In this document: positions 1 through 64,000 of the stretch, one piece after another
Layout of the letters: every line of letters starts with the position of its first letter
Numbering within the stretch: position 1 is the first letter of the stretch
NCBI GenBank assembly: GCA_965223545.1
Contig: OZ245006.1
Location: forward strand, 5,728,001 to 5,792,000
DNA length: 64,000 nt
Source: Planctomycetota bacterium
Lineage (GTDB): Bacteria > Planctomycetota > UBA1135 > UBA2386
Direction of reading: 5' to 3'
Notes under the pieces: generated by a model
Told to the model about the DNA's origin: nothing
What the model saw: the letters and a program-made list of their open reading frames with translations, nothing else
Database searches by the model: none
Made by a program: the position numbers and the translations under genes

Positions 1-1
1 G

Positions 2-853
2 ATCGGTATCGCCGGCGAACACGTCCTCGATCGGCCAGGGATAGGGCAGGTACAACCACCAGCGGAACGCGCTGCCGTCGTCGCGCAGCACGCCGATCCC
101 GCCGCCGTCGAAGTGCACGACCGCGTCGGCGCGCCCGTCGCCGTCGACGTCGAGGAGGCGCAGGGCGCGCGCCACCGCCGGCAGCGTCGCGCGCACCTGG
201 CGCGCCGGGGCGAGAAAGCCCATCGACGTGTCCATGCACAGCTTGAGCAGCAGCGTCTGACCGCCGGGCAGCTCCGCCAGCACGCCGATGTCGTCGTGGC
301 CGTCGCCGTCGGCGTCGCGCGTGTCGATCTCGTAGCAGCCGGGGACGACCGGCCACGACGAGTTCAGCGCGAAGCCGCCGCCCTGCGGGTTGGTGGCGAA
401 GGCATAGGTGTAGTGTGCGGCCAGTAGGGTCGTGCTCTGGCGGTCGACGAGCAGGACCCGGTCGCCCAAGGAGTAGGCGGTCGACCGAAAGGTGGCGGCG
501 TCGTCGGCGGGGCGAGCGGCGAACGTATGCCAGCCGCGGAACCGACCCAGCGAGGACGCCCGCGCCATCTGCACGCTGAGCTCCTGGCCGCCGTTGGTCG
601 CGGGCGCCAAGAACCACGCGTCCAAGTGTTGGTCCGCGTCGAAGTCCGCGCAGCCGGCGGCGGTGGTGACCACCGGGCGGGGGTCGCCGATCGCGGTTTG
701 GAACGGCGCGAACGCCTCGACCGTAGGGTTCTGTGAATACTCGAGTTGCGGGGGTACTCGCTGGGTCGACGCCGCCGCTCCGAAGCCCTGCGCCGCGGTC
801 GAGGCGGCGAGTACGGCAACGGTTGTGGCGGTCAGGGACGGCGCGGCGAACAT
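2..853 (-). CDS. Secreted FG-GAP/VCBS-repeat protein (3' end runs off the window)
   Basis: Own translation from ATG 853: MFAAPSLTATTVAVLAASTAAQ signal peptide; repeats ADFDADQHLD, RDADGDGHDDI, LDVDGDGRADAVV; no stop before the window edge. Confidence 0.75.
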   Translation of the reverse strand, partial: MFAAPSLTATTVAVLAASTAAQGFGAAASTQRVPPQLEYSQNPTVEAFAPFQTAIGDPRPVVTTAAGCADFDADQHLDAWFLAPATNGGQELSVQMARASSLGRFRGWHTFAARPADDAATFRSTAYSLGDRVLLVDRQSTTLLAAHYTYAFATNPQGGGFALNSSWPVVPGCYEIDTRDADGDGHDDIGVLAELPGGQTLLLKLCMDTSMGFLAPARQVRATLPAVARALRLLDVDGDGRADAVVHFDGGGIGVLRDDGSAFRWWLYLPYPWPIEDVFAGDTD

Positions 854-986
854 GGCGTCGGGAGGCCCGGCAGGAGCGCGATGCCGCGATCATAGCGGAC
901 CGCGCCGGTTCGGTGGTTGTCCGGCGCCGCCGTCGTCGCCGGGACAATCGCCAGAAATCGTCGCCGCGGTGGGCCGGGGCTCGACC

Positions 987-2213
987 TCAGAACGCGAACG
1001 ACCACTGCAGGATCGCGTCGAACTTGTCCGTGTCCGCGGCGCCGTTCGCCGCGTCGGTCAGAGTCTGCGTCAGCTGCAGGGTCAGGGCGTTGTAGTCGGC
1101 GAAGTCCCACCGAATGCCGCCGGTGAACGCCTCGAGGTCGTTGCGCGAGTCGAAGTAGGTGTCACGGTCGTCGACCCGCACGCGGTCGTAGCGCACGTAC
1201 GGAGTCCAGGTGTCGAGCTTGTAGCCCAGCTGGGCGTACAGCCCCCACGAGCCCGAGTCCGGCCCGGGCTGCTCGTGCGCGACGTGGAAGAACTCGACCA
1301 GGGCCTCGACGGGGTGTGCCGTGTAGGCGACGTGCGCCGAGAGAATGCGCTCCTCGAGCTTGCCGTGCAGCGGGCTGGAGCCGGGCGTGGTGTTGGGCGG
1401 GATGTCGTCGAACATCGCGCCGCCGCCGACACGCAGGCCGGGGATACCGCTCGGCTCGAAGAACAGCCGCGCGTTGACCGCCTTGGAGCGGTTGGCGTCC
1501 GCGGTCCGCTGCTGCGCGAGCTGCGTGCGCCCGCGGCCGTTGGCGGCCTCGACGGTGAGGTCCCACAGACCTGCGTCGGTGTCGTGGCGCGCCTCCAGCT
1601 GGACGCCGTTCAGGTGGATCGGCAGGATGCCGCGGAACGAGAGGATCGCCGGGCGACCGACGCTGGTTTGCAGCCACTCGCCGTGGTGGTAGGTCTCGTT
1701 CCAATAGCCCAAGCTGGTGTGCAGGCGGCCGACCTTCAGGGTCAGCCAGTCCAGCAGGTCGTAGCGGAGGTTGAGGCGGTGGACGTTGATGGAGGTCGAG
1801 CCGCTGGACGTGAAGTGCAGTGCGGTCTCGCTCAGGAAGGAGATGCGCTCGGTGATCTGCGAGGTCAAGAACAGGTCCAGGTGGCCCGAGGCGAACTCGT
1901 TGCTGGATACCGGCGGGCTGCCTTCGCGATCGGTGTAGTCGTAGCCGAGGCGGAAGTGGCCGAAGCCGTGGATCTCGATCGGCGGCAGCGTCACCGGATC
2001 GGGCTCTGGTCGTATCCGGGTCTCCGCCTTGTGCTGCTGGAGCTCGGCGCGCAGCAGCTCGAGCTCGTCCTCGAGGGTCTCCAGCCGCGCCTCGGTCTCG
2101 GTCGGGGTGCCGCCTCCCGGCGGGGCAGGATCCTGACCCGGAAGGCCGACGGCAAACGCTCCGGAAAGGGCCGCGAGCAGAACGCCGTAGCTGCTATTGG
2201 AACAAGTAGCCAT
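987..2213 (-). CDS. Outer-membrane beta-barrel (porin-like) protein with N-terminal coiled coil
   Basis: Signal peptide, coiled-coil stretch EARLETLEDELELLRAEL, amphipathic beta-strands, C-terminal ...AILQWSFAF; start taken at ATG 2213. Confidence 0.75.
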   Translation of the reverse strand: MATCSNSSYGVLLAALSGAFAVGLPGQDPAPPGGGTPTETEARLETLEDELELLRAELQQHKAETRIRPEPDPVTLPPIEIHGFGHFRLGYDYTDREGSPPVSSNEFASGHLDLFLTSQITERISFLSETALHFTSSGSTSINVHRLNLRYDLLDWLTLKVGRLHTSLGYWNETYHHGEWLQTSVGRPAILSFRGILPIHLNGVQLEARHDTDAGLWDLTVEAANGRGRTQLAQQRTADANRSKAVNARLFFEPSGIPGLRVGGGAMFDDIPPNTTPGSSPLHGKLEERILSAHVAYTAHPVEALVEFFHVAHEQPGPDSGSWGLYAQLGYKLDTWTPYVRYDRVRVDDRDTYFDSRNDLEAFTGGIRWDFADYNALTLQLTQTLTDAANGAADTDKFDAILQWSFAF

Positions 2214-3120
2214 CGTGGTCGAACCGTTTGCCGTCAATCGTGAGGATCTTGACCGGTGCCGATCGCGGGATTGCGGCCGCGGGCACGGCGGCGATTCCGC
2301 CGGGGTGGGTTTCGAGCGCGTCGACGCGTGCCTGGGCTCCCTGCAGGCGCAGTGGCATGTTCAGCGCCTTGTGCCGGTACTCCATCATCGCCCAGTGACG
2401 CCGCAGCGCGGCGGCGTCCATCTGGTACACGCGGTGGAGCAGTAGGTGCATCTCGGTGCTGCCCTCGTTGGGCAGCAGCAGCTGCACGGGCTCGCCGCCA
2501 TCCCAACGCGGTTGGTCGAGGCGCAGCACCCGGCGCAGCTCGCGTCGGGACAGATCGGACTGTCCGTGGTCGCGGTGCACCGCCAGGACGAGGCGGTCGC
2601 CGCCGGGGCAGAGCAGGGCGGTTGCCAGCGCTGCCGTCGCGATGACGTCGAGTTCGCTGCGCGCCAACACACCGTCGGCTTGCAGCAGCCCCTGGCGGGA
2701 GGTGGTCAGCAATTCGCCGCGGGGCAGCAGGTCGTCACTGGTGGCTTCGTCGGGCGCCCGCACCGGCAGCACGGCTGCCGTCGAGTGCAGGCTGTCGGGC
2801 TCGCACCGCACCGTCACCACCGGGCACGAGTAGTTGGATTGAGCGGCGAACCGCGCGGCGCGCTCGCCGACGACGAGCAGGGCGCAGGCACCGTTGAAGC
2901 GCGCATAGGCCTTTCGGCGCCCACGCTCGTCGGCCAGCTCGAGCAGGCTGACGTTCGCCCGCTTGGCCGTCGTGATCTTCGGCAGCGCGCGCTCGATCGC
3001 GGACGCGGTCGCCTTGTCCGCCCCGGCATACAGGATGTAGACCTTCTGTGCCGGGGCCCGGGCGCTCAAGACGCCCAGCAAGAGCAGCAGTGATCGAGTC
3101 GGACTGAGAAACCTGGACAC
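2194..3120 (-). CDS. Secreted periplasmic-binding-fold protein with a C-terminal PstS-like half domain
   Basis: Signal peptide ending ARAPAQ; C-terminal LAVHRD..DLSRRELRRV..W..G.PV..HPGGIAAV..VKILTIDGK pattern; overlaps the porin gene start. Confidence 0.6.
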   Translation of the reverse strand: MSRFLSPTRSLLLLLGVLSARAPAQKVYILYAGADKATASAIERALPKITTAKRANVSLLELADERGRRKAYARFNGACALLVVGERAARFAAQSNYSCPVVTVRCEPDSLHSTAAVLPVRAPDEATSDDLLPRGELLTTSRQGLLQADGVLARSELDVIATAALATALLCPGGDRLVLAVHRDHGQSDLSRRELRRVLRLDQPRWDGGEPVQLLLPNEGSTEMHLLLHRVYQMDAAALRRHWAMMEYRHKALNMPLRLQGAQARVDALETHPGGIAAVPAAAIPRSAPVKILTIDGKRFDHDGYLFQ

Positions 3121-3234
3121 CTGATGAGCCTCTACTGGGTCTACCGGAGCCCTTCGGTCCAAGCGGAGCGCTGGCTTGAGGGATTCCCCGCTCGACGGCG
3201 CTTGCCGGGGCCTCGGCCGTACAGCCGCGCCGGT

Positions 3235-5055
3235 TCAGCGCTCGCGGATCGCGTTCGTCAGCAGGTCGAGCTGCTCGAAGAAGGAGCGCAGCTGGCCGAT
3301 GTCGACCGGCTCGCTGGGCACGCTCACGCCGAGGTCGTCAGCGGCGACCGGCGCCGCCAGCGGGTCGAGAATGCCGGCGATGCGGGTGGCTTCGGCTGCC
3401 TGTTCGTTCTCGCCGAGGCGCTTGAAGATCGACGCGGCGCAGCGGTGGACCAGCGGGTCGCCGTCGAACTTGCCGCGCGCCGACGCCAGCTGCTCCCGGG
3501 CGCGGTCGAGCTGACCGCGCAGCGCGAGCAGGCGGACGTGCGCCACCGCGGTGCGGGCGTCCGGCGTCTCGATGCCGTCGATCACTTCTTGCGCGTGGCC
3601 CAGGATCTCTTCGCGGCGTTCGGCGTCGGTCTCGGCGAGGTCGACCAAAGCCTCGGCGACCAGTGAGCGGGTCTCCTGCGTGGGCGCCAGCTCGAGCAAT
3701 CTCTCGAGGTCCCGCAGCATCCGGCCGTGCGCCTCGCTGCCGCCCAGCTGGCGCAGGGTGTCGATGCGGAAGTACAAGACGGCGGCGGTCGGCTCGCCGT
3801 AGCAGCGCTCGGCGGCGTCGAGATCGGCCAGCGCCCGGTCGAACGCGCGTTGGCGGTGGTGGGCCTGGGCGCGCACGAACCAGCCGAGGGGCTCGCCCGG
3901 CGCGGCGTCGATCGCCTTGCTGGCGGTCTCCACGGCGACCTCGAGGTAGGCGCGGCGCGCCTCGGTCGACAGTGGCTGCAAGCGCGCTCCTCGGGTGCCG
4001 TCGGCGAGGGCGATCTTGTTCTCGGCCTCTTGGATGTAGCCGCGCACCGCGTCGGCGCTGCGCTGCTGCCAGAGCAGGCCGCCGATCACCGACAACACCA
4101 AGACGGCGACCAGCAGCACGCTCTCCACCGGTCGCCGCGCCGCGGCCTGGCCGGCGCGCCGGGCGATGTTGGGTGGCCGCGCGTGGATGCGCTCGCCGTC
4201 GACGAAGCGCTGCAGGTCGTCGGCGAGGTCCTGCGCGGTGCCGTAGCGCCGGTGCGGGTGCTTCTCGAGGGCCTTGCACACCACCGTTTGCAGCGGCGTC
4301 GGGATGTCGTGGCGCAGTCTCCGCGGCGGGGTGGGCGGGCGGTCCAGCACTGCCTTGAGCACGCCCTGGGTCGTCGAGGCGGAAAACGGCGGTCGCGCCG
4401 TCAGCAGCTCGTAGAGCGTCGCGCCCAGGGCGTACACGTCCGAGCGCACGTCGACCTTGCCCCGGCCTGCGTCGATCTGCTCGGGCGCCATGTAGACCGG
4501 CGTGCCGACGATCGAGCCGCTCTCGGTCTGCGTGCCGGCACCGGCATCGCGGGCCAGGCCGAAGTCGGTGACGGCGACGCCGCCGTCGTCGCGCAGCAGG
4601 ACGTTGTCGGGCTTGACGTCGCGGTGCAACACACCGCGCTCGTGCGCGCTCTGCAGCGCGTGGGCTGTGGCGATGCCGATCTCCGCCGCCTGCACCGCGG
4701 GCACCGGACCGAGCGCGACCCGGTCGGCCGCCGACAGTCCGTCGACGAACTCCATGGCGATGAAGGCCAGCTCGCCGCGCTCGCCGAACTGCACCGCCGC
4801 CGGAATCGACGGGTGGCGCAGGCGCTTCAGCAACCCGGCCTCGCGCCGGAATCGCAACAGCGCGTTGGCGGAGCTGCCGCGGTCGAGCCACAGGACCTTG
4901 AGGGCGACGCGGCGCTGGTTCTCCCGCTGCGTCGCCTCGTAGACCACTCCCATGCTGCCGCGGCCCAGCTCGCGCAGTATCGCGAACTCGGGCAGGCGTT
5001 CGGCGACCTGGCGCCATCCCGCATCGGGCAACGGTGGGTCTGTGTCGCTGGGCAC
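3235..5055 (-). CDS. Hanks-type Ser/Thr protein kinase with TM segment and TPR-like C-terminus
   Basis: GRGSMGVVY, VALK, HRDVKPDN, DFG, GTPVYMAPE, DVYALG; hydrophobic helix then helical repeats. Confidence 0.92.
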   Translation of the reverse strand: MPSDTDPPLPDAGWRQVAERLPEFAILRELGRGSMGVVYEATQRENQRRVALKVLWLDRGSSANALLRFRREAGLLKRLRHPSIPAAVQFGERGELAFIAMEFVDGLSAADRVALGPVPAVQAAEIGIATAHALQSAHERGVLHRDVKPDNVLLRDDGGVAVTDFGLARDAGAGTQTESGSIVGTPVYMAPEQIDAGRGKVDVRSDVYALGATLYELLTARPPFSASTTQGVLKAVLDRPPTPPRRLRHDIPTPLQTVVCKALEKHPHRRYGTAQDLADDLQRFVDGERIHARPPNIARRAGQAAARRPVESVLLVAVLVLSVIGGLLWQQRSADAVRGYIQEAENKIALADGTRGARLQPLSTEARRAYLEVAVETASKAIDAAPGEPLGWFVRAQAHHRQRAFDRALADLDAAERCYGEPTAAVLYFRIDTLRQLGGSEAHGRMLRDLERLLELAPTQETRSLVAEALVDLAETDAERREEILGHAQEVIDGIETPDARTAVAHVRLLALRGQLDRAREQLASARGKFDGDPLVHRCAASIFKRLGENEQAAEATRIAGILDPLAAPVAADDLGVSVPSEPVDIGQLRSFFEQLDLLTNAIRER

Positions 5056-5065
5056 GGCCAGTCGG

Positions 5066-5890
5066 TCAGAGTGCGTCGCCGATGCGCCGCAGCTGGGACA
5101 GGAGATCGGGGAGATGGTCGAGGACCAGCATGTTGGGCCCGTCCGAAGGAGCGCGGTCCGGGTCCTCGTGCACTTCCATGAACACGCCGTCGACGCCGCA
5201 GGCCACGGCGGCGCGCGCCAGGTAGGGCACCTTGCTGCGGTCGCCGCCCGTGCGGTTGCCGTCGCCGCCCGGCCGCTGCACGGAGTGGGTGGCGTCGAAG
5301 ATCAGCGGGCTGCCGGTGGCGCGCATGGTCGGAAAGCCGGCGAAGTCGACGACCAGTGCCCGGTAGCCGAAGCTGGTGCCGCGGTCGGTGATCATCACGT
5401 CGTGATTGCCGGTGCCGTTGATCTTGGCGATGACGTTCGGGATGTCCTCGGGCGCGAGGAACTGCCCCTTTTTGACGTTGACCGGCACGCCGGTGTTCCC
5501 CGCCGCCAGCAGCAGGTCGGTCTGCCGGCACAGGAACGCCGGGATCTGCAGGCACTGCACCACCTCGGCGGCGGCGCGCGCCTGGGCCTCGGTGTGAATG
5601 TCCGTAAGCACCGGCAAGTCGAGCGCGCGGCGGACGTCGGCGAGGATCTGCAGCCCCTCGTCGACGCCGAGTCCGCGGAAGCTGTCGACGGAGGTGCGGT
5701 TGGCCTTGTCGAACGAGCTCTTGAACACCAGGGGGACCTCGGCGGCGGCGCAGGCGGTCACCAGGCGCTCGGCGTGGCGCAGGGCCGAATCGCGGCTCTC
5801 GATCACGCATGGACCGGCGATCAGGGCGAACGGTTCACCCCCGCCAAAGGTCACGGGTCCGACCTGAACGCGGCGCGTGGTCACGGACAT
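5066..5890 (-). CDS. kdsA: 3-deoxy-8-phosphooctulonate (KDO8P) synthase
   Basis: IAGPCVIES, FKSSFDKANRTS, QIPAFLCRQTDLL, KKGQF, DATHSVQ, PSDGP. Confidence 0.97.
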   Translation of the reverse strand: MSVTTRRVQVGPVTFGGGEPFALIAGPCVIESRDSALRHAERLVTACAAAEVPLVFKSSFDKANRTSVDSFRGLGVDEGLQILADVRRALDLPVLTDIHTEAQARAAAEVVQCLQIPAFLCRQTDLLLAAGNTGVPVNVKKGQFLAPEDIPNVIAKINGTGNHDVMITDRGTSFGYRALVVDFAGFPTMRATGSPLIFDATHSVQRPGGDGNRTGGDRSKVPYLARAAVACGVDGVFMEVHEDPDRAPSDGPNMLVLDHLPDLLSQLRRIGDAL

Positions 5891-5959
5891 CTCGGGATCA
5901 TAGCCGCGTGCCCGGGGCGGGTTGCACAGCGGGATCGGGTCCGATGATACGCCAAAGCG

Positions 5960-7066
5960 TCAAATTGGTCGGGGCGGAGCGCCGGAGGCGGCCGGGGCCA
6001 GGACCTCGAGCAGCGCCGCGGTCACCTCGTCGGTGTGCGCCGCCGGGCGGCCGGCGGTGGTCGCCTCGGTGGCGAGGTCGGGGGTCACGATGCCACGGCG
6101 GGTGACCTCGGCGACGGCCGCCTCGATCCGGTCGGCGGCGTCCGGCAGCTGCAGGCTGTGGCGCAGCATGAGCGCGCCGCTGAGGACCGCGCCGATCGGG
6201 TTGGCCACGTTGCGCCCGGCCAAGTCGGGGGCCGAGCCGTGGACCGGTTCGTACAGCCCGAACGTCGTCTCGCCCAACGACGCCGACGGCAGCACGCCGA
6301 GCGAGCCGGCGAGCATCGACGCTTCGTCGGTCAGGATGTCGCCGAACATGTTCTCGGTGACGACCACGTCGAAGTCGGCCGGTCGCGCCAGCAGGTGCAT
6401 CGCCATGGCGTCGACCAACTGGTGTTCGAGCTGTAGGTCCGGAAACTCGGCGGCGACGACGGCGTCGGTGGTCTGCCGCCAGAGGCGCGAGGTGGCGAGG
6501 ACGTTGGCCTTGTCGACCGAGGTCAGCCGGCCGCCGCGTTGTTGTGCCAGCCGCGCGGCGACGCGCACGACGCGTTCGACTTCGGAGCGCGTGTAGACGC
6601 ACCGATCGACGGCGCGCTCGCTGTCCGCCTCGCTGCCGCCGAAGTAGATCCCGCCGGTGAGCTCGCGGACGAACAGCACGTCGACGCCGGCGAGTCGCTC
6701 CGGCCGCAGCGGCGAGGCGGCGGCGCATGCCGGCAGCGGTGCCACCGGGCGCAGGTTGGCGAACAGGCCGAGCTCACGCCGCAGTCGCAACAGACCGGCC
6801 TCGGGGCGCGGGGCGTTGTCGGCGCCGGTCCACTGTGGGCCGCCCACCGCGCCGAGCAGGGCGGCGTCGGCCGAGCGGCAAAGCTCCAGCGTCTCCCGTG
6901 GCAGCGGGTCGCCGACCGCGTCGATCGCCGTGCCGCCGATGAGCGCGGTGTCGATCCGCAGCGAAACCCCGCTGTGGCGCGCGGCCGCGGCGCACACCTG
7001 CAGCGCCGCCGCGGTGACCTCGGGGCCGATGCCGTCACCGGGCAAGTGTGCGATGAGGGCGGTCAC
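5960..7066 (-). CDS. leuB: 3-isopropylmalate dehydrogenase
   Basis: LPGDGIGPEV, RELTGGIYFG, VDKANVL, ENMFGDILTDEA, YEPVHGSAPD; GTG start at 7066. Confidence 0.96.
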   Translation of the reverse strand: MTALIAHLPGDGIGPEVTAAALQVCAAAARHSGVSLRIDTALIGGTAIDAVGDPLPRETLELCRSADAALLGAVGGPQWTGADNAPRPEAGLLRLRRELGLFANLRPVAPLPACAAASPLRPERLAGVDVLFVRELTGGIYFGGSEADSERAVDRCVYTRSEVERVVRVAARLAQQRGGRLTSVDKANVLATSRLWRQTTDAVVAAEFPDLQLEHQLVDAMAMHLLARPADFDVVVTENMFGDILTDEASMLAGSLGVLPSASLGETTFGLYEPVHGSAPDLAGRNVANPIGAVLSGALMLRHSLQLPDAADRIEAAVAEVTRRGIVTPDLATEATTAGRPAAHTDEVTAALLEVLAPAASGAPPRPI

Positions 7067-7257
7067 CGGCCGAGCCCCTCGTAGCGGCGCTGCATCGCGG
7101 CCAAGGCCAGGCGCACCGAGTCGGCGTCGGAGTCGGCATCGGAGAAGGCCTGGGGGTGCGGTCGCGGCTCGGGCCGCGGTGCGCCGGTGGTCGCTCGCGG
7201 GCGGCCGGCAGACGGCGTCGCGATTGGCGGCGCCGCTGGTTCGTCGGGTCGGTTCAT
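7063..7257 (-). CDS. Small 64-aa hypothetical protein translationally coupled between leuD and leuB
   Basis: ATGA overlap with leuD stop and GTGA overlap with leuB start; fills the gap exactly. Confidence 0.5.
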   Translation of the reverse strand: MNRPDEPAAPPIATPSAGRPRATTGAPRPEPRPHPQAFSDADSDADSVRLALAAMQRRYEGLGR

Positions 7258-7829
7258 GGTCTGGCAGTCTCGAAGGCGGTGATCTGAGGGGCGTGCTGCA
7301 GCAGGAAGCCGAGCTCATCGATGCCCTGCAGCAGGCAGTGGCGGGCGAAGTCGTCGATCGCGAACGGCACGTCGCCGAGGCCGTCGGCACGCAGCTGTCG
7401 CGCGCGCAGGTCGATCTCGACCGTGGCGAACGGCCGCTGCAGCAACCACTCGTGGGCGGTGCCGTCGATCTCGGCGGTGACGATGCCGTTCTTCTGCGCG
7501 TTGCTGCGAAAGATGTCGGCGAGGTCGGTGCTCACCACCGCGCGGAAGCCGGCGTCGTGCAGCGCCCACGCGGCGTGCTCGCGCGACGAGCCACAGCCGA
7601 AATTGGCGCCGGCGATCAGGATCCGGGCGCCGTCGGCGCGGGGGTCGTCCAGCGGGCAGCCCGGCTGTCCGCGCCAGTCGTGGAACGCGTGGCGGCCGAG
7701 TCCGTCGCGCGCGGTGGTCACCAGGAAGCGAGCCGGAATGATCTGGTCGGTGTCGATGTCGGCCGCCGGCAGGACGACGGTGTGCGAGCGCAGCCGCTCG
7801 ATCGGCTGGCGGGAATTGGGTTCAGGCAT
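7254..7829 (-). CDS. leuD: 3-isopropylmalate dehydratase small subunit
   Basis: [35 protein letters not shown]. Confidence 0.96.
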
Positions 7830-9242
7830 GGATGGTCTCCGGGCGGTCGGCGATCATCGGCCGGGGGTCGGCGACGTGCCCCTTCACCGCGGAAGCGGCG
7901 GCCACCAGGGGGCTGGCGAGCAGAGTGCGCGCACCCGGACCCTGACGGCCGGCGAAGTTGCGGTTGCTGGTGCTGATCGCGTAGCTGCCGGCCTCGACGC
8001 GGTCGCCGTTCATGGCGATGCACATCGAGCAGCCGGGCTCGCGCCACTCGCCACCGGCGGCGGTGACGGCCGCGGCGATGCCCTCGGCCTCGGCCGCCGC
8101 CTGCACCTGCTCGGAGCCGGGTACGACGACCAGCCGCACGCCGTCGGCGACGCGCCGGCCGCGCAGCACCGCGGCAGCGGCGCGCAGGTCGCCGAGCCGG
8201 CCGTTGGTGCAGCTGCCGATGAAGGCGACGTCGATGCGCTGGTCGGCGATCGCGCGGCCGGGCGTCAGGCCCATGTAGTCCAGCGCGGCGGCCTCGAGTG
8301 CGTCGCGCGCCGGCGGCACCCGCTCGTCGACCGCGATGGCCATGCCCGGGTGGGTGCCGTAGGTGACCTGCGGGGCCAGGTGCGAGACATCGAGCACGTG
8401 CTCGGTGTCGTAGCTTGCGTCGGGGTCGGCGCGCCACTGCTCGCAGTGCGCGGCGGCGTCGGCGACCCGGGCGGCGTGCTCGGGCGCGGCGAGCCGCTGC
8501 AAGAAGTCGGCGGTCACCGCGTCGGCGCCGATCATCCCGGCGCGGGCACCGGCCTCGATCGACATGTTGCACAGGGTCATGCGCTGCTCCATGTCCAAGG
8601 CCCGCACGCTGTCACCGCGATACTCGAGCACGCTGCCCGCACCGCCGCCGGGCCCGAGCGCGCGGACCACGGCGAGGGCGACGTCCTTGGCGCCGGTGCC
8701 GCGCGGCAGTGCGCCGCGCAGCTCGATGCCGGTGCTCTTCGGCTTGCGCTGCAGTAAGCACTGGCTGGCCAGCACGTGGCCGACTTCGGTGGTGCCGATG
8801 CCGAACGCGAGCGCGCCGAATGCGCCGTGGGTGCTGGTGTGACTGTCGCCGCACACGATCGTGCTGCCCGGCAGGGTCAGGCCGAGCTCGGGGCCGATGA
8901 CGTGCACGATGCCGCGACGGCCGCTGCCCGGGGCATGCAGGCGGATGCCGTGCGCGGCGCAGCTGGCCGCCAGCGCCTCGATCTGCGCGCGCGCCGCGTC
9001 GGTGAGGCCGGGCCAGCTGCCGTCCGCGCCGCGCGGCGTGGTCGGCGTCGAGTGGTCCATCGTCGCCACCGTGCGCTCCGGCCGGCGCACGGGCAGGCCG
9101 CGCGCAGCCAGCGCCGCGAACGCCTGCGGCGACGTCACCTCGTGCAGCAGGTGCAGATCGACGTACAGCACTGCCGGGGTGTCCGCCGACTCGGCGACGA
9201 CGACGTGCGCGTCCCAGATCTTGTCGAGCAGGGTGCGCGCGC

Positions 9243-9246
<4 letters not shown>
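7822..9246 (-). CDS. leuC: 3-isopropylmalate dehydratase large subunit
   Basis: [59 protein letters not shown]. Confidence 0.97.
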
Positions 9247-10847
<1,601 letters not shown>

Positions 10848-11174
10848 GGTTTTCGGCGGTGGTGCGCGCGCCGGCCACGTCTCCCCGGAAGCGGATGCCG
10901 AGTTTCGGCCTGCTCCCGGGGGGCGCGGGCCGTCGTCGCGGATCGGGGTTCGGTCCTGGTGCTACGCCGGCGCGCCCGCAAGCGGGCTGAGTCGCTCCTC
11001 GAGGGCGGGAGCGACCGCGGTGGTAAGTCGTCCGCTCGGGCGGCGGACGGCGCGCGGCGCCGGGGCTGCGGGTGACCCGACGGACGGGGCGCGGTGGGTG
11101 TGCGCGCGTTCGTCGTGGATCGGGGTGGTCCGCATGGGGGCGCGAATGCTGCGTGACGCTGGCCGTCCCGTCAA
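10848..11174 (-). promoter_or_regulatory. Candidate leu operon promoter, leader peptide (10962-11135) and attenuator-like leader
   Basis: Minus strand TTGACG (11174-11169)-17 bp-CAGCAT (11151-11146); 57-aa ORF with 4 Leu in the last 22 codons; GGGCGCG near its stop is complementary to downstream CGCGCCC. Confidence 0.5.
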
Positions 11175-12103
11175 GGGGGGGGCCGAACACTTCCGCCTGC
11201 CTCGTGGCGAGCCTCGCCGACCACCAGCCGCACGCGGCGGTCGGTGAGCGCGATGTGCAGCGGCGTGTGGAAGCCGCCGTCGCCGTCGAGATGCGCGGGC
11301 TCGGGCACCGGGCTGTCGATGGTGACTGGGCCGTCGGTGCGCAGGTGGATCAGGTGGCGCGAAGGTCGCAGCCGGCCGGTCCGGCCGGCTGCGCCGAGTG
11401 AAAGGTAGCGCAGCGGGCCGCAGCGCGGGATCGCCACGATGTGCAGGCAGTCGTCGCGCGGGTCGATGCCGGCCGGCAGGCGAATGCCATTGGCGTAGTG
11501 GCCGACGCGGGTGACGAGCACCTGACCGAGGCCTTCGATGCGGCGACCGTCGACGGTGGCCGCCAGGTCTGCCTGCGGGCGGCCCCAAAGCTCGCACAGC
11601 GTCGGCCACAGCCACTGCCGCATGCCGCCCTTGCCACCGCGCCGTGCGCGGCGCACCTCGACGCGCTCGACGATGCGGGCGTCGACGCCGGCGCCGGCGA
11701 ACAAGAAGAACAGCCGCTCGCCGCAGCGCGCCAGCCGAGTCTCGATGGTATGGCTGGCGGCGATCGCGGCGGCGCAGCCGCCGGCGTCGCGCGGCAGCGC
11801 CGCGGCCTGCGCCCAGACGTTGGCGGTGCCCGACGGCAAGACGGCCACCGGGGGGCTGTCCGGGGCGAGGCCGTTGAGCACGTCGGCCACTGAGCCGTCG
11901 CCGCCGACAACGGCCACGGCGCGCCGCTCGGCGTCGGGTGGCAGGGCTTTGGCCGCGGCGGTGCCGTCGCGGTCGGGCGTGGTTTCGACCAGCTCGGGTT
12001 GTAGGCCGATGGCGGTCAGTGCGTCGGCGAGGGCGCGGGCGCGCGCCGCGCCGCGTCCGCCGCCGGACACGGGGTTGGCGATGATGGTCACGCGACCCGG
12101 CAT
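11171..12103 (-). CDS. Diacylglycerol/lipid kinase family protein (YegS/DagK-like)
   Basis: IIANPVSGGG, VGGDGSV, LPSGTANVWA, AGAGVDA, HLDGD. Confidence 0.9.
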   Translation of the reverse strand: MPGRVTIIANPVSGGGRGAARARALADALTAIGLQPELVETTPDRDGTAAAKALPPDAERRAVAVVGGDGSVADVLNGLAPDSPPVAVLPSGTANVWAQAAALPRDAGGCAAAIAASHTIETRLARCGERLFFLFAGAGVDARIVERVEVRRARRGGKGGMRQWLWPTLCELWGRPQADLAATVDGRRIEGLGQVLVTRVGHYANGIRLPAGIDPRDDCLHIVAIPRCGPLRYLSLGAAGRTGRLRPSRHLIHLRTDGPVTIDSPVPEPAHLDGDGGFHTPLHIALTDRRVRLVVGEARHEAGGSVRPPP

Positions 12104-12146
12104 GGCCGGTTGACGTAGCCGGGGCGGGCGCCTACGTCAACGCACG

Positions 12147-12974
12147 ATGCCCGACCCGACCTCCCCGCCCGCCCCCGATCTGGTGCTACTGACCGGCGCG
12201 ACCGGCTACTTGGGGCGCCTTCTGCGCGATGCTCTGCTCCAGCGCGGCCTGTGCGTGCGCTGCGCCGGCCGCCACCCGGCCGCCGACGTATCGCTGGACC
12301 TGTCCGCCCCGGCCGCCGTCGCGCGCGCGGTGGCGGCCAGCGGCGCCGACTTGGTGATCAACGCCGCGGCGCTGTCGACGATGGGGGGCTGCGATGCCGA
12401 CCCGGACCTCGCGCGCGCGGTCAACACCGACGCCGTGCGTGCCATGGCCACCGCGGGTCCCCGGGTGCTGCAGGTCTCGACCGACCTCGTGTTCGACGGC
12501 GATCACGCGCCGTACGCGGCGCACGCGGCGCCGCGCCCGACCAGCGTCTACGGCCGCACCAAGGCTGCGGCGGAGGAGGCGGTGGTCGCGGCCGGCGGCG
12601 TTGTGGCGCGCATTCCGCTGCTGTTCGGCCCGAGTGTCGACGGCGGGCGGGGCGCCACCGACATGATCCGCCGCGCGACCGGCACGGTCCGCCTGTTCCG
12701 CAACGAGTTCCGCACCCCCATGCACGTCGCCGACGCCGCGCGCGGCCTGGTCGAGCTGGCCCTGGAGCCGGTGCGCGGCACCGTTCGCCACCTCGCCGGT
12801 CCCGAGTCCCTGTCGCGGCTGGCGTTGGGCGAGCGTTTCGTTGTGGCCGCGGGCTTGCGCGATGCCCGCATCGAGGGCGTGGACTGCAGTGACCCGGCAC
12901 GGCCGCGCGACGTGTCGCTGCGCACCGATTGGGACTGCGGCCGCAGCTTGGACGAAGCGCTGGCTGCGTCTTGA
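12147..12974 (+). CDS. RmlD-like extended SDR (dTDP-4-dehydrorhamnose reductase family)
   Basis: LTGATGYLG, INAAA, STDLVFDG, YGRTK. Confidence 0.85.
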   Translation: MPDPTSPPAPDLVLLTGATGYLGRLLRDALLQRGLCVRCAGRHPAADVSLDLSAPAAVARAVAASGADLVINAAALSTMGGCDADPDLARAVNTDAVRAMATAGPRVLQVSTDLVFDGDHAPYAAHAAPRPTSVYGRTKAAAEEAVVAAGGVVARIPLLFGPSVDGGRGATDMIRRATGTVRLFRNEFRTPMHVADAARGLVELALEPVRGTVRHLAGPESLSRLALGERFVVAAGLRDARIEGVDCSDPARPRDVSLRTDWDCGRSLDEALAAS

Positions 12975-12991
12975 TGGCGGTGGGGACCGGT

Positions 12992-13022
12992 GAAGTGATG
13001 AATCGGAGCCAGGCTCCGTACT
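12992..13022. repeat. REP-like palindrome family 2, copy 1 (inverted)
   Basis: Reverse complement AGTACGGAGCCTGGCTCCGATTCATCACTTC is 30/31 identical to 19230-19260. Confidence 0.8.
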
Positions 13023-13023
13023 T

Positions 13024-13557
13024 TCAGCCTCGGGTGATCTCCCAGACTTCGGGGCCGAGGTAGTCCCAGGGCAGGCGGCCCTCGTCGCACTGGTCGTCGG
13101 TGGAGAACTGCACGTCGACCATGTAGATGATGCGCGCGGTGGAGTCGCCGATGTTGCGGCAGCCGTGCGCCACCCCCGGCGGAATGCGCACTAGCCGGCT
13201 GTTGCCGTCGCCGAGCACGAAGCGCATCGTGGTGCCCTCGGACGGCGAGCCCTCGCGGCAGTCGTGCAGCACCAGCAGCAGCTTGTCGCTGGGCGGCACG
13301 TACCACACGTCGGTTTGCCGGCGGTGCAGGTGGTAGGCCTTGATGGCGCCGGCGCCGAGCTCGCTGTAGTTGATCTGTCGGGCCTCGAAGCCGGGCAGCT
13401 GGGCGTGTTGGCCCGCGGTCAGCCGGCCCAGCTCGGTCATCGCGCCGCCGTCGTCGTTGAAGCGGCGCAGCTCGACGGTCTCGACGTCGGCGATGCGCTG
13501 CGTGCCGGAGTAGTCCTGCACGCTGTAGGCGGCGCGCGCTCGGTCGTTGAGTTCCAC
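13024..13557 (-). CDS. RmlC-like dTDP-4-dehydrorhamnose 3,5-epimerase family cupin
   Basis: RRFNDDGG, QINYS..GAIKAYHLH..QTD, IPPGVAHG, DEGRLPWD. Confidence 0.85.
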   Translation of the reverse strand: MELNDRARAAYSVQDYSGTQRIADVETVELRRFNDDGGAMTELGRLTAGQHAQLPGFEARQINYSELGAGAIKAYHLHRRQTDVWYVPPSDKLLLVLHDCREGSPSEGTTMRFVLGDGNSRLVRIPPGVAHGCRNIGDSTARIIYMVDVQFSTDDQCDEGRLPWDYLGPEVWEITRG

Positions 13558-13621
13558 TTTGGGGTTCGCTGGCGGGGGTCTCGAAGGAGTGCCTTGAGGC
13601 CTTGCGTCCCCGGCCCCGGCC

Positions 13622-15454
13622 TCACTCCGGCAGGCGCCAGGGCTTGGCCGCGTCGGGCGCGCTGTCGAGCTTCAGCTCGATCGAGAACGGCAGGCTCTTG
13701 CTCTTGCTCTTCTCGGACCACTGCACCCACAACTTGACCTTGACGCGGTCCTTGCCGTCGACGGCGTCCAGCGCGAACGTCGTGTCCTTCGGCTTGCCGC
13801 TCGCGCTGACGTCGTCGGTTTCGAACGCCGCCAGGCACTCGCCGTCGTTGTTGCGCACGAGGATCATGCTCTTGGTGGTGTCGATCTTGCGCTTGCCGAT
13901 CACCACGTGCTTGATCTTGGCGGCGGCGTCCTTCTCGGCCAGATCGTCCTCGGTGATGCCGTAGCGCTGCACGATCCCCTTCCACTTGCCCTCTTCTTCC
14001 TCGGGTGGCTCCTGCCCCGCGGCCTCGGCCTTGCGCCGCGCCATCACCGCGCGGTTGCCGACCTTGATCGCATCGACCAGCTCCTTGGGCATGCCCTTCT
14101 GCCGGAACGCGAGCAGGTACGTGCCCGGCTCGAGCTCCGGCTCGGCCAGCTTGACCGAGGAAACCAGGACCCCGAAGGCGATCGGGCGCTCCTGCAGCGT
14201 TTCGCGCAGCTTGCCGAGAGCGGGCGTGCCGTCGATGGCCAGATGGTTGTACGGCACGATGGCGATCGCGCTGTAGCCCTTGATCAGGCGGCCGTCCTCG
14301 CCGAGGTCGTAGCGCTCGATGCCGACCTGGCGGTCCATCGCCGCCGATTGCCCTTCGCCGTAGTTGTTGGGATCGAACTCGAGCGCGATGCGCGAGCGGG
14401 CCATGTCGCGCGCCGGCGCGTGGGTCTTGGCGAGGCGGAAGCCGACGCCCTCGATGGTCTGCGTGGTGCCGAGGTAGGCGCGGGTCTGGACCCGCAGCTC
14501 GGCGGGGTCCTGCCACGAGAAGTAGCTCGCTCCCTTGGTGACGCCGGCGGCGCCCTTGAAGTCGGGCTCCTCGAGCTTCTCCTCGAACTTCTTCTTCTTG
14601 AGGCGGTCGAGCTCGCGCCGGTAGAGGTCGTCGCCGTTGACCGGGTAGTAGACGGCCACGTCGGTCCACTCCCAGACGTTGCCGACCATGTCTTCGTGGC
14701 CGAACGGCCCGCGCGCCAACTCGCCGAGCTCGCCGACGCGCTTGATCTTCTGCTCGCGCGGGCTGGCGATGCGCAACTTTTTCAGCCAGTCGCGCTCCCA
14801 TTCGTCGCCCCAGAGGAATTGCCGCGGTTCGGCACCGGTGGCGGCGAACACCCATTCGGCCTCGGTCGGCAGGCGGGTGCCGGCCCAGGCGGCGAACGCC
14901 AAGGCATCGCGCCGCGAGACGAAGGTCACCGGAAACTGCTCTTGACCCTCGGGGATCGCGTACGGCAGGTCGCGGTAGTACTGCTCCCAATAGAACATCT
15001 CGGGGCCGGTCTCACCGGGGTAGGCCTCCTTGGCCTTGACCCGCATCGCCTCGAAATGATCGGGCTTGCCTTCCTTCCACCAGTGGTAGGGGAACCGGTG
15101 GCCGGTCGCCTTGACGAACTCCAGGTACTGTTCGTTGGTCACCGGGTAGCGGCTGAGGAAGTACGAGTCGACCTCGTGCTCCTTTGCGCCCAGCTCGGAC
15201 ATCAGCTTGCGCAAGAGCCTCATCTTGCGCTTCTCGTCGCGCGGCTGGAACACCTCGACGGTGTCCCACAGCGCGTCGGCTTCGGTGCCGACGGTGACTT
15301 TGCCGTCGGGCACTTCGATCAAGCTGGACGGCAGCTCCGGCGGAGGAGCGGCGATGGCTTGGGATTGTGCGAGCAGGGGAGAGCCGAGGCCGAGAAGGGC
15401 GAAGCCCAGGGCCGGGGCGGACGCTGCCATGATGGCGGTGGTCGGGAGACGCAT
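13622..15454 (-). CDS. Secreted SUMF1/FGE-sulfatase-domain protein
   Basis: Signal peptide; YPVTNEQY, PVTFVS..DA.AFA.W...RLPTEAEW, DMVGNVWEW, GFRLA. Confidence 0.85.
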   Translation of the reverse strand: MRLPTTAIMAASAPALGFALLGLGSPLLAQSQAIAAPPPELPSSLIEVPDGKVTVGTEADALWDTVEVFQPRDEKRKMRLLRKLMSELGAKEHEVDSYFLSRYPVTNEQYLEFVKATGHRFPYHWWKEGKPDHFEAMRVKAKEAYPGETGPEMFYWEQYYRDLPYAIPEGQEQFPVTFVSRRDALAFAAWAGTRLPTEAEWVFAATGAEPRQFLWGDEWERDWLKKLRIASPREQKIKRVGELGELARGPFGHEDMVGNVWEWTDVAVYYPVNGDDLYRRELDRLKKKKFEEKLEEPDFKGAAGVTKGASYFSWQDPAELRVQTRAYLGTTQTIEGVGFRLAKTHAPARDMARSRIALEFDPNNYGEGQSAAMDRQVGIERYDLGEDGRLIKGYSAIAIVPYNHLAIDGTPALGKLRETLQERPIAFGVLVSSVKLAEPELEPGTYLLAFRQKGMPKELVDAIKVGNRAVMARRKAEAAGQEPPEEEEGKWKGIVQRYGITEDDLAEKDAAAKIKHVVIGKRKIDTTKSMILVRNNDGECLAAFETDDVSASGKPKDTTFALDAVDGKDRVKVKLWVQWSEKSKSKSLPFSIELKLDSAPDAAKPWRLPE

Positions 15455-15597
15455 CGGCAAATGGAGAGTCGGTGGGGGAGGGGCCGCGAGAAGGTATCAG
15501 GGTGGATCGCCAGCCGCCAGACCGGGGGTGCCGGACACCCTCTGGTGCCCTTAAGTGCCCGTGGGGCGGCGCAGCGCGGCTCTCGGCCGCTTCTCTC

Positions 15598-16605
15598 CTA
15601 GAACAAGTGCCCCGGCTGGTTTGAGAAAAAACTCAGGCCCGAGCGCTCGAGGCCGTCGGCCACCAGGTGCGCCAGATCGGGGTCGAAGTGCTTGCCGGCC
15701 TGATCGCGGAAGAAATCGACGATGCGCGGCACCTCCCACGCCTGCTTGTACGACCGCGTCGAGCGCAGCGCGTCGAACACCTCGGCCAACACCAGGATGC
15801 GGCCCGGCAGCTCCACCTCCTCGCCGGCGAGTCTCTCGGGGTAGCCCTTGCCGTCCCAGCGCTCGTGGTGCTGATACACCCAGCGCCGGGCGCGCTCGTG
15901 TCCCTCCAACGGCGCCAGGATCTCGTAGCCCATCTTCGGGTGGCGCTTGACCACCTCGCGCTCGTCCGGCGTGAGCGGCCCCTCTTTGCCGAGAATGCTC
16001 TGCGGGATGCCGATCTTGCCGACGTCGTGCAGCAAGCTCGCCAGCCGCAGCGCCTCGTATTCGCTCTCATCGAGGCGGCAGTGGCGCGCCAGCGTCTCGG
16101 AATAGCCGACCACCCGCTCGCTGTGGCCCGCGGTCATCGGGTCGTTGACCTCGATGCAGCGCGGTACGATGTCGGTGAGCACGCGCAGCTGGGCTTGCAG
16201 GCGCTCGTTGCGCCGCCGGATCGACCACTCGTCGATCGCCCAGCGGCACGCCGACAACAGTGTCTCTGGGGGGCAGGGTTTGACGACGATCTGTCGGACC
16301 TGCGACCGGATCGCCTCGTGCGCGCCCTCGAGCGTGGGGTTGCCGGTGACCAAGATCACCGGCACGGGCGGCTGTTTGGCGCGCGCCATCTCGGCGACTT
16401 CGTAGCCCAGCGCGTTGCCGTCGAGGTAGAGGTCGGTGAGGACCAGATCGAGGGGCTGGTTGGCCAGCGCGGCCCGGGCTCCGGCGAGATCGGCGTGGCA
16501 CAGCACGTCGTAGCCGGCGTCGGCGAGCACCTGGCCGAAGAACGCGAGTGCATCGGGATCGTCGTCGACCGCGAGGATCCGGTGGCGCGGCGGGGCGGGC
16601 TTCAA
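15598..16605 (-). CDS. Response regulator with HD-GYP phosphodiesterase domain
   Basis: REC (VDDD, LTD, VKP) plus HSERV, LHDVGK, HHERWDGKGYP. Confidence 0.92.
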   Translation of the reverse strand: MKPAPPRHRILAVDDDPDALAFFGQVLADAGYDVLCHADLAGARAALANQPLDLVLTDLYLDGNALGYEVAEMARAKQPPVPVILVTGNPTLEGAHEAIRSQVRQIVVKPCPPETLLSACRWAIDEWSIRRRNERLQAQLRVLTDIVPRCIEVNDPMTAGHSERVVGYSETLARHCRLDESEYEALRLASLLHDVGKIGIPQSILGKEGPLTPDEREVVKRHPKMGYEILAPLEGHERARRWVYQHHERWDGKGYPERLAGEEVELPGRILVLAEVFDALRSTRSYKQAWEVPRIVDFFRDQAGKHFDPDLAHLVADGLERSGLSFFSNQPGHLF

Positions 16606-16735
16606 GAGTGGACGGCGGGAGCGAAGGACTACGCGAGGGCGGGATCATGCCGCAAACCGACCGCCAAAGCCAATTGCCGCGGACCGCGCCGGCCACCTCG
16701 TTGCGGCGCTCCGCCCGAGGTGCAATCCTCTGCGC

Positions 16736-17689
16736 ATGAGCGCGCCGACTCCACTGCGCCGCCGGGTGCCGTCCGAGGCGGAGGGCTGCCGGCTCGATGT
16801 GTTCCTCGCGCGGCAGCCGGAGGTCGGCTCGCGCGCGCTGGCCAAGGCGCTCGTGCAGCAGGGCCATGTCCGTGTCGACCGCGCCGCCTGCAAGCCCGGC
16901 CAGACGCTGAGCGGCGGCCAATCGGTGAGCTTCGTCGTCGTCGAGCCGGTCGACCGCGCGCCGGCGCGCAAGCCGCTGCCGCCGCTCAAGGTGTTGTACG
17001 AGGACCCGTATCTGGCGGTCATCGACAAGCAGGCGGGCGTGCCGGTGCACCCGCCGGAGGCCGGGCGCAGCCACGACGGCGTGGACATCGCGCACATGGC
17101 GGCGGTCCGCTTCGGCCGGCTGCCGACCATCTCGGGCGACGACCGGCCGGGGATCGTGCACCGGCTGGACAAGGACACCACCGGGGTGATGGTGCTGCCG
17201 CGCACCGACGAGGCGTTCCATTTCGTGCAGAGCCAGTTTCGGGCGCGGACCATGACCAAGGAGTACCGCGCGATCTGCTACGGCGATCCGCGCTTCGACT
17301 CGGACTGGGTCGAGCGCAACATCGCCGTGCACCCCAAGCGCGACTGCATGATGGTCACCGACGAGGGCGGCAAGGAGGCGTCGACCTTCTGGCAAGTGCT
17401 GGAGCGGTTCGGCGACCTCAGCTGGATGCGCTGCCAGCCGAAGACCGGCCGCACGCATCAGATCCGCGTCCACATGGCCAGCATCGGGCACGCGTTGGTG
17501 GGCGATCGCATCTACAAGCGGCACCGCGCCAACGACCGCCTGCCGGCAGAGGCACCCGACCCCGGCCGGCAGTGCCTGCATGCCTACCGCCTGGTCTTGA
17601 AGCACCCGCGCACCCACGAGGACATGGTCTTCGAAGCGCCACTCCCCGCCGACATCCAGCGGCTGCTCAACTGGCTGCGGTCCCGCTGA
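16736..17689 (+). CDS. RluA/RluD-family pseudouridine synthase with S4 domain
   Basis: RLDVFL, IVHRLDKDTTG, KTGRTHQIRVH, LHAYRL..HP. Confidence 0.93.
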   Translation: MSAPTPLRRRVPSEAEGCRLDVFLARQPEVGSRALAKALVQQGHVRVDRAACKPGQTLSGGQSVSFVVVEPVDRAPARKPLPPLKVLYEDPYLAVIDKQAGVPVHPPEAGRSHDGVDIAHMAAVRFGRLPTISGDDRPGIVHRLDKDTTGVMVLPRTDEAFHFVQSQFRARTMTKEYRAICYGDPRFDSDWVERNIAVHPKRDCMMVTDEGGKEASTFWQVLERFGDLSWMRCQPKTGRTHQIRVHMASIGHALVGDRIYKRHRANDRLPAEAPDPGRQCLHAYRLVLKHPRTHEDMVFEAPLPADIQRLLNWLRSR

Positions 17690-17827
17690 CGCGTCGGTCC
17701 GTTCCGCCGGTCGCGCGCGGTGGGCTCGGCCGCATCGCCGGGTCAGCCCCGAGGCGTGTGGAATGCCGGTGGGGACCCTTCGCGTTCGGTGGGAGCCGAG
17801 GTAAGGTCGCCGCTCCGGGTCGGATGA

Positions 17828-19225
<1,398 letters not shown>

Positions 19226-19229
19226 CGAC

Positions 19230-19260
19230 AGTACGGAGCCTGGCTCCGTTTCATCACTTC
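19230..19260. repeat. REP-like palindrome family 2, copy 2
   Basis: GTA + CGGAGCC-T-GGCTCCG palindrome immediately after the gdhA stop. Confidence 0.8.
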
Positions 19261-19330
19261 GCCACCCGGTACCCGCCGCGGTTCAGCTCACCCCACCGCG
19301 CTGCCGATATCCGAACCGGAGGTCGGTGGA

Positions 19331-21871
19331 GTGGAGGCGCCAAGCTTGTTCGGCGGCGCGCGGCTGCGGGCCGCGGTCCCCGTAGAAGGTGCGTTGTGCT
19401 GGGTACTGCTGGCCGCTGCGGCGGCCTGCAGCGCCGGTGGAGGTGCGGCGCCGCTGAGCAGCGCGGTCTCCTCGCTGTCCGCGCCCGCCCAGGTGCGCGG
19501 TGACGTGACCATCGACTTCGTGTTGACCGCTCCGGTCGCGACGACGCACGACCTCCTCGTCGAGGTGTCGCGGGACGGCGGCCTGCGCTGGTCGCCGGCG
19601 CGCACCCGCGCCGGCACGACCGGCTTGACGTCGACCCCGGCGGGCGCCGCGCACTCGCTGGTCTGGGACTCGCTCGCCGACGCTGGCTTTCGCGATACGA
19701 CGGGAGTGCGCCTCCGCCTCACGCCGGTGCGCGGTGGGTCGCGCGGTACCGCGGCCGTGGTCGATTTGCCGCCGGCAGACAACCTCGCGCTGGCGGCCGC
19801 CGCGGTGCGGACCTACATGGTGCACTACGGTGCGTTGTCCGCCGCCGAGATCGCGCTGGCCGAGCAGCACGACCTGGTCATCGTCCATCCGTTTGCCGGT
19901 GCGCTCGATGTCGCCACGGTGGATGCCATCAAGGACGGGGTCGACCCCGACGACCCGGCCGACGACGTCCTGGTGCTGGCCTACATCTCGATCGGCGAGG
20001 ACCTGCGCACCATCGGCTGGACGGACGCGCAGCTGCTGACCGATCCCCGCTTCGTCGGTGACGGAAGTGGACCGCGGATCGACCCGCGCGGGCCCAACGC
20101 CGATGGCCAACCGCTCACCGGCATCGATCCGCTCGGCATCCCGTCCAACGGCGGCACCGGCTACGCCTCGTGGTTCCTGGACGACAACTCGGTCGACAAC
20201 AGCGGCACCGGCACCGGCGACGGCCTCCCGGACCGCAATGCGATCTTCGGTGGCGCGTTCGCCAACGCCGGCGATCCGCAGTGGTTCGACGTGCTCGACC
20301 AGATGCTGTTCGACGGCCTGGATGGCGTGCCCGGCATGGCAGAGCTGCTGACCGCGGGCGCTGGGCGCGGCTACGCCTGCGACGGCTTGTTCCTCGACAC
20401 CGTCGACACCTGCGCCCCCAACAGCTTCACCAACGCGAGCAGCTTCAATCAGTCCGAGTTCGAGTGGACCGCGCCCGGCTTCCGCGACTTCATGGCTCGC
20501 CTCGAGCAGCGCTACCCCGACAAGCTGGTGCTGCAGAACCGCGGTCTGTTCTTATACGACCCGCGGCACCCGCACATGGCGGTCAACCCGCGGGCGCACG
20601 TCGACTTCGTCATGTTCGAGAGCTTCCGCCTCAACTCGAACAAGAGCGAAGAGTTCCACTTCTGGTTCTATCCCGACAACCGGTTCAACGCCGCGCCCAA
20701 GCTGGTCGCGGAGGCGGCCCGCAACGACGGTTTCATCGTGCTGTCCCTGGGGTATGCCGAGGGACCGGCCGCCACCATGAGCACCGCCACTCTGGTCGGC
20801 GGTTCCACGCTGGGGCACGCCTCGCTGCTCGAGGACATCACCGTCACCCAGGACGAGCTCGGCTTCCGGCACTACCTCACCGACGATCTGTTGCAGCTGG
20901 CGAACCGGTTCGTGCTCGACAACGGCCGCCTAGACGACGGCCTGCCGCCGCGCTGGAGCAGCACCTACAACGACAACGACCGCACGTTCCCCACTCCACC
21001 CGAGGCGCCGACCCCGCGGGTCGGCGTGCAAGAGGTCGTCGCCGGCCCCGGGTGCGCGATCGTGCGCTGGGACGTCGCCGTCGACTTCGACCGCGTGTCC
21101 TACACCTTGTACTACGACGACCAGCCGCTGGACTTCGCCGGCGATCCCGACCTGGCAGCGGCCACCGCGATCACCGTGGTCCCCGAACAGGCCGATGGCT
21201 ACGCCACCAGCTACGGGCCGACGGTGTTCGCCAACCAAACCACCGTGACCGGATTGACCAGCGGCACGCGCTACTACTTCTGTCTGCGCGCGGCGGACGC
21301 CCGCGGCAACGAGGAGAAGAACCAGGTCGAGCACAGCGCCGTGCCCCTCGGCCTCACCACCATCGCCATCGATGGCGACTTCGCGGACTGGGCCGGGGTG
21401 CCGGCGCAGCACGACGACCCCGCCGACTCGCCGGACTCCGCCGGCCCAGACTGGCTGTCACTGTCCGTCGCCAACGACACCCAGAACCTCTACGTCCGCT
21501 TCGGCTCCGAGCACGCCTTCAATCTGGATGGATCGCCGGCCTACGGCTTCTCTCGCACGCTCATCATGATCGACGTCGACGATGACCCCGCCACCGGCTA
21601 CGCGGCGACGGGTGCGGTCGGCAGCGAGTTGTTGGTGTTCGGCAGCGATCTCTACGCGCAGGCGGCGGGTGTCTTCAACGCCGGCTACCTCACCGCCCTG
21701 AGCGTGGCGCCGACCACGGCGATCACCGATTGCGAGCTGGCCATCCCGCTCGCCGAGATCTACGCCGCGCACCCGACGGCCTCGCGCCTGCGCCTGCTGT
21801 TCCTCAACGACGACGTGTTCGACTGGGCGCCCGACAGCGGCAGCGTGCAGTACACCATCGTGACACCGTGA
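19331..21871 (+). CDS. Lipoprotein with GH114/PelA-like TIM barrel, FN3 domain and C-terminal beta-sandwich
   Basis: Lipobox-like AAAAC; VLAYISIGED, DGLFLDTVD, LVLQNRG, VMFES; FN3 VTGLTSGTRYYFCLRAADARGN; IDGDFADW. Confidence 0.7.
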   Translation: MEAPSLFGGARLRAAVPVEGALCWVLLAAAAACSAGGGAAPLSSAVSSLSAPAQVRGDVTIDFVLTAPVATTHDLLVEVSRDGGLRWSPARTRAGTTGLTSTPAGAAHSLVWDSLADAGFRDTTGVRLRLTPVRGGSRGTAAVVDLPPADNLALAAAAVRTYMVHYGALSAAEIALAEQHDLVIVHPFAGALDVATVDAIKDGVDPDDPADDVLVLAYISIGEDLRTIGWTDAQLLTDPRFVGDGSGPRIDPRGPNADGQPLTGIDPLGIPSNGGTGYASWFLDDNSVDNSGTGTGDGLPDRNAIFGGAFANAGDPQWFDVLDQMLFDGLDGVPGMAELLTAGAGRGYACDGLFLDTVDTCAPNSFTNASSFNQSEFEWTAPGFRDFMARLEQRYPDKLVLQNRGLFLYDPRHPHMAVNPRAHVDFVMFESFRLNSNKSEEFHFWFYPDNRFNAAPKLVAEAARNDGFIVLSLGYAEGPAATMSTATLVGGSTLGHASLLEDITVTQDELGFRHYLTDDLLQLANRFVLDNGRLDDGLPPRWSSTYNDNDRTFPTPPEAPTPRVGVQEVVAGPGCAIVRWDVAVDFDRVSYTLYYDDQPLDFAGDPDLAAATAITVVPEQADGYATSYGPTVFANQTTVTGLTSGTRYYFCLRAADARGNEEKNQVEHSAVPLGLTTIAIDGDFADWAGVPAQHDDPADSPDSAGPDWLSLSVANDTQNLYVRFGSEHAFNLDGSPAYGFSRTLIMIDVDDDPATGYAATGAVGSELLVFGSDLYAQAAGVFNAGYLTALSVAPTTAITDCELAIPLAEIYAAHPTASRLRLLFLNDDVFDWAPDSGSVQYTIVTP

Positions 21872-21953
21872 CGATTCGGCCGCTGCCGCCAGCGGCGAGG
21901 CGTTCGAGAATGTTGTCGCCAGGCGAGACCCCTCGCACCCAGAATTGCGTGCC

Positions 21954-23501
21954 ATGTGGTTCTTGTGGTGGCTGCTCGCCGCGCTGCTGGCCTTGCTGGT
22001 CTACGACCTGCTGCAGACCAAGCACGCGATCCTGCGCAACTTCCCGATCATCGGGCACATGCGTTACCTGCTCGAGTCGATCGGTCCCGAGCTGCGCCAG
22101 TACATCGTCACCGACAACGACGAGGAGCGTCCCTTCAGCCGCGACCAGCGCCGCTGGGTCTACACATCGGCGAAGAAGGCCAACACGTACTTCGGGTTCG
22201 GCACCGACAACGACGTCGAGAACCTGCCCAACTACCTGATCCTCAAGCAGCGCGCCTTTCCGCTCGATTCGCCGCGGGTCGGCGAGACCGACTACGACCC
22301 GGACTATCGGCTGCCGTGTGCCAAGGTTCTCGGTGCGGCGCGCGGCCGCCGCCATGCGTTTCGGCCGGCGTCGGTCGTCAGCGTGTCGGCGATGAGCTAC
22401 GGCTCGCTGAGCTCGGCGGCGATCGAGGCGCTCAACAAGGGCTGCAAACGGGCCGGCTGTCTGCACAACACGGGCGAAGGTGGGGTGTCACTGCACCACC
22501 AGCATGGCGGTGATCTGATCTGGCAGATCGGCACCGGCTACTTCGGCTGTCGCACGCCGGAAGGCGACTTCAGCATGGAGCGCCTTCGCGACGTGGTCGG
22601 ACGCTGTCAGGTGCGGGCGATCGAAGTGAAGCTGAGTCAGGGCGCCAAACCGGGTCTCGGCGGCGTGCTGCCCAAGGCGAAGATCACCGCCGAGATCAGC
22701 CGCATCCGCGGCGTGCCGCGCGGCCGGGACTGCATCAGTCCGGCGCGCCATCGCGCCTTCGGCGACGTCGATGGCTTGCTCGACTTCGTCGAGCAGATCG
22801 CGGAGGCCACCGGGTTGCCGGTCGGCATCAAGTCGGCGGTCGGCGAGAGCGCGTTCTGGGTCGAGCTGGCGCAGCTGATGGAACGCGGCGACCGGGGCGT
22901 TGACTTCATCGCCGTCGACGGTGGCGAGGGCGGCACGGGCGCCGCGCCGCTGTCGTTCTCCGACCACGTGTCGCTGCCGTTCAAGATCGGCATGAGCCGC
23001 GTCTACCGCGTCTTTGCCGAGCGCGGCCTACAGCAGCGGATCGTGTTCATCGGCGCCGGCAAGCTGGGGTTTCCCGAGACCGGTGCGCTGGCCATGGCCA
23101 TGGGATGCGACCTGATTGGCGTGGCGCGTGAGGCGATGCTGGCGATCGGCTGCATCCAGGCACAGCGCTGCCACAACGGACACTGTCCCACGGGCGTGGC
23201 AACCCAGAACGCGTGGTTGGTGCGTGGTCTCGATCCTCAGGACAAGGCGGCGCGGCTCGCCAACTACATGATCACTCTGCGCAAGGAGCTGCTGCGTCTG
23301 GGCCACGCGGCCGGCGTCTGCCACCCCGCCCTACTCAGCCCCGAGGACTTCGAGGTGCTGGACGATCGCTTCACGGCGGCACCGGTGTACGAACGGTTTG
23401 GCTATGAACGCACCTGGCAGCCGCTGAGCGCCGAGGACCGCGCGGCGATCACCGCGCTGATGAACGGGCCGACGGGCCAGCGCACTCCGGCGATCGCGTG
23501 A
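21954..23501 (+). CDS. FMN-binding glutamate synthase family protein (stand-alone)
   Basis: SAMSYGSLS, NTGEGG, IEVKLSQGAKPGLGG, DGGEGGTGAAP, CIQAQRCHNGHCPTGVATQ. Confidence 0.93.
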   Translation: MWFLWWLLAALLALLVYDLLQTKHAILRNFPIIGHMRYLLESIGPELRQYIVTDNDEERPFSRDQRRWVYTSAKKANTYFGFGTDNDVENLPNYLILKQRAFPLDSPRVGETDYDPDYRLPCAKVLGAARGRRHAFRPASVVSVSAMSYGSLSSAAIEALNKGCKRAGCLHNTGEGGVSLHHQHGGDLIWQIGTGYFGCRTPEGDFSMERLRDVVGRCQVRAIEVKLSQGAKPGLGGVLPKAKITAEISRIRGVPRGRDCISPARHRAFGDVDGLLDFVEQIAEATGLPVGIKSAVGESAFWVELAQLMERGDRGVDFIAVDGGEGGTGAAPLSFSDHVSLPFKIGMSRVYRVFAERGLQQRIVFIGAGKLGFPETGALAMAMGCDLIGVAREAMLAIGCIQAQRCHNGHCPTGVATQNAWLVRGLDPQDKAARLANYMITLRKELLRLGHAAGVCHPALLSPEDFEVLDDRFTAAPVYERFGYERTWQPLSAEDRAAITALMNGPTGQRTPAIA

Positions 23502-23671
23502 GCCCGACGATCGTTCCGCAACGCGCACTGCCATCGCGAGTTGCGCCCCGGGCCGCGCCACCGCGGCCGCCCTTCCGGCCGCCGCCTCGGTGTTAGCGCG
23601 ATTCTGACAAATCAACGTCGGCCGTTTGGGCGCTTGAGCTTGCGGCGCTCGTGCGCTCAGTTCTGCGCATC

Positions 23672-25243
23672 ATGAATTGCCACGTCTCGAATGGGCAGCC
23701 GCGCCGATGGTCGATCGCCGCGCTCCTCTTGCCCCTTACCTTGTTCTTTGCCGCCGCCGCGGCACCTGCGCAGGTCAACGCCACGTCACCGCTGGGGACC
23801 AACTTCGCGCGCGTCGAGTACTTCGGCTCCGAGTTGGTGTTCGTCGATCTGATGAAGCAGTCCTCGGATTGGATCCCGCAGCTGGTCTCCGGCGGTCCGT
23901 GGACGACCGGCGCGACGCTGGATGTCGATGCCGACGATTGGATCAAGACGCTGCAGCCCGGCCAAGCCGCGGCGACCCTGATGCGGCGCAGCATCGAGGG
24001 CCACTATCCCGGTGGAAAGTATCTCGTGCTGTGGGACGGTGATGGCGATCTCGAGGTCAGCTTCGACGCGACCGCGACCCTGGTCACGCCGGGTCGCATC
24101 GAGATGGATGTCAACCCCAGCGATGCCGGCATTCTGCTGCGCGTGATCCGGACGGAGCCGTCGAACCCGGCGCGCAACATCCGCGTGATTCCGGCCAGCG
24201 CCGAGCAGACCTACGTGACGCAGCCATTCGAGCAGGCATTCCTCGATCGCTGGCAGTACTTCAAGGTGCTGCGCTTCATGGACTGGAGCCGCACCAATGA
24301 GACCACGGTCGGCACCTGGGCCCAGCGGACCCGGCCGACGGCGCGGACCCAGGCGATCGATCACGGCGTGGCCTATGAGTACATGCTCGAGTTCGCCAAT
24401 GCGATCGATGCCGATCCGTGGATCTGCGTGCCGCACCTGGCCGACGACAACTTCGTCACCCAGCTCGCCAACCTGTGCAAGGCGACGTTGAAGCCGGGGA
24501 TCACGGCCTACGTCGAATACTCGAACGAGGTCTGGAATCCGCTCTACCCGGCGCAGACCTACGCCGCCGCCGCCGGCCTCGGCTTGGGCCTATCGACCAA
24601 CACCTACGAGGCGTCGCTGCGCTTCTACGGCCAGCGCTCGGTGGAGATCTTCAACATCTTCCGGCAGGCGTTGGGCAACAACCGCGTCTATCGCGTGCTG
24701 TCGGGCCAGACCGTCAACCCCTACGTCTTGCAGACCGCGCTCAGCTGGCAGAACGTCGGCCAGAACGTCGACGGCATCGCCGTGGCGCCGTACATCGGCA
24801 CCGAGCTCGGCTCGCCGGCGAAGGCGTTTGCCACTTCGCAGATGTCGCTCGCCCAGGTCTTCTACGAGACCTACCTCGACATCGGCAAGTCGATGCAGAA
24901 CGTCGCCACCCACAAGCAGATCGCCGACCAGTACGGCGTCGATCTGATCACCTACGAGGGCGGCCAGAGCCTGGTCGGCTTCGGCGGCATGGAGAACCTG
25001 ACCACGCTGACGACGCTGTTGACGACCGTCAACCGCCACTTCGCGATGTTCTACCTGTACGACCTCTACCTGACTGCCTGGCGCGCCGCCGGCGGCCGGT
25101 TGTTCATGCACTTCAACTCGACCTCGTCGTACTCCAAGTGGGGCAGCTGGGGCGCGTTCGAGTGGCACGACCAGAGTCCGCTGACCGCGTTCAAGTACCT
25201 CGGCATGTTGGTGTTCTGGACCAAGAACCCGCGCTGGTGGTGA
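23672..25243 (+). CDS. Secreted glycoside-hydrolase-like TIM-barrel protein
   Basis: Signal peptide ending AAAPAQ; LRFMDW, PWICVPH, YVEYSNEVWN, YEGGQ, WGSWG. Confidence 0.6.
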   Translation: MNCHVSNGQPRRWSIAALLLPLTLFFAAAAAPAQVNATSPLGTNFARVEYFGSELVFVDLMKQSSDWIPQLVSGGPWTTGATLDVDADDWIKTLQPGQAAATLMRRSIEGHYPGGKYLVLWDGDGDLEVSFDATATLVTPGRIEMDVNPSDAGILLRVIRTEPSNPARNIRVIPASAEQTYVTQPFEQAFLDRWQYFKVLRFMDWSRTNETTVGTWAQRTRPTARTQAIDHGVAYEYMLEFANAIDADPWICVPHLADDNFVTQLANLCKATLKPGITAYVEYSNEVWNPLYPAQTYAAAAGLGLGLSTNTYEASLRFYGQRSVEIFNIFRQALGNNRVYRVLSGQTVNPYVLQTALSWQNVGQNVDGIAVAPYIGTELGSPAKAFATSQMSLAQVFYETYLDIGKSMQNVATHKQIADQYGVDLITYEGGQSLVGFGGMENLTTLTTLLTTVNRHFAMFYLYDLYLTAWRAAGGRLFMHFNSTSSYSKWGSWGAFEWHDQSPLTAFKYLGMLVFWTKNPRWW

Positions 25244-25286
25244 GCCCGGCGCTGCGTCGCGGCCGCTCGGTCGGTCGCGGCGGCGT

Positions 25287-26510
25287 TTAGTTGGAATCCG
25301 CGAGCGCGGACCAGTCCACCGCGTCGCGGCGTAGCGTCGGCAGCTCGGCATCGAGCAGCTCGACGTACTTCTGTGCCGCCCCGGTGTTGAACACCACCAC
25401 CCGCTCTCCCGCGCCGATGCGGCCGGTCGCGACCGCCCGCTGCAGGGCGCCGAGGCAAGTCGCGCTCTCCGGACACAGCGCGATCCCCTCGAGGCGCGCG
25501 CACAGCCGCATCCACTCGACCAGCTCGGCTTCCGGAGTCGCGATCGCGCCGCCGCCCGAGCTGCGCACGGCGTCGAGAATCAAGAAGTCGCCCAAGGCGA
25601 CCGGCACGCGCACACCACTGGCGGCAGTCTGCGGGTCGCGGATCGCAGCGCCAGTGGCGAGCCCGTCCTCGAACGCCTTGACGATCGGCGCGCAGCCGTC
25701 GGCCTGACAGACGAAGAACCGCGGTGAGCGGTCGTCGTCGAGCCAGCCCAACGCGTTGAGCTCGGCGAACGCCTTGTGCATGCCGATCAGCCCGGTGCCG
25801 CCGCCGGTGGGGTAGAGGATCGCGTCGGGCAGGCGCCAATCGAGCTGCTCGGCCAGCTCGAGCCCCATGGTCTTCTTGCCTTCGATCCGGTACGGCTCGC
25901 GCAGCGTGCTGACGTCGAACCACCCGAAGCGCTCTGCACCCTGCCGCACGATCGCGCCGCAGTCGTGGATCAGTCCATCGACGGTGAAGGCGTGGGCGCC
26001 GTGCAGCGCGGCCTCCAGCTGATTGACGCGCGGCGTATCCCGCGGCATCAGCACGGTGCACGGCAGGCCGGCGCGCGCGGCGTAGGCGGCGAGCGCCCCG
26101 CCGGCGTTGCCCTGGGTCGGCGCCGCCAGATGGGTGGCGCCGAGCTCTCGGGCGCGCGACACGGCGAGCGCCATCCCGCGCGCCTTGAACGAGCCGGTGG
26201 GCAGCAGCGCCTCGTCCTTGATCCACAGCTTGCGCACGCCGAAGTGTCGCGCCAGCCGTTCGCAGTCGAGCAGGGGAGTGCGGTTCTCGCCCAGACTCAC
26301 CCGAGAATCGAAGTCGCGCACCGGCAACAGCTCGGCGTAGCGCCACAGGTCGGCCGGCCGCGCGGCCAGCTCGGTGCGCCGCACCGCGGCGCCGACCGCG
26401 GCGAGGTCGTAGCGCGCCAGCAGCGGCTTGCCGGCGTGGACCGTCTGCAGCTGCTCCGGTTCGTGCGCGCTGCCGTCGGCCGTGGACTCGAGATGGGTGA
26501 GAAAACTCAT
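25287..26510 (-). CDS. thrC: Threonine synthase (PLP fold type II)
   Basis: LWRYAELLP, LGENRTPL, KDEALLPTGSFKARG, YRIEGKKTMGLE, YPTGGGTG. Confidence 0.8.
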   Translation of the reverse strand: MSFLTHLESTADGSAHEPEQLQTVHAGKPLLARYDLAAVGAAVRRTELAARPADLWRYAELLPVRDFDSRVSLGENRTPLLDCERLARHFGVRKLWIKDEALLPTGSFKARGMALAVSRARELGATHLAAPTQGNAGGALAAYAARAGLPCTVLMPRDTPRVNQLEAALHGAHAFTVDGLIHDCGAIVRQGAERFGWFDVSTLREPYRIEGKKTMGLELAEQLDWRLPDAILYPTGGGTGLIGMHKAFAELNALGWLDDDRSPRFFVCQADGCAPIVKAFEDGLATGAAIRDPQTAASGVRVPVALGDFLILDAVRSSGGGAIATPEAELVEWMRLCARLEGIALCPESATCLGALQRAVATGRIGAGERVVVFNTGAAQKYVELLDAELPTLRRDAVDWSALADSN

Positions 26511-26519
26511 GGTAGGGGC

Positions 26520-27104
26520 CTACTGCGGCGTCTCGATCCACAGCGCGGCGGGGCGAATGCGCACTCGGCGCGTGATGCCGCCGCCGCGGGCGCACTCCGC
26601 CAACCATCGGCCGCCGTCGGCGTCGCGGCCCAGGGCGCGGTAGCGCTCGGTGTCGGTCTGCACCACGTCGACGCGCTCGAGCGCGCCGCCGACGGCGGCG
26701 CGCAGCTGCGCCACGATCGCCGCCGGTGCCGCGTCGACCGGCAGCGAATGGCTGCGTTCGACGACGGTGCCGTCCGCGGTGAGGCGCACGCTGCGAAACC
26801 TGCCGGCCGCGTCCTCGCCGAGATCGACGTCGACGCGGTAGTGGCCGTCGCCCGGCAGGTGCTCGATGCGGCGCTGCCCGCCGGGCGCCAGCGCCTCGGC
26901 GGTCCGGCGCACCACAGCGGGAACTTCCGTCTCCGCCACTGGCAGCGACACCTCGACGATGCCCTTTGGCGTCAGCGCGACGCGGGCGGCTCCGCCATCC
27001 GGTGTGCGACGCAGCGGGTCGAGGAGCTCGGGTGCCACGCCCGGTGCACTGCAGGCGCAGAGGGCAATGAGCCCGAGGGCTGTCGTTCGGCTTGGCTTCC
27101 GCAT
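26520..27104 (-). CDS. Hypothetical lipoprotein (PepSY-like beta repeats possible)
   Basis: MRKPSRTTALGLIALCAC lipobox-like start; two similar EVPAVV / AAPAAIV segments. Confidence 0.5.
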   Translation of the reverse strand: MRKPSRTTALGLIALCACSAPGVAPELLDPLRRTPDGGAARVALTPKGIVEVSLPVAETEVPAVVRRTAEALAPGGQRRIEHLPGDGHYRVDVDLGEDAAGRFRSVRLTADGTVVERSHSLPVDAAPAAIVAQLRAAVGGALERVDVVQTDTERYRALGRDADGGRWLAECARGGGITRRVRIRPAALWIETPQ

Positions 27105-27158
27105 CGGAGGCCGGACTATAAGAGGGGCGACCCGCCGTTCCCGAACCGATCCATACCC

Positions 27159-28511
27159 ATGATCCCATCGCTGGCCTCGCTTCTCCTCGCTCTCGTCGCC
27201 CAGGACCCCGGGGTCGCGGTTGCCGAGCGGATCGGCGCGTTGGCGGCAGAAGTCGATCCGGCGGCGCTGCGCCGCACGGTGGACGACCTGGTCGGTTTCG
27301 GCACCCGGCACGTCGCGTCGGCCGTCGATTCGACCGAGCACGGCACGGGCGCGGCGCGCGCCTACCTGCAGCGCCGGTTCGAAGAGCTGGTGCCGGCGTC
27401 GGGTGGCCGGCTGCGGGTCGAGCGCATGGAACACCGCGTGTTCAGCACGAGGCTGCGGCGCGAAGTCGACTTGGTCAACGTCGTGGCGACGCTCCGCGGG
27501 GTCAGCGATCCGGAGCGGATCTACGTCGTCGGCGGCCACTACGATTCGATCAACGGCAACAATCGAGACTCCGGGGGCGCGGCGCCGGGGGCCAACGACG
27601 ACGCCTCCGGCACCGCGGTCGTGCTCGAGGCCTGTCGCCTGATGTGCGCGCAACCGCTCGCTGCGACGGTCGTGTTCTGTGGTTACGACGGTGAGGAGAT
27701 GGGGCTGCTGGGCTCGGCGGAGCACGCTGCGCTGCTGCAGGCCGCCGGTGCGCGCGTGGATGGCATGATCACCAACGACATCGTCGGCAACTCCCTGGGA
27801 ATGGACGGTGTGCGCCGTGACGACTACGTGCGCTGCTTCAGCTACGCGCCGCGCGGCAACGACTCGAGCGGCCGCAGCCTCGCCCGCGCCGCGACGCGTG
27901 CCGCTGCCGCGTTCGAGGACTTCCACGCCCGGCTGGTGTACCGCGGTGACCGCTACGGCCGCGGTGGCGACCACCGATCGTTCCACGCCGCGGGGTATCC
28001 CGCGATCCGCTTCACCGAGCCGCGCGAGGACTACTCGCGGCAGCATCGCGATGTCACCGAGCGCGAAGGCCGTCCCTATGGCGACCTGCCCGAGTACATG
28101 GACTTCGACTATCTGGCGCGGGTGTGCCGGCTCAACGTCGCGCTGTTGGTGGAGCTCGCCAGCGCCCCGCCGGCGCCCGAGCGCGTGCGTGCGCGGGGAG
28201 TGCGGGATGCCTACGACACGCGCGTGAGCTGGCGGCCGGTGGCGGGTGCTGCGGCCTACGAGATCGTGTGGCGCGAGACCACCACCGCCGATTGGCAAGG
28301 GCGCTTGGTGCTGGCGCCGCCGGAGCCGGACCGGCGCGGTGCGCTGGCGGCCGTGCTGCCCGGCGTCTGCCTCGACGAAGTGGTCGTCGGCGTGTCCGCG
28401 GTGGGTGCCGACGGCGCGCGCTCGCGCGTTTCGACGCCGCCCGAGCCAGACGCGGTGGCGCAGCGGCCGACCGGTGCGGCGAGCGGCGACGCACCGCGCA
28501 CGCGGCGGTGA
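27159..28511 (+). CDS. Secreted M28-family metallopeptidase
   Basis: GGHYDS, APGANDDASG, DGEEMGLLGS, RGGDHRSF. Confidence 0.9.
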   Translation: MIPSLASLLLALVAQDPGVAVAERIGALAAEVDPAALRRTVDDLVGFGTRHVASAVDSTEHGTGAARAYLQRRFEELVPASGGRLRVERMEHRVFSTRLRREVDLVNVVATLRGVSDPERIYVVGGHYDSINGNNRDSGGAAPGANDDASGTAVVLEACRLMCAQPLAATVVFCGYDGEEMGLLGSAEHAALLQAAGARVDGMITNDIVGNSLGMDGVRRDDYVRCFSYAPRGNDSSGRSLARAATRAAAAFEDFHARLVYRGDRYGRGGDHRSFHAAGYPAIRFTEPREDYSRQHRDVTEREGRPYGDLPEYMDFDYLARVCRLNVALLVELASAPPAPERVRARGVRDAYDTRVSWRPVAGAAAYEIVWRETTTADWQGRLVLAPPEPDRRGALAAVLPGVCLDEVVVGVSAVGADGARSRVSTPPEPDAVAQRPTGAASGDAPRTRR

Positions 28512-28569
28512 CCCGGCGGGTTTGCTCCTTGCTTGCCGGCCGGGTCGTTTCCGGTCAGACTTCTGCGCG

Positions 28570-31500
28570 ATGGTGCGCGAGACCGACAAGGCGCGCCGCG
28601 CGCGCGCGCGGCGTCTGGTGGCGGGGGTGCTGGCGGCGCAGCCGGACGCGCGATGCGCGCTCGACTTCGAGACGCCGTTCCAGCTGTTGGTGGCGACGAT
28701 CCTGTCGGCGCAGAACACCGACGAGAACGTCAACCGCGTCACGCCACGCTTGTTCAGCCGGTTTCCCGACCCGCAGGCCATGGCCACGGCCGACCCCGAC
28801 CAGCTGCAGGAGCTGATCCACTCCACCGGCTTCTTTCGGCAGAAGACCAAGAGCCTGCTGCGGGTGTCGCAGGCGTTGGTCGACGAGCACGGCGGTGAAG
28901 TCCCGGACACGCTCGACGAGTTGGTGCGGCTGCCGGGCGTCGGCCGGAAGACCGCCAACCTGGTGCTCGGCGTGTGCTTTGGCGTTCCCGGCCTGGTGAT
29001 CGACACCCATGCCGGCCGTCTCGCGCGCCGCTGGGGCCTCACCGAGCACAAGGATGCCGGCAAGATCGAGCGGGATCTGATGCCGTTGGTGCCCGCCGAG
29101 CAGTGGACGGCGTTCAGCCACGCCACGATCTTCCACGGTCGACGCGTCTGCCACGCGCGCAAGCCGAGCTGTGGCGAGTGTGGCTTGCGAGTCGATTGTC
29201 CTTCGGCCGACGTCGGGGGTGTCGAGCGCGGCGGCCGGGTCCGCGGCGCCGGTCTCTGGCTGCTGCTCGGTGCTGTGGCGTTCGCGGCGGCCTGCTCCGG
29301 GGAGGGCTCCGATATCGGCCCGCGCATCGTGCCGGTGAGCGAGGCCGACTACCGCGTCATCGTGGTCGACGATTCCTACCGCCGCGCGGTCAACGCACGG
29401 GTGACCATCGACGGCGCCAGTGTGGCCGGTGCGGTCGGTCGCAACGGTCGCGCGGTGGTGCCGGCCCTTGGCGTCGGCCGGGGGCGGGTGACCGTCGATG
29501 GAGCCGCGGCGTCGGCGACCGCGTCGTCCGAGCTCGGCCGCCTGGTCGTCGATGCCGACCTGAGCGACGGCGGAGAGCTGCCCTACGTCGTCTTTCTCCC
29601 CGACGTCGCCGGCAGCGCCGGACTGGTGCTGCCCGCCGGGCCGCTCGGCGGCGGCGCGCAGCTCGACGACAGCGCGAGCAGTGGCGGCATCGTCACCATC
29701 GCCGCCGGTACCGCGGTCGCCGCCGGCAGCAGCTCGACCATCACCCTGCGCACCGGCATGGTTTCCGCGCACCACTTGCCGGGCGAGCTCCCCGCCGCGG
29801 CGAGTGGCGTGCGCGTTTGGAGTCGCGGCGTGTACTTGCATCCGCCCGATCTGACGTTGGCGCCGTCGGCGGGCCTCGCGGTCGTCAACGACCAGGGCTT
29901 TGCCGCGGGAGCTGCGGCCGACCTCTACTGGTTGGAGCCCGCCACCGGGCGTTGGCAGCGCGTCGCGGGCGGCAGCGTCGATGGCAGCGGTGCGCTGGTG
30001 CAGGCCGGCGCGGGCGTCGCGGCTGCGGGGCTGTACGCGTTCGCGGTCGATGCGGTGGCGCCGACCACCCAGCTGATCGGGCGGTTGCTGGACCTGCAGG
30101 ATCGCGGCGTGCCCGACGGTCTGGTCCGCGCCGGTGCGGGCCGGGTGCGTTCGCGCGGCGACGGCCGGTTCACCCTGCCGCCGATCGCGGCGGTGGATGG
30201 CAGCGGTGCGGCGCGCACCGTGACGCTGGATGCGTTCGGTGGGCGCGATTGGCTGCCCGTGCGCGCGGCGAGCACCGTCACGCTGACGCCGGGTGTGCAG
30301 GACCTCGGCGATCTGCGCATCGAGACGGCCACGGCGACGCAGGTGCGCCTGCAGCTGATCAACCGCGGCCGCATCGATCCGTGGCGCCGGCTGCGCGTCA
30401 GCTCGGGCGATGACCCGACCTTCGGCATCGGTGTCGGGGACGCCAACGGCGAGCGGACCTTCCACGACCAGGCCGGGGAGCAGTTCGTCGGGGTGTTGAC
30501 GACCCGCATCCAAGACGACTTCGACGTCTTGGTGGCGCAGGCGTTCCGCTTTCTCAAGGCCGGCGAGCACCACGCCGACCTGCAGGTGTTCGGCAACAAG
30601 CAGCCGTGGTGGATCGGCCGGGGGCGCGGTGGGGCGACCGCGACCTACGTGGTCGATGCGCTAGGGACGGGACCGATTCGCTTCGCGGCGGTGACCCGGG
30701 ATGCCGAGCCGGAGCGCGGCTTCTTGGGCTACACGCGCGAGACGGGGGTCGTCAACGGCGCCTATGGGGACGGTGGCCAGGCCACCGCGGCGATCGCCAC
30801 CGGTGCCACCGGCAGCACGGTCGTCAGCGCGTTCACGATGGTGGACGTCGACAGCGCCCGTATCGAGGTCCCGCTGCAGCGGGCGCGCCAGTTTACCGGT
30901 GCCTTCGACGCACACGGCGTGGTGCGCGGCGCGGTCACGCTGGGCGCGGCGTCGGGCGTCGAGCGGCGCGTGTCGGCGACCCGCACGCTGACCCGCGAGG
31001 ACTGGTACGAAGCGGTGTTCTTCGACCGCGAGATTGGCGGCGACGTTCCGCGGCGCGAGGACCCCGCGCTCACCGGTGGCCGCGACTTCGTGCTCGGTGT
31101 GCCGTTGCCGGCCGGCAACCTGGCGGCCGTCGAAGTGGCGTCGTCGCCGACCGGATCGAAGCTCCAGCGCTTGGGGTTCGTCGGCGATCTGATGCCGGAC
31201 CCCGGTGGTGCCGTCACCCGAGACGTGCCGTTGACCTATGCGGCCGACACCGCGTTCACCGTCGCCGACGCGCTGACCAATCTGCACGGCAGCTTGTCGT
31301 TCGCCGACGTTACCTATGACTTGGGAATCGAGTTCGCCGACGGGCGCGTGCTGGACGCCGGCCGGGATCTCGGTGGACTGCGCGTCGCTGGCACGAGTCT
31401 GGTGGCGGACTTGCCCGCGCTGGTGGGAGGCCTGCAGGGAGCGCGCTACTTGGTCGCGTTCGACGCGCGCAGCACGGGTGGCGGGGTCGAGGTGCGGCAG

Positions 31501-31938
31501 CAGACCTTCGCGCCGCTCGACGGCGGCCCGGCGCCCTTCGTGCGCTTTCTCGATGTGCCCTCCATCGTCGCGCCAGCGCCGGGGGCGGTGGTGTCGGCCG
31601 ACGGGTTCACGGTGCAGTGGACGGTGCCGGTGTCGACCCTCTACGTCGTGGTCAACCTGCGCGCCGAGAACGGCGCGGTCGTGCGCGATTGGACCGCGGT
31701 GCTGCCAGCGAGCTTCGATCGCTTCTCGTTCCGCCGGCTGCCGGTCGAGTCGCCGCAGCCGCTGATCGCTGGCACGACTTGGCGGCTGTCGGTGACGGCG
31801 GCGCGGATCGAGACCGGAGTGCTGTCGCGGGTGCGAGATCCCTACCGCCGCATTCTGCAGAACTGGGTCGGCATCACCGCCGCCGAGCGTGAGGTCAACG
31901 CGTTCTCGACCACGGCGATCACCGTGACGACCAATTGA
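28570..31938 (+). CDS. nth: Endonuclease III (N-terminal ~215 aa) fused in frame to a large beta-rich lipoprotein-like protein
   Basis: LLVATILSAQNTD, LPGVGRKTAN (HhH), IDTH, C-x6-C-x2-C-x5-C Fe-S motif; no stop; then LWLLLGAVAFAAAC (Cys 29293) and ~880 aa of beta-rich sequence. Confidence 0.85.
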   Translation: MVRETDKARRARARRLVAGVLAAQPDARCALDFETPFQLLVATILSAQNTDENVNRVTPRLFSRFPDPQAMATADPDQLQELIHSTGFFRQKTKSLLRVSQALVDEHGGEVPDTLDELVRLPGVGRKTANLVLGVCFGVPGLVIDTHAGRLARRWGLTEHKDAGKIERDLMPLVPAEQWTAFSHATIFHGRRVCHARKPSCGECGLRVDCPSADVGGVERGGRVRGAGLWLLLGAVAFAAACSGEGSDIGPRIVPVSEADYRVIVVDDSYRRAVNARVTIDGASVAGAVGRNGRAVVPALGVGRGRVTVDGAAASATASSELGRLVVDADLSDGGELPYVVFLPDVAGSAGLVLPAGPLGGGAQLDDSASSGGIVTIAAGTAVAAGSSSTITLRTGMVSAHHLPGELPAAASGVRVWSRGVYLHPPDLTLAPSAGLAVVNDQGFAAGAAADLYWLEPATGRWQRVAGGSVDGSGALVQAGAGVAAAGLYAFAVDAVAPTTQLIGRLLDLQDRGVPDGLVRAGAGRVRSRGDGRFTLPPIAAVDGSGAARTVTLDAFGGRDWLPVRAASTVTLTPGVQDLGDLRIETATATQVRLQLINRGRIDPWRRLRVSSGDDPTFGIGVGDANGERTFHDQAGEQFVGVLTTRIQDDFDVLVAQAFRFLKAGEHHADLQVFGNKQPWWIGRGRGGATATYVVDALGTGPIRFAAVTRDAEPERGFLGYTRETGVVNGAYGDGGQATAAIATGATGSTVVSAFTMVDVDSARIEVPLQRARQFTGAFDAHGVVRGAVTLGAASGVERRVSATRTLTREDWYEAVFFDREIGGDVPRREDPALTGGRDFVLGVPLPAGNLAAVEVASSPTGSKLQRLGFVGDLMPDPGGAVTRDVPLTYAADTAFTVADALTNLHGSLSFADVTYDLGIEFADGRVLDAGRDLGGLRVAGTSLVADLPALVGGLQGARYLVAFDARSTGGGVEVRQQTFAPLDGGPAPFVRFLDVPSIVAPAPGAVVSADGFTVQWTVPVSTLYVVVNLRAENGAVVRDWTAVLPASFDRFSFRRLPVESPQPLIAGTTWRLSVTAARIETGVLSRVRDPYRRILQNWVGITAAEREVNAFSTTAITVTTN

Positions 31939-33266
31939 GCACCGTGCCGCGTACCGCAGCCGCAGCAATGACGTCGACGGCGGGCGCCGGCCGCCGGCGC
32001 GTTGCCGCCGGGTCATTGGCGCTGCTGGCGGTGGTCCACGGAGCTTGCGTCGGTGGCGTGCGCCGGTCGTTCGATCCGGGGCCCTTTGCCCTGGCCGCCC
32101 AAGCGGCGTTGGCGGCGGGTGACCTGCGCCGCGCCGAGAGCTTGCTGCACGAGGCGCGGCGGCGCACGCGGGGCACCGACGCGGCGGTCCACCTCTGGCT
32201 GGCCACGGTCGCGGCGATGCAGTGGCAGTCCGACGTCGCTCTGCGCCATCTCCGCGTCGTGCTCGACCTGCCCGATCGCGCCGGCTGGACCGAGGCCGAA
32301 GTCCGCGGCGAGATGGGTGACCTGCTGTTCCGCGTCGGCCGTTACGGCGACAGCGCGGCCCATCTGCTGGCCGGCTCCGAGGGGCGTGCCGGCGATTCGC
32401 GCCGTGCGCGGGGCGAGCTGGCTCGACTGCTGCCGTCGCTGCGCAAGACCCCCGCCGTGGAGTTCGCCGAGCTGCCGCTGCTGCAGGGCTCCCTGCCGAG
32501 GTTGTTGTGCGCCGTCGGTCCGCTCGAGCGCGTGTTCGTGCTCGATACCGGCGCCAGCTTCTCGACTCTGTCGCGCAGCATGGCGGGCGAGCTCGGGGTC
32601 GATCCGATCCTGTCCGCTGGGGTCGGCACCGACGGCCAGGGGCAGCGGTTTCCCACCGCCGTTGGCCGGCTGCCGACGTTTGCCCTCGGTGACGTGGATG
32701 TGGGACCACAGCCGGTGCTGGTGGTCGACGACGATCGGCTGGCGGTGCGCGACGTCGCCGATGGGTTCGCCCGTGCGACCGGTGCGCTGGTCGGCCTCGA
32801 CGTGATCACGCGGTTCTCCGCGACGCTCGATCCCGGCCGCGGCAGCCTCGTGCTGCGGCCGCCCGGGCGCCTCGCCGAAGTCGACTCGCAGCCGTGTCTG
32901 TGGGTGCGCAACCGGCTGCTGGTGCCGGTCGAGATCGAGGAGCAGCGGCTGTGGTTCGCGTTGGACACCGGGGCCAGCGCGTCGAGCCTGACCGAGCAGG
33001 GCCTGGGGCTGTTGGTCGGCGGCCACGAACGCGCCCAAGAGGGCTTCCACGAAGTGCTGAGCCCCGGCGGCAGCCGCGTGTCGGTGCGCGTCGTGCGCGG
33101 CCTCGTGCTGCGGGTGAGCGATGTGCGCTTTCGCGGCGTCGACCTACCCGTCCTCGAGCGCGAGGCCCAGGACCTGTTCCCGCTGCACGGCGTTCTCGGC
33201 GCGGACCTGTTGCTGCGTTGTCGGACCACGTTGGATTCGGGGCGCGTGCGGATGGAGGCGTTCTGA
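31935..33266 (+). CDS. TPR plus double retropepsin-like aspartyl protease
   Basis: FVLDTGAS..LVGLD and FALDTGAS..GVLGAD; N-terminal signal and TPR; overlaps the upstream stop. Confidence 0.85.
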   Translation: MSTVPRTAAAAMTSTAGAGRRRVAAGSLALLAVVHGACVGGVRRSFDPGPFALAAQAALAAGDLRRAESLLHEARRRTRGTDAAVHLWLATVAAMQWQSDVALRHLRVVLDLPDRAGWTEAEVRGEMGDLLFRVGRYGDSAAHLLAGSEGRAGDSRRARGELARLLPSLRKTPAVEFAELPLLQGSLPRLLCAVGPLERVFVLDTGASFSTLSRSMAGELGVDPILSAGVGTDGQGQRFPTAVGRLPTFALGDVDVGPQPVLVVDDDRLAVRDVADGFARATGALVGLDVITRFSATLDPGRGSLVLRPPGRLAEVDSQPCLWVRNRLLVPVEIEEQRLWFALDTGASASSLTEQGLGLLVGGHERAQEGFHEVLSPGGSRVSVRVVRGLVLRVSDVRFRGVDLPVLEREAQDLFPLHGVLGADLLLRCRTTLDSGRVRMEAF

Positions 33267-33602
33267 GCGTCAGGGTCCGCAAATCTTCGCGCGGCGACAA
33301 CCTTTCGGAAGGCTCGATTCCGCTAGAACTTCGACAACGCAGCTCCCTGAGGCTCGAAGATAACACTGGCCTCTGGGCTCAGCGCGGCCGCCCGCGACCG
33401 CGGGACCCGCGACCGACGCTCGGGTCGCGGAATGCTCCGTGTTTGGTTGCGGCCCCGGCCGCGCTGAGCCTCGGGGTCCGAGAATGTTCGAGCGGCAACA
33501 ACCTTTCGGAAGGCCCGTCGTCGCCGGGACTTCGATACCGCAACTCCCGGAGGCTCGAAGACAACACGGGCGTCTGCGCTCAGCGTGGCCGCCCGGCACC
33601 GC
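33264..33602. repeat. Composite repeat array A-B-A (A 33264-33381, B 33382-33464, A 33465-33582, partial B)
   Basis: A = 118 bp TGAGC...GCTCA; B = 83 bp GCGCGGCCG...CGGCCGCGC; homologous copies at 34051 and 55086. Confidence 0.9.
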
Positions 33603-33604
33603 TG

Positions 33605-33673
33605 GACGATCAGGAAGCGGACGTCAGCGGCGCACGAGGCGGCCGACAGACCTCTGAAGCCGGGGTTCGTCAC
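33605..33673 (-). pseudogene. N-terminal remnant of a nucleotidyltransferase-family gene truncated at the repeat array
   Basis: MTNPGFRGLSAASCAADVRFLIV resembles the MNxDFxxLLxxxxxxxVRFLIVGG start of such proteins; similarity stops at the repeat. Confidence 0.45.
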
Positions 33674-33836
33674 CTTCTAGCCCTTGGATCGCGCGAGCGT
33701 CGCGCACCATGTCCCACAGTAGCGCGACCTTCTGTTCGCCGGAAAAGTTCGCCCAGAAGGCACGGTTCGCCGCCGCCTCGTCGTCGAAGCTGCGGAAGAG
33801 GCGTCCCGTCACACGTGGCCTTGGCTCGTCGGTCAC
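33624..33836 (-). CDS. Small 70-aa protein of the type found upstream of nucleotidyltransferases (putative TA partner)
   Basis: F+SFDDEAAA..AFW....EQKV.LLW.M...GDEPRLQRSV pattern; overlaps the nucleotidyltransferase remnant. Confidence 0.6.
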   Translation of the reverse strand: MTDEPRPRVTGRLFRSFDDEAAANRAFWANFSGEQKVALLWDMVRDARAIQGLEGDEPRLQRSVGRLVRR

Positions 33837-33959
33837 GTCCTGATTCTACTGCATCACGGCGAGCGGGATGGTGTTCGATGCGCTCAGGCCAGCGCGGCCG
33901 GGCTGCAGCGCTTGGACTACACGCCTGGTGGCGGGCGCGGGCCAGTCGCCGGAGCTGAT

Positions 33960-34050
33960 CGTAGACCAGCGGCCAGCTTTGCGAGCCGGCTCAGCGCCTC
34001 GCCGACGATTTCGAACTGCCGTTCGACCGCGGCCTCGAGCAAACGGGTTC
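33960..34050 (-). pseudogene. HEPN/DUF86 (HepT-like) toxin fragment
   Basis: LLEAAVERQFEIVGEALSRL; lacks the N-terminus (cut by repeat A at 34051) and the RxxxxH motif. Confidence 0.6.
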
Positions 34051-34187
34051 TGAGCGCCCGGGGCCGAGAATCTTCGCGCGGCGAAAACACTTGCGAAGGC
34101 CGGTTGTCGTCAGGACTTCCATACCACAACTCCCGGACGCTGGAAATCAACACGGGCGTCTGCGTTCAGCGCGGCCGGGGCCGCAAC
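34051..34187. repeat. Repeat A copy 3 (34051-34168) plus the left part of an inverted repeat B interrupted by IS110
   Basis: 118-bp A homolog; 34169-34187 GCGCGGCCGGGGCCGCAAC is the reverse complement of 33446-33464. Confidence 0.9.
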
Positions 34188-34199
34188 GGTATGTGTGGT

Positions 34200-34545
34200 T
34201 CCATGATCTGCGAAGCTAGAGTTCTCCACACCCGTCGCGCCGTAGCGGTGTGGAAGACTCGCGCGATGGTGCAGCCGCAGGAGTCGTGTCGGGAGTCTGG
34301 TCATCGGCCGCAAGAGAGCTTAGGGTCCCCCGGCGTGCGACGGAGAGGTTTCGCGATCTGCCGCAATGGTGGCGCTTCGAGCGGCCCCTCATTTGGTTCT
34401 GCGACTCTCCTCCCGCGTGGGGGACCCGATTTAGGAGATTGGCGGCGTGAGAAATCACGGCCCCGAAACACGAACCGTTTTGGCGACTCGCCTCCTCAGG
34501 CGGACTGCGCGGGTAGGGAGAGTCCTCTCGTCGACACTCACTCGT
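34200..34545 (+). ncRNA. Putative bridge RNA in the IS110 left non-coding end (ends approximate)
   Basis: Stems 34219-34260, GGGTCCCCC/GGGGGACCC (34323/34427), GGAGAG/CTCTCC; loop segments match target (34360-34366, 34392-34398) and donor (34431-34439, 34474-34478). Confidence 0.75.
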
Positions 34546-34561
34546 TGAACATGGAGGGGAC

Positions 34562-36064
34562 ATGAATCGATTCGTTGGATTGGATCTCGGCTTGAGGAGC
34601 AAGCACCGAGCCGTCGTTCTGGATGGTGCGAAGTCTCGGGGCAGACCGTTTTCAGTCGAGAACAGCCGTGAGGGTATTGACCTTCTGCTGCGCCGTGCAC
34701 AGGAAGGTGCCGAGGGTCCGGTGAGCTTCGTGATGGAACCAACGGGGTTGGCGTGGCTGCCCATCGCGGCGCACGTGAACGCCGCAGGGTTCCAGATCTA
34801 CGTGAGCAAACCACAGAAGCTGAGCGACCTGCGGAAGTTCTATAGCAAGCACACCAAAACCGACGTAGTAGACGCCGAGGCCGCTGCGCGTCTGCCGCAG
34901 ATGGATCCAAAGGGCGTCCACCAGCTGCGTGTTCCAACTGCCGACGAGACGACGATCCGTCGACTCGTGAAGCGGCGTGAGCGGTTGGCGCGCGAGCTCA
35001 GCGACCACAAGCGTCGTGTGCACGCGATACTGGTACTGGCGAATCCCAGCCTCATGAAGGCCTTGGGGGCAGAGAAGTTCAGTGCCGCTAAGATGGGGTT
35101 TCTGCGGCGCTACGTCGATCCGGTGAAAGCGGTCGGCCTTGGGAAGAGTCGCTTGGAGCGCTTCTTGACGAAGCGATCCAAGGGAACGCATGACCCGTGC
35201 TTGGTCGACCGCGTGCTCGAGTCCTGCCGACAGGCCGCCGAGTACTACGCTGAGCTGCGAGCTGCGGGGCAGATGCCGTTCGACTACGAGGCCATCCAAG
35301 AGGATGTGGTGTACGAGCTGGATGAGATCGAGCGCAAGAACACGGACGTTCGCAAGCTCGACGCAAAGATCAAGAAGCTCTACCTGGGCGTCGATCCTGA
35401 CCGAACACTCGAGCAACTGCGCGGCGTCGGTCCCACGATCGCTGCGGCCATCGAAGCCTTGGTAGGCGACATCGCGCGGTTCTCGAACGGCAAGAAGTTC
35501 GTGAGCTACTGCGGACTGTGTCCACGCCGGAAGCAGACGGGCATGAGCGACCCCTCGATGCCAATCACCAAAACCGGCCAACGAGTACTCAAGAAGTACC
35601 TCTACCTAGCAGCTGACGTCGCTCGCCAGTGGGATCCGGATTTCGCGGCGTACTACGCTCGCCGCTACGCCGCAGGTGATCACCACAACCTCATCCTCAT
35701 CGCATTGGCTGGCAAGATGGCGCGCCGCGTCTACGCCCTCCTGAAGCGTCGCGACAGCCAGCGCGCCGATGACAAGCCGGCGTCGACGCAAGTCCGCTAC
35801 GTCCTGCGAGACGCCGACGGCAACGAGCTCACGAAGGTTGCCGCGCGCGCGCTCATCGCAGCCAAGTTCACGCGCAGCATCGTCGCGCCACAGCGGCATG
35901 AGCGCGACCAACGGCGACAGGGACGAGTGGGGACTCCGACGACGAGGGACTTGAGTGGCCGCCCAATGGACGCCACAGGCCTGGCCGTGGAATCCCCACG
36001 TCAACCTCACCCGATCGGTGATCTCATGCAAGAACACTTCCCTGGTCTTGTGGAAGAGTCCTGA
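34562..36064 (+). CDS. IS110-family transposase / bridge recombinase (500 aa)
   Basis: VGLD(8), ME(59)PTG, KTD(101)VVD(104)A; LRGVGPTIAA..GDIARF..YCGLCP; RBS GGAGGGG. Confidence 0.96.
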   Translation: MNRFVGLDLGLRSKHRAVVLDGAKSRGRPFSVENSREGIDLLLRRAQEGAEGPVSFVMEPTGLAWLPIAAHVNAAGFQIYVSKPQKLSDLRKFYSKHTKTDVVDAEAAARLPQMDPKGVHQLRVPTADETTIRRLVKRRERLARELSDHKRRVHAILVLANPSLMKALGAEKFSAAKMGFLRRYVDPVKAVGLGKSRLERFLTKRSKGTHDPCLVDRVLESCRQAAEYYAELRAAGQMPFDYEAIQEDVVYELDEIERKNTDVRKLDAKIKKLYLGVDPDRTLEQLRGVGPTIAAAIEALVGDIARFSNGKKFVSYCGLCPRRKQTGMSDPSMPITKTGQRVLKKYLYLAADVARQWDPDFAAYYARRYAAGDHHNLILIALAGKMARRVYALLKRRDSQRADDKPASTQVRYVLRDADGNELTKVAARALIAAKFTRSIVAPQRHERDQRRQGRVGTPTTRDLSGRPMDATGLAVESPRQPHPIGDLMQEHFPGLVEES

Positions 36065-36106
36065 ACAAGCCGTGCACACGCGATGTCGAGCCCCAGCGAA
36101 AACCCC

Positions 36107-36112
36107 TTGACA
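36107..36112 (+). promoter_or_regulatory. -35 box TTGACA of the IS110 circle-junction promoter
   Basis: After end joining it lies 17 bp from TATGTG (34190-34195), with TG at the extended -10 position. Confidence 0.7.
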
Positions 36113-36127
36113 TGACTTAGGAGATAT

Positions 36128-36195
36128 CAAACACGGAGCATTCCGCGACCCGAGGTCGGTCGCGGGTCCCGCGGTCGCCGGCGGCCGCGCTGAGC
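36128..36195. repeat. Right part of the interrupted, inverted repeat B
   Basis: CAAACACGGAGCATTCCGCGACCCGAG...GCGGCCGCGCTGAGC is a near-identical reverse complement of 33377-33445. Confidence 0.9.
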
Positions 36196-36277
36196 GTAGT
36201 CCCCAAAGCTCTTACCCACCGTGGACTCGAAGTCAGCATCTCTACGACGAGCGAGCCGTGCGCGCTACTTTCGCGGT

Positions 36278-36472
36278 ATGGCGGACTGGACGTCGTTCTA
36301 CTACCAGCTGGCGGTCGGTGGATTGGTGTTTGCCGTCGGCATGTTCGTCGGTGTGCGCACCGGCCAGCTCGGCGGTAGTGGGCGTGGCCTGCGCCGCGCT
36401 GGCTGGCTGCTGGCGGGGTTGGTCTTCTTCGCGGCGCTGCAGGCGGCGCTGACCGCGTGGGGTGGGCCGTGA
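36278..36472 (+). CDS. Small two-TM membrane protein coupled to the symporter
   Basis: 64 aa, two hydrophobic helices, GTGA overlap with the next gene. Confidence 0.65.
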   Translation: MADWTSFYYQLAVGGLVFAVGMFVGVRTGQLGGSGRGLRRAGWLLAGLVFFAALQAALTAWGGP

Positions 36473-38340
36473 CGGCGCAGGTGGCGCTGCACGGCCTCGA
36501 TGTGGCCGTCGTGCTGGTCTACTTCGCCGGCATCACGGCGTTCGGCGCGTTCGTCGGCCGCTCGGTCGGCACGACGCGTGACTTCTTTCTCGCCGGGCAG
36601 CGGTTTCCGGCGTGGTTGGTGGCGTTCTCCTGCGTGGCGACGCTCGTTGGCTCCTACTCCTTCGTCAAGTACAGCTCGCGGGGCTTCGAGCACGGCCTGT
36701 CGTCGTCGCAGACCTACCTGAACGACTGGTACTGGATGCCGCTGTGGATGCTCGGCTGGTTGCCGATGATCTACTTCGGCGGCGTGCTGTCGGTGCCGGA
36801 GTACTTCGGTCGACGCTTCGATCGCCGGGCGCGGGCGGCGGCCACCGTGATGCTGCTGCTGTATCTGGTCGGCTACATCGGCATCAACCTGTACACCATC
36901 GGCGTCGCGCTCGAGACCCTGCTGCGCGGCTCACTCGGCCTCGACACCCTGACGCTGGCCGCGATCACAGCGGCGCTGTGCATGGCTTATGAGTTCACCG
37001 GTGGCCAGCTGTCGGTGATCTTCACCGATCTGGTTCAGGGTGTGCTGCTTCTCGTCGTCGGCCTCTTGCTGTTCGCCGTCGGCATCGCCCATCTCGGTGG
37101 GCTCGATCAGTTCTGGCAGCTGCTGCCCGCGGGCCACCGCCAACCCCTGCCGGCGTTCAACGACGACCCCGGCTGGAACTTCGTCGGCATCTTTTGCCAA
37201 GACGGCGTCGCCGGTGGGGTGGCGTTCTACTTCATGAGCCAGGCGATGCTGATGCGCTTCCTGTCGGCGCGCTCGGTCGGCACCGCGCGGCGCGCCGCGG
37301 CGCTGGTGGTGATCGTGCTGATGCCGCTGGCGGCGATCGCCGTGTCGGGAGCCGGCTGGCTCGGTGCCGCCATGGTCGGCAAGGGCACGCTGCCCGCCGA
37401 TACCGCGCCGAGCGACGTGTTCGTCGTGGTCGCGCACCTGCTTTGCGGTCCTGGGCTGTTCGGCCTGGTGGTGGCGGCCATGCTGGCGGCGCTGATGTCG
37501 ACGGCCGACACCCTGATCAACGCGTCGTCGGCCGTGCTGATCAACGACGTCTACCGGCCCATGCGCCCGGGCCGAGACGACCGGCACTACCTGCGGGCGG
37601 CGCGGTTGGCGTCGCTCTTGGTCGCCGCGATCGGCTTGGCACTGGTGCCCGTCTACCAGGGGTTCGCCTCGATCTACCAGGCGCACGGCGCCTTCACGGC
37701 GGCGATCACTCCGCCGCTCGTGGCGGCGATCCTGCTGGCGTGCACTTGGCCGCGGATGACGACTGCCGGAGCACTCGCCACCCTGATCGGTGGTGCGGCC
37801 GCGATGTTGGCGTCGATCCCGTGGCCCGGTCTGGTGGCGCCGTTTGCCCACGGCGTGCCGCCGGACGGTGGCTACACCTACGTGCGCGCCTGTTACGGTC
37901 TGGCAGCAGCGATGCTGCTGGGCATCGGCGTCAGCCTCTGCACGGCGCCCCGCCCGCGGGCCGAGATCGACGCGCTGACCGTGTGGGGTTGCCGCAAGCG
38001 CGCCTCGACCAGCGCGACGGCGGCCGGGCGCTCCCGCCGTTGGCGCGGACACGCCGCGGCCGCGCCGTTGGTAGCGGACGCGCGAACGCAGGTCGCGGCC
38101 GACGGTGCCCTGCCCGAAGTCGGGCTGTCGCGCGCGGCGCGCGCGCGCCTGGCGGTGGACACCGGCGACGTCGTGTTCATCGACGAGGCGCGGTGGTGGC
38201 GCGGTGGGTTGAGCTCGGTGCGGGCGCGGGTCGGCGCCGAGATCGTCGACGGCGACGGCACGCTCCGACTGGCGCCGGCGGCGATGCGCGCGGCCGGCTT
38301 CGCCGAGCGCGCGGCGGTCGTCGTCGAGCGCGTCGATTGA
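36469..38340 (+). CDS. Sodium:solute symporter (SSS family)
   Basis: DFFLAG, SVPEYFGRRF, FTGGQLSVIFTD, AAMLAALMSTADT..N; many TM helices. Confidence 0.93.
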   Translation: MTAQVALHGLDVAVVLVYFAGITAFGAFVGRSVGTTRDFFLAGQRFPAWLVAFSCVATLVGSYSFVKYSSRGFEHGLSSSQTYLNDWYWMPLWMLGWLPMIYFGGVLSVPEYFGRRFDRRARAAATVMLLLYLVGYIGINLYTIGVALETLLRGSLGLDTLTLAAITAALCMAYEFTGGQLSVIFTDLVQGVLLLVVGLLLFAVGIAHLGGLDQFWQLLPAGHRQPLPAFNDDPGWNFVGIFCQDGVAGGVAFYFMSQAMLMRFLSARSVGTARRAAALVVIVLMPLAAIAVSGAGWLGAAMVGKGTLPADTAPSDVFVVVAHLLCGPGLFGLVVAAMLAALMSTADTLINASSAVLINDVYRPMRPGRDDRHYLRAARLASLLVAAIGLALVPVYQGFASIYQAHGAFTAAITPPLVAAILLACTWPRMTTAGALATLIGGAAAMLASIPWPGLVAPFAHGVPPDGGYTYVRACYGLAAAMLLGIGVSLCTAPRPRAEIDALTVWGCRKRASTSATAAGRSRRWRGHAAAAPLVADARTQVAADGALPEVGLSRAARARLAVDTGDVVFIDEARWWRGGLSSVRARVGAEIVDGDGTLRLAPAAMRAAGFAERAAVVVERVD

Positions 38341-38359
38341 TCCCGTGGTCGTTCGTCCG

Positions 38360-41300
38360 TCAGAACCGGTACGCCAGCACCGTGCTGTCGATCGAAGGCG
38401 CGACTGCGGACGGGGTGTCGACGTTGTTCTCGAACACCAACCGCCAGTTCACGTAGACGATGTCGTCCGGGCCGAACGGCTCGTTGCCGCTGGCGAACGC
38501 GGCGAGCACGTGCGGCGACAGCAGCTCCTCGGGCTCGTCGCGGTAGTCGGTGATGTTGCGGTGGTAGAAGTGGGTCCACTGCGCGGTGCCGCCGCGGTCG
38601 TCGAACTTTCGGATGTGCGCGTCGCCCGCTTTGAGCGGGTCGAGATCGACGTTGCCCGCGGTCGGCAACGGCAGGCCGAGCGCCAGTGCCCGCCAGGGCG
38701 AGGGGTCGACCGCGCCGGCGGCGCGCATCTGCGGGCGCACCGAGGTGCCGGCGGGCAGCCGTGTCGCCGGCGGGTCCAGGGTGATCTGCATCGAGCGGAT
38801 CGTGCCGATGGCATACGGTCCGAGCCTCGGATCGGTGCCGCTGGCGGGCATGCGGTGTGGATTGCGTACATCGACGAAGCCCGCAGTTGCCACCGACATG
38901 CGGCGCAGGAAGTCGGCCCGCACCCAGTACACCGTGTTGTCGCCCCACGCCGTCGGATTGCCGGCCGGGTCGAAGCCGCCGGTGGCTCGCGTCTGTTGCT
39001 GCGGCTCGACCCGAATCGGCCCGGAGGCGGTGCGGCCGCCGGCGGAGACGACCCGGAAACTGGGCGAGGCCTGGGCGGCGATGCCGAGTGACACTTGCCA
39101 ACCGTTGAAGCCGGTGGCCATGAACGGATAGGCCGCCGGCAGCGTCGGCGAATCGGGATAGACCCAGAAGTCGGCCAGCAAGGGGAGGGCGATGCTCGCC
39201 AGAAGCCCATCGGTGATCGATTCGAACGAGGCGCTGCTCGACAGCGAGCTGTTGCGGAAGTTCGACCAGGTACCGCTGACTCGCACCAGGTTGCCGTTTG
39301 CGTCGGGGGCGTAGTGCTCGCCCGCGCCGCCGAGGAAGGGCGAGCACAGGTACGGCGTCGTGATGCGGTCGTTGCCTCGGCTGGAGCGACCGCCTTGCTC
39401 GGTGGCGGTCTCGTCGCGCCAGACGAAGTACGGGCGCTGGAAGGGCGGCATCGGCAAGTACTGGATCTGCCCCTGGGGACCGGTGATCGCCTTGGTGTGC
39501 GTCATGGTCCAGATCTGGTCGACGAACGCGGCGACCGGCTGCGGTCGGCGCTCGACCTCGCCGAGCAGGTCGAGGTTGCGGGCCGCGTTCTCGTCGAACT
39601 GACGGCGCAACCCCGATCCCGGCGCCGCCGGCAGACCACCGCGGTTGACGCAGTTTTCGGGCCGCCACTCGGCGTGCGACAGGAACAGGCTGGTGCGGTC
39701 GAACTCGTCGAACAGGACCGGGTCCAATTGGAAGGGGGCCCACCACATCTGCTCGATGTCGAGATTGAAGTCGGCCGGGTCCTCGCAGCTCAGTCCCAGG
39801 TCCATCTCCCGCCAAGTGGATTGCAGGCGCGCGCCGAGCGGGTTCATCGGGTTCTGGACGCCCTGACCGAACACCGCCGACGCGCTGCGGGTGATCGCCT
39901 CGCCGTTTGCGCAGGCCCACGAGGGGGGCGCCGGTTGGTTGCGGGCGTCGACGTGGCCCGAGGACCGGCTGGTCGGCCGCGCGACGAGGCGGCCGTTGCC
40001 GTCGTAGCCGGCGGCGCCAAACAGGTCGGCGATCGGTGCCGCCGCGGGGAACGGCTGTCCCGGCAGCTCGGCGTCGCGGTGGTAGGACGGCCGCTCGTCT
40101 TCGTCCTCGGTCTGCAGACGGCGCACGCAGTACGCAACCCTGTTGTCGCGCGCGTCGGCGTCGAGCGCGAACGGCACCGCGATGCCGTCGGCGGTGCGCC
40201 GCGGATCCGGAACGGAGAACCCCAGGTCGAGGGGCTCGCCGGCGAGATCTTCGACACCGCCGGCGCCGCCGCGCAGGTGAGCGAAGTACCGGTAGCGTCG
40301 TTGCTCGAACGCGATGCCTCGTTCGCGCACGGTCTCGTCCAGATACAGGCCGAGCATGGGCGACAGGCGCACCAGGGTCTGTGAGCCGTTCTCGTCCAGC
40401 GCCCGGCAGCCGACCAGGTACGGCGTGATGAACTTGTCTGCGTTGAACGAGGCCCGCGGAATCACCGCGCCGGTGCGCGCCGGCCCCGAGCCGAGCCGAA
40501 AGGCCTCCAGCGCGTCGCGATCGAACGCATCGTGCATGGCCAGAAACAGCGTGTCGTGCGGCCGGACGCTGTCGAGTGCGACGGGTTTGGAGAACTCCAC
40601 CGCGACCGAGGCGAACGGGTCCACGCCGACGTGGTGCGGGCGCGGGGTGATGCCGCCGGGCGCGAATCGGATGAACAGCGCGGGGTCGTCCCCGGTGACC
40701 TCCGTCGGCTCGGCCGGGTTGCGACGGCTGCCCTCGAAGGGCGCCACCAGCACCGCGCGCGGCGCGTTCTGCCGCAGCCAGGCCGGCAGCTGCTGGGGAT
40801 CGGTCGGGTAACCGGGAGCGGTGCTGGGATCGAGCGCGAGCAGTGCGCGGTCATCCGGCACGACGACATCGACGTGGCCGACTTCGGGCCTGCTCCTGTC
40901 GCCATCGGGGTCGACCAGAACTTCGGAGAAGATCGGTGCGCTTCCGCTGCGGCGGGGGCGGATCACCAGAGCGTCGCCGGCGTCGATCTCGTGCCGCAGA
41001 CCGTCCTTGTAGAGCCGGGCCACCAGCGTCGTCGGGTCCCGGCGGGTGACCCGCTCCAACAGGAACGGGACTCGACCGATCAGTCGCGGCGGGGTGGCGT
41101 CGCGGACGAAACCGCGCGAGACTTCGCTGCCGGTGTCGTTGGCGTTGCCGGCGCGGAAGTCCCGCACGATGCTCGAGTTGCCGGTTCCGTTCCAACCCGT
41201 GAGCGCGCCGCGGGTCGCCGGCCGCACGCCCGGCAGACTCAGCGGGCCGTCCAGGGCGATCGCGATGCGGATGTTGGCGTCGCGTTGGTTGTCGGACGGC

Positions 41301-42040
41301 GGCAGCCCCGTGGGCGTGTTGCGCCATCCCCAGCGCGGCCCCTCGTCGCCGAGCAGCACCGGATCCAGGATGATCTGCTTGCCGTGGACGGCGATGCGCG
41401 CGGGAATCGGCACGAAGGCGCCGCCGCGCGGTGGATTGTTGGGATCGGCGGCGATCTGCAGCAGCTGCACCGCCTCGGTGTTGCGCAGCCCGGTGATGTT
41501 GCCATTCGCGTCGCGCGCGACGAAGAAGTCGTCGTCGACGCCGAGGTTGTGCGAGAACGTCAGCCGCAGCCCGCAGTTGCGTGGCACCAGGGAGAACGGC
41601 ATCGTCCGCAGTGGATCCACCCGCGCGTCGAGCACGGTGCGGACCGTGCGCGACAACATCTGAAACGCGTGGCGGAACTCGGCACTGCCTTCGGCTGCGT
41701 CGATCAAGAGACGCAGCTGGAGGTCGCGCGCGTCGGGGCTGAGCATCCGGTAGCGCAAACCGGTGAGGCCGGCGACCGGCTTGCCGTCGCCGATGTCGGT
41801 GCCGATCAGCACGTCGCGCGCCACGCGACGAATGCCGCCGCCGAGCTCGCGCGCGTAGACATCGGCCAGCCGGCCAAACTCGACGCGCACGAGCTCGGCG
41901 TTGCCGCCGGGCGTGGGGTCGTCGGCGCCACCGATGGCTCCGTCGCACGCCATGATACCGAGCGCCAGCACGGCGCTCGCTGTTGCCTTGACCGCAGCAC
42001 GTCGCCGGCGCTGCGGTCTTGACTCGCCGCGTCCTCGCAT
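38360..42040 (-). CDS. Large (1226 aa) beta-rich lipoprotein with an Ig-like segment, function unknown
   Basis: RBS GGAGG; LALGIMAC lipobox-like; VAVEFSKPV...GVEDLAGEPL Ig-like motif. Confidence 0.7.
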   Translation of the reverse strand: MRGRGESRPQRRRRAAVKATASAVLALGIMACDGAIGGADDPTPGGNAELVRVEFGRLADVYARELGGGIRRVARDVLIGTDIGDGKPVAGLTGLRYRMLSPDARDLQLRLLIDAAEGSAEFRHAFQMLSRTVRTVLDARVDPLRTMPFSLVPRNCGLRLTFSHNLGVDDDFFVARDANGNITGLRNTEAVQLLQIAADPNNPPRGGAFVPIPARIAVHGKQIILDPVLLGDEGPRWGWRNTPTGLPPSDNQRDANIRIAIALDGPLSLPGVRPATRGALTGWNGTGNSSIVRDFRAGNANDTGSEVSRGFVRDATPPRLIGRVPFLLERVTRRDPTTLVARLYKDGLRHEIDAGDALVIRPRRSGSAPIFSEVLVDPDGDRSRPEVGHVDVVVPDDRALLALDPSTAPGYPTDPQQLPAWLRQNAPRAVLVAPFEGSRRNPAEPTEVTGDDPALFIRFAPGGITPRPHHVGVDPFASVAVEFSKPVALDSVRPHDTLFLAMHDAFDRDALEAFRLGSGPARTGAVIPRASFNADKFITPYLVGCRALDENGSQTLVRLSPMLGLYLDETVRERGIAFEQRRYRYFAHLRGGAGGVEDLAGEPLDLGFSVPDPRRTADGIAVPFALDADARDNRVAYCVRRLQTEDEDERPSYHRDAELPGQPFPAAAPIADLFGAAGYDGNGRLVARPTSRSSGHVDARNQPAPPSWACANGEAITRSASAVFGQGVQNPMNPLGARLQSTWREMDLGLSCEDPADFNLDIEQMWWAPFQLDPVLFDEFDRTSLFLSHAEWRPENCVNRGGLPAAPGSGLRRQFDENAARNLDLLGEVERRPQPVAAFVDQIWTMTHTKAITGPQGQIQYLPMPPFQRPYFVWRDETATEQGGRSSRGNDRITTPYLCSPFLGGAGEHYAPDANGNLVRVSGTWSNFRNSSLSSSASFESITDGLLASIALPLLADFWVYPDSPTLPAAYPFMATGFNGWQVSLGIAAQASPSFRVVSAGGRTASGPIRVEPQQQTRATGGFDPAGNPTAWGDNTVYWVRADFLRRMSVATAGFVDVRNPHRMPASGTDPRLGPYAIGTIRSMQITLDPPATRLPAGTSVRPQMRAAGAVDPSPWRALALGLPLPTAGNVDLDPLKAGDAHIRKFDDRGGTAQWTHFYHRNITDYRDEPEELLSPHVLAAFASGNEPFGPDDIVYVNWRLVFENNVDTPSAVAPSIDSTVLAYRF

Positions 42041-42166
42041 GAAAGCGACCTCCGTTCGAGCCCCCGGACCACGGGGCGACTACTGGTTAGCTCATAGCGG
42101 TGCTGGTCCGACGAGGTAACCGCTCTCGGCAGCGGCTCGGCGAGCGGCGCTTGCGGAGGTCGGCGA

Positions 42167-44149
42167 TCAGCTCGCGGCGGACCCCAGCGCGGCCGCCAGC
42201 GCGCGACGCCGGTTCTCGTCGAAGGAGCGGCCGCCGAAGCGAACGTCTTGATAGGCGCGGAACGCCGCCGCCAGCGCGTCGTGGTCGAGTCCCTTCACCC
42301 GTTGCAGCGCCGCGAGATAGGCCTCGAGCGAGGTGTTGCGCGCCCGGGGGTGGCCTGCGTCGGCGAGTCGCTGCAGCAATCGCAGCAGCAGCTGGCGGCA
42401 CGCCTTCACGTCGCTGGTCGTGGCGGGCGCCGTGCTCCGCTGCACGCGCGCCGGGCGCAGCAGCATCAGGGCCGCGAGGATCAACAGGCCGAGCCAGGGA
42501 GCGACCTTTCCCGCTCGCGACGACCACCGGTCCCAGTCGAGGGCGTCCCAGGCACTCTGCTGGAGCTGCAGCTCCGGTCCGGTGTCCGGCGTCTCGGTCG
42601 GCGTCGGCCATCGGGCCGTCGCGTCGGCCAAGATGGCGGCCGGGGTTGGATCGAACACCACCCAGCCGAGCTCCTCGAACGGCAGCTCGACCCACGCGTG
42701 CGCATGTCGTGAGCCGAAGATCCGCTCGTTGGATTCGCTGCCGGTGGTGCCCCCGTACAGCCCGACGGCGATCCGACACGGCACGCCGGAGTGCCTGAGC
42801 AGCACCGCCATCGCCGAGGCGAAGTGCATGCAGAAACCGCGATTGTCGCCGAACAAGAAGTTGACGAGTGCGTGCTGCGAGTCGCCGACGGGGTCGCGCA
42901 GTGCGTAGCCGCAGCGGCGGCCCAGTCCGTGCGCGATGTTGGTGGCGATCGTCTCGGGACGATGCGCGCCGTCGGCGAGCTCGCGGGCGAGCCGAGCCAA
43001 GTCGTCGCGCCGCAGCGCCGCCGGCAGTGCGGTCAAGTGCGAGAACCGCCCGTCGATCGGCGTGCCGACCACCGCCTCGCCCAGGTCTTGGAACTGTACG
43101 CGGTATTGGATCGGGCCGCGCGGCGCCGCCTCGCGCAGGCTCGCGCTGAGCGGCTCGACCCAGAGCCGCGGGCCGTCGTTCGGCGCGAAGATCTCGAACG
43201 TGCCCGGCGGCACGTAGATGAAGCCCGAATGCCCCTCGAGCCGGTGAATGTCGAGAGGCTGGGCGCGCACGCCGGGAACCGGTCGCTGAAAGTAGCGGCG
43301 GCGGCGCAGATCGTGCCGCTGTGGTTGCACCGGCGCGACATCCCAGCGGTCGATGCCGGCGACGTCGAAGTGTCCGCAGCGCAGGTACAAGTCGTCGGGA
43401 GCGGTTGCGTCGGGTGCGACCCGCACGCTGACCAGCTCGTCCTCGATCAGGTTGAGCGGCCCGGTCGGTCCGCGGCCGAGCTCGAACTGCGTGCTCACGC
43501 CGACTTGGCGTGGTGGCGCGGGTGCGGTCCGCAGCGCGGTGCGGTTCGGATTCGGCAAACTGCGCAGTAGCTGGTATGCCCCGCTGAAGGCCAGCAGGCA
43601 CGCCGCGGCGACCGCCGCTCGATGCAGGTTGCGTCCGGTGCGCGATGCGGCTGCCAGCCGCGCGGCGACCGCGCGCAGCGTGCGCGCCCGGCGCGACTCG
43701 TGCTGCAGCACCAGCGAGGCCGCGCACACGAACACGATGACCTGGCCCAGCGGCGTGCGGCTCTGCAGGATGGCACCGATCAGCAGCACGCACAGCGACA
43801 AGAACAGCGAGTGCAGGATGTCGAGCTCTTGATAGCGCAGCGTCGAGTATGCGAGTGGCGCGATCAGCAGATACGTCAGCGCCGCCTGCGGCACGGGTGC
43901 GGCGTCGGTTTGGAAGATGACGAAGGCCAGCGTTCCCTGCAGCATGGCCGCGGCGGCCAGGCGCTCGACGAAGGAGAGGCGGCCGAAGACCGAGCCGGTG
44001 TTGCCCAGCCACAAGAACAGCACGCCGGGCAACGCGAACAGGATCAGCCACAGCGGCGAGAACAGCTGCATCGGCAGTGCCGCGGCCGCGCTGCCGACCG
44101 CGGCGGCGCGGGCCATGCCGACGATGTGCGGGCGGCGGCTCGGCGTCAC
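42167..44149 (-). CDS. Membrane transglutaminase-like protein (TgpA/DUF3488 type, DUF4129-like tail)
   Basis: N-terminal TMs; GFCMHFASAMAVLLR, HAHAWVE, WVVFDPTP; YQDVRFG. Confidence 0.9.
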   Translation of the reverse strand: MTPSRRPHIVGMARAAAVGSAAAALPMQLFSPLWLILFALPGVLFLWLGNTGSVFGRLSFVERLAAAAMLQGTLAFVIFQTDAAPVPQAALTYLLIAPLAYSTLRYQELDILHSLFLSLCVLLIGAILQSRTPLGQVIVFVCAASLVLQHESRRARTLRAVAARLAAASRTGRNLHRAAVAAACLLAFSGAYQLLRSLPNPNRTALRTAPAPPRQVGVSTQFELGRGPTGPLNLIEDELVSVRVAPDATAPDDLYLRCGHFDVAGIDRWDVAPVQPQRHDLRRRRYFQRPVPGVRAQPLDIHRLEGHSGFIYVPPGTFEIFAPNDGPRLWVEPLSASLREAAPRGPIQYRVQFQDLGEAVVGTPIDGRFSHLTALPAALRRDDLARLARELADGAHRPETIATNIAHGLGRRCGYALRDPVGDSQHALVNFLFGDNRGFCMHFASAMAVLLRHSGVPCRIAVGLYGGTTGSESNERIFGSRHAHAWVELPFEELGWVVFDPTPAAILADATARWPTPTETPDTGPELQLQQSAWDALDWDRWSSRAGKVAPWLGLLILAALMLLRPARVQRSTAPATTSDVKACRQLLLRLLQRLADAGHPRARNTSLEAYLAALQRVKGLDHDALAAAFRAYQDVRFGGRSFDENRRRALAAALGSAAS

Positions 44150-45210
44150 CGCTGCCTCCGGCGCTGAATCAGCCGAACGTTGCCGACCGCGGCCCGGTCG
44201 TCGCGGGCAGCGAACCCGCCCCCGGCGACCCACAGGCACGTGCCGAACGATCTCAGCGTCTCGATGTGCTCTTCGTGCAAGCTGTGGTGCACGACCGTGC
44301 TGGCGGATGCCAGCGCTGTGAGCAGCTCTTCGGTGGCGAGTGGCGCGCGGCAAGAGGTCTGCGCTACCGAGTCGTCGACGAGGAAAACCGTGAGCTCGTA
44401 GCCGCGCTGCGGCAGCTGATCGATCAGGGTCGCGGCGGCGCCGAGCGACCACTCGAGCTGGCGGTTGCGCGGGGTGGCGGCGTAGCCCGGCGGCCGGCGC
44501 AGGTCGATCACGACGCAGGTGTCGCGGTCCACTTCGCCGCGCATATCACGGGCCACCAGCGTCGCGGATGCCGCCGACCGCAGTGCATGCACGCTGCGCG
44601 CGTCCTCGCCCACCCGGTACTCGCGCAGCGCGTAGAAATCCTGGCTGCCGAGCCGGCGCTGCGCCGGCACTCCGGAGGCCTCGATCTGGGATGGCAGCCA
44701 GTGCGTCGCCAGATCGACGCGGGCCGGCTCGGAGATGACCTCGGCGTCGCATTGCAGCACCGCCCAGTTGCGCACCAGCCCGAGCGGGTAGCAGGTCTCA
44801 CACTCCCATTCGCGCCGCGCGTAGCGGCCGCGCCGCAGGCAGCGCGCGGGTAGGTGAGCGGTCGCCGATTCGCCGGCGCCCAGGAGCTCCAGGTGGGCCG
44901 CGCCGGCGCGCGTGCGCGTCGCGGGTTCGGAGAGAAACAGATCGCGCACGGCGCGGCGCGGGCTGCGGTTGTAGATATGCACCCGCTCCTCGAACAGCGC
45001 ACCGGCCTGGGTACGGCGTGGCGCCACGCTGACTTCGAGCTGCGGCAGGCCGCCGATGCGCCACAGCGCGTCGACCAGCAGCGGGGCGAGCAGCAGGGCG
45101 GCGCCGAGGCACGCGTTGGGGTCACCGGTCATCCAGGCACCGAGGCTGGCGAGTGAGGCCAGCAACGCCAGCATGCGCCCGCGCAGCGTGAGCTCCCAGC
45201 GCGTCTTCAC
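44146..45210 (-). CDS. DUF58 domain protein
   Basis: YPLGL, DFYALREYRVGEDARSVH..RSA; lies between MoxR and the transglutaminase; start approximate. Confidence 0.85.
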   Translation of the reverse strand: MKTRWELTLRGRMLALLASLASLGAWMTGDPNACLGAALLLAPLLVDALWRIGGLPQLEVSVAPRRTQAGALFEERVHIYNRSPRRAVRDLFLSEPATRTRAGAAHLELLGAGESATAHLPARCLRRGRYARREWECETCYPLGLVRNWAVLQCDAEVISEPARVDLATHWLPSQIEASGVPAQRRLGSQDFYALREYRVGEDARSVHALRSAASATLVARDMRGEVDRDTCVVIDLRRPPGYAATPRNRQLEWSLGAAATLIDQLPQRGYELTVFLVDDSVAQTSCRAPLATEELLTALASASTVVHHSLHEEHIETLRSFGTCLWVAGGGFAARDDRAAVGNVRLIQRRRQR

Positions 45211-45224
45211 TCGGTCCACGGTAC

Positions 45225-46154
45225 TCAGTCGGGGCTTTCCACCGCCGTCAAGATCTCGCCCAGCAGCGCTTCGGCAGCGGTGTCGCCGCCGCGCGCGATC
45301 ATGCGGTGGGCGAACACCGGCACCATGAGGGCGCGGACGTCGTCGGGGACGGCGTAGTCCCGGTCGTGGACCAGGGCGCGGGCCCGGCAGGCGCGGTGCA
45401 GTGCCTGCGCCGCTCGCGTACTCACGCCGACGCGGATCTCCGCCGTCTTTCTGGTGCGGCTGGCGAGCTCGACGATGTAGGCGGCGAGCTCGCGCTGGAC
45501 GGTGACCGCCCGGGTCTGCGCCTGCGCGGCGAGCAGATCGGCCGCGGTGCCCACCGGGGACAGCGCGGCGATGTGCTCGTGGCCGTCCTCGCGGGCGACG
45601 ATGTCGACCTCGTCGTCGCTGCCCGGGTAGCCGATGCGCACCCGCATCAAGAAGCGGTCGAGCTGACTCTCGGGCAGCGGATACGTGCCGGCAAAGGTCG
45701 TGGGGTTCTGCGTGGCGACGACGAAGAACGGATCGGGCAGCGCGTGGGTGACCCGGTCGATCGAGACGCTGCGCTCCTGCATCGCTTCCAGCAGCGCGGA
45801 CTGAGTGCGTGGGGGAGTGCGGTTGAGCTCGTCGGCGACCAGCACGGAGGTGAACACCGGGCCCTGCCGGAAGCTGATCTCGCCGGTCTTCTGGTGGTAG
45901 ATCTGGGCGCCGACGATGTCGGCGGGCAGCAGGTCCGCGGTGCACTGCACGCGTTGGAACGGCAGGTCGAGGCAGCGGGCCAGTGCGCGTGCGAGCAGGG
46001 TCTTGCCGACCCCCGGCCGGTCCTCGATCAACAGGTGGCCGCGCGAAAGCAGGGTGATCGCGGCGAGCTCGATCACGTCGGGCTTGCCGGCGAGCGCCCG
46101 TCCGACCCCTTCACAGAGCGCTGCGGCGAAACGAGTGGTGGTGGACTGGGTCAT
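45225..46154 (-). CDS. MoxR-family AAA+ ATPase
   Basis: LIEDRPGVGKT, RVQCTADLLPAD, DELNRTPPRTQSALLEAMQE, ATQNP, YPLPESQLDRF. Confidence 0.95.
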   Translation of the reverse strand: MTQSTTTRFAAALCEGVGRALAGKPDVIELAAITLLSRGHLLIEDRPGVGKTLLARALARCLDLPFQRVQCTADLLPADIVGAQIYHQKTGEISFRQGPVFTSVLVADELNRTPPRTQSALLEAMQERSVSIDRVTHALPDPFFVVATQNPTTFAGTYPLPESQLDRFLMRVRIGYPGSDDEVDIVAREDGHEHIAALSPVGTAADLLAAQAQTRAVTVQRELAAYIVELASRTRKTAEIRVGVSTRAAQALHRACRARALVHDRDYAVPDDVRALMVPVFAHRMIARGGDTAAEALLGEILTAVESPD

Positions 46155-46370
46155 GTGGGGTGCGTGGGGACGCCCACGCCGAAGCGCAGTGTACGGGATC
46201 GGGGGCCGCGGTCCCGCGTTCGAATGCGCCGGGCGGCTTGCTCAACGCGGACAGCAGTGCGTCGGATCAGTCGGAGACCGCCGGGCGCCGGGGCGTGCCC
46301 GGACCGGAAAATATTGTGCGGGCTGCACTCGCGGTCCATCGGCCGCGGCCAGAGTGTCGATAGCAGGGGC

Positions 46371-47495
46371 ATGGTCGCGATCGCGTCGGTGTGCTGTTGG
46401 GCCTTGCTGTCCGTCCAGGCTCCGGAGGCGGAGCCGGTCAGCGACGCCTTGGCGGTGATCGTCACCGAGCGACGAGTCGGCGGAGCGTTGCCGTTGCAGC
46501 GGCTCGGGCTGGGCGATGGCGGGCTCGACGGAGACCGGTTGGCGGCCGCCGGTCCCCGCCTGGGGCGGACCCGCACCCCGGGCGGCGTGCTGGTGCGCGC
46601 GCAGGCGCAGGGTGTCAAGCTCGACTTCCCTTCCGGCGCTGAGCTGTTGGCGGCGCCGGACGGTTGGCTGCACGGTCGCGACGACAGGGCCCACGTGGCG
46701 CGCAGCGGAACCTACGAGCTGTGGTTGGCGGACGGCACGCGCGTGCGCATCGGCCTCGCCGGGCCCCGGCGGCCGTTGGCCAAAGTGGAGTGCATCGCGG
46801 GTTCGCGGTCGTTGGTCTTGTTCCGGGGGCGCCGGCCGCAGTTGCAGTGGGTGGCGGCGCCGCCGCCTGCGCCGATCACCGTGGCCGTGCTCGGGCGCGG
46901 CGACGTGCTCTACCGCGCCGCCGCGACCGGACCGATCCTGACCCTCGAACGCCTCGTCTGTCCGCCCGCCGCCCGCCGCGTCTATCCCGAGCACCGCGTC
47001 GTGCTGGCCGGCGCGCCGCTCGCGGCATCGCTGGTCGCGTTGCCGGCGCGCGTCCCGCCGAAGCCGCTGGAGTTCCCGGCAGCGCCGGCAATCGCCGCCG
47101 AGGTGGCGCGCGCTGCGGGCGTGCTGTTTCCCACGGGCTTCCGGGAGCGGCCGCCGCGGGCGGTCGGCGAAGTCCTGTTCGAGCTGTCGGGAGGGCTGCG
47201 GCTTTGGATTGACGAGGAGCCGGAGCACGGTCTCGCGCTGGCGCTGGGTCCGCCGGCCGGCGAGGCGGTCGTCGAATGGCGCTGCGGCAGCCGCACGACG
47301 CTGCAGCTCATGCGTCCACCTGCGGAAGACGATGGCGGCCCGCGCTACTTCGGTCGCGCGGTCGACTTGACCGATTGGGTTCGACCGCTTTGGCCGCTGC
47401 GGCCATCGGCGGCGGGCGACGCCCAAGTGCGCGCCGTCTTGGCTGCGCTGCGCCGGCCCCGCCCCGTTGCGGCCGGCTTCGACGCCGGCCGTTGA
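46371..47495 (+). CDS. Hypothetical secreted protein
   Basis: MVAIASVCCWALLSVQ signal-like start; 374-aa open frame, divergent from MoxR. Confidence 0.55.
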   Translation: MVAIASVCCWALLSVQAPEAEPVSDALAVIVTERRVGGALPLQRLGLGDGGLDGDRLAAAGPRLGRTRTPGGVLVRAQAQGVKLDFPSGAELLAAPDGWLHGRDDRAHVARSGTYELWLADGTRVRIGLAGPRRPLAKVECIAGSRSLVLFRGRRPQLQWVAAPPPAPITVAVLGRGDVLYRAAATGPILTLERLVCPPAARRVYPEHRVVLAGAPLAASLVALPARVPPKPLEFPAAPAIAAEVARAAGVLFPTGFRERPPRAVGEVLFELSGGLRLWIDEEPEHGLALALGPPAGEAVVEWRCGSRTTLQLMRPPAEDDGGPRYFGRAVDLTDWVRPLWPLRPSAAGDAQVRAVLAALRRPRPVAAGFDAGR

Positions 47496-47704
47496 ACGAT
47501 TCGCGGGCGCCTCGCGCGCGGCAGCCCGCGTTCGTCGTCCATGCTGCGAAAGCCTGGCCGGTTCCGCGGACTCCCTGCGCATTGGTTTTCGGGCACGGCC
47601 CGGCGGGATACGCAACCGAGGCGGTGCCCAACTCGCGAAATCTCGCTCAGGCCGACGTCTGGGCGAAGTCATCGCTGACACCACTGCCCTCAAGGAGATC
47701 CGAG

Positions 47705-48343
47705 ATGAGAGTTCGAATGACGTGCCTGCTGGGGATGATGTCCATGCTGACCCTGTTCAGCCCCGACGGCCGATCGCAAGTGGTCATCAAGCAAACCGCC
47801 GACGTGAACGGCCAAGGGATCGGAGGACCCTTGGTCTCCAAGAACGGTGCCCAGCTGCTCCGTACTCCGAATGGCATCATGATTGCGGCCTCGATGCCGA
47901 TCCCGGCCCCCGGAACCTATAGCTATCCCCCTGGGAATGCCTACCAGCCCACGGTCTTCATGGGGTCACCGGAGGTGTTCACCGGTTGGGTGTTCTTCTT
48001 CAACAACCCGAGTCAGTGTCTCGTTCCACACGCTTGCGTGCCACCTCCTGCGGGCACGCCGGCGCCGAACGACTTCACTCGGGCATCTGGCGGCGTTTAC
48101 AACTTCTCGGGCCACATAGTGGCTGGCGGCGGCCGACTGACTCTGCTCGGCCACATCTCTGTCGGACAAACACAGTTTGGCGGGCCGTCGACGCTGCAGA
48201 ATCCCCAGGGTGCCGAGATTCACGTCGCCATCGCGCCGCACGGCACCCTGCAACCGGCGCTCATGCCGACGCAGATCATGACGCCGATTGGCGGCCCGCC
48301 GCACTGGTGGTTGTCGCTCTTCCTGGATCCGGCGCAGAGCTGA
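47705..48343 (+). CDS. Hypothetical secreted Pro/Gly-rich protein
   Basis: RBS AGGAG, signal peptide, FTGWVFFFNNPSQC...AEIHVAIAPHG; visibly lower GC than neighbours. Confidence 0.7.
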   Translation: MRVRMTCLLGMMSMLTLFSPDGRSQVVIKQTADVNGQGIGGPLVSKNGAQLLRTPNGIMIAASMPIPAPGTYSYPPGNAYQPTVFMGSPEVFTGWVFFFNNPSQCLVPHACVPPPAGTPAPNDFTRASGGVYNFSGHIVAGGGRLTLLGHISVGQTQFGGPSTLQNPQGAEIHVAIAPHGTLQPALMPTQIMTPIGGPPHWWLSLFLDPAQS

Positions 48344-48347
48344 CCGA

Positions 48348-49325
48348 TCAGCGCTTCTCGGCGATCGCCTCGCGGGCGCGGCGCGTGTCGTGCGCGGCGA
48401 GCGCCGCCTCGACGAACGGCAGGTCGCGGCCGCCGGTGCGCTGCATGCGCAGTAGGGCTTCGAGCGCGGCGTGGGTCTGGGTCGCCCCGAGCGCGAGCAG
48501 GAGCTTGGCACGGGTCGTCTGATGCTGCTGCCGCACCAGGTGCGGGCGCAGCACGTCGATCGCTTTCTCGCCGTGCAGGGCCTTGGCGATGCGGCCGACG
48601 GTGATCGCGAAGCGGCGGTCGTCGACGGCGTCGAACGACAGGCACAGCGCGTCGACGGTGCCGGGGAGGCGCATCTCGGCGCACAGCTGAGCCAGCGCGA
48701 TCTTGAAGCGCACGTCCTCGGTCTCGCCGGTGGCGCGGGCCATCAGCTGGCCCTTTTGCGGGGCACCGAGGGCGTCGCGCAGCGCGCTTCTCTCGATGAA
48801 CGCGCCGACGGCCTCTTCGCGGATGCCCGGCGGCCCGTCGAAGACCAACGCCAAGAGCGGCCCCGCGGTGTCGCCGGCCGCGACGCCGTGCTCGCCGGCC
48901 AGGATCAGCCGCGCCAGCTCGACGGCGGCGGACTCGTCCACGTCGGGGACGTCCGGGTTGCTGCCGGGGTGGCCGGTCATCTTGAAGTAGGGCGCGCGGC
49001 TGCCCGGCAGTCCCAGAGCGTGGGCCTTGTCGGCAAAGCTCGACAGGCAGTACAGCCGCTGCACGCCCGGCTTGGGCCGGGTGTGCTCCGACAGCCGCTT
49101 GTGTTCGATGACGGTGAGCTCGTCGATCGGCTCGCCGCGCAGAGTGGTCGAGATGCGCAGCCGGTGCGCGATGAGCTGCTTGCCCAGCGGCTGCACACCG
49201 ACGCCGGTGGCGACGACCACTCGGTCGGCGGCGGCGACCGCGCGCCGCAGCTGTTGGGAGGAGACCGGGGCCGACACCGCGGTGGCCGCCATCAGGACGC
49301 AGGTGCAGAGGATCGCTGGCTTCAT
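48348..49325 (-). CDS. Secreted HEAT-repeat protein
   Basis: Signal peptide, N-terminal beta domain, helical HEAT-like repeats. Confidence 0.65.
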   Translation of the reverse strand: MKPAILCTCVLMAATAVSAPVSSQQLRRAVAAADRVVVATGVGVQPLGKQLIAHRLRISTTLRGEPIDELTVIEHKRLSEHTRPKPGVQRLYCLSSFADKAHALGLPGSRAPYFKMTGHPGSNPDVPDVDESAAVELARLILAGEHGVAAGDTAGPLLALVFDGPPGIREEAVGAFIERSALRDALGAPQKGQLMARATGETEDVRFKIALAQLCAEMRLPGTVDALCLSFDAVDDRRFAITVGRIAKALHGEKAIDVLRPHLVRQQHQTTRAKLLLALGATQTHAALEALLRMQRTGGRDLPFVEAALAAHDTRRAREAIAEKR

Positions 49326-49334
49326 GTCGGTTCC

Positions 49335-51125
49335 TCAGTCGTTGTCGTAGAGCACCCGCTCGCGCAGGTAGGCGTGGTTGAGTCGGTTGAGGCCGCTGTT
49401 GAGGTTGATCGAGCCCTCGAAGCTGATCCGCGGGCTCATCACGTTCTGGGAGAATCCGCTGAACAGCGGGTCGTTGTCGATGTGACCGCCGCTCGAGCCG
49501 GGGAAGTTGGTCGAATCGCCGCCGTAGAGCCCGGTGGGCATCGCGCCGTCCTTGACCAGCCCCATGCTGTGGCCGCACTCGTGCGCGGTGATCACCGAGA
49601 TCGAGCGGGCGAAGCGCAGGATCGCGGTGTCGATCGTCGTCGCGCGCGCGTCCTGCAGGGTGCCTGCCAGGCGCGAGGCGTCCTGCGGGTCGTCCCCGAT
49701 CGGGGTGCCGCCGAACCCCGGCATCAGGTCGTCATACGTGGTGCGAAACGTGCTCGCCGCCCCCGACCGGACGCCGCCGTGCGCGAGGGTGTGCATGAAC
49801 ACTCCGAGCCGCTGGCCGGAGAAGTCGACCAGGCAGTCGTCGTCCTGGGTCTCGTTGCTCTCGTCGAAGATCGCCAGGCCGAGCACGCCTCCGCTGCCGG
49901 CGGCCTCGTAGGCGCCGGCGATGCACATCTGCGAGAAGCCGAACGAGGCGTAGGGCACGCTGCCGGTGGTGGTCGATGCGAACGGCCCCGGCGACGTCGT
50001 GGTGAAGGTCACCGCGACGCCGCTGAAGATCTCGCCCAGGCGCTGCAGCAGCTCTGTCTCGAGCTGGTCGGCGACGGTGGAGTTGACGCCGGAGTCGCTG
50101 CCGAACAACCCGATGATCGCGTACAGGTCTTCGATGTCCGGAGTGCCGTTGGCGCCGTCGATGATGTTGATCGCCGGCGGCGTGCCGCCGCCGCCGGCGG
50201 CGAACGAGAAGCTCTCGATGTCGCGCGAGGTGTCCAAGAACCAGGTCTGGCCGGACTCCATCGGCCGAATCCCATCGTTGACCGAGGTCGTGCGGAAGCT
50301 GAACTGTGCCGGGACCGAGCTCATCCCCGAAGTGTCGACGACGACCGCAGTCACGGTGACGGGGCCTGTGGGCAGCTGCACGCCGGCGGGCACCGTGAAG
50401 GCGCTGTGGTTGCCGGTCGCGGTCAGCGACAACTCGGACGACACATCGCTGCCGGCGGCGATGACTCCGCTCGGACCGGTGACGTCGACGTCGAACGAGA
50501 TCTGGGTCAGCGCGGTGGCGATCGGCGACGACGGATCGTCGTAGTCCAGATCGATGACGAAGCCGTTGGGCGGCACCTGCAGCGTGCCGGCGGCGGGGCC
50601 GGTGCCGTTGATCGGGTCTTGGATGTCGTTGAGCGTCAGCTGACTGATCGTCGGCTCCGACCCGTCGCCCCCGAGGATCGTCTGTGGCGCACTCGGTTCG
50701 GCGAGCGCGCCGTCGGTGCCCGCGACCGCGTCGTTGAGGAGGTCGAAGTCGATGGTCGTCACTCCGGCGGTCAGGTCGACGCCGGCGCCCAACCGGATGC
50801 GGACGGCGCGCGCGTTGATCAACGACGGGGCCAGCGTGACGCTGCCGAGGCTGCCGGCCGACAGCGCGATGTCCTCGTCGGTCAACAGCGCGCCGGTCAG
50901 TGCGATGTCGCGCGACATCAACAGCGTCAGCGAGTCGCCGGCCGCGGCCGTGGCGCCGGTGGTCAGCAGCGTGGCGCCGACGATGATGGGGGCCGGCGTC
51001 GGCGCGCTGCCGCCGCCACCGCTGCCACTGCATCCGATGAGCAGCAAGCCCGCGGTGGCCATCGCGGTGGCGCGGGTTGCCGGCGCGAGCGCCGCCGCGT
51101 GGCGGTACCGAGTCGGGGTTCTCAT
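49335..51125 (-). CDS. Lipoprotein with C-terminal metzincin-like zinc metalloprotease domain
   Basis: LLLIGC lipobox, Gly linker, beta-rich domains, ITAHECGHSMGL and NVMSP Met-turn. Confidence 0.75.
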   Translation of the reverse strand: MRTPTRYRHAAALAPATRATAMATAGLLLIGCSGSGGGGSAPTPAPIIVGATLLTTGATAAAGDSLTLLMSRDIALTGALLTDEDIALSAGSLGSVTLAPSLINARAVRIRLGAGVDLTAGVTTIDFDLLNDAVAGTDGALAEPSAPQTILGGDGSEPTISQLTLNDIQDPINGTGPAAGTLQVPPNGFVIDLDYDDPSSPIATALTQISFDVDVTGPSGVIAAGSDVSSELSLTATGNHSAFTVPAGVQLPTGPVTVTAVVVDTSGMSSVPAQFSFRTTSVNDGIRPMESGQTWFLDTSRDIESFSFAAGGGGTPPAINIIDGANGTPDIEDLYAIIGLFGSDSGVNSTVADQLETELLQRLGEIFSGVAVTFTTTSPGPFASTTTGSVPYASFGFSQMCIAGAYEAAGSGGVLGLAIFDESNETQDDDCLVDFSGQRLGVFMHTLAHGGVRSGAASTFRTTYDDLMPGFGGTPIGDDPQDASRLAGTLQDARATTIDTAILRFARSISVITAHECGHSMGLVKDGAMPTGLYGGDSTNFPGSSGGHIDNDPLFSGFSQNVMSPRISFEGSINLNSGLNRLNHAYLRERVLYDND

Positions 51126-51542
51126 GCGTGTCTCGTTGGTCCTTTGACGGGCTGATCGCGCCGCCGCGGTGATCGCGTTTCCGCCGGTGGCGCGGTTCGA
51201 ACTCGGTCCTGATTACCCGGTGGCAGGGCCGACTCCAGCTCTTTCATCGGCGGAATCAGCGCCAGGCTGACGGCGAACTCGAGCCCGGGCCGCTGTGCGC
51301 CCGCCCGTTTGGCGCCGGTGGCATCGGCGTATCGCGCGATCGACGGCCCGCGCGCAGCGCGTCGGCGATGCGATGCGTGGGCGTGTGCGCCCCGAGGCCT
51401 TCTTTTTCCAGCCGCAATTCCCCACCGGCATGGGCGGAAGTCCCCTCCTGGGGCCTTCGCAACTCAACCCTGCACAAGCACATACCGAAAGAAGGGGCGC
51501 GGTCGCTCAGGCCGCGGCACAACTGGGACACACAGCACTGTC

Positions 51543-52472
51543 ATGATGAAACTCGCGGTCGGGGAGGTCGTCGAGGACTACCAGATCTCCCGATTCCTGG
51601 GCCGGGGCGGATTTGCCTCTGCGTTTCTGGCCGAGCACCAGGGATCCGGTGAAAAGGTCGCCCTCAAGGTGGGCCACCCCTCCGGGGGTGGTCGCCAGGT
51701 GACTCGCTTGTATGAGATCACCTCGCGACGCACGCCCGAGGGCATCAGCCCCGACGAGCTGCCGGGCGAGGCGGTCTTCCTGGAGCCGGCGGGCTTCCGC
51801 ATCGATCTCTTGGATGAGAACGAGATCAGCCAGATGCTGCGCACCGAAGCCGCACTGCTCGAGCACAACAGCTCGACCAATCTGGTCAAGCTCGTCGATC
51901 GGCTCGAGCTCGACGGGGGGCCGGTGTTGGTCTTGGAGTTCGTCCGCGGCAAGACGCTGCGCGAGAAGATCAGGGGCCTCGAGGGAATCCACCTCAACTG
52001 GTTCCTCGCCGCGGTGCGCGCGCTGATCAAGCTCAAAGACGAGGGCGCGCTCGACTACCACGGCGATCTCAAGCCGGAGAACATCGTCGTCAAGCCGAGC
52101 GGCAAGATCGTGCTGATCGATCCCGCGATGCGGCTGCCCGGTCAGCCGGTGATCACGACGACGCCGCACTACAACCCGCTGCTGCACTGCGACAGCAAGG
52201 CCGACGTGATGGCGATCGGCATCATGATCTACGAGATCCTGACCGGCACGTTGCCGTTCGACGAGGTGCCGTGGGAATACGCGGGCACGCGCAGCGGCGG
52301 GGAGACCGTGCGGTTGTCGCTGTCGTATTTCTACAGCTACTGCCCGCCGCAGGTCCTCAACCCGAAGACCCCGCCGGAGCTGGAGCAGATCGTCTACCGT
52401 TGCATCACGGTGCCGTCCTACGGGCTGCCCGAGCTCAAGGCCGACCTCGAGGACTTCATCGGCAAGGCCTGA
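51543..52472 (+). CDS. Stand-alone cytoplasmic Ser/Thr kinase-like protein (atypical motifs)
   Basis: LGRGGFA, VALK, HGDLKPEN, DPA in place of DFG, DVMAIG. Confidence 0.85.
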   Translation: MMKLAVGEVVEDYQISRFLGRGGFASAFLAEHQGSGEKVALKVGHPSGGGRQVTRLYEITSRRTPEGISPDELPGEAVFLEPAGFRIDLLDENEISQMLRTEAALLEHNSSTNLVKLVDRLELDGGPVLVLEFVRGKTLREKIRGLEGIHLNWFLAAVRALIKLKDEGALDYHGDLKPENIVVKPSGKIVLIDPAMRLPGQPVITTTPHYNPLLHCDSKADVMAIGIMIYEILTGTLPFDEVPWEYAGTRSGGETVRLSLSYFYSYCPPQVLNPKTPPELEQIVYRCITVPSYGLPELKADLEDFIGKA

Positions 52473-52496
52473 GCGCGGTTGATATAACGGCGGGGC

Positions 52497-55088
52497 ATGC
52501 GTGTTCTCGCGGCCCTGCTGTGCCTTCTCGCCGGCGTTCTGCTCGTCCTTTGGTGGTCGCCGGCCGATCCGGTGGCGAACTCCGCCGGTGACGGCGTGCG
52601 CGTGGCGGAGGCCGGCGCCGCCGCGTCAGGAGTGGAGCCGCAGCCGGAGGATCCACCCGCGACACCGTTGCCGCGACACGATGTCGCGCCGCGGGCGGTG
52701 GACGTGGGAGTGTTGGCAGGCCGAGTTCGTACGCCGGGCGGCGAAGCAGTCGCGGGCGCGTCGCTCTCCGTTCGCCGTGTCGAGGGCGTGAGCGCCGGAA
52801 GCACGGTGGTGTTGGAGGCCGATGACGACGGTCGGTTCGAGTTCGCCACCGAGCAGCCGTGCACGATCCTGTCGATCTCGGTCGCGCCGACCGAGCGGAC
52901 GACCGCAGTCGAGCGGTGGTTGCGGCTACGGCTGCGGCCGGGAGATCGCACCGAGATCGAGCTGACCGCCGGCAGCGGGGCCACGGTGCGCGGCCGGGTC
53001 GTCGATGGCCAGGGCGCGCCGGTCGCGCGCGCCCGCGTGCTCGCCTGGCACGACGATCCGCATCGCATCGATGGTCGCTACTCGGTTCCGCCGCAGCGGG
53101 CGGTCGAGGCCGATGATCGCGGCCACTTCGAGCTGCGGCACATCGGGCCACGTTTCGTGCTCAGCGCCGAAGCGGACGGGCTGCTGTGCCGCACCCGGCT
53201 GCGTGGCGACGTCGATGGGCGCGATTCGATCGAGGGATTGGAGCTGGAACTCGCCCCCTCGGCGGTGCTGCACGGTCGCTTGTTGGACTCTGGCGGCGAG
53301 CCGATTCCCGATTATCGCTTTGCCAACCACTTCGGATCGAGCAGTAGCAACGCGGACCAGACTGGCGCCCCCGGAGTTTGGCGGGCGCGGCCCGAGCACA
53401 ACGTGACGACGACGGCGGCCGATGGCACGTTTCGCATCGAGGTCGTGCGCGACCATCGCTACTTGTGGGAAGTGCAGCATCCGATGCACCCGATGTGGAG
53501 GGGGGCGCATCGTGCGACCGATGGCGATCTGGAGGTGCAGCTCGAATCCGGCGAGGCGGTGCGCGGTCGCGTGTTCGCGCCGGGTGGAGGCCCCGCGGAT
53601 GGGGCAGTGGTCGAGCTCAACGACTATCCGGATCGTCGCGTTGCCACCGGTCCGGATGGCCGCTTCGAGCTGCGCGGTGCGCCGTTGGCAGAGAAGCACT
53701 ACCTCGCCGTGTCGATGCCAGGGGCGGCGATCCACTGTGTGCAGCCGATCGGTGATCCTGAGGACGTCCGCGTCGAGCTGACGCCGGGGTTGGCGTTGGC
53801 CGGACACGTGGTCGATGCTGGCGGTGCGCCGGTGTTCGATGCGCTGGTCGAGATCGTCGGGGATCGGCAGGTGAACCCTGGGTTTAGGTTCGGTGGCGTG
53901 CCGACGTGGGAATGGGCGCATGGTCGCGACCGGACGCGCACCGCAGTGGATGGCTCGTTTCGGTTCGAGCAGCTCTACGATGGCGAGTTCGTCGTGCGCG
54001 TGCACCATCCCTTCGACGCGCGGCTGACGTCGGAGACCGTGGCCCGCTCGGGGGCCGAGGCAATGCGCGTTCAGCTCGATGAGGCGGCGATGCGCGGGGT
54101 CGTGTTCGTCGGGACCGCGCGTGATGGGCGCACTGGGACTCCGATTCCTTCGTTTCTGGTTTGGGTCACCGACACGGCGACCGGTCGAGGCCAGTCCTAC
54201 GAGGTGGAGGCGGTCGATGGGGCGTTCGAGTTGCCCGGGTTCAAGTCGGGGCGCTACATCGTGGCGGTGGAAGCCGAGGGGTTTGCGCGGGCGGTGGACG
54301 AGGCCCGCGACTGCGAGGTTGGCGAGCACAGGTTCGACGCCAGCATGGATCCGGTGCGCAGCTTGGAGGTGCGCGTCGTCGAAGCCGGCGGCGGCGGCGC
54401 GCCGGCGGAGCTGTCGGTGTTCGAGGTCGGATCGGATCAGCCGCTGTGGGTGATCACCTCTCCTGGCAGCAGGTCGCTGACCCTGGATACCGGTAGGGAC
54501 GGCAGAGCGCGTCTGGAGGGCTTGCCGGGTCGCGCGCTGGTTTTGCAGGTGCGGTCGCCGGGAGCCGACATCGTGCGGCGGCCGTTGGATCTGAGCGAAC
54601 CCCCGGAAGGGCCGGTCACGGTCGTGCTCGCCGCACCGCCCCCGACGGTCGACGTGCATGTGCTCGTCTTGGAGATGCCGGGAGCGCCGATCGAGCTTCC
54701 GCCGGCGGTCACCGAAGAATGGCTGGTCCGCGCGCTCGCGGCGGGCGACGTCGCGCCAGTGGAGCAACCCGTCACCGCCGAGCTGACCGGCATCGACGGC
54801 AAACACCTGAGCTCTGGTGATTGTCGAGTGGTCGGTCGCGAACAGGTCGGGGACTTGTGGAGGTTGGCACTCGAGCTGAGCATGCTGGCCAACGTGGGTG
54901 AGGACCTCGGCTTCGGCGTCACCACGAGTAGTTTGACCGCAGCCCTCCAGCTGCGCGGTGAACGTACCCCGATGCGCCTGTCGGTGCGGGCCGAGGGGTA
55001 CGAGGATGCCGAACGCAGGTTGGACGCGACGGCCGCGCACGGAGAACAGCCGCTGGAGGTGGTCGTCGTTCTGCGGCGCGCGCGGTGA
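52497..55088 (+). CDS. Membrane-anchored protein with tandem carboxypeptidase-regulatory-like beta-sandwich domains
   Basis: N-terminal TM; repeated GRV.D..G.PV..A.V ... DG.F motifs. Confidence 0.8.
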   Translation: MRVLAALLCLLAGVLLVLWWSPADPVANSAGDGVRVAEAGAAASGVEPQPEDPPATPLPRHDVAPRAVDVGVLAGRVRTPGGEAVAGASLSVRRVEGVSAGSTVVLEADDDGRFEFATEQPCTILSISVAPTERTTAVERWLRLRLRPGDRTEIELTAGSGATVRGRVVDGQGAPVARARVLAWHDDPHRIDGRYSVPPQRAVEADDRGHFELRHIGPRFVLSAEADGLLCRTRLRGDVDGRDSIEGLELELAPSAVLHGRLLDSGGEPIPDYRFANHFGSSSSNADQTGAPGVWRARPEHNVTTTAADGTFRIEVVRDHRYLWEVQHPMHPMWRGAHRATDGDLEVQLESGEAVRGRVFAPGGGPADGAVVELNDYPDRRVATGPDGRFELRGAPLAEKHYLAVSMPGAAIHCVQPIGDPEDVRVELTPGLALAGHVVDAGGAPVFDALVEIVGDRQVNPGFRFGGVPTWEWAHGRDRTRTAVDGSFRFEQLYDGEFVVRVHHPFDARLTSETVARSGAEAMRVQLDEAAMRGVVFVGTARDGRTGTPIPSFLVWVTDTATGRGQSYEVEAVDGAFELPGFKSGRYIVAVEAEGFARAVDEARDCEVGEHRFDASMDPVRSLEVRVVEAGGGGAPAELSVFEVGSDQPLWVITSPGSRSLTLDTGRDGRARLEGLPGRALVLQVRSPGADIVRRPLDLSEPPEGPVTVVLAAPPPTVDVHVLVLEMPGAPIELPPAVTEEWLVRALAAGDVAPVEQPVTAELTGIDGKHLSSGDCRVVGREQVGDLWRLALELSMLANVGEDLGFGVTTSSLTAALQLRGERTPMRLSVRAEGYEDAERRLDATAAHGEQPLEVVVVLRRAR

Positions 55089-55290
55089 GCCTCGGGGTCC
55101 GAGAATGTTCGAGCGGCAACAACCTTTCGGAAGGCCCGTCGTCGCCGGGACTTCGATACCGCAACTCCCGGAGGCTCGAAGACAACACTGGCGTCTGCGC
55201 TCAGCGCGGCCGCCGGCGACCGCGGGACCTGCGACCGACGCTCGGGTCGCGGAATGCTCCGTGTTTGGTTGCGGCCTCGGCCGCGCTGAG
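55086..55290. repeat. Composite repeat A-B (A 55086-55203, B 55204-55286), containing an empty IS110 target
   Basis: A is 117/118 identical to 33465-33582; B is near-identical to 33382-33464. Confidence 0.92.
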
Positions 55291-55335
55291 AGAATGAAGC
55301 GAGAAAAACGAGCCTGACTCCGTACGTTTCGCTGG

Positions 55336-55923
55336 ATGCGAAGGGTTTCGATTGTTTGTTTGGTCGGGCTGCTGGCGTCGTGTTCGGCGACGCGTAGCCG
55401 GCTCGTGGATTACGCCGAGGCGCCCGGCCTGCGGGTGGAGTCGCCGCCGGCGGGAGAAGCCGTGGTCGTCTTCTTGCGGCCTGACTTCATGGGCCATGGG
55501 GTCAGCGCGGTGGTCTACGACGGCGAGGAGTTCTTGTCCGTCGTGATGGCCGATTCGCACTACGTGCACCGGACGACCGCGGGGGCGCATCGCTTCATGG
55601 TGGTCAGCGAGGCCGCCGATTTCATGGACGCGGAGCTTGGCAGCGGTCAGGTGTACTTCGCGGAAGTCGATCCTCGAATGGGCTGGTGGCGCGCCCGGTT
55701 CAGTCTGATCCCGTTGCCCGCGGGGGGAGACGACTGGGACGAGCTCGACGGTTGGCTCGAGGATTCGTATGAGATCACGCCCAACGACAAGGGACGGGAG
55801 TGGGCGGTCAACAACCACGAGTCGGTGCTGTCGAAGAAGGCCGAGTTCCTCGAGGAGTGGTTGGAGAAGGAGGCGCGGCCCGCGCTGGGACCGGGCGATG
55901 GTGTGCCGCGGTATCCGGAGTAG
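55336..55923 (+). CDS. Lipoprotein, DUF2846-like
   Basis: LLASC lipobox; AVVVFLRP...GAHRFMVVSEAADFMDAEL..GQVYF. Confidence 0.7.
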   Translation: MRRVSIVCLVGLLASCSATRSRLVDYAEAPGLRVESPPAGEAVVVFLRPDFMGHGVSAVVYDGEEFLSVVMADSHYVHRTTAGAHRFMVVSEAADFMDAELGSGQVYFAEVDPRMGWWRARFSLIPLPAGGDDWDELDGWLEDSYEITPNDKGREWAVNNHESVLSKKAEFLEEWLEKEARPALGPGDGVPRYPE

Positions 55924-56040
55924 GTCGGAGAAGCGGGACGTTCGAGCCTGACCTGTAGTTTCGCGGAATCGCGCAGCGTTGGCTCCGTTCGCGGCCAGGG
56001 GAGTTGACCCCGGCTGCTCTGACAGAAACGGAGGAACGCA

Positions 56041-56772
56041 ATGCTCGGCCGGCCTGGATTCCGCGCCGCGGTAGTGCTGCTCGTCGCCGTTCTCGCCGGC
56101 CTCAATGTGGTCCAGTACGTGGCTGGGCGTCGGTCGGACCGCGAGGTCATCGACGAGTTCGCCAAGCTGTGGCTGCACAGCCCCGGTCCCCACCGGTGCG
56201 AGTGGCTCGGGATTCCGGTGCTGCAGAATCCGATGGACGTCTGGGTCACGCAGGAGCTGATCCACGAGGTCGCGCCGGACTACGTGGTCGAGACCGGCAC
56301 GCTGATGGGGGGCAGCGCGTTGGTCTGGGCTTCGGTGCTGGAGCAGGTCAACCCGAGCGGCCGCGTCATCACGATCGACATCGAGGATCGAACGGAGGAG
56401 GCGCGGACGCGGCCGCTGTGGTCGCGGCGCATCGAGTTCCTACACGGCAGCTCGGTCGATCCCCAGATCGTCGCGTCGGTCGCGCGCCGGGTTGCTGGCA
56501 AGAAGGTCGTCGTGATTCTCGACTCGGACCACCGCAGGGAGCATGTCCTGGCCGAGCTGCGTGCCTACACGCCGTTGGTGCCGGTCGGGTCGTACGTCAT
56601 CGTCCAAGACACCGTCTTTGGCCACCCGGTGCCGCCGCTGCTGTCGGGCCCGCTGGCCTGGGAAGCGGTGCACGAGTTCGTGACTGACAACGACGCTTGG
56701 CAGGCCGATCCGCGGTTCGAGCGTCTGTTGTTCACCATGCACCCCGGTGGGTACCTGAGGCGGTTGCGTTGA
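56041..56772 (+). CDS. CmcI (cephalosporin hydroxylase)-family methyltransferase
   Basis: WLGIPVLQNPMD, PDYVVETG..GGSA, GSSVD, ILDSDH..EHVLAEL, YVIVQD, PGGYL. Confidence 0.9.
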   Translation: MLGRPGFRAAVVLLVAVLAGLNVVQYVAGRRSDREVIDEFAKLWLHSPGPHRCEWLGIPVLQNPMDVWVTQELIHEVAPDYVVETGTLMGGSALVWASVLEQVNPSGRVITIDIEDRTEEARTRPLWSRRIEFLHGSSVDPQIVASVARRVAGKKVVVILDSDHRREHVLAELRAYTPLVPVGSYVIVQDTVFGHPVPPLLSGPLAWEAVHEFVTDNDAWQADPRFERLLFTMHPGGYLRRLR

Positions 56773-56794
56773 TGGCGTTTGCGGCAGGGGAGCG

Positions 56795-57904
56795 ATGAGG
56801 GTGCTGGTCACCGGCGGCGCCGGCCTGATCGGCAGCCACGTCGTCGACGCGCTCCTCGCGATGGGCTGCTCGGTCACGATTCTCGACAGTTTGGAGCCGA
56901 CCGTGCACCGCAACGGCATGCCGGCCTGGGTTCCCGCTGCCGCGCGTTTCGTGCGCGGTGACGTCCGCGACTCCCGCGCGGTCGGTCGCGCCATCGAAGG
57001 GTGCGATGCCGTCGTGCACATGGCTGCCGCGAGTGGGTTCAGCCCGGACGACAGTGCGATCGAAGCAGTCAACTGTCGCGGTACCGACTGCGTCCTCACG
57101 GCGGTCGCCGGCTCGAGCACCGTGCGCCGGGTAGTCGTCGCGTCGAGTATGGCGGTGTACGGGGAGGGGATGTACGGCTGCGTCCAGCACGGGGCCTTCC
57201 GCGGCGAGGCGCGTGCTCCGGCGGCGCTGGAGCGAGGACACTGGGACGTGCCGTGCCCCACTTGCCGTGGTCCGGGCTTTCCTGTGCCGATCGAAGAAGC
57301 AACGCGGCCGCTACCGAGGGGTACCTACGCGCGCAGCAAGCTCTACCAAGAACAGCGGACGCTCGCCGCGGGCGCGAGCCTCGGTGTGCATGCATCCGCG
57401 CTCAGGTTCTTTCTCACGTTCGGGCCGCGCCAGAGTCTGTCCAACCCCTACTCGGGCATTTGCTCCATCTTCGCTACCCAGCTCCTGAGCGGCGTCGCAC
57501 CCGTGGTCTATGAAGACGGGCGCCAGTCCCGCGACATGCTGGCGGTCGTCGACGTCGCGGGCGCGGTGTGCCTCGCCCTGCGTGATAGCCGTGCTGCTGG
57601 CAAGGTGTTCAACGTAGCGTCGGGAGTGCCGACAGCGATCGCCGAGTTCGTGCATCGTCTCGCCGGCGCCCTGCAGGTGCCAATCGCCCCCGATCTCCCG
57701 CGCCGGTTCCGCCCGCTCGACAACCGCCACATGCTCGGCAGCGCGGCTGCCCTCCGCGCGCTCGGCTGGCGTCCCCAGCTGACGGTGGATGCTGGCATCC
57801 GGCACTACGCGCGCTGGGTGCGTCGCCAACGTCGCGTCACGGCAGAGTTCGCCACTGCCGAAGCCCGCCTGCGCGACCTCGACATCGTGCGCCAGGCCCG
57901 CTGA
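56795..57904 (+). CDS. NAD-dependent epimerase/dehydratase with Cys-containing insert
   Basis: VTGGAGLIGSH, ASSMAVYGEG, YARSK, QSLSNPYSG; C..H...CPTC insert. Confidence 0.9.
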   Translation: MRVLVTGGAGLIGSHVVDALLAMGCSVTILDSLEPTVHRNGMPAWVPAAARFVRGDVRDSRAVGRAIEGCDAVVHMAAASGFSPDDSAIEAVNCRGTDCVLTAVAGSSTVRRVVVASSMAVYGEGMYGCVQHGAFRGEARAPAALERGHWDVPCPTCRGPGFPVPIEEATRPLPRGTYARSKLYQEQRTLAAGASLGVHASALRFFLTFGPRQSLSNPYSGICSIFATQLLSGVAPVVYEDGRQSRDMLAVVDVAGAVCLALRDSRAAGKVFNVASGVPTAIAEFVHRLAGALQVPIAPDLPRRFRPLDNRHMLGSAAALRALGWRPQLTVDAGIRHYARWVRRQRRVTAEFATAEARLRDLDIVRQAR

Positions 57905-57932
57905 AGGTACGGAGCCTGGATCCGTACCTTCA
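57902..57932. repeat. REP-like family 2 palindrome between convergent genes (possible bidirectional terminator)
   Basis: TGAAGGTACGGA-GCCTGGA-TCCGTACCTTCA, 12-bp perfect stem. Confidence 0.7.
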
Positions 57933-59945
57933 TCAACGGGGCGTGAGCGAGTGCGCTTCGATCCGCGTGCGGAGTGTGGCGAGGTGTTGTTGGTAGCGGG
58001 GGTGGGTGCTCAGGTCGGTGTGTTGGTCGGGGTCGGTGTGGAGGTCGAAGAGCTCCTCCGCGCCCCAGGAGCCGCGGATGTAGTACAGGCCGTCGGCGAT
58101 CAGCGCGGCCATGTCGCCGCGGGATACCGGCTGCCAAGGTGGGGTGCGGATGCTCCTCTTGACCGACGCCAGCAGTGCTGATTGGGACAGCCCAGTCAGG
58201 GTGTTGGTTCCTTGGCGTAGGGCGGTGGCCAGGCTGTGGCCTGGAAACGGAGTGCGCGGCCGCACGTCGGTCAGATCGAGCACCGTGGCGGCGACGTCGC
58301 GGATCGAAACTGGCGTGGTGATGCGCGCGCCGCGCGCGACGGTGGGGCCGGCGACGATCCAGGGCACGTGCAGTAGCGGTTGGTAGAGGCTGTTGGCGTG
58401 GCCGAGCAAGCCGTGCTCGCCGAAGTGTTCGCCGTGGTCGCCGGTGACGACGACCAGCGTGCGGTCGAGAACCCCCGTCTGCTTCAGCTGCGAGAGCGTG
58501 CGGTCGAGCCGCGCGTCGATGTAGGCCAAGAGCGCGTCGTACGAGTTGCGAAAGCCCTGCAGCTCGGCCGCGGAGCGGTGCCGCGCATCGCGATCCCAGT
58601 TCCACGGATTGGCCGCCGGTGGGCCGAACCGCGCGGCGTAGTCGGCCGGCGGCAGGTAGACCGTGTGGGCGTCGAACAGGTTCAAGAAGGCGAAGAACGG
58701 CCGCTCGCCGCGCCGCGCGACCCAGTCCTCGAACGCCGTGCACACCGCGTCGGCGCCGACCCTCAGCATCTGCGACGCGATCGGTCCGCGCCGTAGGTGG
58801 GCGGCAAAGCGGCCGACGGCGGTGCTCATCAGCAGTAGCGCCGGCGTGGTCTGGTAGTCGACGTACTCGGCGAAGCCGCGACCGAGGCCGGTCCCCCGGC
58901 CGGCGTAGCGAACGTTGCCGACGAAGCCGGCTGTGGCGTAGCCCGCCGCCGCGAACGCCTCGGCCAGCGTCGGGTCGGTGTCGTCGAGCGCGGTGCGGTA
59001 GCCCGCCGACAGCTCGTGCACGTAGCGGCCGGTGAACAGCGAGCTGTGGGCGGGCAGCGTCCACGGCGAGGTCGACATGGCCCGTTCGAAGGTCACACCG
59101 CGCGCGGCAAGGCGTTCGAGCCGTGGCGTGGTCTCCCGCTCGTAGCCGTACACCGACAGGTGGTCGGCGCGGACCGTGTCGAGCACGACGAGCAGCACGT
59201 TGACGGCTCCGGCGTCGGCAGGCGGCAGCGCCTCGATCCGCGCCGCGCTGGCCGCGCGGCGCGCCCACCGCTGGCCGACCGCCGCGAGCGGCAGCAACAC
59301 CAGACCGCAGGCCAGGGCAACCGCGATCCATCGCATGGTGCTCGGGCCCCAGCGCGCGATGGCGCACCGGGTCGCCACCGAGGCGGCGCCGGCCGCCAGC
59401 AGCAGCGCCGCGATACCGTGTAGGCCGGGGTGCAGCAAAGTCTGGCTCCAGACGCCGACGGTTCCGGCCGCCAGCAGCGGAACCGCCACCGGTGCCCGGC
59501 CGCCGAGCCGGTGGGCCAACGCAGCGGACAGGAGGCCGACGGCCATCAGCAGGGCGCAGTACGTCAGCGGCGCGAACCAGACCTGGTCGTCGCCTTGATG
59601 TAGGAGATGGCCGCGGACGACGACGGTCCAGACGCGGTCGTGTGCCACTTCGAGGGCTCCGGTCGCCCAACCGACCGCGCCTCCGAGCAGCGCCCCCTGT
59701 GTTCTCGTACACGACGGTCCGCGTCGCCAAACCTCACCGAGGCGGCGCCGGCGCGCCGGTGAGAGCCGCGCACCGGCGCCGGCGAGAGCCGCGCCCGCGG
59801 CTACCAGACCGAGCTGTGCTCCCCATGCGATCAAGCCTCGTCCAAGGCCCAGCGATGGGCCCAGCACGCCTGCGCTGGCGATCGAGAATCCCAGCGCGAT
59901 GATCGGTGTCGACCAGCGGCTGGCGTCACGCGAGCGGAGCGGCAC
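57933..59945 (-). CDS. Membrane-anchored sulfatase-family (alkaline phosphatase superfamily) protein; start uncertain
   Basis: Several TMs then VLLVVLDTVRADH, SPWTLPAHSSLFTG, NLFDAH, TGDHGEHFGEHG..GH. Confidence 0.85.
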   Translation of the reverse strand: MPLRSRDASRWSTPIIALGFSIASAGVLGPSLGLGRGLIAWGAQLGLVAAGAALAGAGARLSPARRRRLGEVWRRGPSCTRTQGALLGGAVGWATGALEVAHDRVWTVVVRGHLLHQGDDQVWFAPLTYCALLMAVGLLSAALAHRLGGRAPVAVPLLAAGTVGVWSQTLLHPGLHGIAALLLAAGAASVATRCAIARWGPSTMRWIAVALACGLVLLPLAAVGQRWARRAASAARIEALPPADAGAVNVLLVVLDTVRADHLSVYGYERETTPRLERLAARGVTFERAMSTSPWTLPAHSSLFTGRYVHELSAGYRTALDDTDPTLAEAFAAAGYATAGFVGNVRYAGRGTGLGRGFAEYVDYQTTPALLLMSTAVGRFAAHLRRGPIASQMLRVGADAVCTAFEDWVARRGERPFFAFLNLFDAHTVYLPPADYAARFGPPAANPWNWDRDARHRSAAELQGFRNSYDALLAYIDARLDRTLSQLKQTGVLDRTLVVVTGDHGEHFGEHGLLGHANSLYQPLLHVPWIVAGPTVARGARITTPVSIRDVAATVLDLTDVRPRTPFPGHSLATALRQGTNTLTGLSQSALLASVKRSIRTPPWQPVSRGDMAALIADGLYYIRGSWGAEELFDLHTDPDQHTDLSTHPRYQQHLATLRTRIEAHSLTPR

Positions 59946-60054
59946 AAGAGAGATCAGAGGTGACCGCCGGTGTTGTGGCAAGCCAGGCCGAGCGCCGCCG
60001 CGGTATGATGGCTTGCCCTGAGCGGAGCGGTGAGTGCCCGCACGGAGGGAACCG

Positions 60055-60828
60055 ATGCTGCGCCGTTGCAAGCGATTGATCTTGGCCCCGCGGAGCGTGA
60101 TCGCGGAACGCAGGATCGCGACCCGCGTGGCCCGCGCGGTGCACGCCGCGCCGCTGGACCCTCGGGTGCAGCTGCCGGCCTACAAGAACATGGACGCCTG
60201 GGTCGACCTCGATCGGCTGCGCGCCCTCGACGGTCCGCTCACCGAGAAGCTTGCGTCGGAATCGGACGGCACGGTCGCGTTCCGGGCGAGTTTCATGCGG
60301 CGGTGGTGGCACCGGCGGACGCCGGGAGCTCGGGCGTTGTATCTGACGCAGAGCACGTCGAAGGACGTCTACGCCGGGGTGGACGACCATTCGCTGTGGA
60401 GTCCGTCGCCCATGGCCGACCGATACCCCGAGGTGATGGACTTCGTCAACACCTTGCCGTTCCGCAGCGTTGGGCGCGTGGTGTTGATGTTCGATCCGCG
60501 CGGGCGGGCCGTGCCACCACACCGCGACTTCGAGTGCGTCGACCGCCGCCACGAGTTCATCTGGTGTCGCACCAATCTGCGCAAGCCGTTCTACATGCTC
60601 GATGAGCGCACCGGGCGGCGGCGCACGGTGCGCTCGTACACGGCGTGGTTCGACCTGGTCAACCAGCTGCACGGCGTCGACGCGTGCGGCGAGTTCGTCT
60701 TCAGCTTGCGGGTCGATGGCGTTTTCGACGACGCTTTGCGCGCGCAGATTCCAGCACCATCGATCAACGCGGCGTCGACGCCCTCGCTGTGGGCCAGCCT
60801 CGAAGCCTCTTGCCCGGAAACAACGTGA
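60055..60828 (+). CDS. Putative Fe(II)/2OG-type (double-stranded beta-helix) oxygenase
   Basis: RBS GGAGG; VGRVVLM..PPHRD..QLHGVD..SLRVDG gives an HxD...H...R pattern. Confidence 0.55.
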   Translation: MLRRCKRLILAPRSVIAERRIATRVARAVHAAPLDPRVQLPAYKNMDAWVDLDRLRALDGPLTEKLASESDGTVAFRASFMRRWWHRRTPGARALYLTQSTSKDVYAGVDDHSLWSPSPMADRYPEVMDFVNTLPFRSVGRVVLMFDPRGRAVPPHRDFECVDRRHEFIWCRTNLRKPFYMLDERTGRRRTVRSYTAWFDLVNQLHGVDACGEFVFSLRVDGVFDDALRAQIPAPSINAASTPSLWASLEASCPETT

Positions 60829-60831
60829 CGT

Positions 60832-61689
60832 CTATCGGTGCCGCAGGCGCCGCAGCTTGTTGCCGAAACGGCGCGCGCGGGCGCGCAGCATCAGCGGCGA
60901 AAGCCAGGCGTGGGCGTGCACGGCGAGGGCCGGGCGCGGGTAGCGCCAATGGCGTGCTTTCGCTTTCCAGAAGAAGGAGATCGCGCACGACAGGCCCGGG
61001 CTCTCGACCGAGTGCCACCAGTGCACCGGCAGGTAGATCATGTCGCCCGCGTGCATCTCGATTTCGATCGGCGTCGCTTCGGCGAAGCGCGGAAACCGGA
61101 CCAAGTCGGGCCGGCGCGGGTCGACTTGGCTGAAGTTGAGCACCGGTGTGTGCCACGCGAACGGATACATCAGGTGCGATTGAGACGGCGCGAACAACGT
61201 GATGCGCTTGGTGCCGAAGATCTGGCACAAGACCCCTTCCTCGTCACCGTGGTAGTGCGTCGGCGAGAACACGTCGCGGCCGAAGAACAGCGCCGCTTCG
61301 CGGCTGTCGGTGAGCGCCGTGCAGTCGCAGTCGTCCAACAACACCGGTAGGCTGCGGGCCACGGGAGACGGCGCGATGTAGTAGCGATTGTCCGGCGGCT
61401 CGGCGGTCAGCTTGCCGATGTACTCGGCGAACGACATCGTTTCGTCCTGGCCGCCGCGGGGCGTGTAGAAGCGGATGTGTTCGGCTGACGGCTCGAAGCG
61501 GGTGAGGACCGGGGTATCGCCGGCGACGCTGCAAAAGTAGTCGGGTCCCCAACGCTGCACCGCGGGCCAATCGCCGGCGCCCCCCGGAAAGACCGCAGGC
61601 CGGTTGTGGGCGACGTAGTCACGCTCGAACGCGATCCGATCGGGCAGCGCGACGCGGTCGATGTGTTGAGTGGCGGACCGGGCTGGCAC
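60832..61689 (-). CDS. JmjC/cupin-8 domain protein
   Basis: RPAVF.G...WPAV.RW, QIFGTKRITLF.P, NFSQVD..PDL.RFP, GDMIYLPVHWWHSVES; start approximate. Confidence 0.88.
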   Translation of the reverse strand: MPARSATQHIDRVALPDRIAFERDYVAHNRPAVFPGGAGDWPAVQRWGPDYFCSVAGDTPVLTRFEPSAEHIRFYTPRGGQDETMSFAEYIGKLTAEPPDNRYYIAPSPVARSLPVLLDDCDCTALTDSREAALFFGRDVFSPTHYHGDEEGVLCQIFGTKRITLFAPSQSHLMYPFAWHTPVLNFSQVDPRRPDLVRFPRFAEATPIEIEMHAGDMIYLPVHWWHSVESPGLSCAISFFWKAKARHWRYPRPALAVHAHAWLSPLMLRARARRFGNKLRRLRHR

Positions 61690-61739
61690 GATTCGTCGAT
61701 GATAGCCATCGCGCCCCGCAGGGGTGGCCTCCCGCTGCC

Positions 61740-63101
61740 CTACTGGAACTTCACGGCGATCGTGTTGGACAGGCATCCCGCGCTCTGGGTGCCGACGTGG
61801 GCCTGCAAGTGGATCGTGGCCGGCGCCGGGTGCTGCAGCGAGAACGAGTCGCGTCCGTCCGCTCCCAGCACGCCTATCTTCGCGGTACCCGCGAAGTTGA
61901 TGAATTGCCAGCCACCCAACGGCGATGGGATCGTAGGAATCGGCAGCAGCGCGGTGTCGTAGCAGACGGTGTACGGCGCATTGGCCGGCCCATGCACGTT
62001 CACCGAGACCGAAGGCTGCTGGGTCGTGCCCCAGCCGTCGGCCGACAGCGATGCCGGGATGTCGCATCCCGCGGCGGCGAGCACACCGCGCGTGATGGCG
62101 CCACATCCCGGCGCGGTCTCGAACAGCTGATGCGTGCCGTTGGGGACGAAACCGACGGCCTTCTCGCTTTGCACAGCGTTGTAGTAGAGAAGAGCTTGCG
62201 GCACCGCGAACAGGGTGTCGAGTTCGCCGAGCAGCATGAGGACGCGGGTGTCGGGGTAGTCCGTGGTCGCTTGTTGGTCATGGAAGAGAACGCTGGCATC
62301 GCGCAGCAAGCACGTCTCCGGGCTCGTGGTCTGCCAGCACGAGTCACACACGAACGAGAACTCGGGGAGGATGCAGCAATCCGGGCCCGGCGGCGGCCAC
62401 ACCGAGTCCGGTACCACCGCGCTGCAAGACGTCGGCCACCCGCAGTGTGCGGTGCCGCAGCAGGAGTAGTCGATCCGTGAGAACGGCGGGCCGGATCCCA
62501 GCACGGCGGCGTCGAGGGTCTCCGGGCAGATCTGGCTGCCGGCCCCCGCCCCCCAGGTCGTCAGCGCGTAGGCGATCTCACCCGAACCACCCGAGTTGCC
62601 CAGCGCGACCAGTGGACGCTGCGGGTAGGTCTGCGCGATCCAGCGCAGCATGCCGATGAAGCGCGCGGATTGCAGGCGGGGATTCGAGCCGGCGCTGAAC
62701 CAGCCCGGCTCCCGCCAGCGGCGCTCGATCGTGCGGAACCCGCGGTCGCGCAGGTCTTGCAGCACCGCGCCGGCGCAGCCCATGCCGTCGCCGTAGTAGG
62801 TCTTGCCCTCGCTCCCCGAGCAAGCCAACACGGTGCCTGCGACGGTTCCGGGCGGGCTCTGGATGCGGAGCTCGACCACGAGATCGGGCAGCCCGCTCAC
62901 CGAGACGGAGAGGGTGGCGTAGCCGATTCCGCCGGGGATCTGGTGCGTCGGGATGTAGCGCACACCGATGTCGGGGATCGGCACGCACTCGGTGCCGGGG
63001 GGTGGGTCGCACGGAGGTGTCTGGGCTTGCACGCCGAAGCCGATCGCGAGCAACGCGAGCGGCAAGATGCTGGGGACAGGAAAGGTCGGCGAAGTGCGCA
63101 T
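61740..63101 (-). CDS. Secreted Cys-rich alpha/beta-hydrolase
   Basis: Signal peptide; LGNSGG nucleophile elbow, GELD, GTH; C-terminal beta domain. Confidence 0.7.
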   Translation of the reverse strand: MRTSPTFPVPSILPLALLAIGFGVQAQTPPCDPPPGTECVPIPDIGVRYIPTHQIPGGIGYATLSVSVSGLPDLVVELRIQSPPGTVAGTVLACSGSEGKTYYGDGMGCAGAVLQDLRDRGFRTIERRWREPGWFSAGSNPRLQSARFIGMLRWIAQTYPQRPLVALGNSGGSGEIAYALTTWGAGAGSQICPETLDAAVLGSGPPFSRIDYSCCGTAHCGWPTSCSAVVPDSVWPPPGPDCCILPEFSFVCDSCWQTTSPETCLLRDASVLFHDQQATTDYPDTRVLMLLGELDTLFAVPQALLYYNAVQSEKAVGFVPNGTHQLFETAPGCGAITRGVLAAAGCDIPASLSADGWGTTQQPSVSVNVHGPANAPYTVCYDTALLPIPTIPSPLGGWQFINFAGTAKIGVLGADGRDSFSLQHPAPATIHLQAHVGTQSAGCLSNTIAVKFQ

Positions 63102-63280
63102 GGTGCGTCGAGTGCCGAACTGCGGCACTCGTCACGCACTTTCTTCGGTCTTGCCAAAGGCGTCGTGTCGCGGCGTGACGATCGGCGGACTTCGCCACCG
63201 AGCGGGGTGTGTCGCCTGCCGGACCCACGCCGTGTCGGCTCCGGAGGGCGGCGATTCCCCTCGATGCTCCGGAGCAAACG

Positions 63281-64000
63281 ATGCGTGATTCGAAGTGCGG
63301 CCTGTTGCCGCTGTGCCTTTGCGGGTTCGCCCTCCCGTTCCCCGTCGCCGCGCAGGCCACCGTCGACGTCTACCACGACTCTCACGGGATCCCCCACGTC
63401 GAAGTGACCAACGCGTCGTCGCCGGCGGAGGCCGAGCAGGCCGCCCTCTGGGGGGTGGGTTGGGCGACGGCGCGGGATCGCTGGTTTCAGATGAACGTCA
63501 CCCGGCTGATGATGGACGGAGAGTTGGCCAAGTACTTCATGGCCGGGCCGAACAACGCGTTCGTCGACAGCGATGTCGCCGCGCGGCAGCTCGGGTGGCG
63601 CGCGCGCGCGGACGAAGTCGCCGGGCGCCTGCCACCGGATCTCCGGGATCTGTTGCAGGCCTACGCCGGCGGAGTCAACGCATACGTGACCGCGCCGACC
63701 AAGCCGCTGCACCATGGGTTCGCCGACTTCGGCGTGCCGACCAGCGTGCCGTGGACGGTGTCGGACTGTCTCGTCACGTGGTATCGACTGGCCAAGGAGT
63801 TTGCCAATGACGGCTTGGAAGAACTGGTGGCGTTGCAGGACGTGCTCGACGCGGGAGGTTCTCCCACCAATCCGCAGGAGGTGAAGGATGCGCTGTTCGC
63901 GGATCTGCTGCGCGACGACGAAACCGCCGTGCTCAAGCAGTCGGACTTCCCACCGGCCGTGCAGCAGGCGATGGCCGACTACGCCGACCAACACGGCGTC
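63281..64000 (+). CDS. Penicillin acylase (Ntn-hydrolase) family protein, partial
   Basis: Own translation: signal peptide then VDVYHDSHGIPHV...ALWGVGWATARDRWFQM..TR....GELA, LLQAYAGGVNAY. Confidence 0.85.
   Translation, partial: MRDSKCGLLPLCLCGFALPFPVAAQATVDVYHDSHGIPHVEVTNASSPAEAEQAALWGVGWATARDRWFQMNVTRLMMDGELAKYFMAGPNNAFVDSDVAARQLGWRARADEVAGRLPPDLRDLLQAYAGGVNAYVTAPTKPLHHGFADFGVPTSVPWTVSDCLVTWYRLAKEFANDGLEELVALQDVLDAGGSPTNPQEVKDALFADLLRDDETAVLKQSDFPPAVQQAMADYADQHGV

Follow-up and report, generated by a model that had tools for sequence, protein, structure and literature searches.

A probable bridge RNA in the left end of an IS110-group insertion sequence with unlike core dinucleotides at its two junctions

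Introduction

Bridge RNAs serve as programmable recombination tools and have already been described for the IS110 family, and the central claim of the present study is in that sense not new. In IS621, as described in PMC11208160 and PMC11208158, the RNA derives from a long left end upstream of a recombinase with DEDD and Tnp domains. Its parts, in order, are a 5' stem-loop with a linker after it, then the target-binding and the donor-binding loop; in either loop the guide on the 5' side is sense and the one on the 3' side antisense. According to the account in PMC11208160, a −35 element lies in the right end and a −10 element in the left end, and the target and the element share a core dinucleotide, which is seen at both junctions and is included in all four guides. 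In IS621 the top strands are cut directly 3' of this core and are the first to be exchanged; as presented in PMC11208158, the authors of the structure leave the fate of the bottom strands open. In CazIS110-1, top-strand insertion was reported to exceed bottom-strand insertion >1300-fold (10.1101/2025.10.25.684509), and a cell-free IS621 system was reported to yield single-strand circles (10.64898/2026.08.31.748434); both preprints describe excision and insertion of the top strand only. The IS1111 group likewise uses a target-selecting RNA from a non-coding end, the seekRNA (Siddiquee et al. 2024, PMC11187229), and in IS1111 elements the RNA lies in a long right end and subterminal inverted repeats are present.

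We analyzed a window of 64,000 nucleotides (the whole stretch of DNA under study, from contig OZ245006.1 of the Planctomycetota bacterium assembly GCA_965223545.1), in which an IS110-family element had been predicted to encode a bridge RNA with readable guides. The element resembles IS621 in that a long left end precedes the gene for a DEDD and Tnp recombinase, in the order of the RNA parts and in the placement of the guides within the loops; candidate −35 and −10 sequences stand in its right and left ends. It is likewise inserted into a genomic repeat, with the crossover 3' of a dinucleotide and T as the second base of the element's own dinucleotide. It differs from IS621 in its protein (500 versus 326 amino acids), in its RNA region (~300 nt versus a 177-nt RNA), in having AT as the core of the element and AC as that of the target, and in having Thr at the position of Ser241. 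The clade to which it belongs appears to depart from the IS621 type in recombinase size, in the core rule and, for a third of its members, in the nucleophile residue.

Results

The element occupies positions 34188-36127 of the window and is 1940 bp long (Table 1). An uninterrupted copy of the target repeat on the minus strand is identical (100%) to 34166-34187 joined to 36128-36154; because this copy matches both flanks back to back (22 + 27 nt), the inserted DNA is exactly 34188-36127. The empty insertion point AAC|CAAA, on which the original prediction had relied, is borne out by this copy. Eleven copies of the element are present in the genome, each identical at 1940/1940 positions, and every one has GCCGCAAC at its left and CAAA(C/G) at its right. 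The 12-mer GCCGCAACCAAA marks 95 further unoccupied sites, all inside one repeat family; by arithmetic from base composition, about one occurrence is expected by chance. In addition, in the likely source sample the element forms one collapsed contig with a depth ~10 times that of its flanks, which together with the 11 identical copies looks like a recent burst. The recombinase gene was absent at E <= 1e-40 from 90 other genomes of the same taxonomic family, and a scan of species genomes returned distant relatives only (8 loci, best identity 42%). The non-coding ends measure 374 nt at the left and 63 nt at the right. By the end-length rule given in PMC11208160, this combination fits the IS110 group and not the long-right-ended IS1111 group, and 34188-36127 is, judged by these features, evidently a recently active IS110-group insertion sequence.

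The target repeat family consists of units of ~140-200 nt with a GC-rich palindromic core. Units were found at 33263-33607, 34050-34193 and 36128-36204 of the window and at ~100 places in the genome (G000); three of them stand in tandem immediately upstream of the element.

Table 1. Positions in the window of the element's features, its target and the reference empty site
Feature	Positions	Strand	Remarks
Reference empty site (unoccupied target-repeat copy)	33419..33467	-	22 + 27 nt flank matches
Left target GCCGCAAC	34180..34187	+	identical in 11/11 copies; final AC is the target's core
Right-donor arm GGT and -10-like TATGTG (34190-34195)	34188..34195	+	putative; GGTAT aligned at most homologue left ends
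5' stem-loop	34219..34260	+	core stem 34225-34231 / 34248-34254, UCCACAC / GUGUGGA; present in fold
Second GGCCGCAA match in linker	34306..34313	+	probably incidental
Target-binding loop	34323..34427	+	long bulged stem, internal loop, inner hairpin 34368-34388
Left target guide (LTG) GCCGCAAU, sense	34360..34367	+	predicted; 5' side of internal loop; 7/8 against left flank, U opposite C
Right target guide (RTG) UUUGGUU, antisense to A-AC-CAAA	34392..34398	+	predicted; 3' side of internal loop
Left donor guide (LDG) UUAGGAGAU, sense copy of right end 36117-36125	34431..34439	+	predicted; 9/9 here
Donor-loop hairpin including CGUGA-GAAA-UCACG	34440..34465	+	helix 4: 9 pairs, 4 compensatory, 96% of cells paired
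Right donor guide (RDG) ACCGUU, antisense to A-AC-GGT of integrated left junction	34474..34479	+	predicted; core tracks RTG core
Two 3' hairpins between guide-RNA region and ribosome-binding site	34489..34530	+	CGCC...GGCG 34489-34502; GGAG...CUCC near 34516-34530
Recombinase gene, 500 aa	34562..36064	+	PF01548, PF02371, NF033542; aligns to ISCro4 and IS621 recombinases
-35 TTGACA in right end	36107..36112	+	putative; position kept in right ends
Left donor arm TTAGGAGAT and element's own core AT (36126-36127)	36117..36127	+	AT after the 9-nt arm in 25/30 elements
Right target CAAA	36128..36131	+	identical in 11/11 copies; complementary to UUUG of RTG

Every string named in the original prediction is in place in the left end. 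The stem strands are GGGTCCCCC (34323-34331) with GGGGGACCC (34419-34427) and GGAGAG (34342-34347) with CTCTCC (34405-34410); GCCGCAA at 34360-34366 is the same as 34180-34186, and TTTGGTT stands at 34392-34398. Farther 3', TTAGGAGAT at 34431-34439 equals 36117-36125 and is followed by the CGTGA-GAAA-TCACG hairpin (34446-34459) and ACCGTT (34474-34479), and GGCCGCAA lies 5' of the stem at 34306-34313. We compared the guide matches with those obtained after dinucleotide shuffling of the left end (2000 shuffles). The sense match to the left flank was equalled in 125 shuffles, the antisense 7-mer in 313, the 9-mer right-end match in 4 and the 6-mer antisense match to the left junction in 1088; all four were reached jointly in 0/2000. 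The minimum-free-energy folds of 34188-34561 and 34300-34500 were not better than those of shuffled sequences (z −0.98 and −0.78, respectively), and the minimum-energy fold pairs parts of the LTG and RTG with each other, which is expected because one is sense and the other antisense to overlapping bases of the target. Searching 33000-37000 against Rfam with E values of up to 1 gave a sole match, a chance snoRNA hit within the gene. The window on its own is therefore weak evidence, three of the four guide matches being common in shuffles. The same shuffles and the non-significant fold, together with hairpins right upstream of the ribosome-binding site that look regulatory, speak for reading the left end as a mere 5' leader that regulates the recombinase, with the right-end match as a protein-binding subterminal repeat and the target matches as chance. 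The significance of the guide-RNA reading comes from homologues.

A protein search returned 103 relatives at E <= 1e-30, with the best non-self match 73% identical; most of them lie on metagenome contigs of ~2 kb. A scan of metagenome contigs using an alignment of 68 proteins gave 80 loci. The flanks of the homologues come mostly from single short metagenome contigs, which are possibly chimeric. The donor-loop motif was recognized in 38 of 88 fetched loci, which with the window made 39 rows and 31 distinct guide sets; the analysis covered these rows, the remaining 50 loci being mostly more distant relatives. The alignments, made by MAFFT, were regular enough to serve in place of a covariance model. 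The DNA of the left end is itself conserved, with 17 blastn matches over left-end positions 134-346 and mostly over 174-333, the loop-bearing part, in homologues whose recombinases are only ~45-58% identical. Among the metagenome loci, the one with the most similar recombinase (58%; L050:1-1181) is without a recognizable donor-loop motif and its upstream region aligns poorly; its left end may differ, or the contig may be chimeric.

RNAalifold applied to 20 non-redundant left ends gave 29 pairs, 19 of them with compensatory changes. After four pairs within invariant guide segments were dropped, 25 pairs in four helices were left: the outer and inner parts of the long stem, the hairpin within the stem and a second hairpin farther 3'. 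In these helices 96.0% of cells are paired, and sliding the 3' partners by 1-3 columns lowers this to 36-53%; 19/25 pairs show changes on both sides, and 0/500 column shuffles attain any of five structure measures. The three helices of the target loop account for 16 pairs, 15 with compensatory changes, and have 90-100% of cells paired. The guide segments are the unpaired stretches between helices, and the two internal loops are held by conserved stems. Folding had been proposed as a check of the original prediction: the single-sequence fold is not significant, and the helices supported by homologues leave the guides in unpaired stretches.

The whole left end is laid out as a 5' stem-loop, a linker, the target-binding loop, the donor-binding loop, two small hairpins and the ribosome-binding site. 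The 5' stem-loop is kept as UCCACAG...CUGUGGA in 15 aligned left ends, with 7 pairs and few compensatory changes. It had been taken for an addition to the IS621 plan; the IS621 bridge RNA, as described in PMC11208158 and PMC11208160, likewise begins with a 5' stem-loop, and that part of the original prediction does not hold. The extra length of the left end sits in the linker, which is partly specific to the element in the window, and in the 3' hairpins. The positions of the two 3' hairpins stay hairpin-forming with altered letters in homologues (judged by eye, with no score). The second target match GGCCGCAA in the linker, which had also been pointed out as a distinguishing feature, is without counterpart in any aligned homologue and is probably incidental; an 8-nt sense match of this kind arises in 125/2000 shuffles. 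As it is not conserved, we rejected it as a functional second guide.

Between the guide-RNA region and the ribosome-binding site, 34508-34561 contains the conserved GGAG...CUCC hairpin and the motif CGCGCGG, for which the target loop's outer stem is a further possible pairing partner. The hairpin and this motif may link folding of the RNA to translation of the recombinase.

Next to the structure, we compared the guides of each element with its own insertion site. The table made for this purpose lists, for each element, the two sides of either loop, the left flank up to GGTAT and the bases that come after the right arm. As the LTG we took, from the 5' side of the target loop, the eight bases that precede a conserved U-GG, and offsets of −1, 0 and +1 were permitted for real and permuted pairs alike. 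The LTG matched its own left flank at a mean of 6.45/8 positions, compared with 3.25 for the flanks of other elements (438 cross pairs). For 18 distinct guides, the own-flank sum was 116/144 against 62.0 ± 6.0 for permuted pairs (0/20000 permutations). The reverse complement of the RTG, compared with the first seven bases of the right flank, scored 88/126 against 51.9 ± 4.5 (18 distinct guides; 0/20000 permutations). The RTG score was 7/7 in L098, 6/7 in L031, L057, L063, L070 and L084, and 4/7 in the window (CAAA); element L061 fits its own guides poorly. In other words, both target-guide segments follow each homologue's own flanks, which is the behavior that the original prediction had named as its check.

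With respect to the crossover, the LTG does not keep one register: it stands at +1 in L051-54, at 0 in the window and L055-62, and at −1 in L066-87. The U before the stem at the LTG is invariant in 20 aligned left ends despite this shift, and in several elements the guide plus GGU copies the entire left junction through GGT. A comparison of the handshake guide at position 7 between target and donor gave 11 versus 10 and 12 versus 9 of 18, the position being mostly A.

In the donor loop, the LDG agrees with the right arm at 7-9 of 9 positions in all 30 elements having a right end. Both segments are conserved family-wide, and this match therefore represents consistency and not covariation. The RDG consists of ACC opposite GGT followed by the complement of the two-base core; its contiguous match is short (5-6 nt). 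The sense guide of the donor loop matches the right end and its antisense guide the left end. At the RDG the original prediction needs a correction: ACCGT(T) is the complement of the left junction in its integrated form (AC + GGT), not of the circle junction expected from the right end (AT + GGT).

With the architecture present and the guides covarying with the insertion sites of homologues, the left end of this element is very probably a genuine bridge RNA. A leader with a protein-binding site leaves two things unaccounted for, namely loop segments that track each homologue's flanks (0/20000 permutations, twice) and the joint change of the RTG and RDG cores (38/39), and we regard that explanation as extremely improbable. 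A different possibility is that the element is RNA-guided, but that its target and donor loops act as separate transcripts, or that a truncated target-loop RNA is dominant as in CazIS110-1, for which an abundant target-loop-only RNA and a direct-transfer pathway are described (10.1101/2025.10.25.684509). In the IS621 complex as reported in PMC11208158, the two loops derive from two RNA molecules, and the RDG in the window fits the direct-transfer substrate (the integrated left junction) better than it fits the circle. Since the two loops here are contiguous and conserved as a unit, we consider this possibility improbable; it is a variant of the bridge-RNA explanation and does not contradict it.

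We then examined the core dinucleotides at the junctions. The left junction reads ...GCA-AC|GGTATG and the right junction ...GAGAT-AT|CAAA, and neither boundary allows a base to be moved across it. In 11/11 copies the left junction retains the target's AC and the right junction the element's AT. The RTG and RDG in the window both read AC, and the LTG ends in AU. That is, the target and the donor do not have the same core dinucleotide, and the two junctions hence do not share one. We also considered that AAC belongs to the element's left end; this was ruled out, as there is no AAC duplication at the right junction. The reciprocal arrangement was absent from the genome, with GCCGCAAT followed by GGTATG and GGAGATAC followed by CAAA each occurring 0 times.

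Across the family, the RTG core equals the RDG core in 38/39 rows, in types AC, AG, AT, CC and GT, and in 25/26 the left flank ends in the same base as the second one of the RTG core. At the right junction the dinucleotide equals the core of the guides in 14/30 rows and is discordant in 16/30; 14 of the 16 discordant rows have AT at the right junction and guides reading AC or AG. In a maximum-likelihood tree built from 27 recombinases (three duplicates among the 30 elements having right ends were left out), discordance needs 4 changes, two of them forced by well-supported branches. It fills an eight-member subclade, in which the core of the guides switches between AC and AG and the right end stays AT. 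The general rule in these rows is that the RDG matches the integrated left junction.

Wobble pairing was considered as an explanation of the unlike cores. In AC-type elements the guides can pair with both cores: the U of the LTG faces G or A on the bottom strand, and the G of the RTG or RDG faces C or T; G-T pairs are present in the IS621 complex as described in PMC11208158. As a general explanation, G-U/G-T wobble suits the AC type, including the element in the window, and fails for the AG type, in which the guide's C is opposite the element's T.

Exchange of the top strands alone would yield a left junction made of left target, target core and right donor, and a right junction made of left donor, element core and right target. 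Copy-out and top-strand-only transfer, as proposed for CazIS110-1 (10.1101/2025.10.25.684509) and cell-free IS621 (10.64898/2026.08.31.748434), predict the left-target and right-donor cores seen here; those are bench results with matched-core elements, and ours are natural junction sequences alone. Staggered exchange without bias would make half of the descendants concordant, and AT persists, so the bottom strand would either not be exchanged by the enzyme or never become fixed. We give an even chance to the reading that transfer is effectively top-strand-only, with the cut 3' of the core as in IS621.

The unlike cores could also arise from a real bridge RNA by double-strand exchange, either at the same phosphodiester or through a 2-nt heteroduplex that is always corrected to the top strand. 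Double-strand exchange or biased repair yields identical final junctions; the IS621 structures, in the account of PMC11208158, show bottom-strand cleavage, and their authors invoke repair of mismatched nucleotides. In addition, a 5-bp GGTAT scar at two sites suggests that a site can lose its element. On the other side, a staggered and unbiased exchange would place the target's core at the right end in half of the copies (seen in 0/11), 14 diverged relatives retain AT though their guides read AC or AG, and two independent preprints report direct measurements of top-strand preference (10.1101/2025.10.25.684509, 10.64898/2026.08.31.748434). We consider double-strand exchange unlikely, less so than the two alternatives to a one-piece bridge RNA weighed above.

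The two sites just mentioned read GCCGCAAC-GGTAT-CAAA (G000 C1:611327 (+) and C1:7528241 (-)) and are otherwise normal; the GGTAT equals the first five bases of the element and is located precisely at the insertion point. Run X1, likewise, has a contig joint 34189->36125. We asked if such a site might be the real target, which would give a matched AT core and a 1935-bp element, and rejected this on three grounds: the RTG reads AAC directly adjoining CAAA, GGTAT accompanies the element in homologues with unrelated targets, and empty sites without GGTAT outnumber those with it by 95 to 2. Our best guess is that the GGTAT sites are scars of element loss through an exchange ...GGTAT^GTG x ...GATAT^CAAA, which is the only site pair with matched AT.

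The ends of the element also contain the parts of a candidate promoter. In a circle, TTGACA of the right end and TATGTG of the left end would be spaced by 17 nt, i.e., 15 nt of the right end plus GG of the left end, as calculated from coordinates. TTGAC occurs at an equal offset in 24/30 right ends and TTG in 29/30 (by eye), and TATGTG matches 3/6 bases of the −10 consensus. GGTAT was seen at the left end in most of 25 homologous upstream regions, and the later tables used it as a search motif. A sigma-70-like site was not found in the linear context 34000-36300. The circle junction was likewise not found: the joined-end 14-mer occurs 0 times in the genome and contigs of runs X1, X5 and X6 contain no 36127->34188 joint, such contigs missing rare forms. 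The promoter would be complete only once the right and left ends join.

The recombinase matches PF01548 at residues 5-162 (E 1.9e-24), PF02371 at residues 281-366 (E 4e-21) and the NCBIfam family NF033542, 'IS110 family RNA-guided transposase' (208.7 bits, cut-off 140). By these profiles it has the N-terminal DEDD (RuvC-like) and C-terminal Tnp domains of the IS110 family. Three of the four DEDD residues were counted: D101 and D104 are kept in 68/68 clade members, and position 59 is E in 61 and D in 7. Among solved relatives, the ISCro4 transposase (PDB 9t56) is the best by sequence (E 9.2e-17) and shares both domains in the protein comparison; it has 341 amino acids compared with 500 here. 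The alignment with IS621 is limited to residues 21-157 and 262-396, the present protein having a longer middle and a conserved C-terminal extension of ~100 amino acids. T326 (window 35537-35539) aligns with the catalytic Ser241 of IS621, and at this position the clade alignment has S in 47/68 and T in 21/68. Given the 11 identical copies, the Thr form is probably active.

The C-terminal extension (residues ~400-500, window 35762-36061) has R416, A428, R429 and R438 invariant in the clade, and the middle region (residues ~163-262, window 35050-35345) is much longer than in IS621. Both regions lie outside the Pfam matches and the solved structures; they might contact the extra parts of the RNA.

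Discussion

From the sequence of this element and its relatives, we infer its transcription, protein binding, programmability, own specificity and strandedness as follows. The left end, ~34200-34500, would encode the bridge RNA, transcribed from the joined-end promoter with its −35 in the right end and its −10 in the left end. In the target loop, GCCGCAAU would be the guide of the same sense as the left target, and UUUGGUU the one complementary to AAC-CAAA; in the donor loop, UUAGGAGAU would have the same sense as the right end, and ACCGU would be complementary to the core plus GGT of the left end. The 500-aa DEDD/Tnp recombinase would bind this RNA, by analogy with IS621, and the RNA would align the joined element ends with GCCGCAAC|CAAA in the genomic repeat. 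Under top-strand-only transfer, each new copy would keep the target's core AC at its left and the element's core AT at its right.

For the clade of ~500-aa recombinases as a whole, we tentatively propose, with slightly less than even confidence, that the core is unshared: the element always has AT after its right arm, the targets have A followed by C, G or T, and it is the base of the target that the RTG and RDG follow. Such a pattern would naturally record top-strand-only spread with a cut 3' of the core, the host making the complementary strand; a third of the clade would use a Thr nucleophile, and the GGTAT scars would reflect rare double-strand loss via the sole matched AT...AT pair. Durrant et al. 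retained only matches with a concordant core, as described in PMC11208160, and because of this requirement their pipeline would probably have filtered out elements with discordant cores.

In one subclade of relatives (L031, L066-L069, L072 and L078-L080), the stop codon of the recombinase lies within CTTAGGAGAAAT and the element stands directly before C(A/G)TG, so that AGGAGA and a spacer precede the apparent start codon of a host gene. Elements of this subclade seem to separate the start codon of a gene from its ribosome-binding site and to supply a new site.

As a well-delimited new system, the element adds a usable orthologue: its 12-bp target can be read, 95 empty sites exist naturally, and its family offers 31 distinct guide sets. 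The Thr at the nucleophile position of an evidently recently active element bears on the chemistry of these recombinases. Finally, exchange of both strands or of the top strand only in IS110 is disputed between the 2024 structural model and the preprints of 2025-2026; elements whose core differs from that of the target naturally mark the strands, and this clade supplies many of them.

Follow-up and report, generated by a model that had tools for sequence, protein, structure and literature searches.

A threonine at the expected catalytic serine position of an apparently active IS110-group bridge recombinase

The window analysed here, a 64,000-nucleotide stretch of a Planctomycetota genome, carries a recombinase gene (positions 34562..36064, + strand) whose 500-residue product was characterized by open reading frame call, Pfam, alignment and a structural model. 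The protein comprises a RuvC-like DEDD domain, a coiled coil with a long variable insert, a Tnp domain and a C-terminal extension, with PF01548 matching residues 5–162 and PF02371 matching residues 281–366. The DEDD tetrad can be read intact in the sequence, as the initial annotation had reported, with the codons for D8, E59, D101 and D104 at 34583, 34736, 34862 and 34871, respectively (34583..34873, +). A helical variable region of about 90 residues (residues ~161–250; 35042..35311, +), seen in the alignment and in the model, lacks a counterpart in the IS621 alignment, and 96% of its positions are present across a subfamily of similarly long proteins. Within the C-terminal extension (residues ~397–500; 35750–36064), a strand-helix unit at residues 410–440 is partly conserved and the tail is variable. 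The neighbouring genes at 31935–33266 and 36457–38340, which encode a TPR and double aspartyl-protease protein and a sodium:solute symporter, are unrelated to the insertion described below.

The gene resides in a complete IS110-group element of 1,940 bp (34188..36127, +) whose ends were fixed against an empty sibling repeat 700 bp upstream and against other copies, the evidence being empty repeat copies and 11 different flanks. Non-coding sequence occupies 374 nt upstream of the gene and 63 nt between the stop codon and the element end. Sequence comparison indicates that the element interrupts a REP-like repeat, of which the left arm (34166..34187, +) and right arm (36128..36195, +) survive on either side; the empty sibling copy at 33377..33467 (−) represents the uninterrupted target. 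The genome holds 11 copies of the element, identical over all 1,940 bp, at separate sites with largely unrelated distal flanks. All 11 lie in GCCGCAAC|CAAA in one orientation, and insertion is site- and orientation-specific. The junctions, AAC|GGT on the left and TAT|CAAA on the right, have no CT core and repeat no base; section 4 of PMC11187229, in its available text, describes duplication as not characteristic of these families. Empty 12-mer targets number 95 in the genome (0.8 expected from base composition), 93 of them in REP-like context. In sequencing run X3, a single contig covers the whole element with no mismatch, at a depth of 301, compared with roughly 30 for the flanks.

The REP-like left arm is present at 9 of the 11 copies. 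Two copies, at C1:7273463 and C1:5137697, deviate: in one, the right flank is repeat and the left flank is not, and the other sits in a bare 12-bp target outside the repeat. The REP-like palindromic repeats form an abundant family of about 100 or more genomic copies in several subtypes, many with small deletions at or near the insertion point. Within the window, sequence comparison places copies at 33263–33607, 34050–34193, 36128–36200 and 55275 (−). Between repeats, the segment 33624–34053 contains two short reading frames (70 and 61 residues, on opposite strands) with no Pfam match, which may be remnants.

The genome also encodes two Ser-bearing IS110 families of 23 and 4 copies, and its assembly contains no Ser version of the 1,940-bp element. 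The 23-copy family (for example at C1:1013681 and 2758210) is Ser-type, reads WLRLCP without the Gly that usually precedes LxP, and has several copies in close pairs. At C1:6847541–6850519, a copy of the element lies less than 1 kb from a copy of the 4-copy Ser-type IS110. Searches of 40 related genomes with this query did not find the element, and a profile search of 400 genomes of the phylum returned three others at E ≤ 1e-40, of which two overlap Ser loci and the third is G199. Among the relatives, a second Thr element occurs as identical copies at two different flanks (L063/L066).

In the recombinase, residue T326 (ACG, 35537..35539, +) occupies the position at which a catalytic Ser is expected, as first noticed in the initial annotation. 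A gap-free phmmer alignment against solved structures sets GLCPRRKQTG on GLTPRRYESG of IS621 and ISCro4, placing T326, with G327 adjoining it, in register with IS621 S241. The available text of PMC11208158 states that S241 forms a 5′-phosphoserine and that its mutation abolishes recombination, in agreement with the covalent role that had been ascribed to this Ser. A nearby Ser, S329 (AGC, 35546..35548, +), aligns with an unconserved position. Structure prediction, proposed as a further check, was informative in part. An AF2 model with a mean pLDDT of 87.5 returns IS621 and ISCro4 as the top matches in a fold search (TM 0.74–0.78, normalized by target length), in support of a common fold. The placement of T326 on S241 is not confirmed by the model; the register is taken from the sequence alignment because loop residues 325–336 have pLDDT values below 50.

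T326 is real, reflecting neither a sequencing error nor chance. A sequencing error is ruled out by the 11 identical genomic copies and by agreement with read-derived contigs; three runs, each of a different study (X3, X5 and X7, of which X3 may be the source sample), have contigs that cover position 35537 and show no other letter, and a fourth run compared, X6, leaves it uncovered. Chance is rejected because the aligned column holds Ser or Thr in all 242 homologous proteins that have a residue there.

Four segments of the 374-nt left end, arranged in the order known from IS621, show sequence matches to the arms of the target and to the ends of the element. A bridge RNA with approximate limits 34322..34495 (+) is predicted from covariation and guide matches. 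By sequence match, its left target guide GCCGCAAT (34360..34367, +) would read the left arm of the target, and its right target guide TTTGGTT (34392..34398, +) is the complement of AAC|CAAA. The putative left donor guide TTAGGAGAT (34431..34439, +) matches the right end of the element, stopping 2 nt short, and the right donor guide and handshake ACCGTT (34474..34479, +) is the complement of the left junction AAC|GGT. The non-coding end thereby appears to encode loops for target and donor binding, with complementarity to the target and to the element ends.

Guide matches were scored across 22 loci, minus 4 without an anchor and 2 duplicates, leaving 16 (11 Thr, 3 Ser and 2 unknown). Left target guides score 90 against their own left flanks, versus 51.5 ± 4.6 for shuffled pairings (0 of 20,000 shuffles; 16 loci), and right target guides score 56 against right flanks, versus 29.4 ± 4.1 (0 of 20,000; 13 loci). 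The bases after the right donor guide score 33 against the last three target bases, versus 24.6 ± 2.0 (1 of 20,000). Anchors were picked by eye and one boundary was set by hand, and these shuffle counts overstate independence because the pairs and loci are related. An alignment of 13 RNA sequences reveals two stem-loop units, each with an internal loop, in which 14 of the 38 predicted pairs show two-sided change. RNA support comes from this covariation, as the single-sequence fold is not significant (z −1.46), and an Rfam search yielded one chance-level match and no bridge-RNA family. Ser and Thr loci have a common RNA scaffold and junction geometry.

Across subfamily loci (L002, L003, L011–L014, L018, L025, L028 and L031), the junction dinucleotides vary, with AC, GC, AT, GG and TG on the target side; some loci repeat two or three junction bases and others none, and guides include G-T wobbles. 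At L011 and L022, a second, unrelated Ser-type IS110 lies beside the subfamily member, and the guides at these loci read nearly the same target as the element in the window. Near the right end of the element, TTGACA (36107..36112, +) resembles a −35 half and would sit 17 nt upstream of a −10-like TATGTG (34190–34195) if the ends were joined in a circle, both being consensus matches only. Contigs of four runs contain no circle joint and are uninformative on the absence of circles.

These features, as read in sequence (domains, DEDD tetrad, T326 register, ends, 11 copies in one target and matching guides), point to an IS110-group bridge recombinase that is apparently active and has evidently kept spreading. 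Like IS621 and ISCro4 (PDB 8wt6-9 and 9t56), the protein combines RuvC DEDD, coiled-coil and Tnp domains, and like IS621 the element has an upstream, here predicted, bridge RNA with four guides in the same order and a REP-like target, the REP target of IS621 being taken from partial literature text. It differs from IS621 and ISCro4 in having Thr for Ser241, in sharing only about 20% identity, in its length (500 versus ~326 residues, with the ~90-residue insert and the C-terminal extension) and in lacking both a CT core and a repeated junction base. The IS621-like subgroup is characterized by a CT core at both junctions and by proteins of 315–330 residues, and this element, with no repeated base and 500 residues, lies outside it. 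IS1111 elements have sub-terminal inverted repeats of 11–13 bp and a long non-coding region downstream; here the 25 longest of 56 inverted pairs include no end-to-end pair, the ends as read are not complementary, and the longer non-coding region is upstream. A strict definition requiring Ser at position 241 (IS621-type) excludes T326, and its wording likewise excludes IS4321/IS5075. The motif G-x-x-P-x4-S(t)-G is present, Thr being allowed in the printed S(t)G. Under the S(t)G definition, the element thus belongs to the IS110 family, within the upstream-RNA group and outside both the IS621-like and the IS1111 subgroups.

The long IS110-proper subgroup (395–455 residues; PMC11187229 section 6) is similar in its upstream non-coding region, its absence of sub-terminal repeats and its long helical variable region, whereas the present proteins are longer still and one-third carry TG; this comparison is by description rather than by reference sequences. 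According to the available text, ISPa11 and ISPpu9 also insert in multiple copies at one position of a genomic REP-like repeat, with a different repeat and different guides.

Relatives of the recombinase carry either Ser or Thr at the column of T326. The 107 proteins found in a word-indexed search have 62 Ser and 45 Thr, and a set of 252 distinct proteins, which adds the best 150 of a 50%-cluster search, has 159 Ser, 83 Thr, 10 gaps and no other residue. The homologs are therefore not uniformly Ser, the outcome that would have pointed to a private mutation. A FastTree phylogeny of the 211 sequences with a residue in the column and at least 80% cover (41 were dropped), built with the column left out, requires at least 27 changes at this position, compared with 60.8 ± 3.1 for shuffled labels. 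Thr forms blocks of 13 and 18 consecutive sequences among many gains and reversions, and the nearest relative of the query, P0002 (73% identical), has Ser. A single Thr clade is ruled out by these changes and by the Ser sister. Among 88 domain rows read for codons at loci L001–L089, 33 encode Thr (20 ACC, 9 ACA and 4 ACG), 54 encode Ser (27 TCN and 27 AGY) and one is a gap. Under a simple 2:1 transition model, about 11% of random single-base changes to the observed Ser codons would give Thr. Indeed, all 83 non-Ser residues are Thr, which argues for selection for the hydroxyl. Thr could also serve as a stepping stone between the TCN and AGY Ser codons.

For a background sample, 151 genomes from the phylum of the host were searched with PF02371, and the 30 loci returned were combined with 40 regions hand-picked from the matches listed. 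With the copy from this genome and two gapped rows excluded, 70 rows hold 67 Ser (some near-duplicates), 2 Thr (one doubtfully aligned) and 1 Arg, so Thr, at about one-third, is enriched in the long subfamily. Members on plasmids of cultured strains have Ser in all 7 examined of 25 matches. Ser is likewise found in five Nitriliruptoraceae loci and in the plasmid members examined from Rhodococcus and Dietzia, and QTG occurs in one Coriobacteriia MAG and one Bifidobacteriaceae-titled record. The suggestion in the initial annotation that some actinobacterial IS110s read ETG is borne out for the motif, which occurs among the homologs (for example P0198, P0211, P0219 and P0236); the actinobacterial members examined read Ser or QTG.

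The residues of DEDD type are intact in 67 of 70 full Thr proteins and 134 of 137 full Ser proteins. Nine representatives (P0125, P0139, P0149, P0176, P0195, P0198, P0211, P0219 and P0236) have Asn for the third acidic residue, D101; eight of the nine carry Thr at the catalytic column, and several belong to one lineage. Ratios of dN/dS, obtained by simple counting from pairs that are not independent, are 0.11–0.16 for 7 Thr-Thr pairs at ≥84% identity and 0.07–0.21 for 21 Ser-Ser pairs at ≥79% identity; the higher values of 0.17–0.61 for 29 more distant Thr-Thr pairs count against the Thr-nucleophile reading given below.

The reading that best accounts for these data is that T326 very probably acts as the nucleophile and forms a 5′-phosphothreonine link. 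By analogy with IS621, the bridge RNA would pair with the REP-like target and with the element ends, and a RuvC domain and a Tnp loop from opposite dimers would build a Mg-dependent site. The Thr hydroxyl would then attack the top-strand phosphate at the junction to give a 5′-phosphothreonine link, which the partner 3′-OH would resolve. The suggestion of a Thr-nucleophile clade made at the outset is supported in its chemistry, given the Ser/Thr-only column and the 11 copies, and fails in its phylogeny, given the number of changes on the tree. Ser and Thr seem close to interchangeable in the long subfamily (mostly 440–560 residues), in which the hydroxyl alone appears to be required. A deep scan of IS622/ISCro4 counts against free interchange: the available text of 10.1101/2025.05.14.653916 describes substitutions at catalytic positions, 241 included, as ‘highly depleted’ as a group.

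Thr might mark a tuned variant with a shifted route, for example slower cleavage or religation, more hydrolysis, or more single-strand copy-out or off-register excision. Such a variant, which is compatible with a Thr nucleophile rather than exclusive of it, strikes us as doubtful. Threonine, being a β-branched secondary alcohol, is the more hindered nucleophile. The enrichment of Thr in the subfamily over the background favours tuning, as does the stronger retention of G327 next to Thr (70 of 74) than next to Ser (105 of 137). So do two 5-bp remnants, known from the genome of the Thr element alone. At REP-like sites C1:611325 (+) and C1:537464 (−), which belong to different repeat subtypes, the first five bases of the element stand alone at the exact insertion point, and contigs of run X3 contain the remnant joint as well, at a depth of 31.9. 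The element starts with GGTAT and ends with GATAT, and each remnant can therefore be described as a deletion between the two TAT triplets; two like events at 3-bp homology suggest off-register excision by the recombinase. Against a shifted route, however, stand the RNA scaffold and junction geometry common to Ser and Thr loci. Furthermore, across 27 independent pairs and 771 tests no second-site residue tracks Thr beyond chance (best p = 0.008, uncorrected). Column 100 leaned to Ser beside Thr (8 versus 1, p = 0.04 among the 771 tests), a tendency absent from the plain table, and the query has T100.

That T326 is instead a dead or strongly weakened allele, with the 11 copies mobilized by a different IS110 recombinase acting in trans or by a Ser version that has disappeared, is very unlikely. 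Candidate helpers exist in the two Ser-bearing IS110 families of this genome, the nearest relative, P0002, has Ser, and the depletion at position 241 in ISCro4 noted above points the same way. The 23-copy family, however, shares just ~27% identity across the Tnp domain, and the assembly lacks a Ser version of the element. The Thr blocks of 13 to 18 consecutive sequences bear signs of purifying selection, and the other substitutions expected of dead alleles number 0 in 242 proteins. The inactivating TCG-to-ACG change initially considered is disfavoured by the 11 identical copies, by the Ser/Thr-only column and by the low dN/dS in close Thr-Thr pairs.

The remaining proposal, that T326 is structural and the nucleophile is a nearby Ser (S329 or S332), is hardly credible. 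In its favour, the loop is flexible in the model and 61 of the 107 closest proteins carry Ser at position 329. In the larger set, however, just 26 of the 83 Thr proteins and 47 of the 159 Ser proteins do so, and 30 of the Thr proteins lack any Ser between −4 and +5. Column 329 undergoes 74 changes on the tree, compared with 27 for column 326, and it is T326 that stands in gap-free register with S241.

Thr in the catalytic column of an active element has a partial precedent in the IS1111 group. Section 6 of PMC11187229 gives SG or TG, occasionally TA, in the GL-P----S(t)G motif of IS1111-group transposases, and names SG alone as the motif of the IS110 group. IS4321 and IS5075, of the IS1111 group, read Thr-Gly at the catalytic column, and BLASTP puts the IS4321 Thr on T326. 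Of the 15 members listed for their cluster, among them proteins named IS5075, 14 contain the motif, all with Thr, and the other is a fragment without it; 4 of 12 IS1111-like plasmid genes examined, of 60 matches listed, have Thr, one of them named IS4321. In the accessible portion of PMC5001619, IS4321 and IS5075 are the most rampantly circularizing insertion sequences of the experiments reported there, with 5,248 circle-junction reads for IS4321 in culture, so an active Thr variant has a precedent. This precedent is not airtight, given that a Ser directly precedes the Thr in IS4321 and that the copy in the strain of that study may differ.

With S(t)G in print for IS1111 and Thr in proteins named IS4321 or IS5075, the variant itself is already published and the novelty is limited. 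We did not find in print a Thr share of about one-third in a long IS110-group subfamily, or a direct test of Thr; the literature searched yielded no direct test or biochemistry of any Thr member. Searches for IS110 paired with phosphothreonine, covering few subscription papers, returned nothing, and those for Thr-nucleophile recombinases or for Ser-to-Thr changes in serine recombinases returned nothing relevant, although passing mentions may be missed. In the passages available from Durrant 2024, PMC13626964, the CazIS110 and half-match preprints, Vaysset, a 2026 review and the EDEN preprint, serine is named or nothing is, and the word ‘threonine’ does not occur in those searched for it.

In papers on bridge recombinases the catalytic serine is presented as conserved, and one design pipeline, according to the available text of 10.64898/2026.01.12.699009, discarded candidates lacking Ser at position 241. 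Such a filter would lose about one-third of the long subfamily together with IS4321-like elements. The element described here offers a clean test case, with no Ser preceding the Thr, 11 identical copies and all four guides identifiable, and its non-CT, unrepeated junction may serve tool builders. The finding refines a known system rather than defining a new kind of system. We consider it likely that there is a large, mostly metagenomic subfamily in which the catalytic loop takes Ser and Thr alike, with dozens of switches between them, and in which Thr members use a covalent 5′-phosphothreonine at non-CT, unrepeated junctions and leave occasional 5-bp remnants. To our knowledge, Ser and Tyr are the only established nucleophiles of covalent recombinases. 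If the present reading is true, demonstration of a phosphothreonine adduct would broaden the chemistry accepted for these enzymes, adding Thr to Ser and Tyr as a third side chain used in covalent strand transfer.
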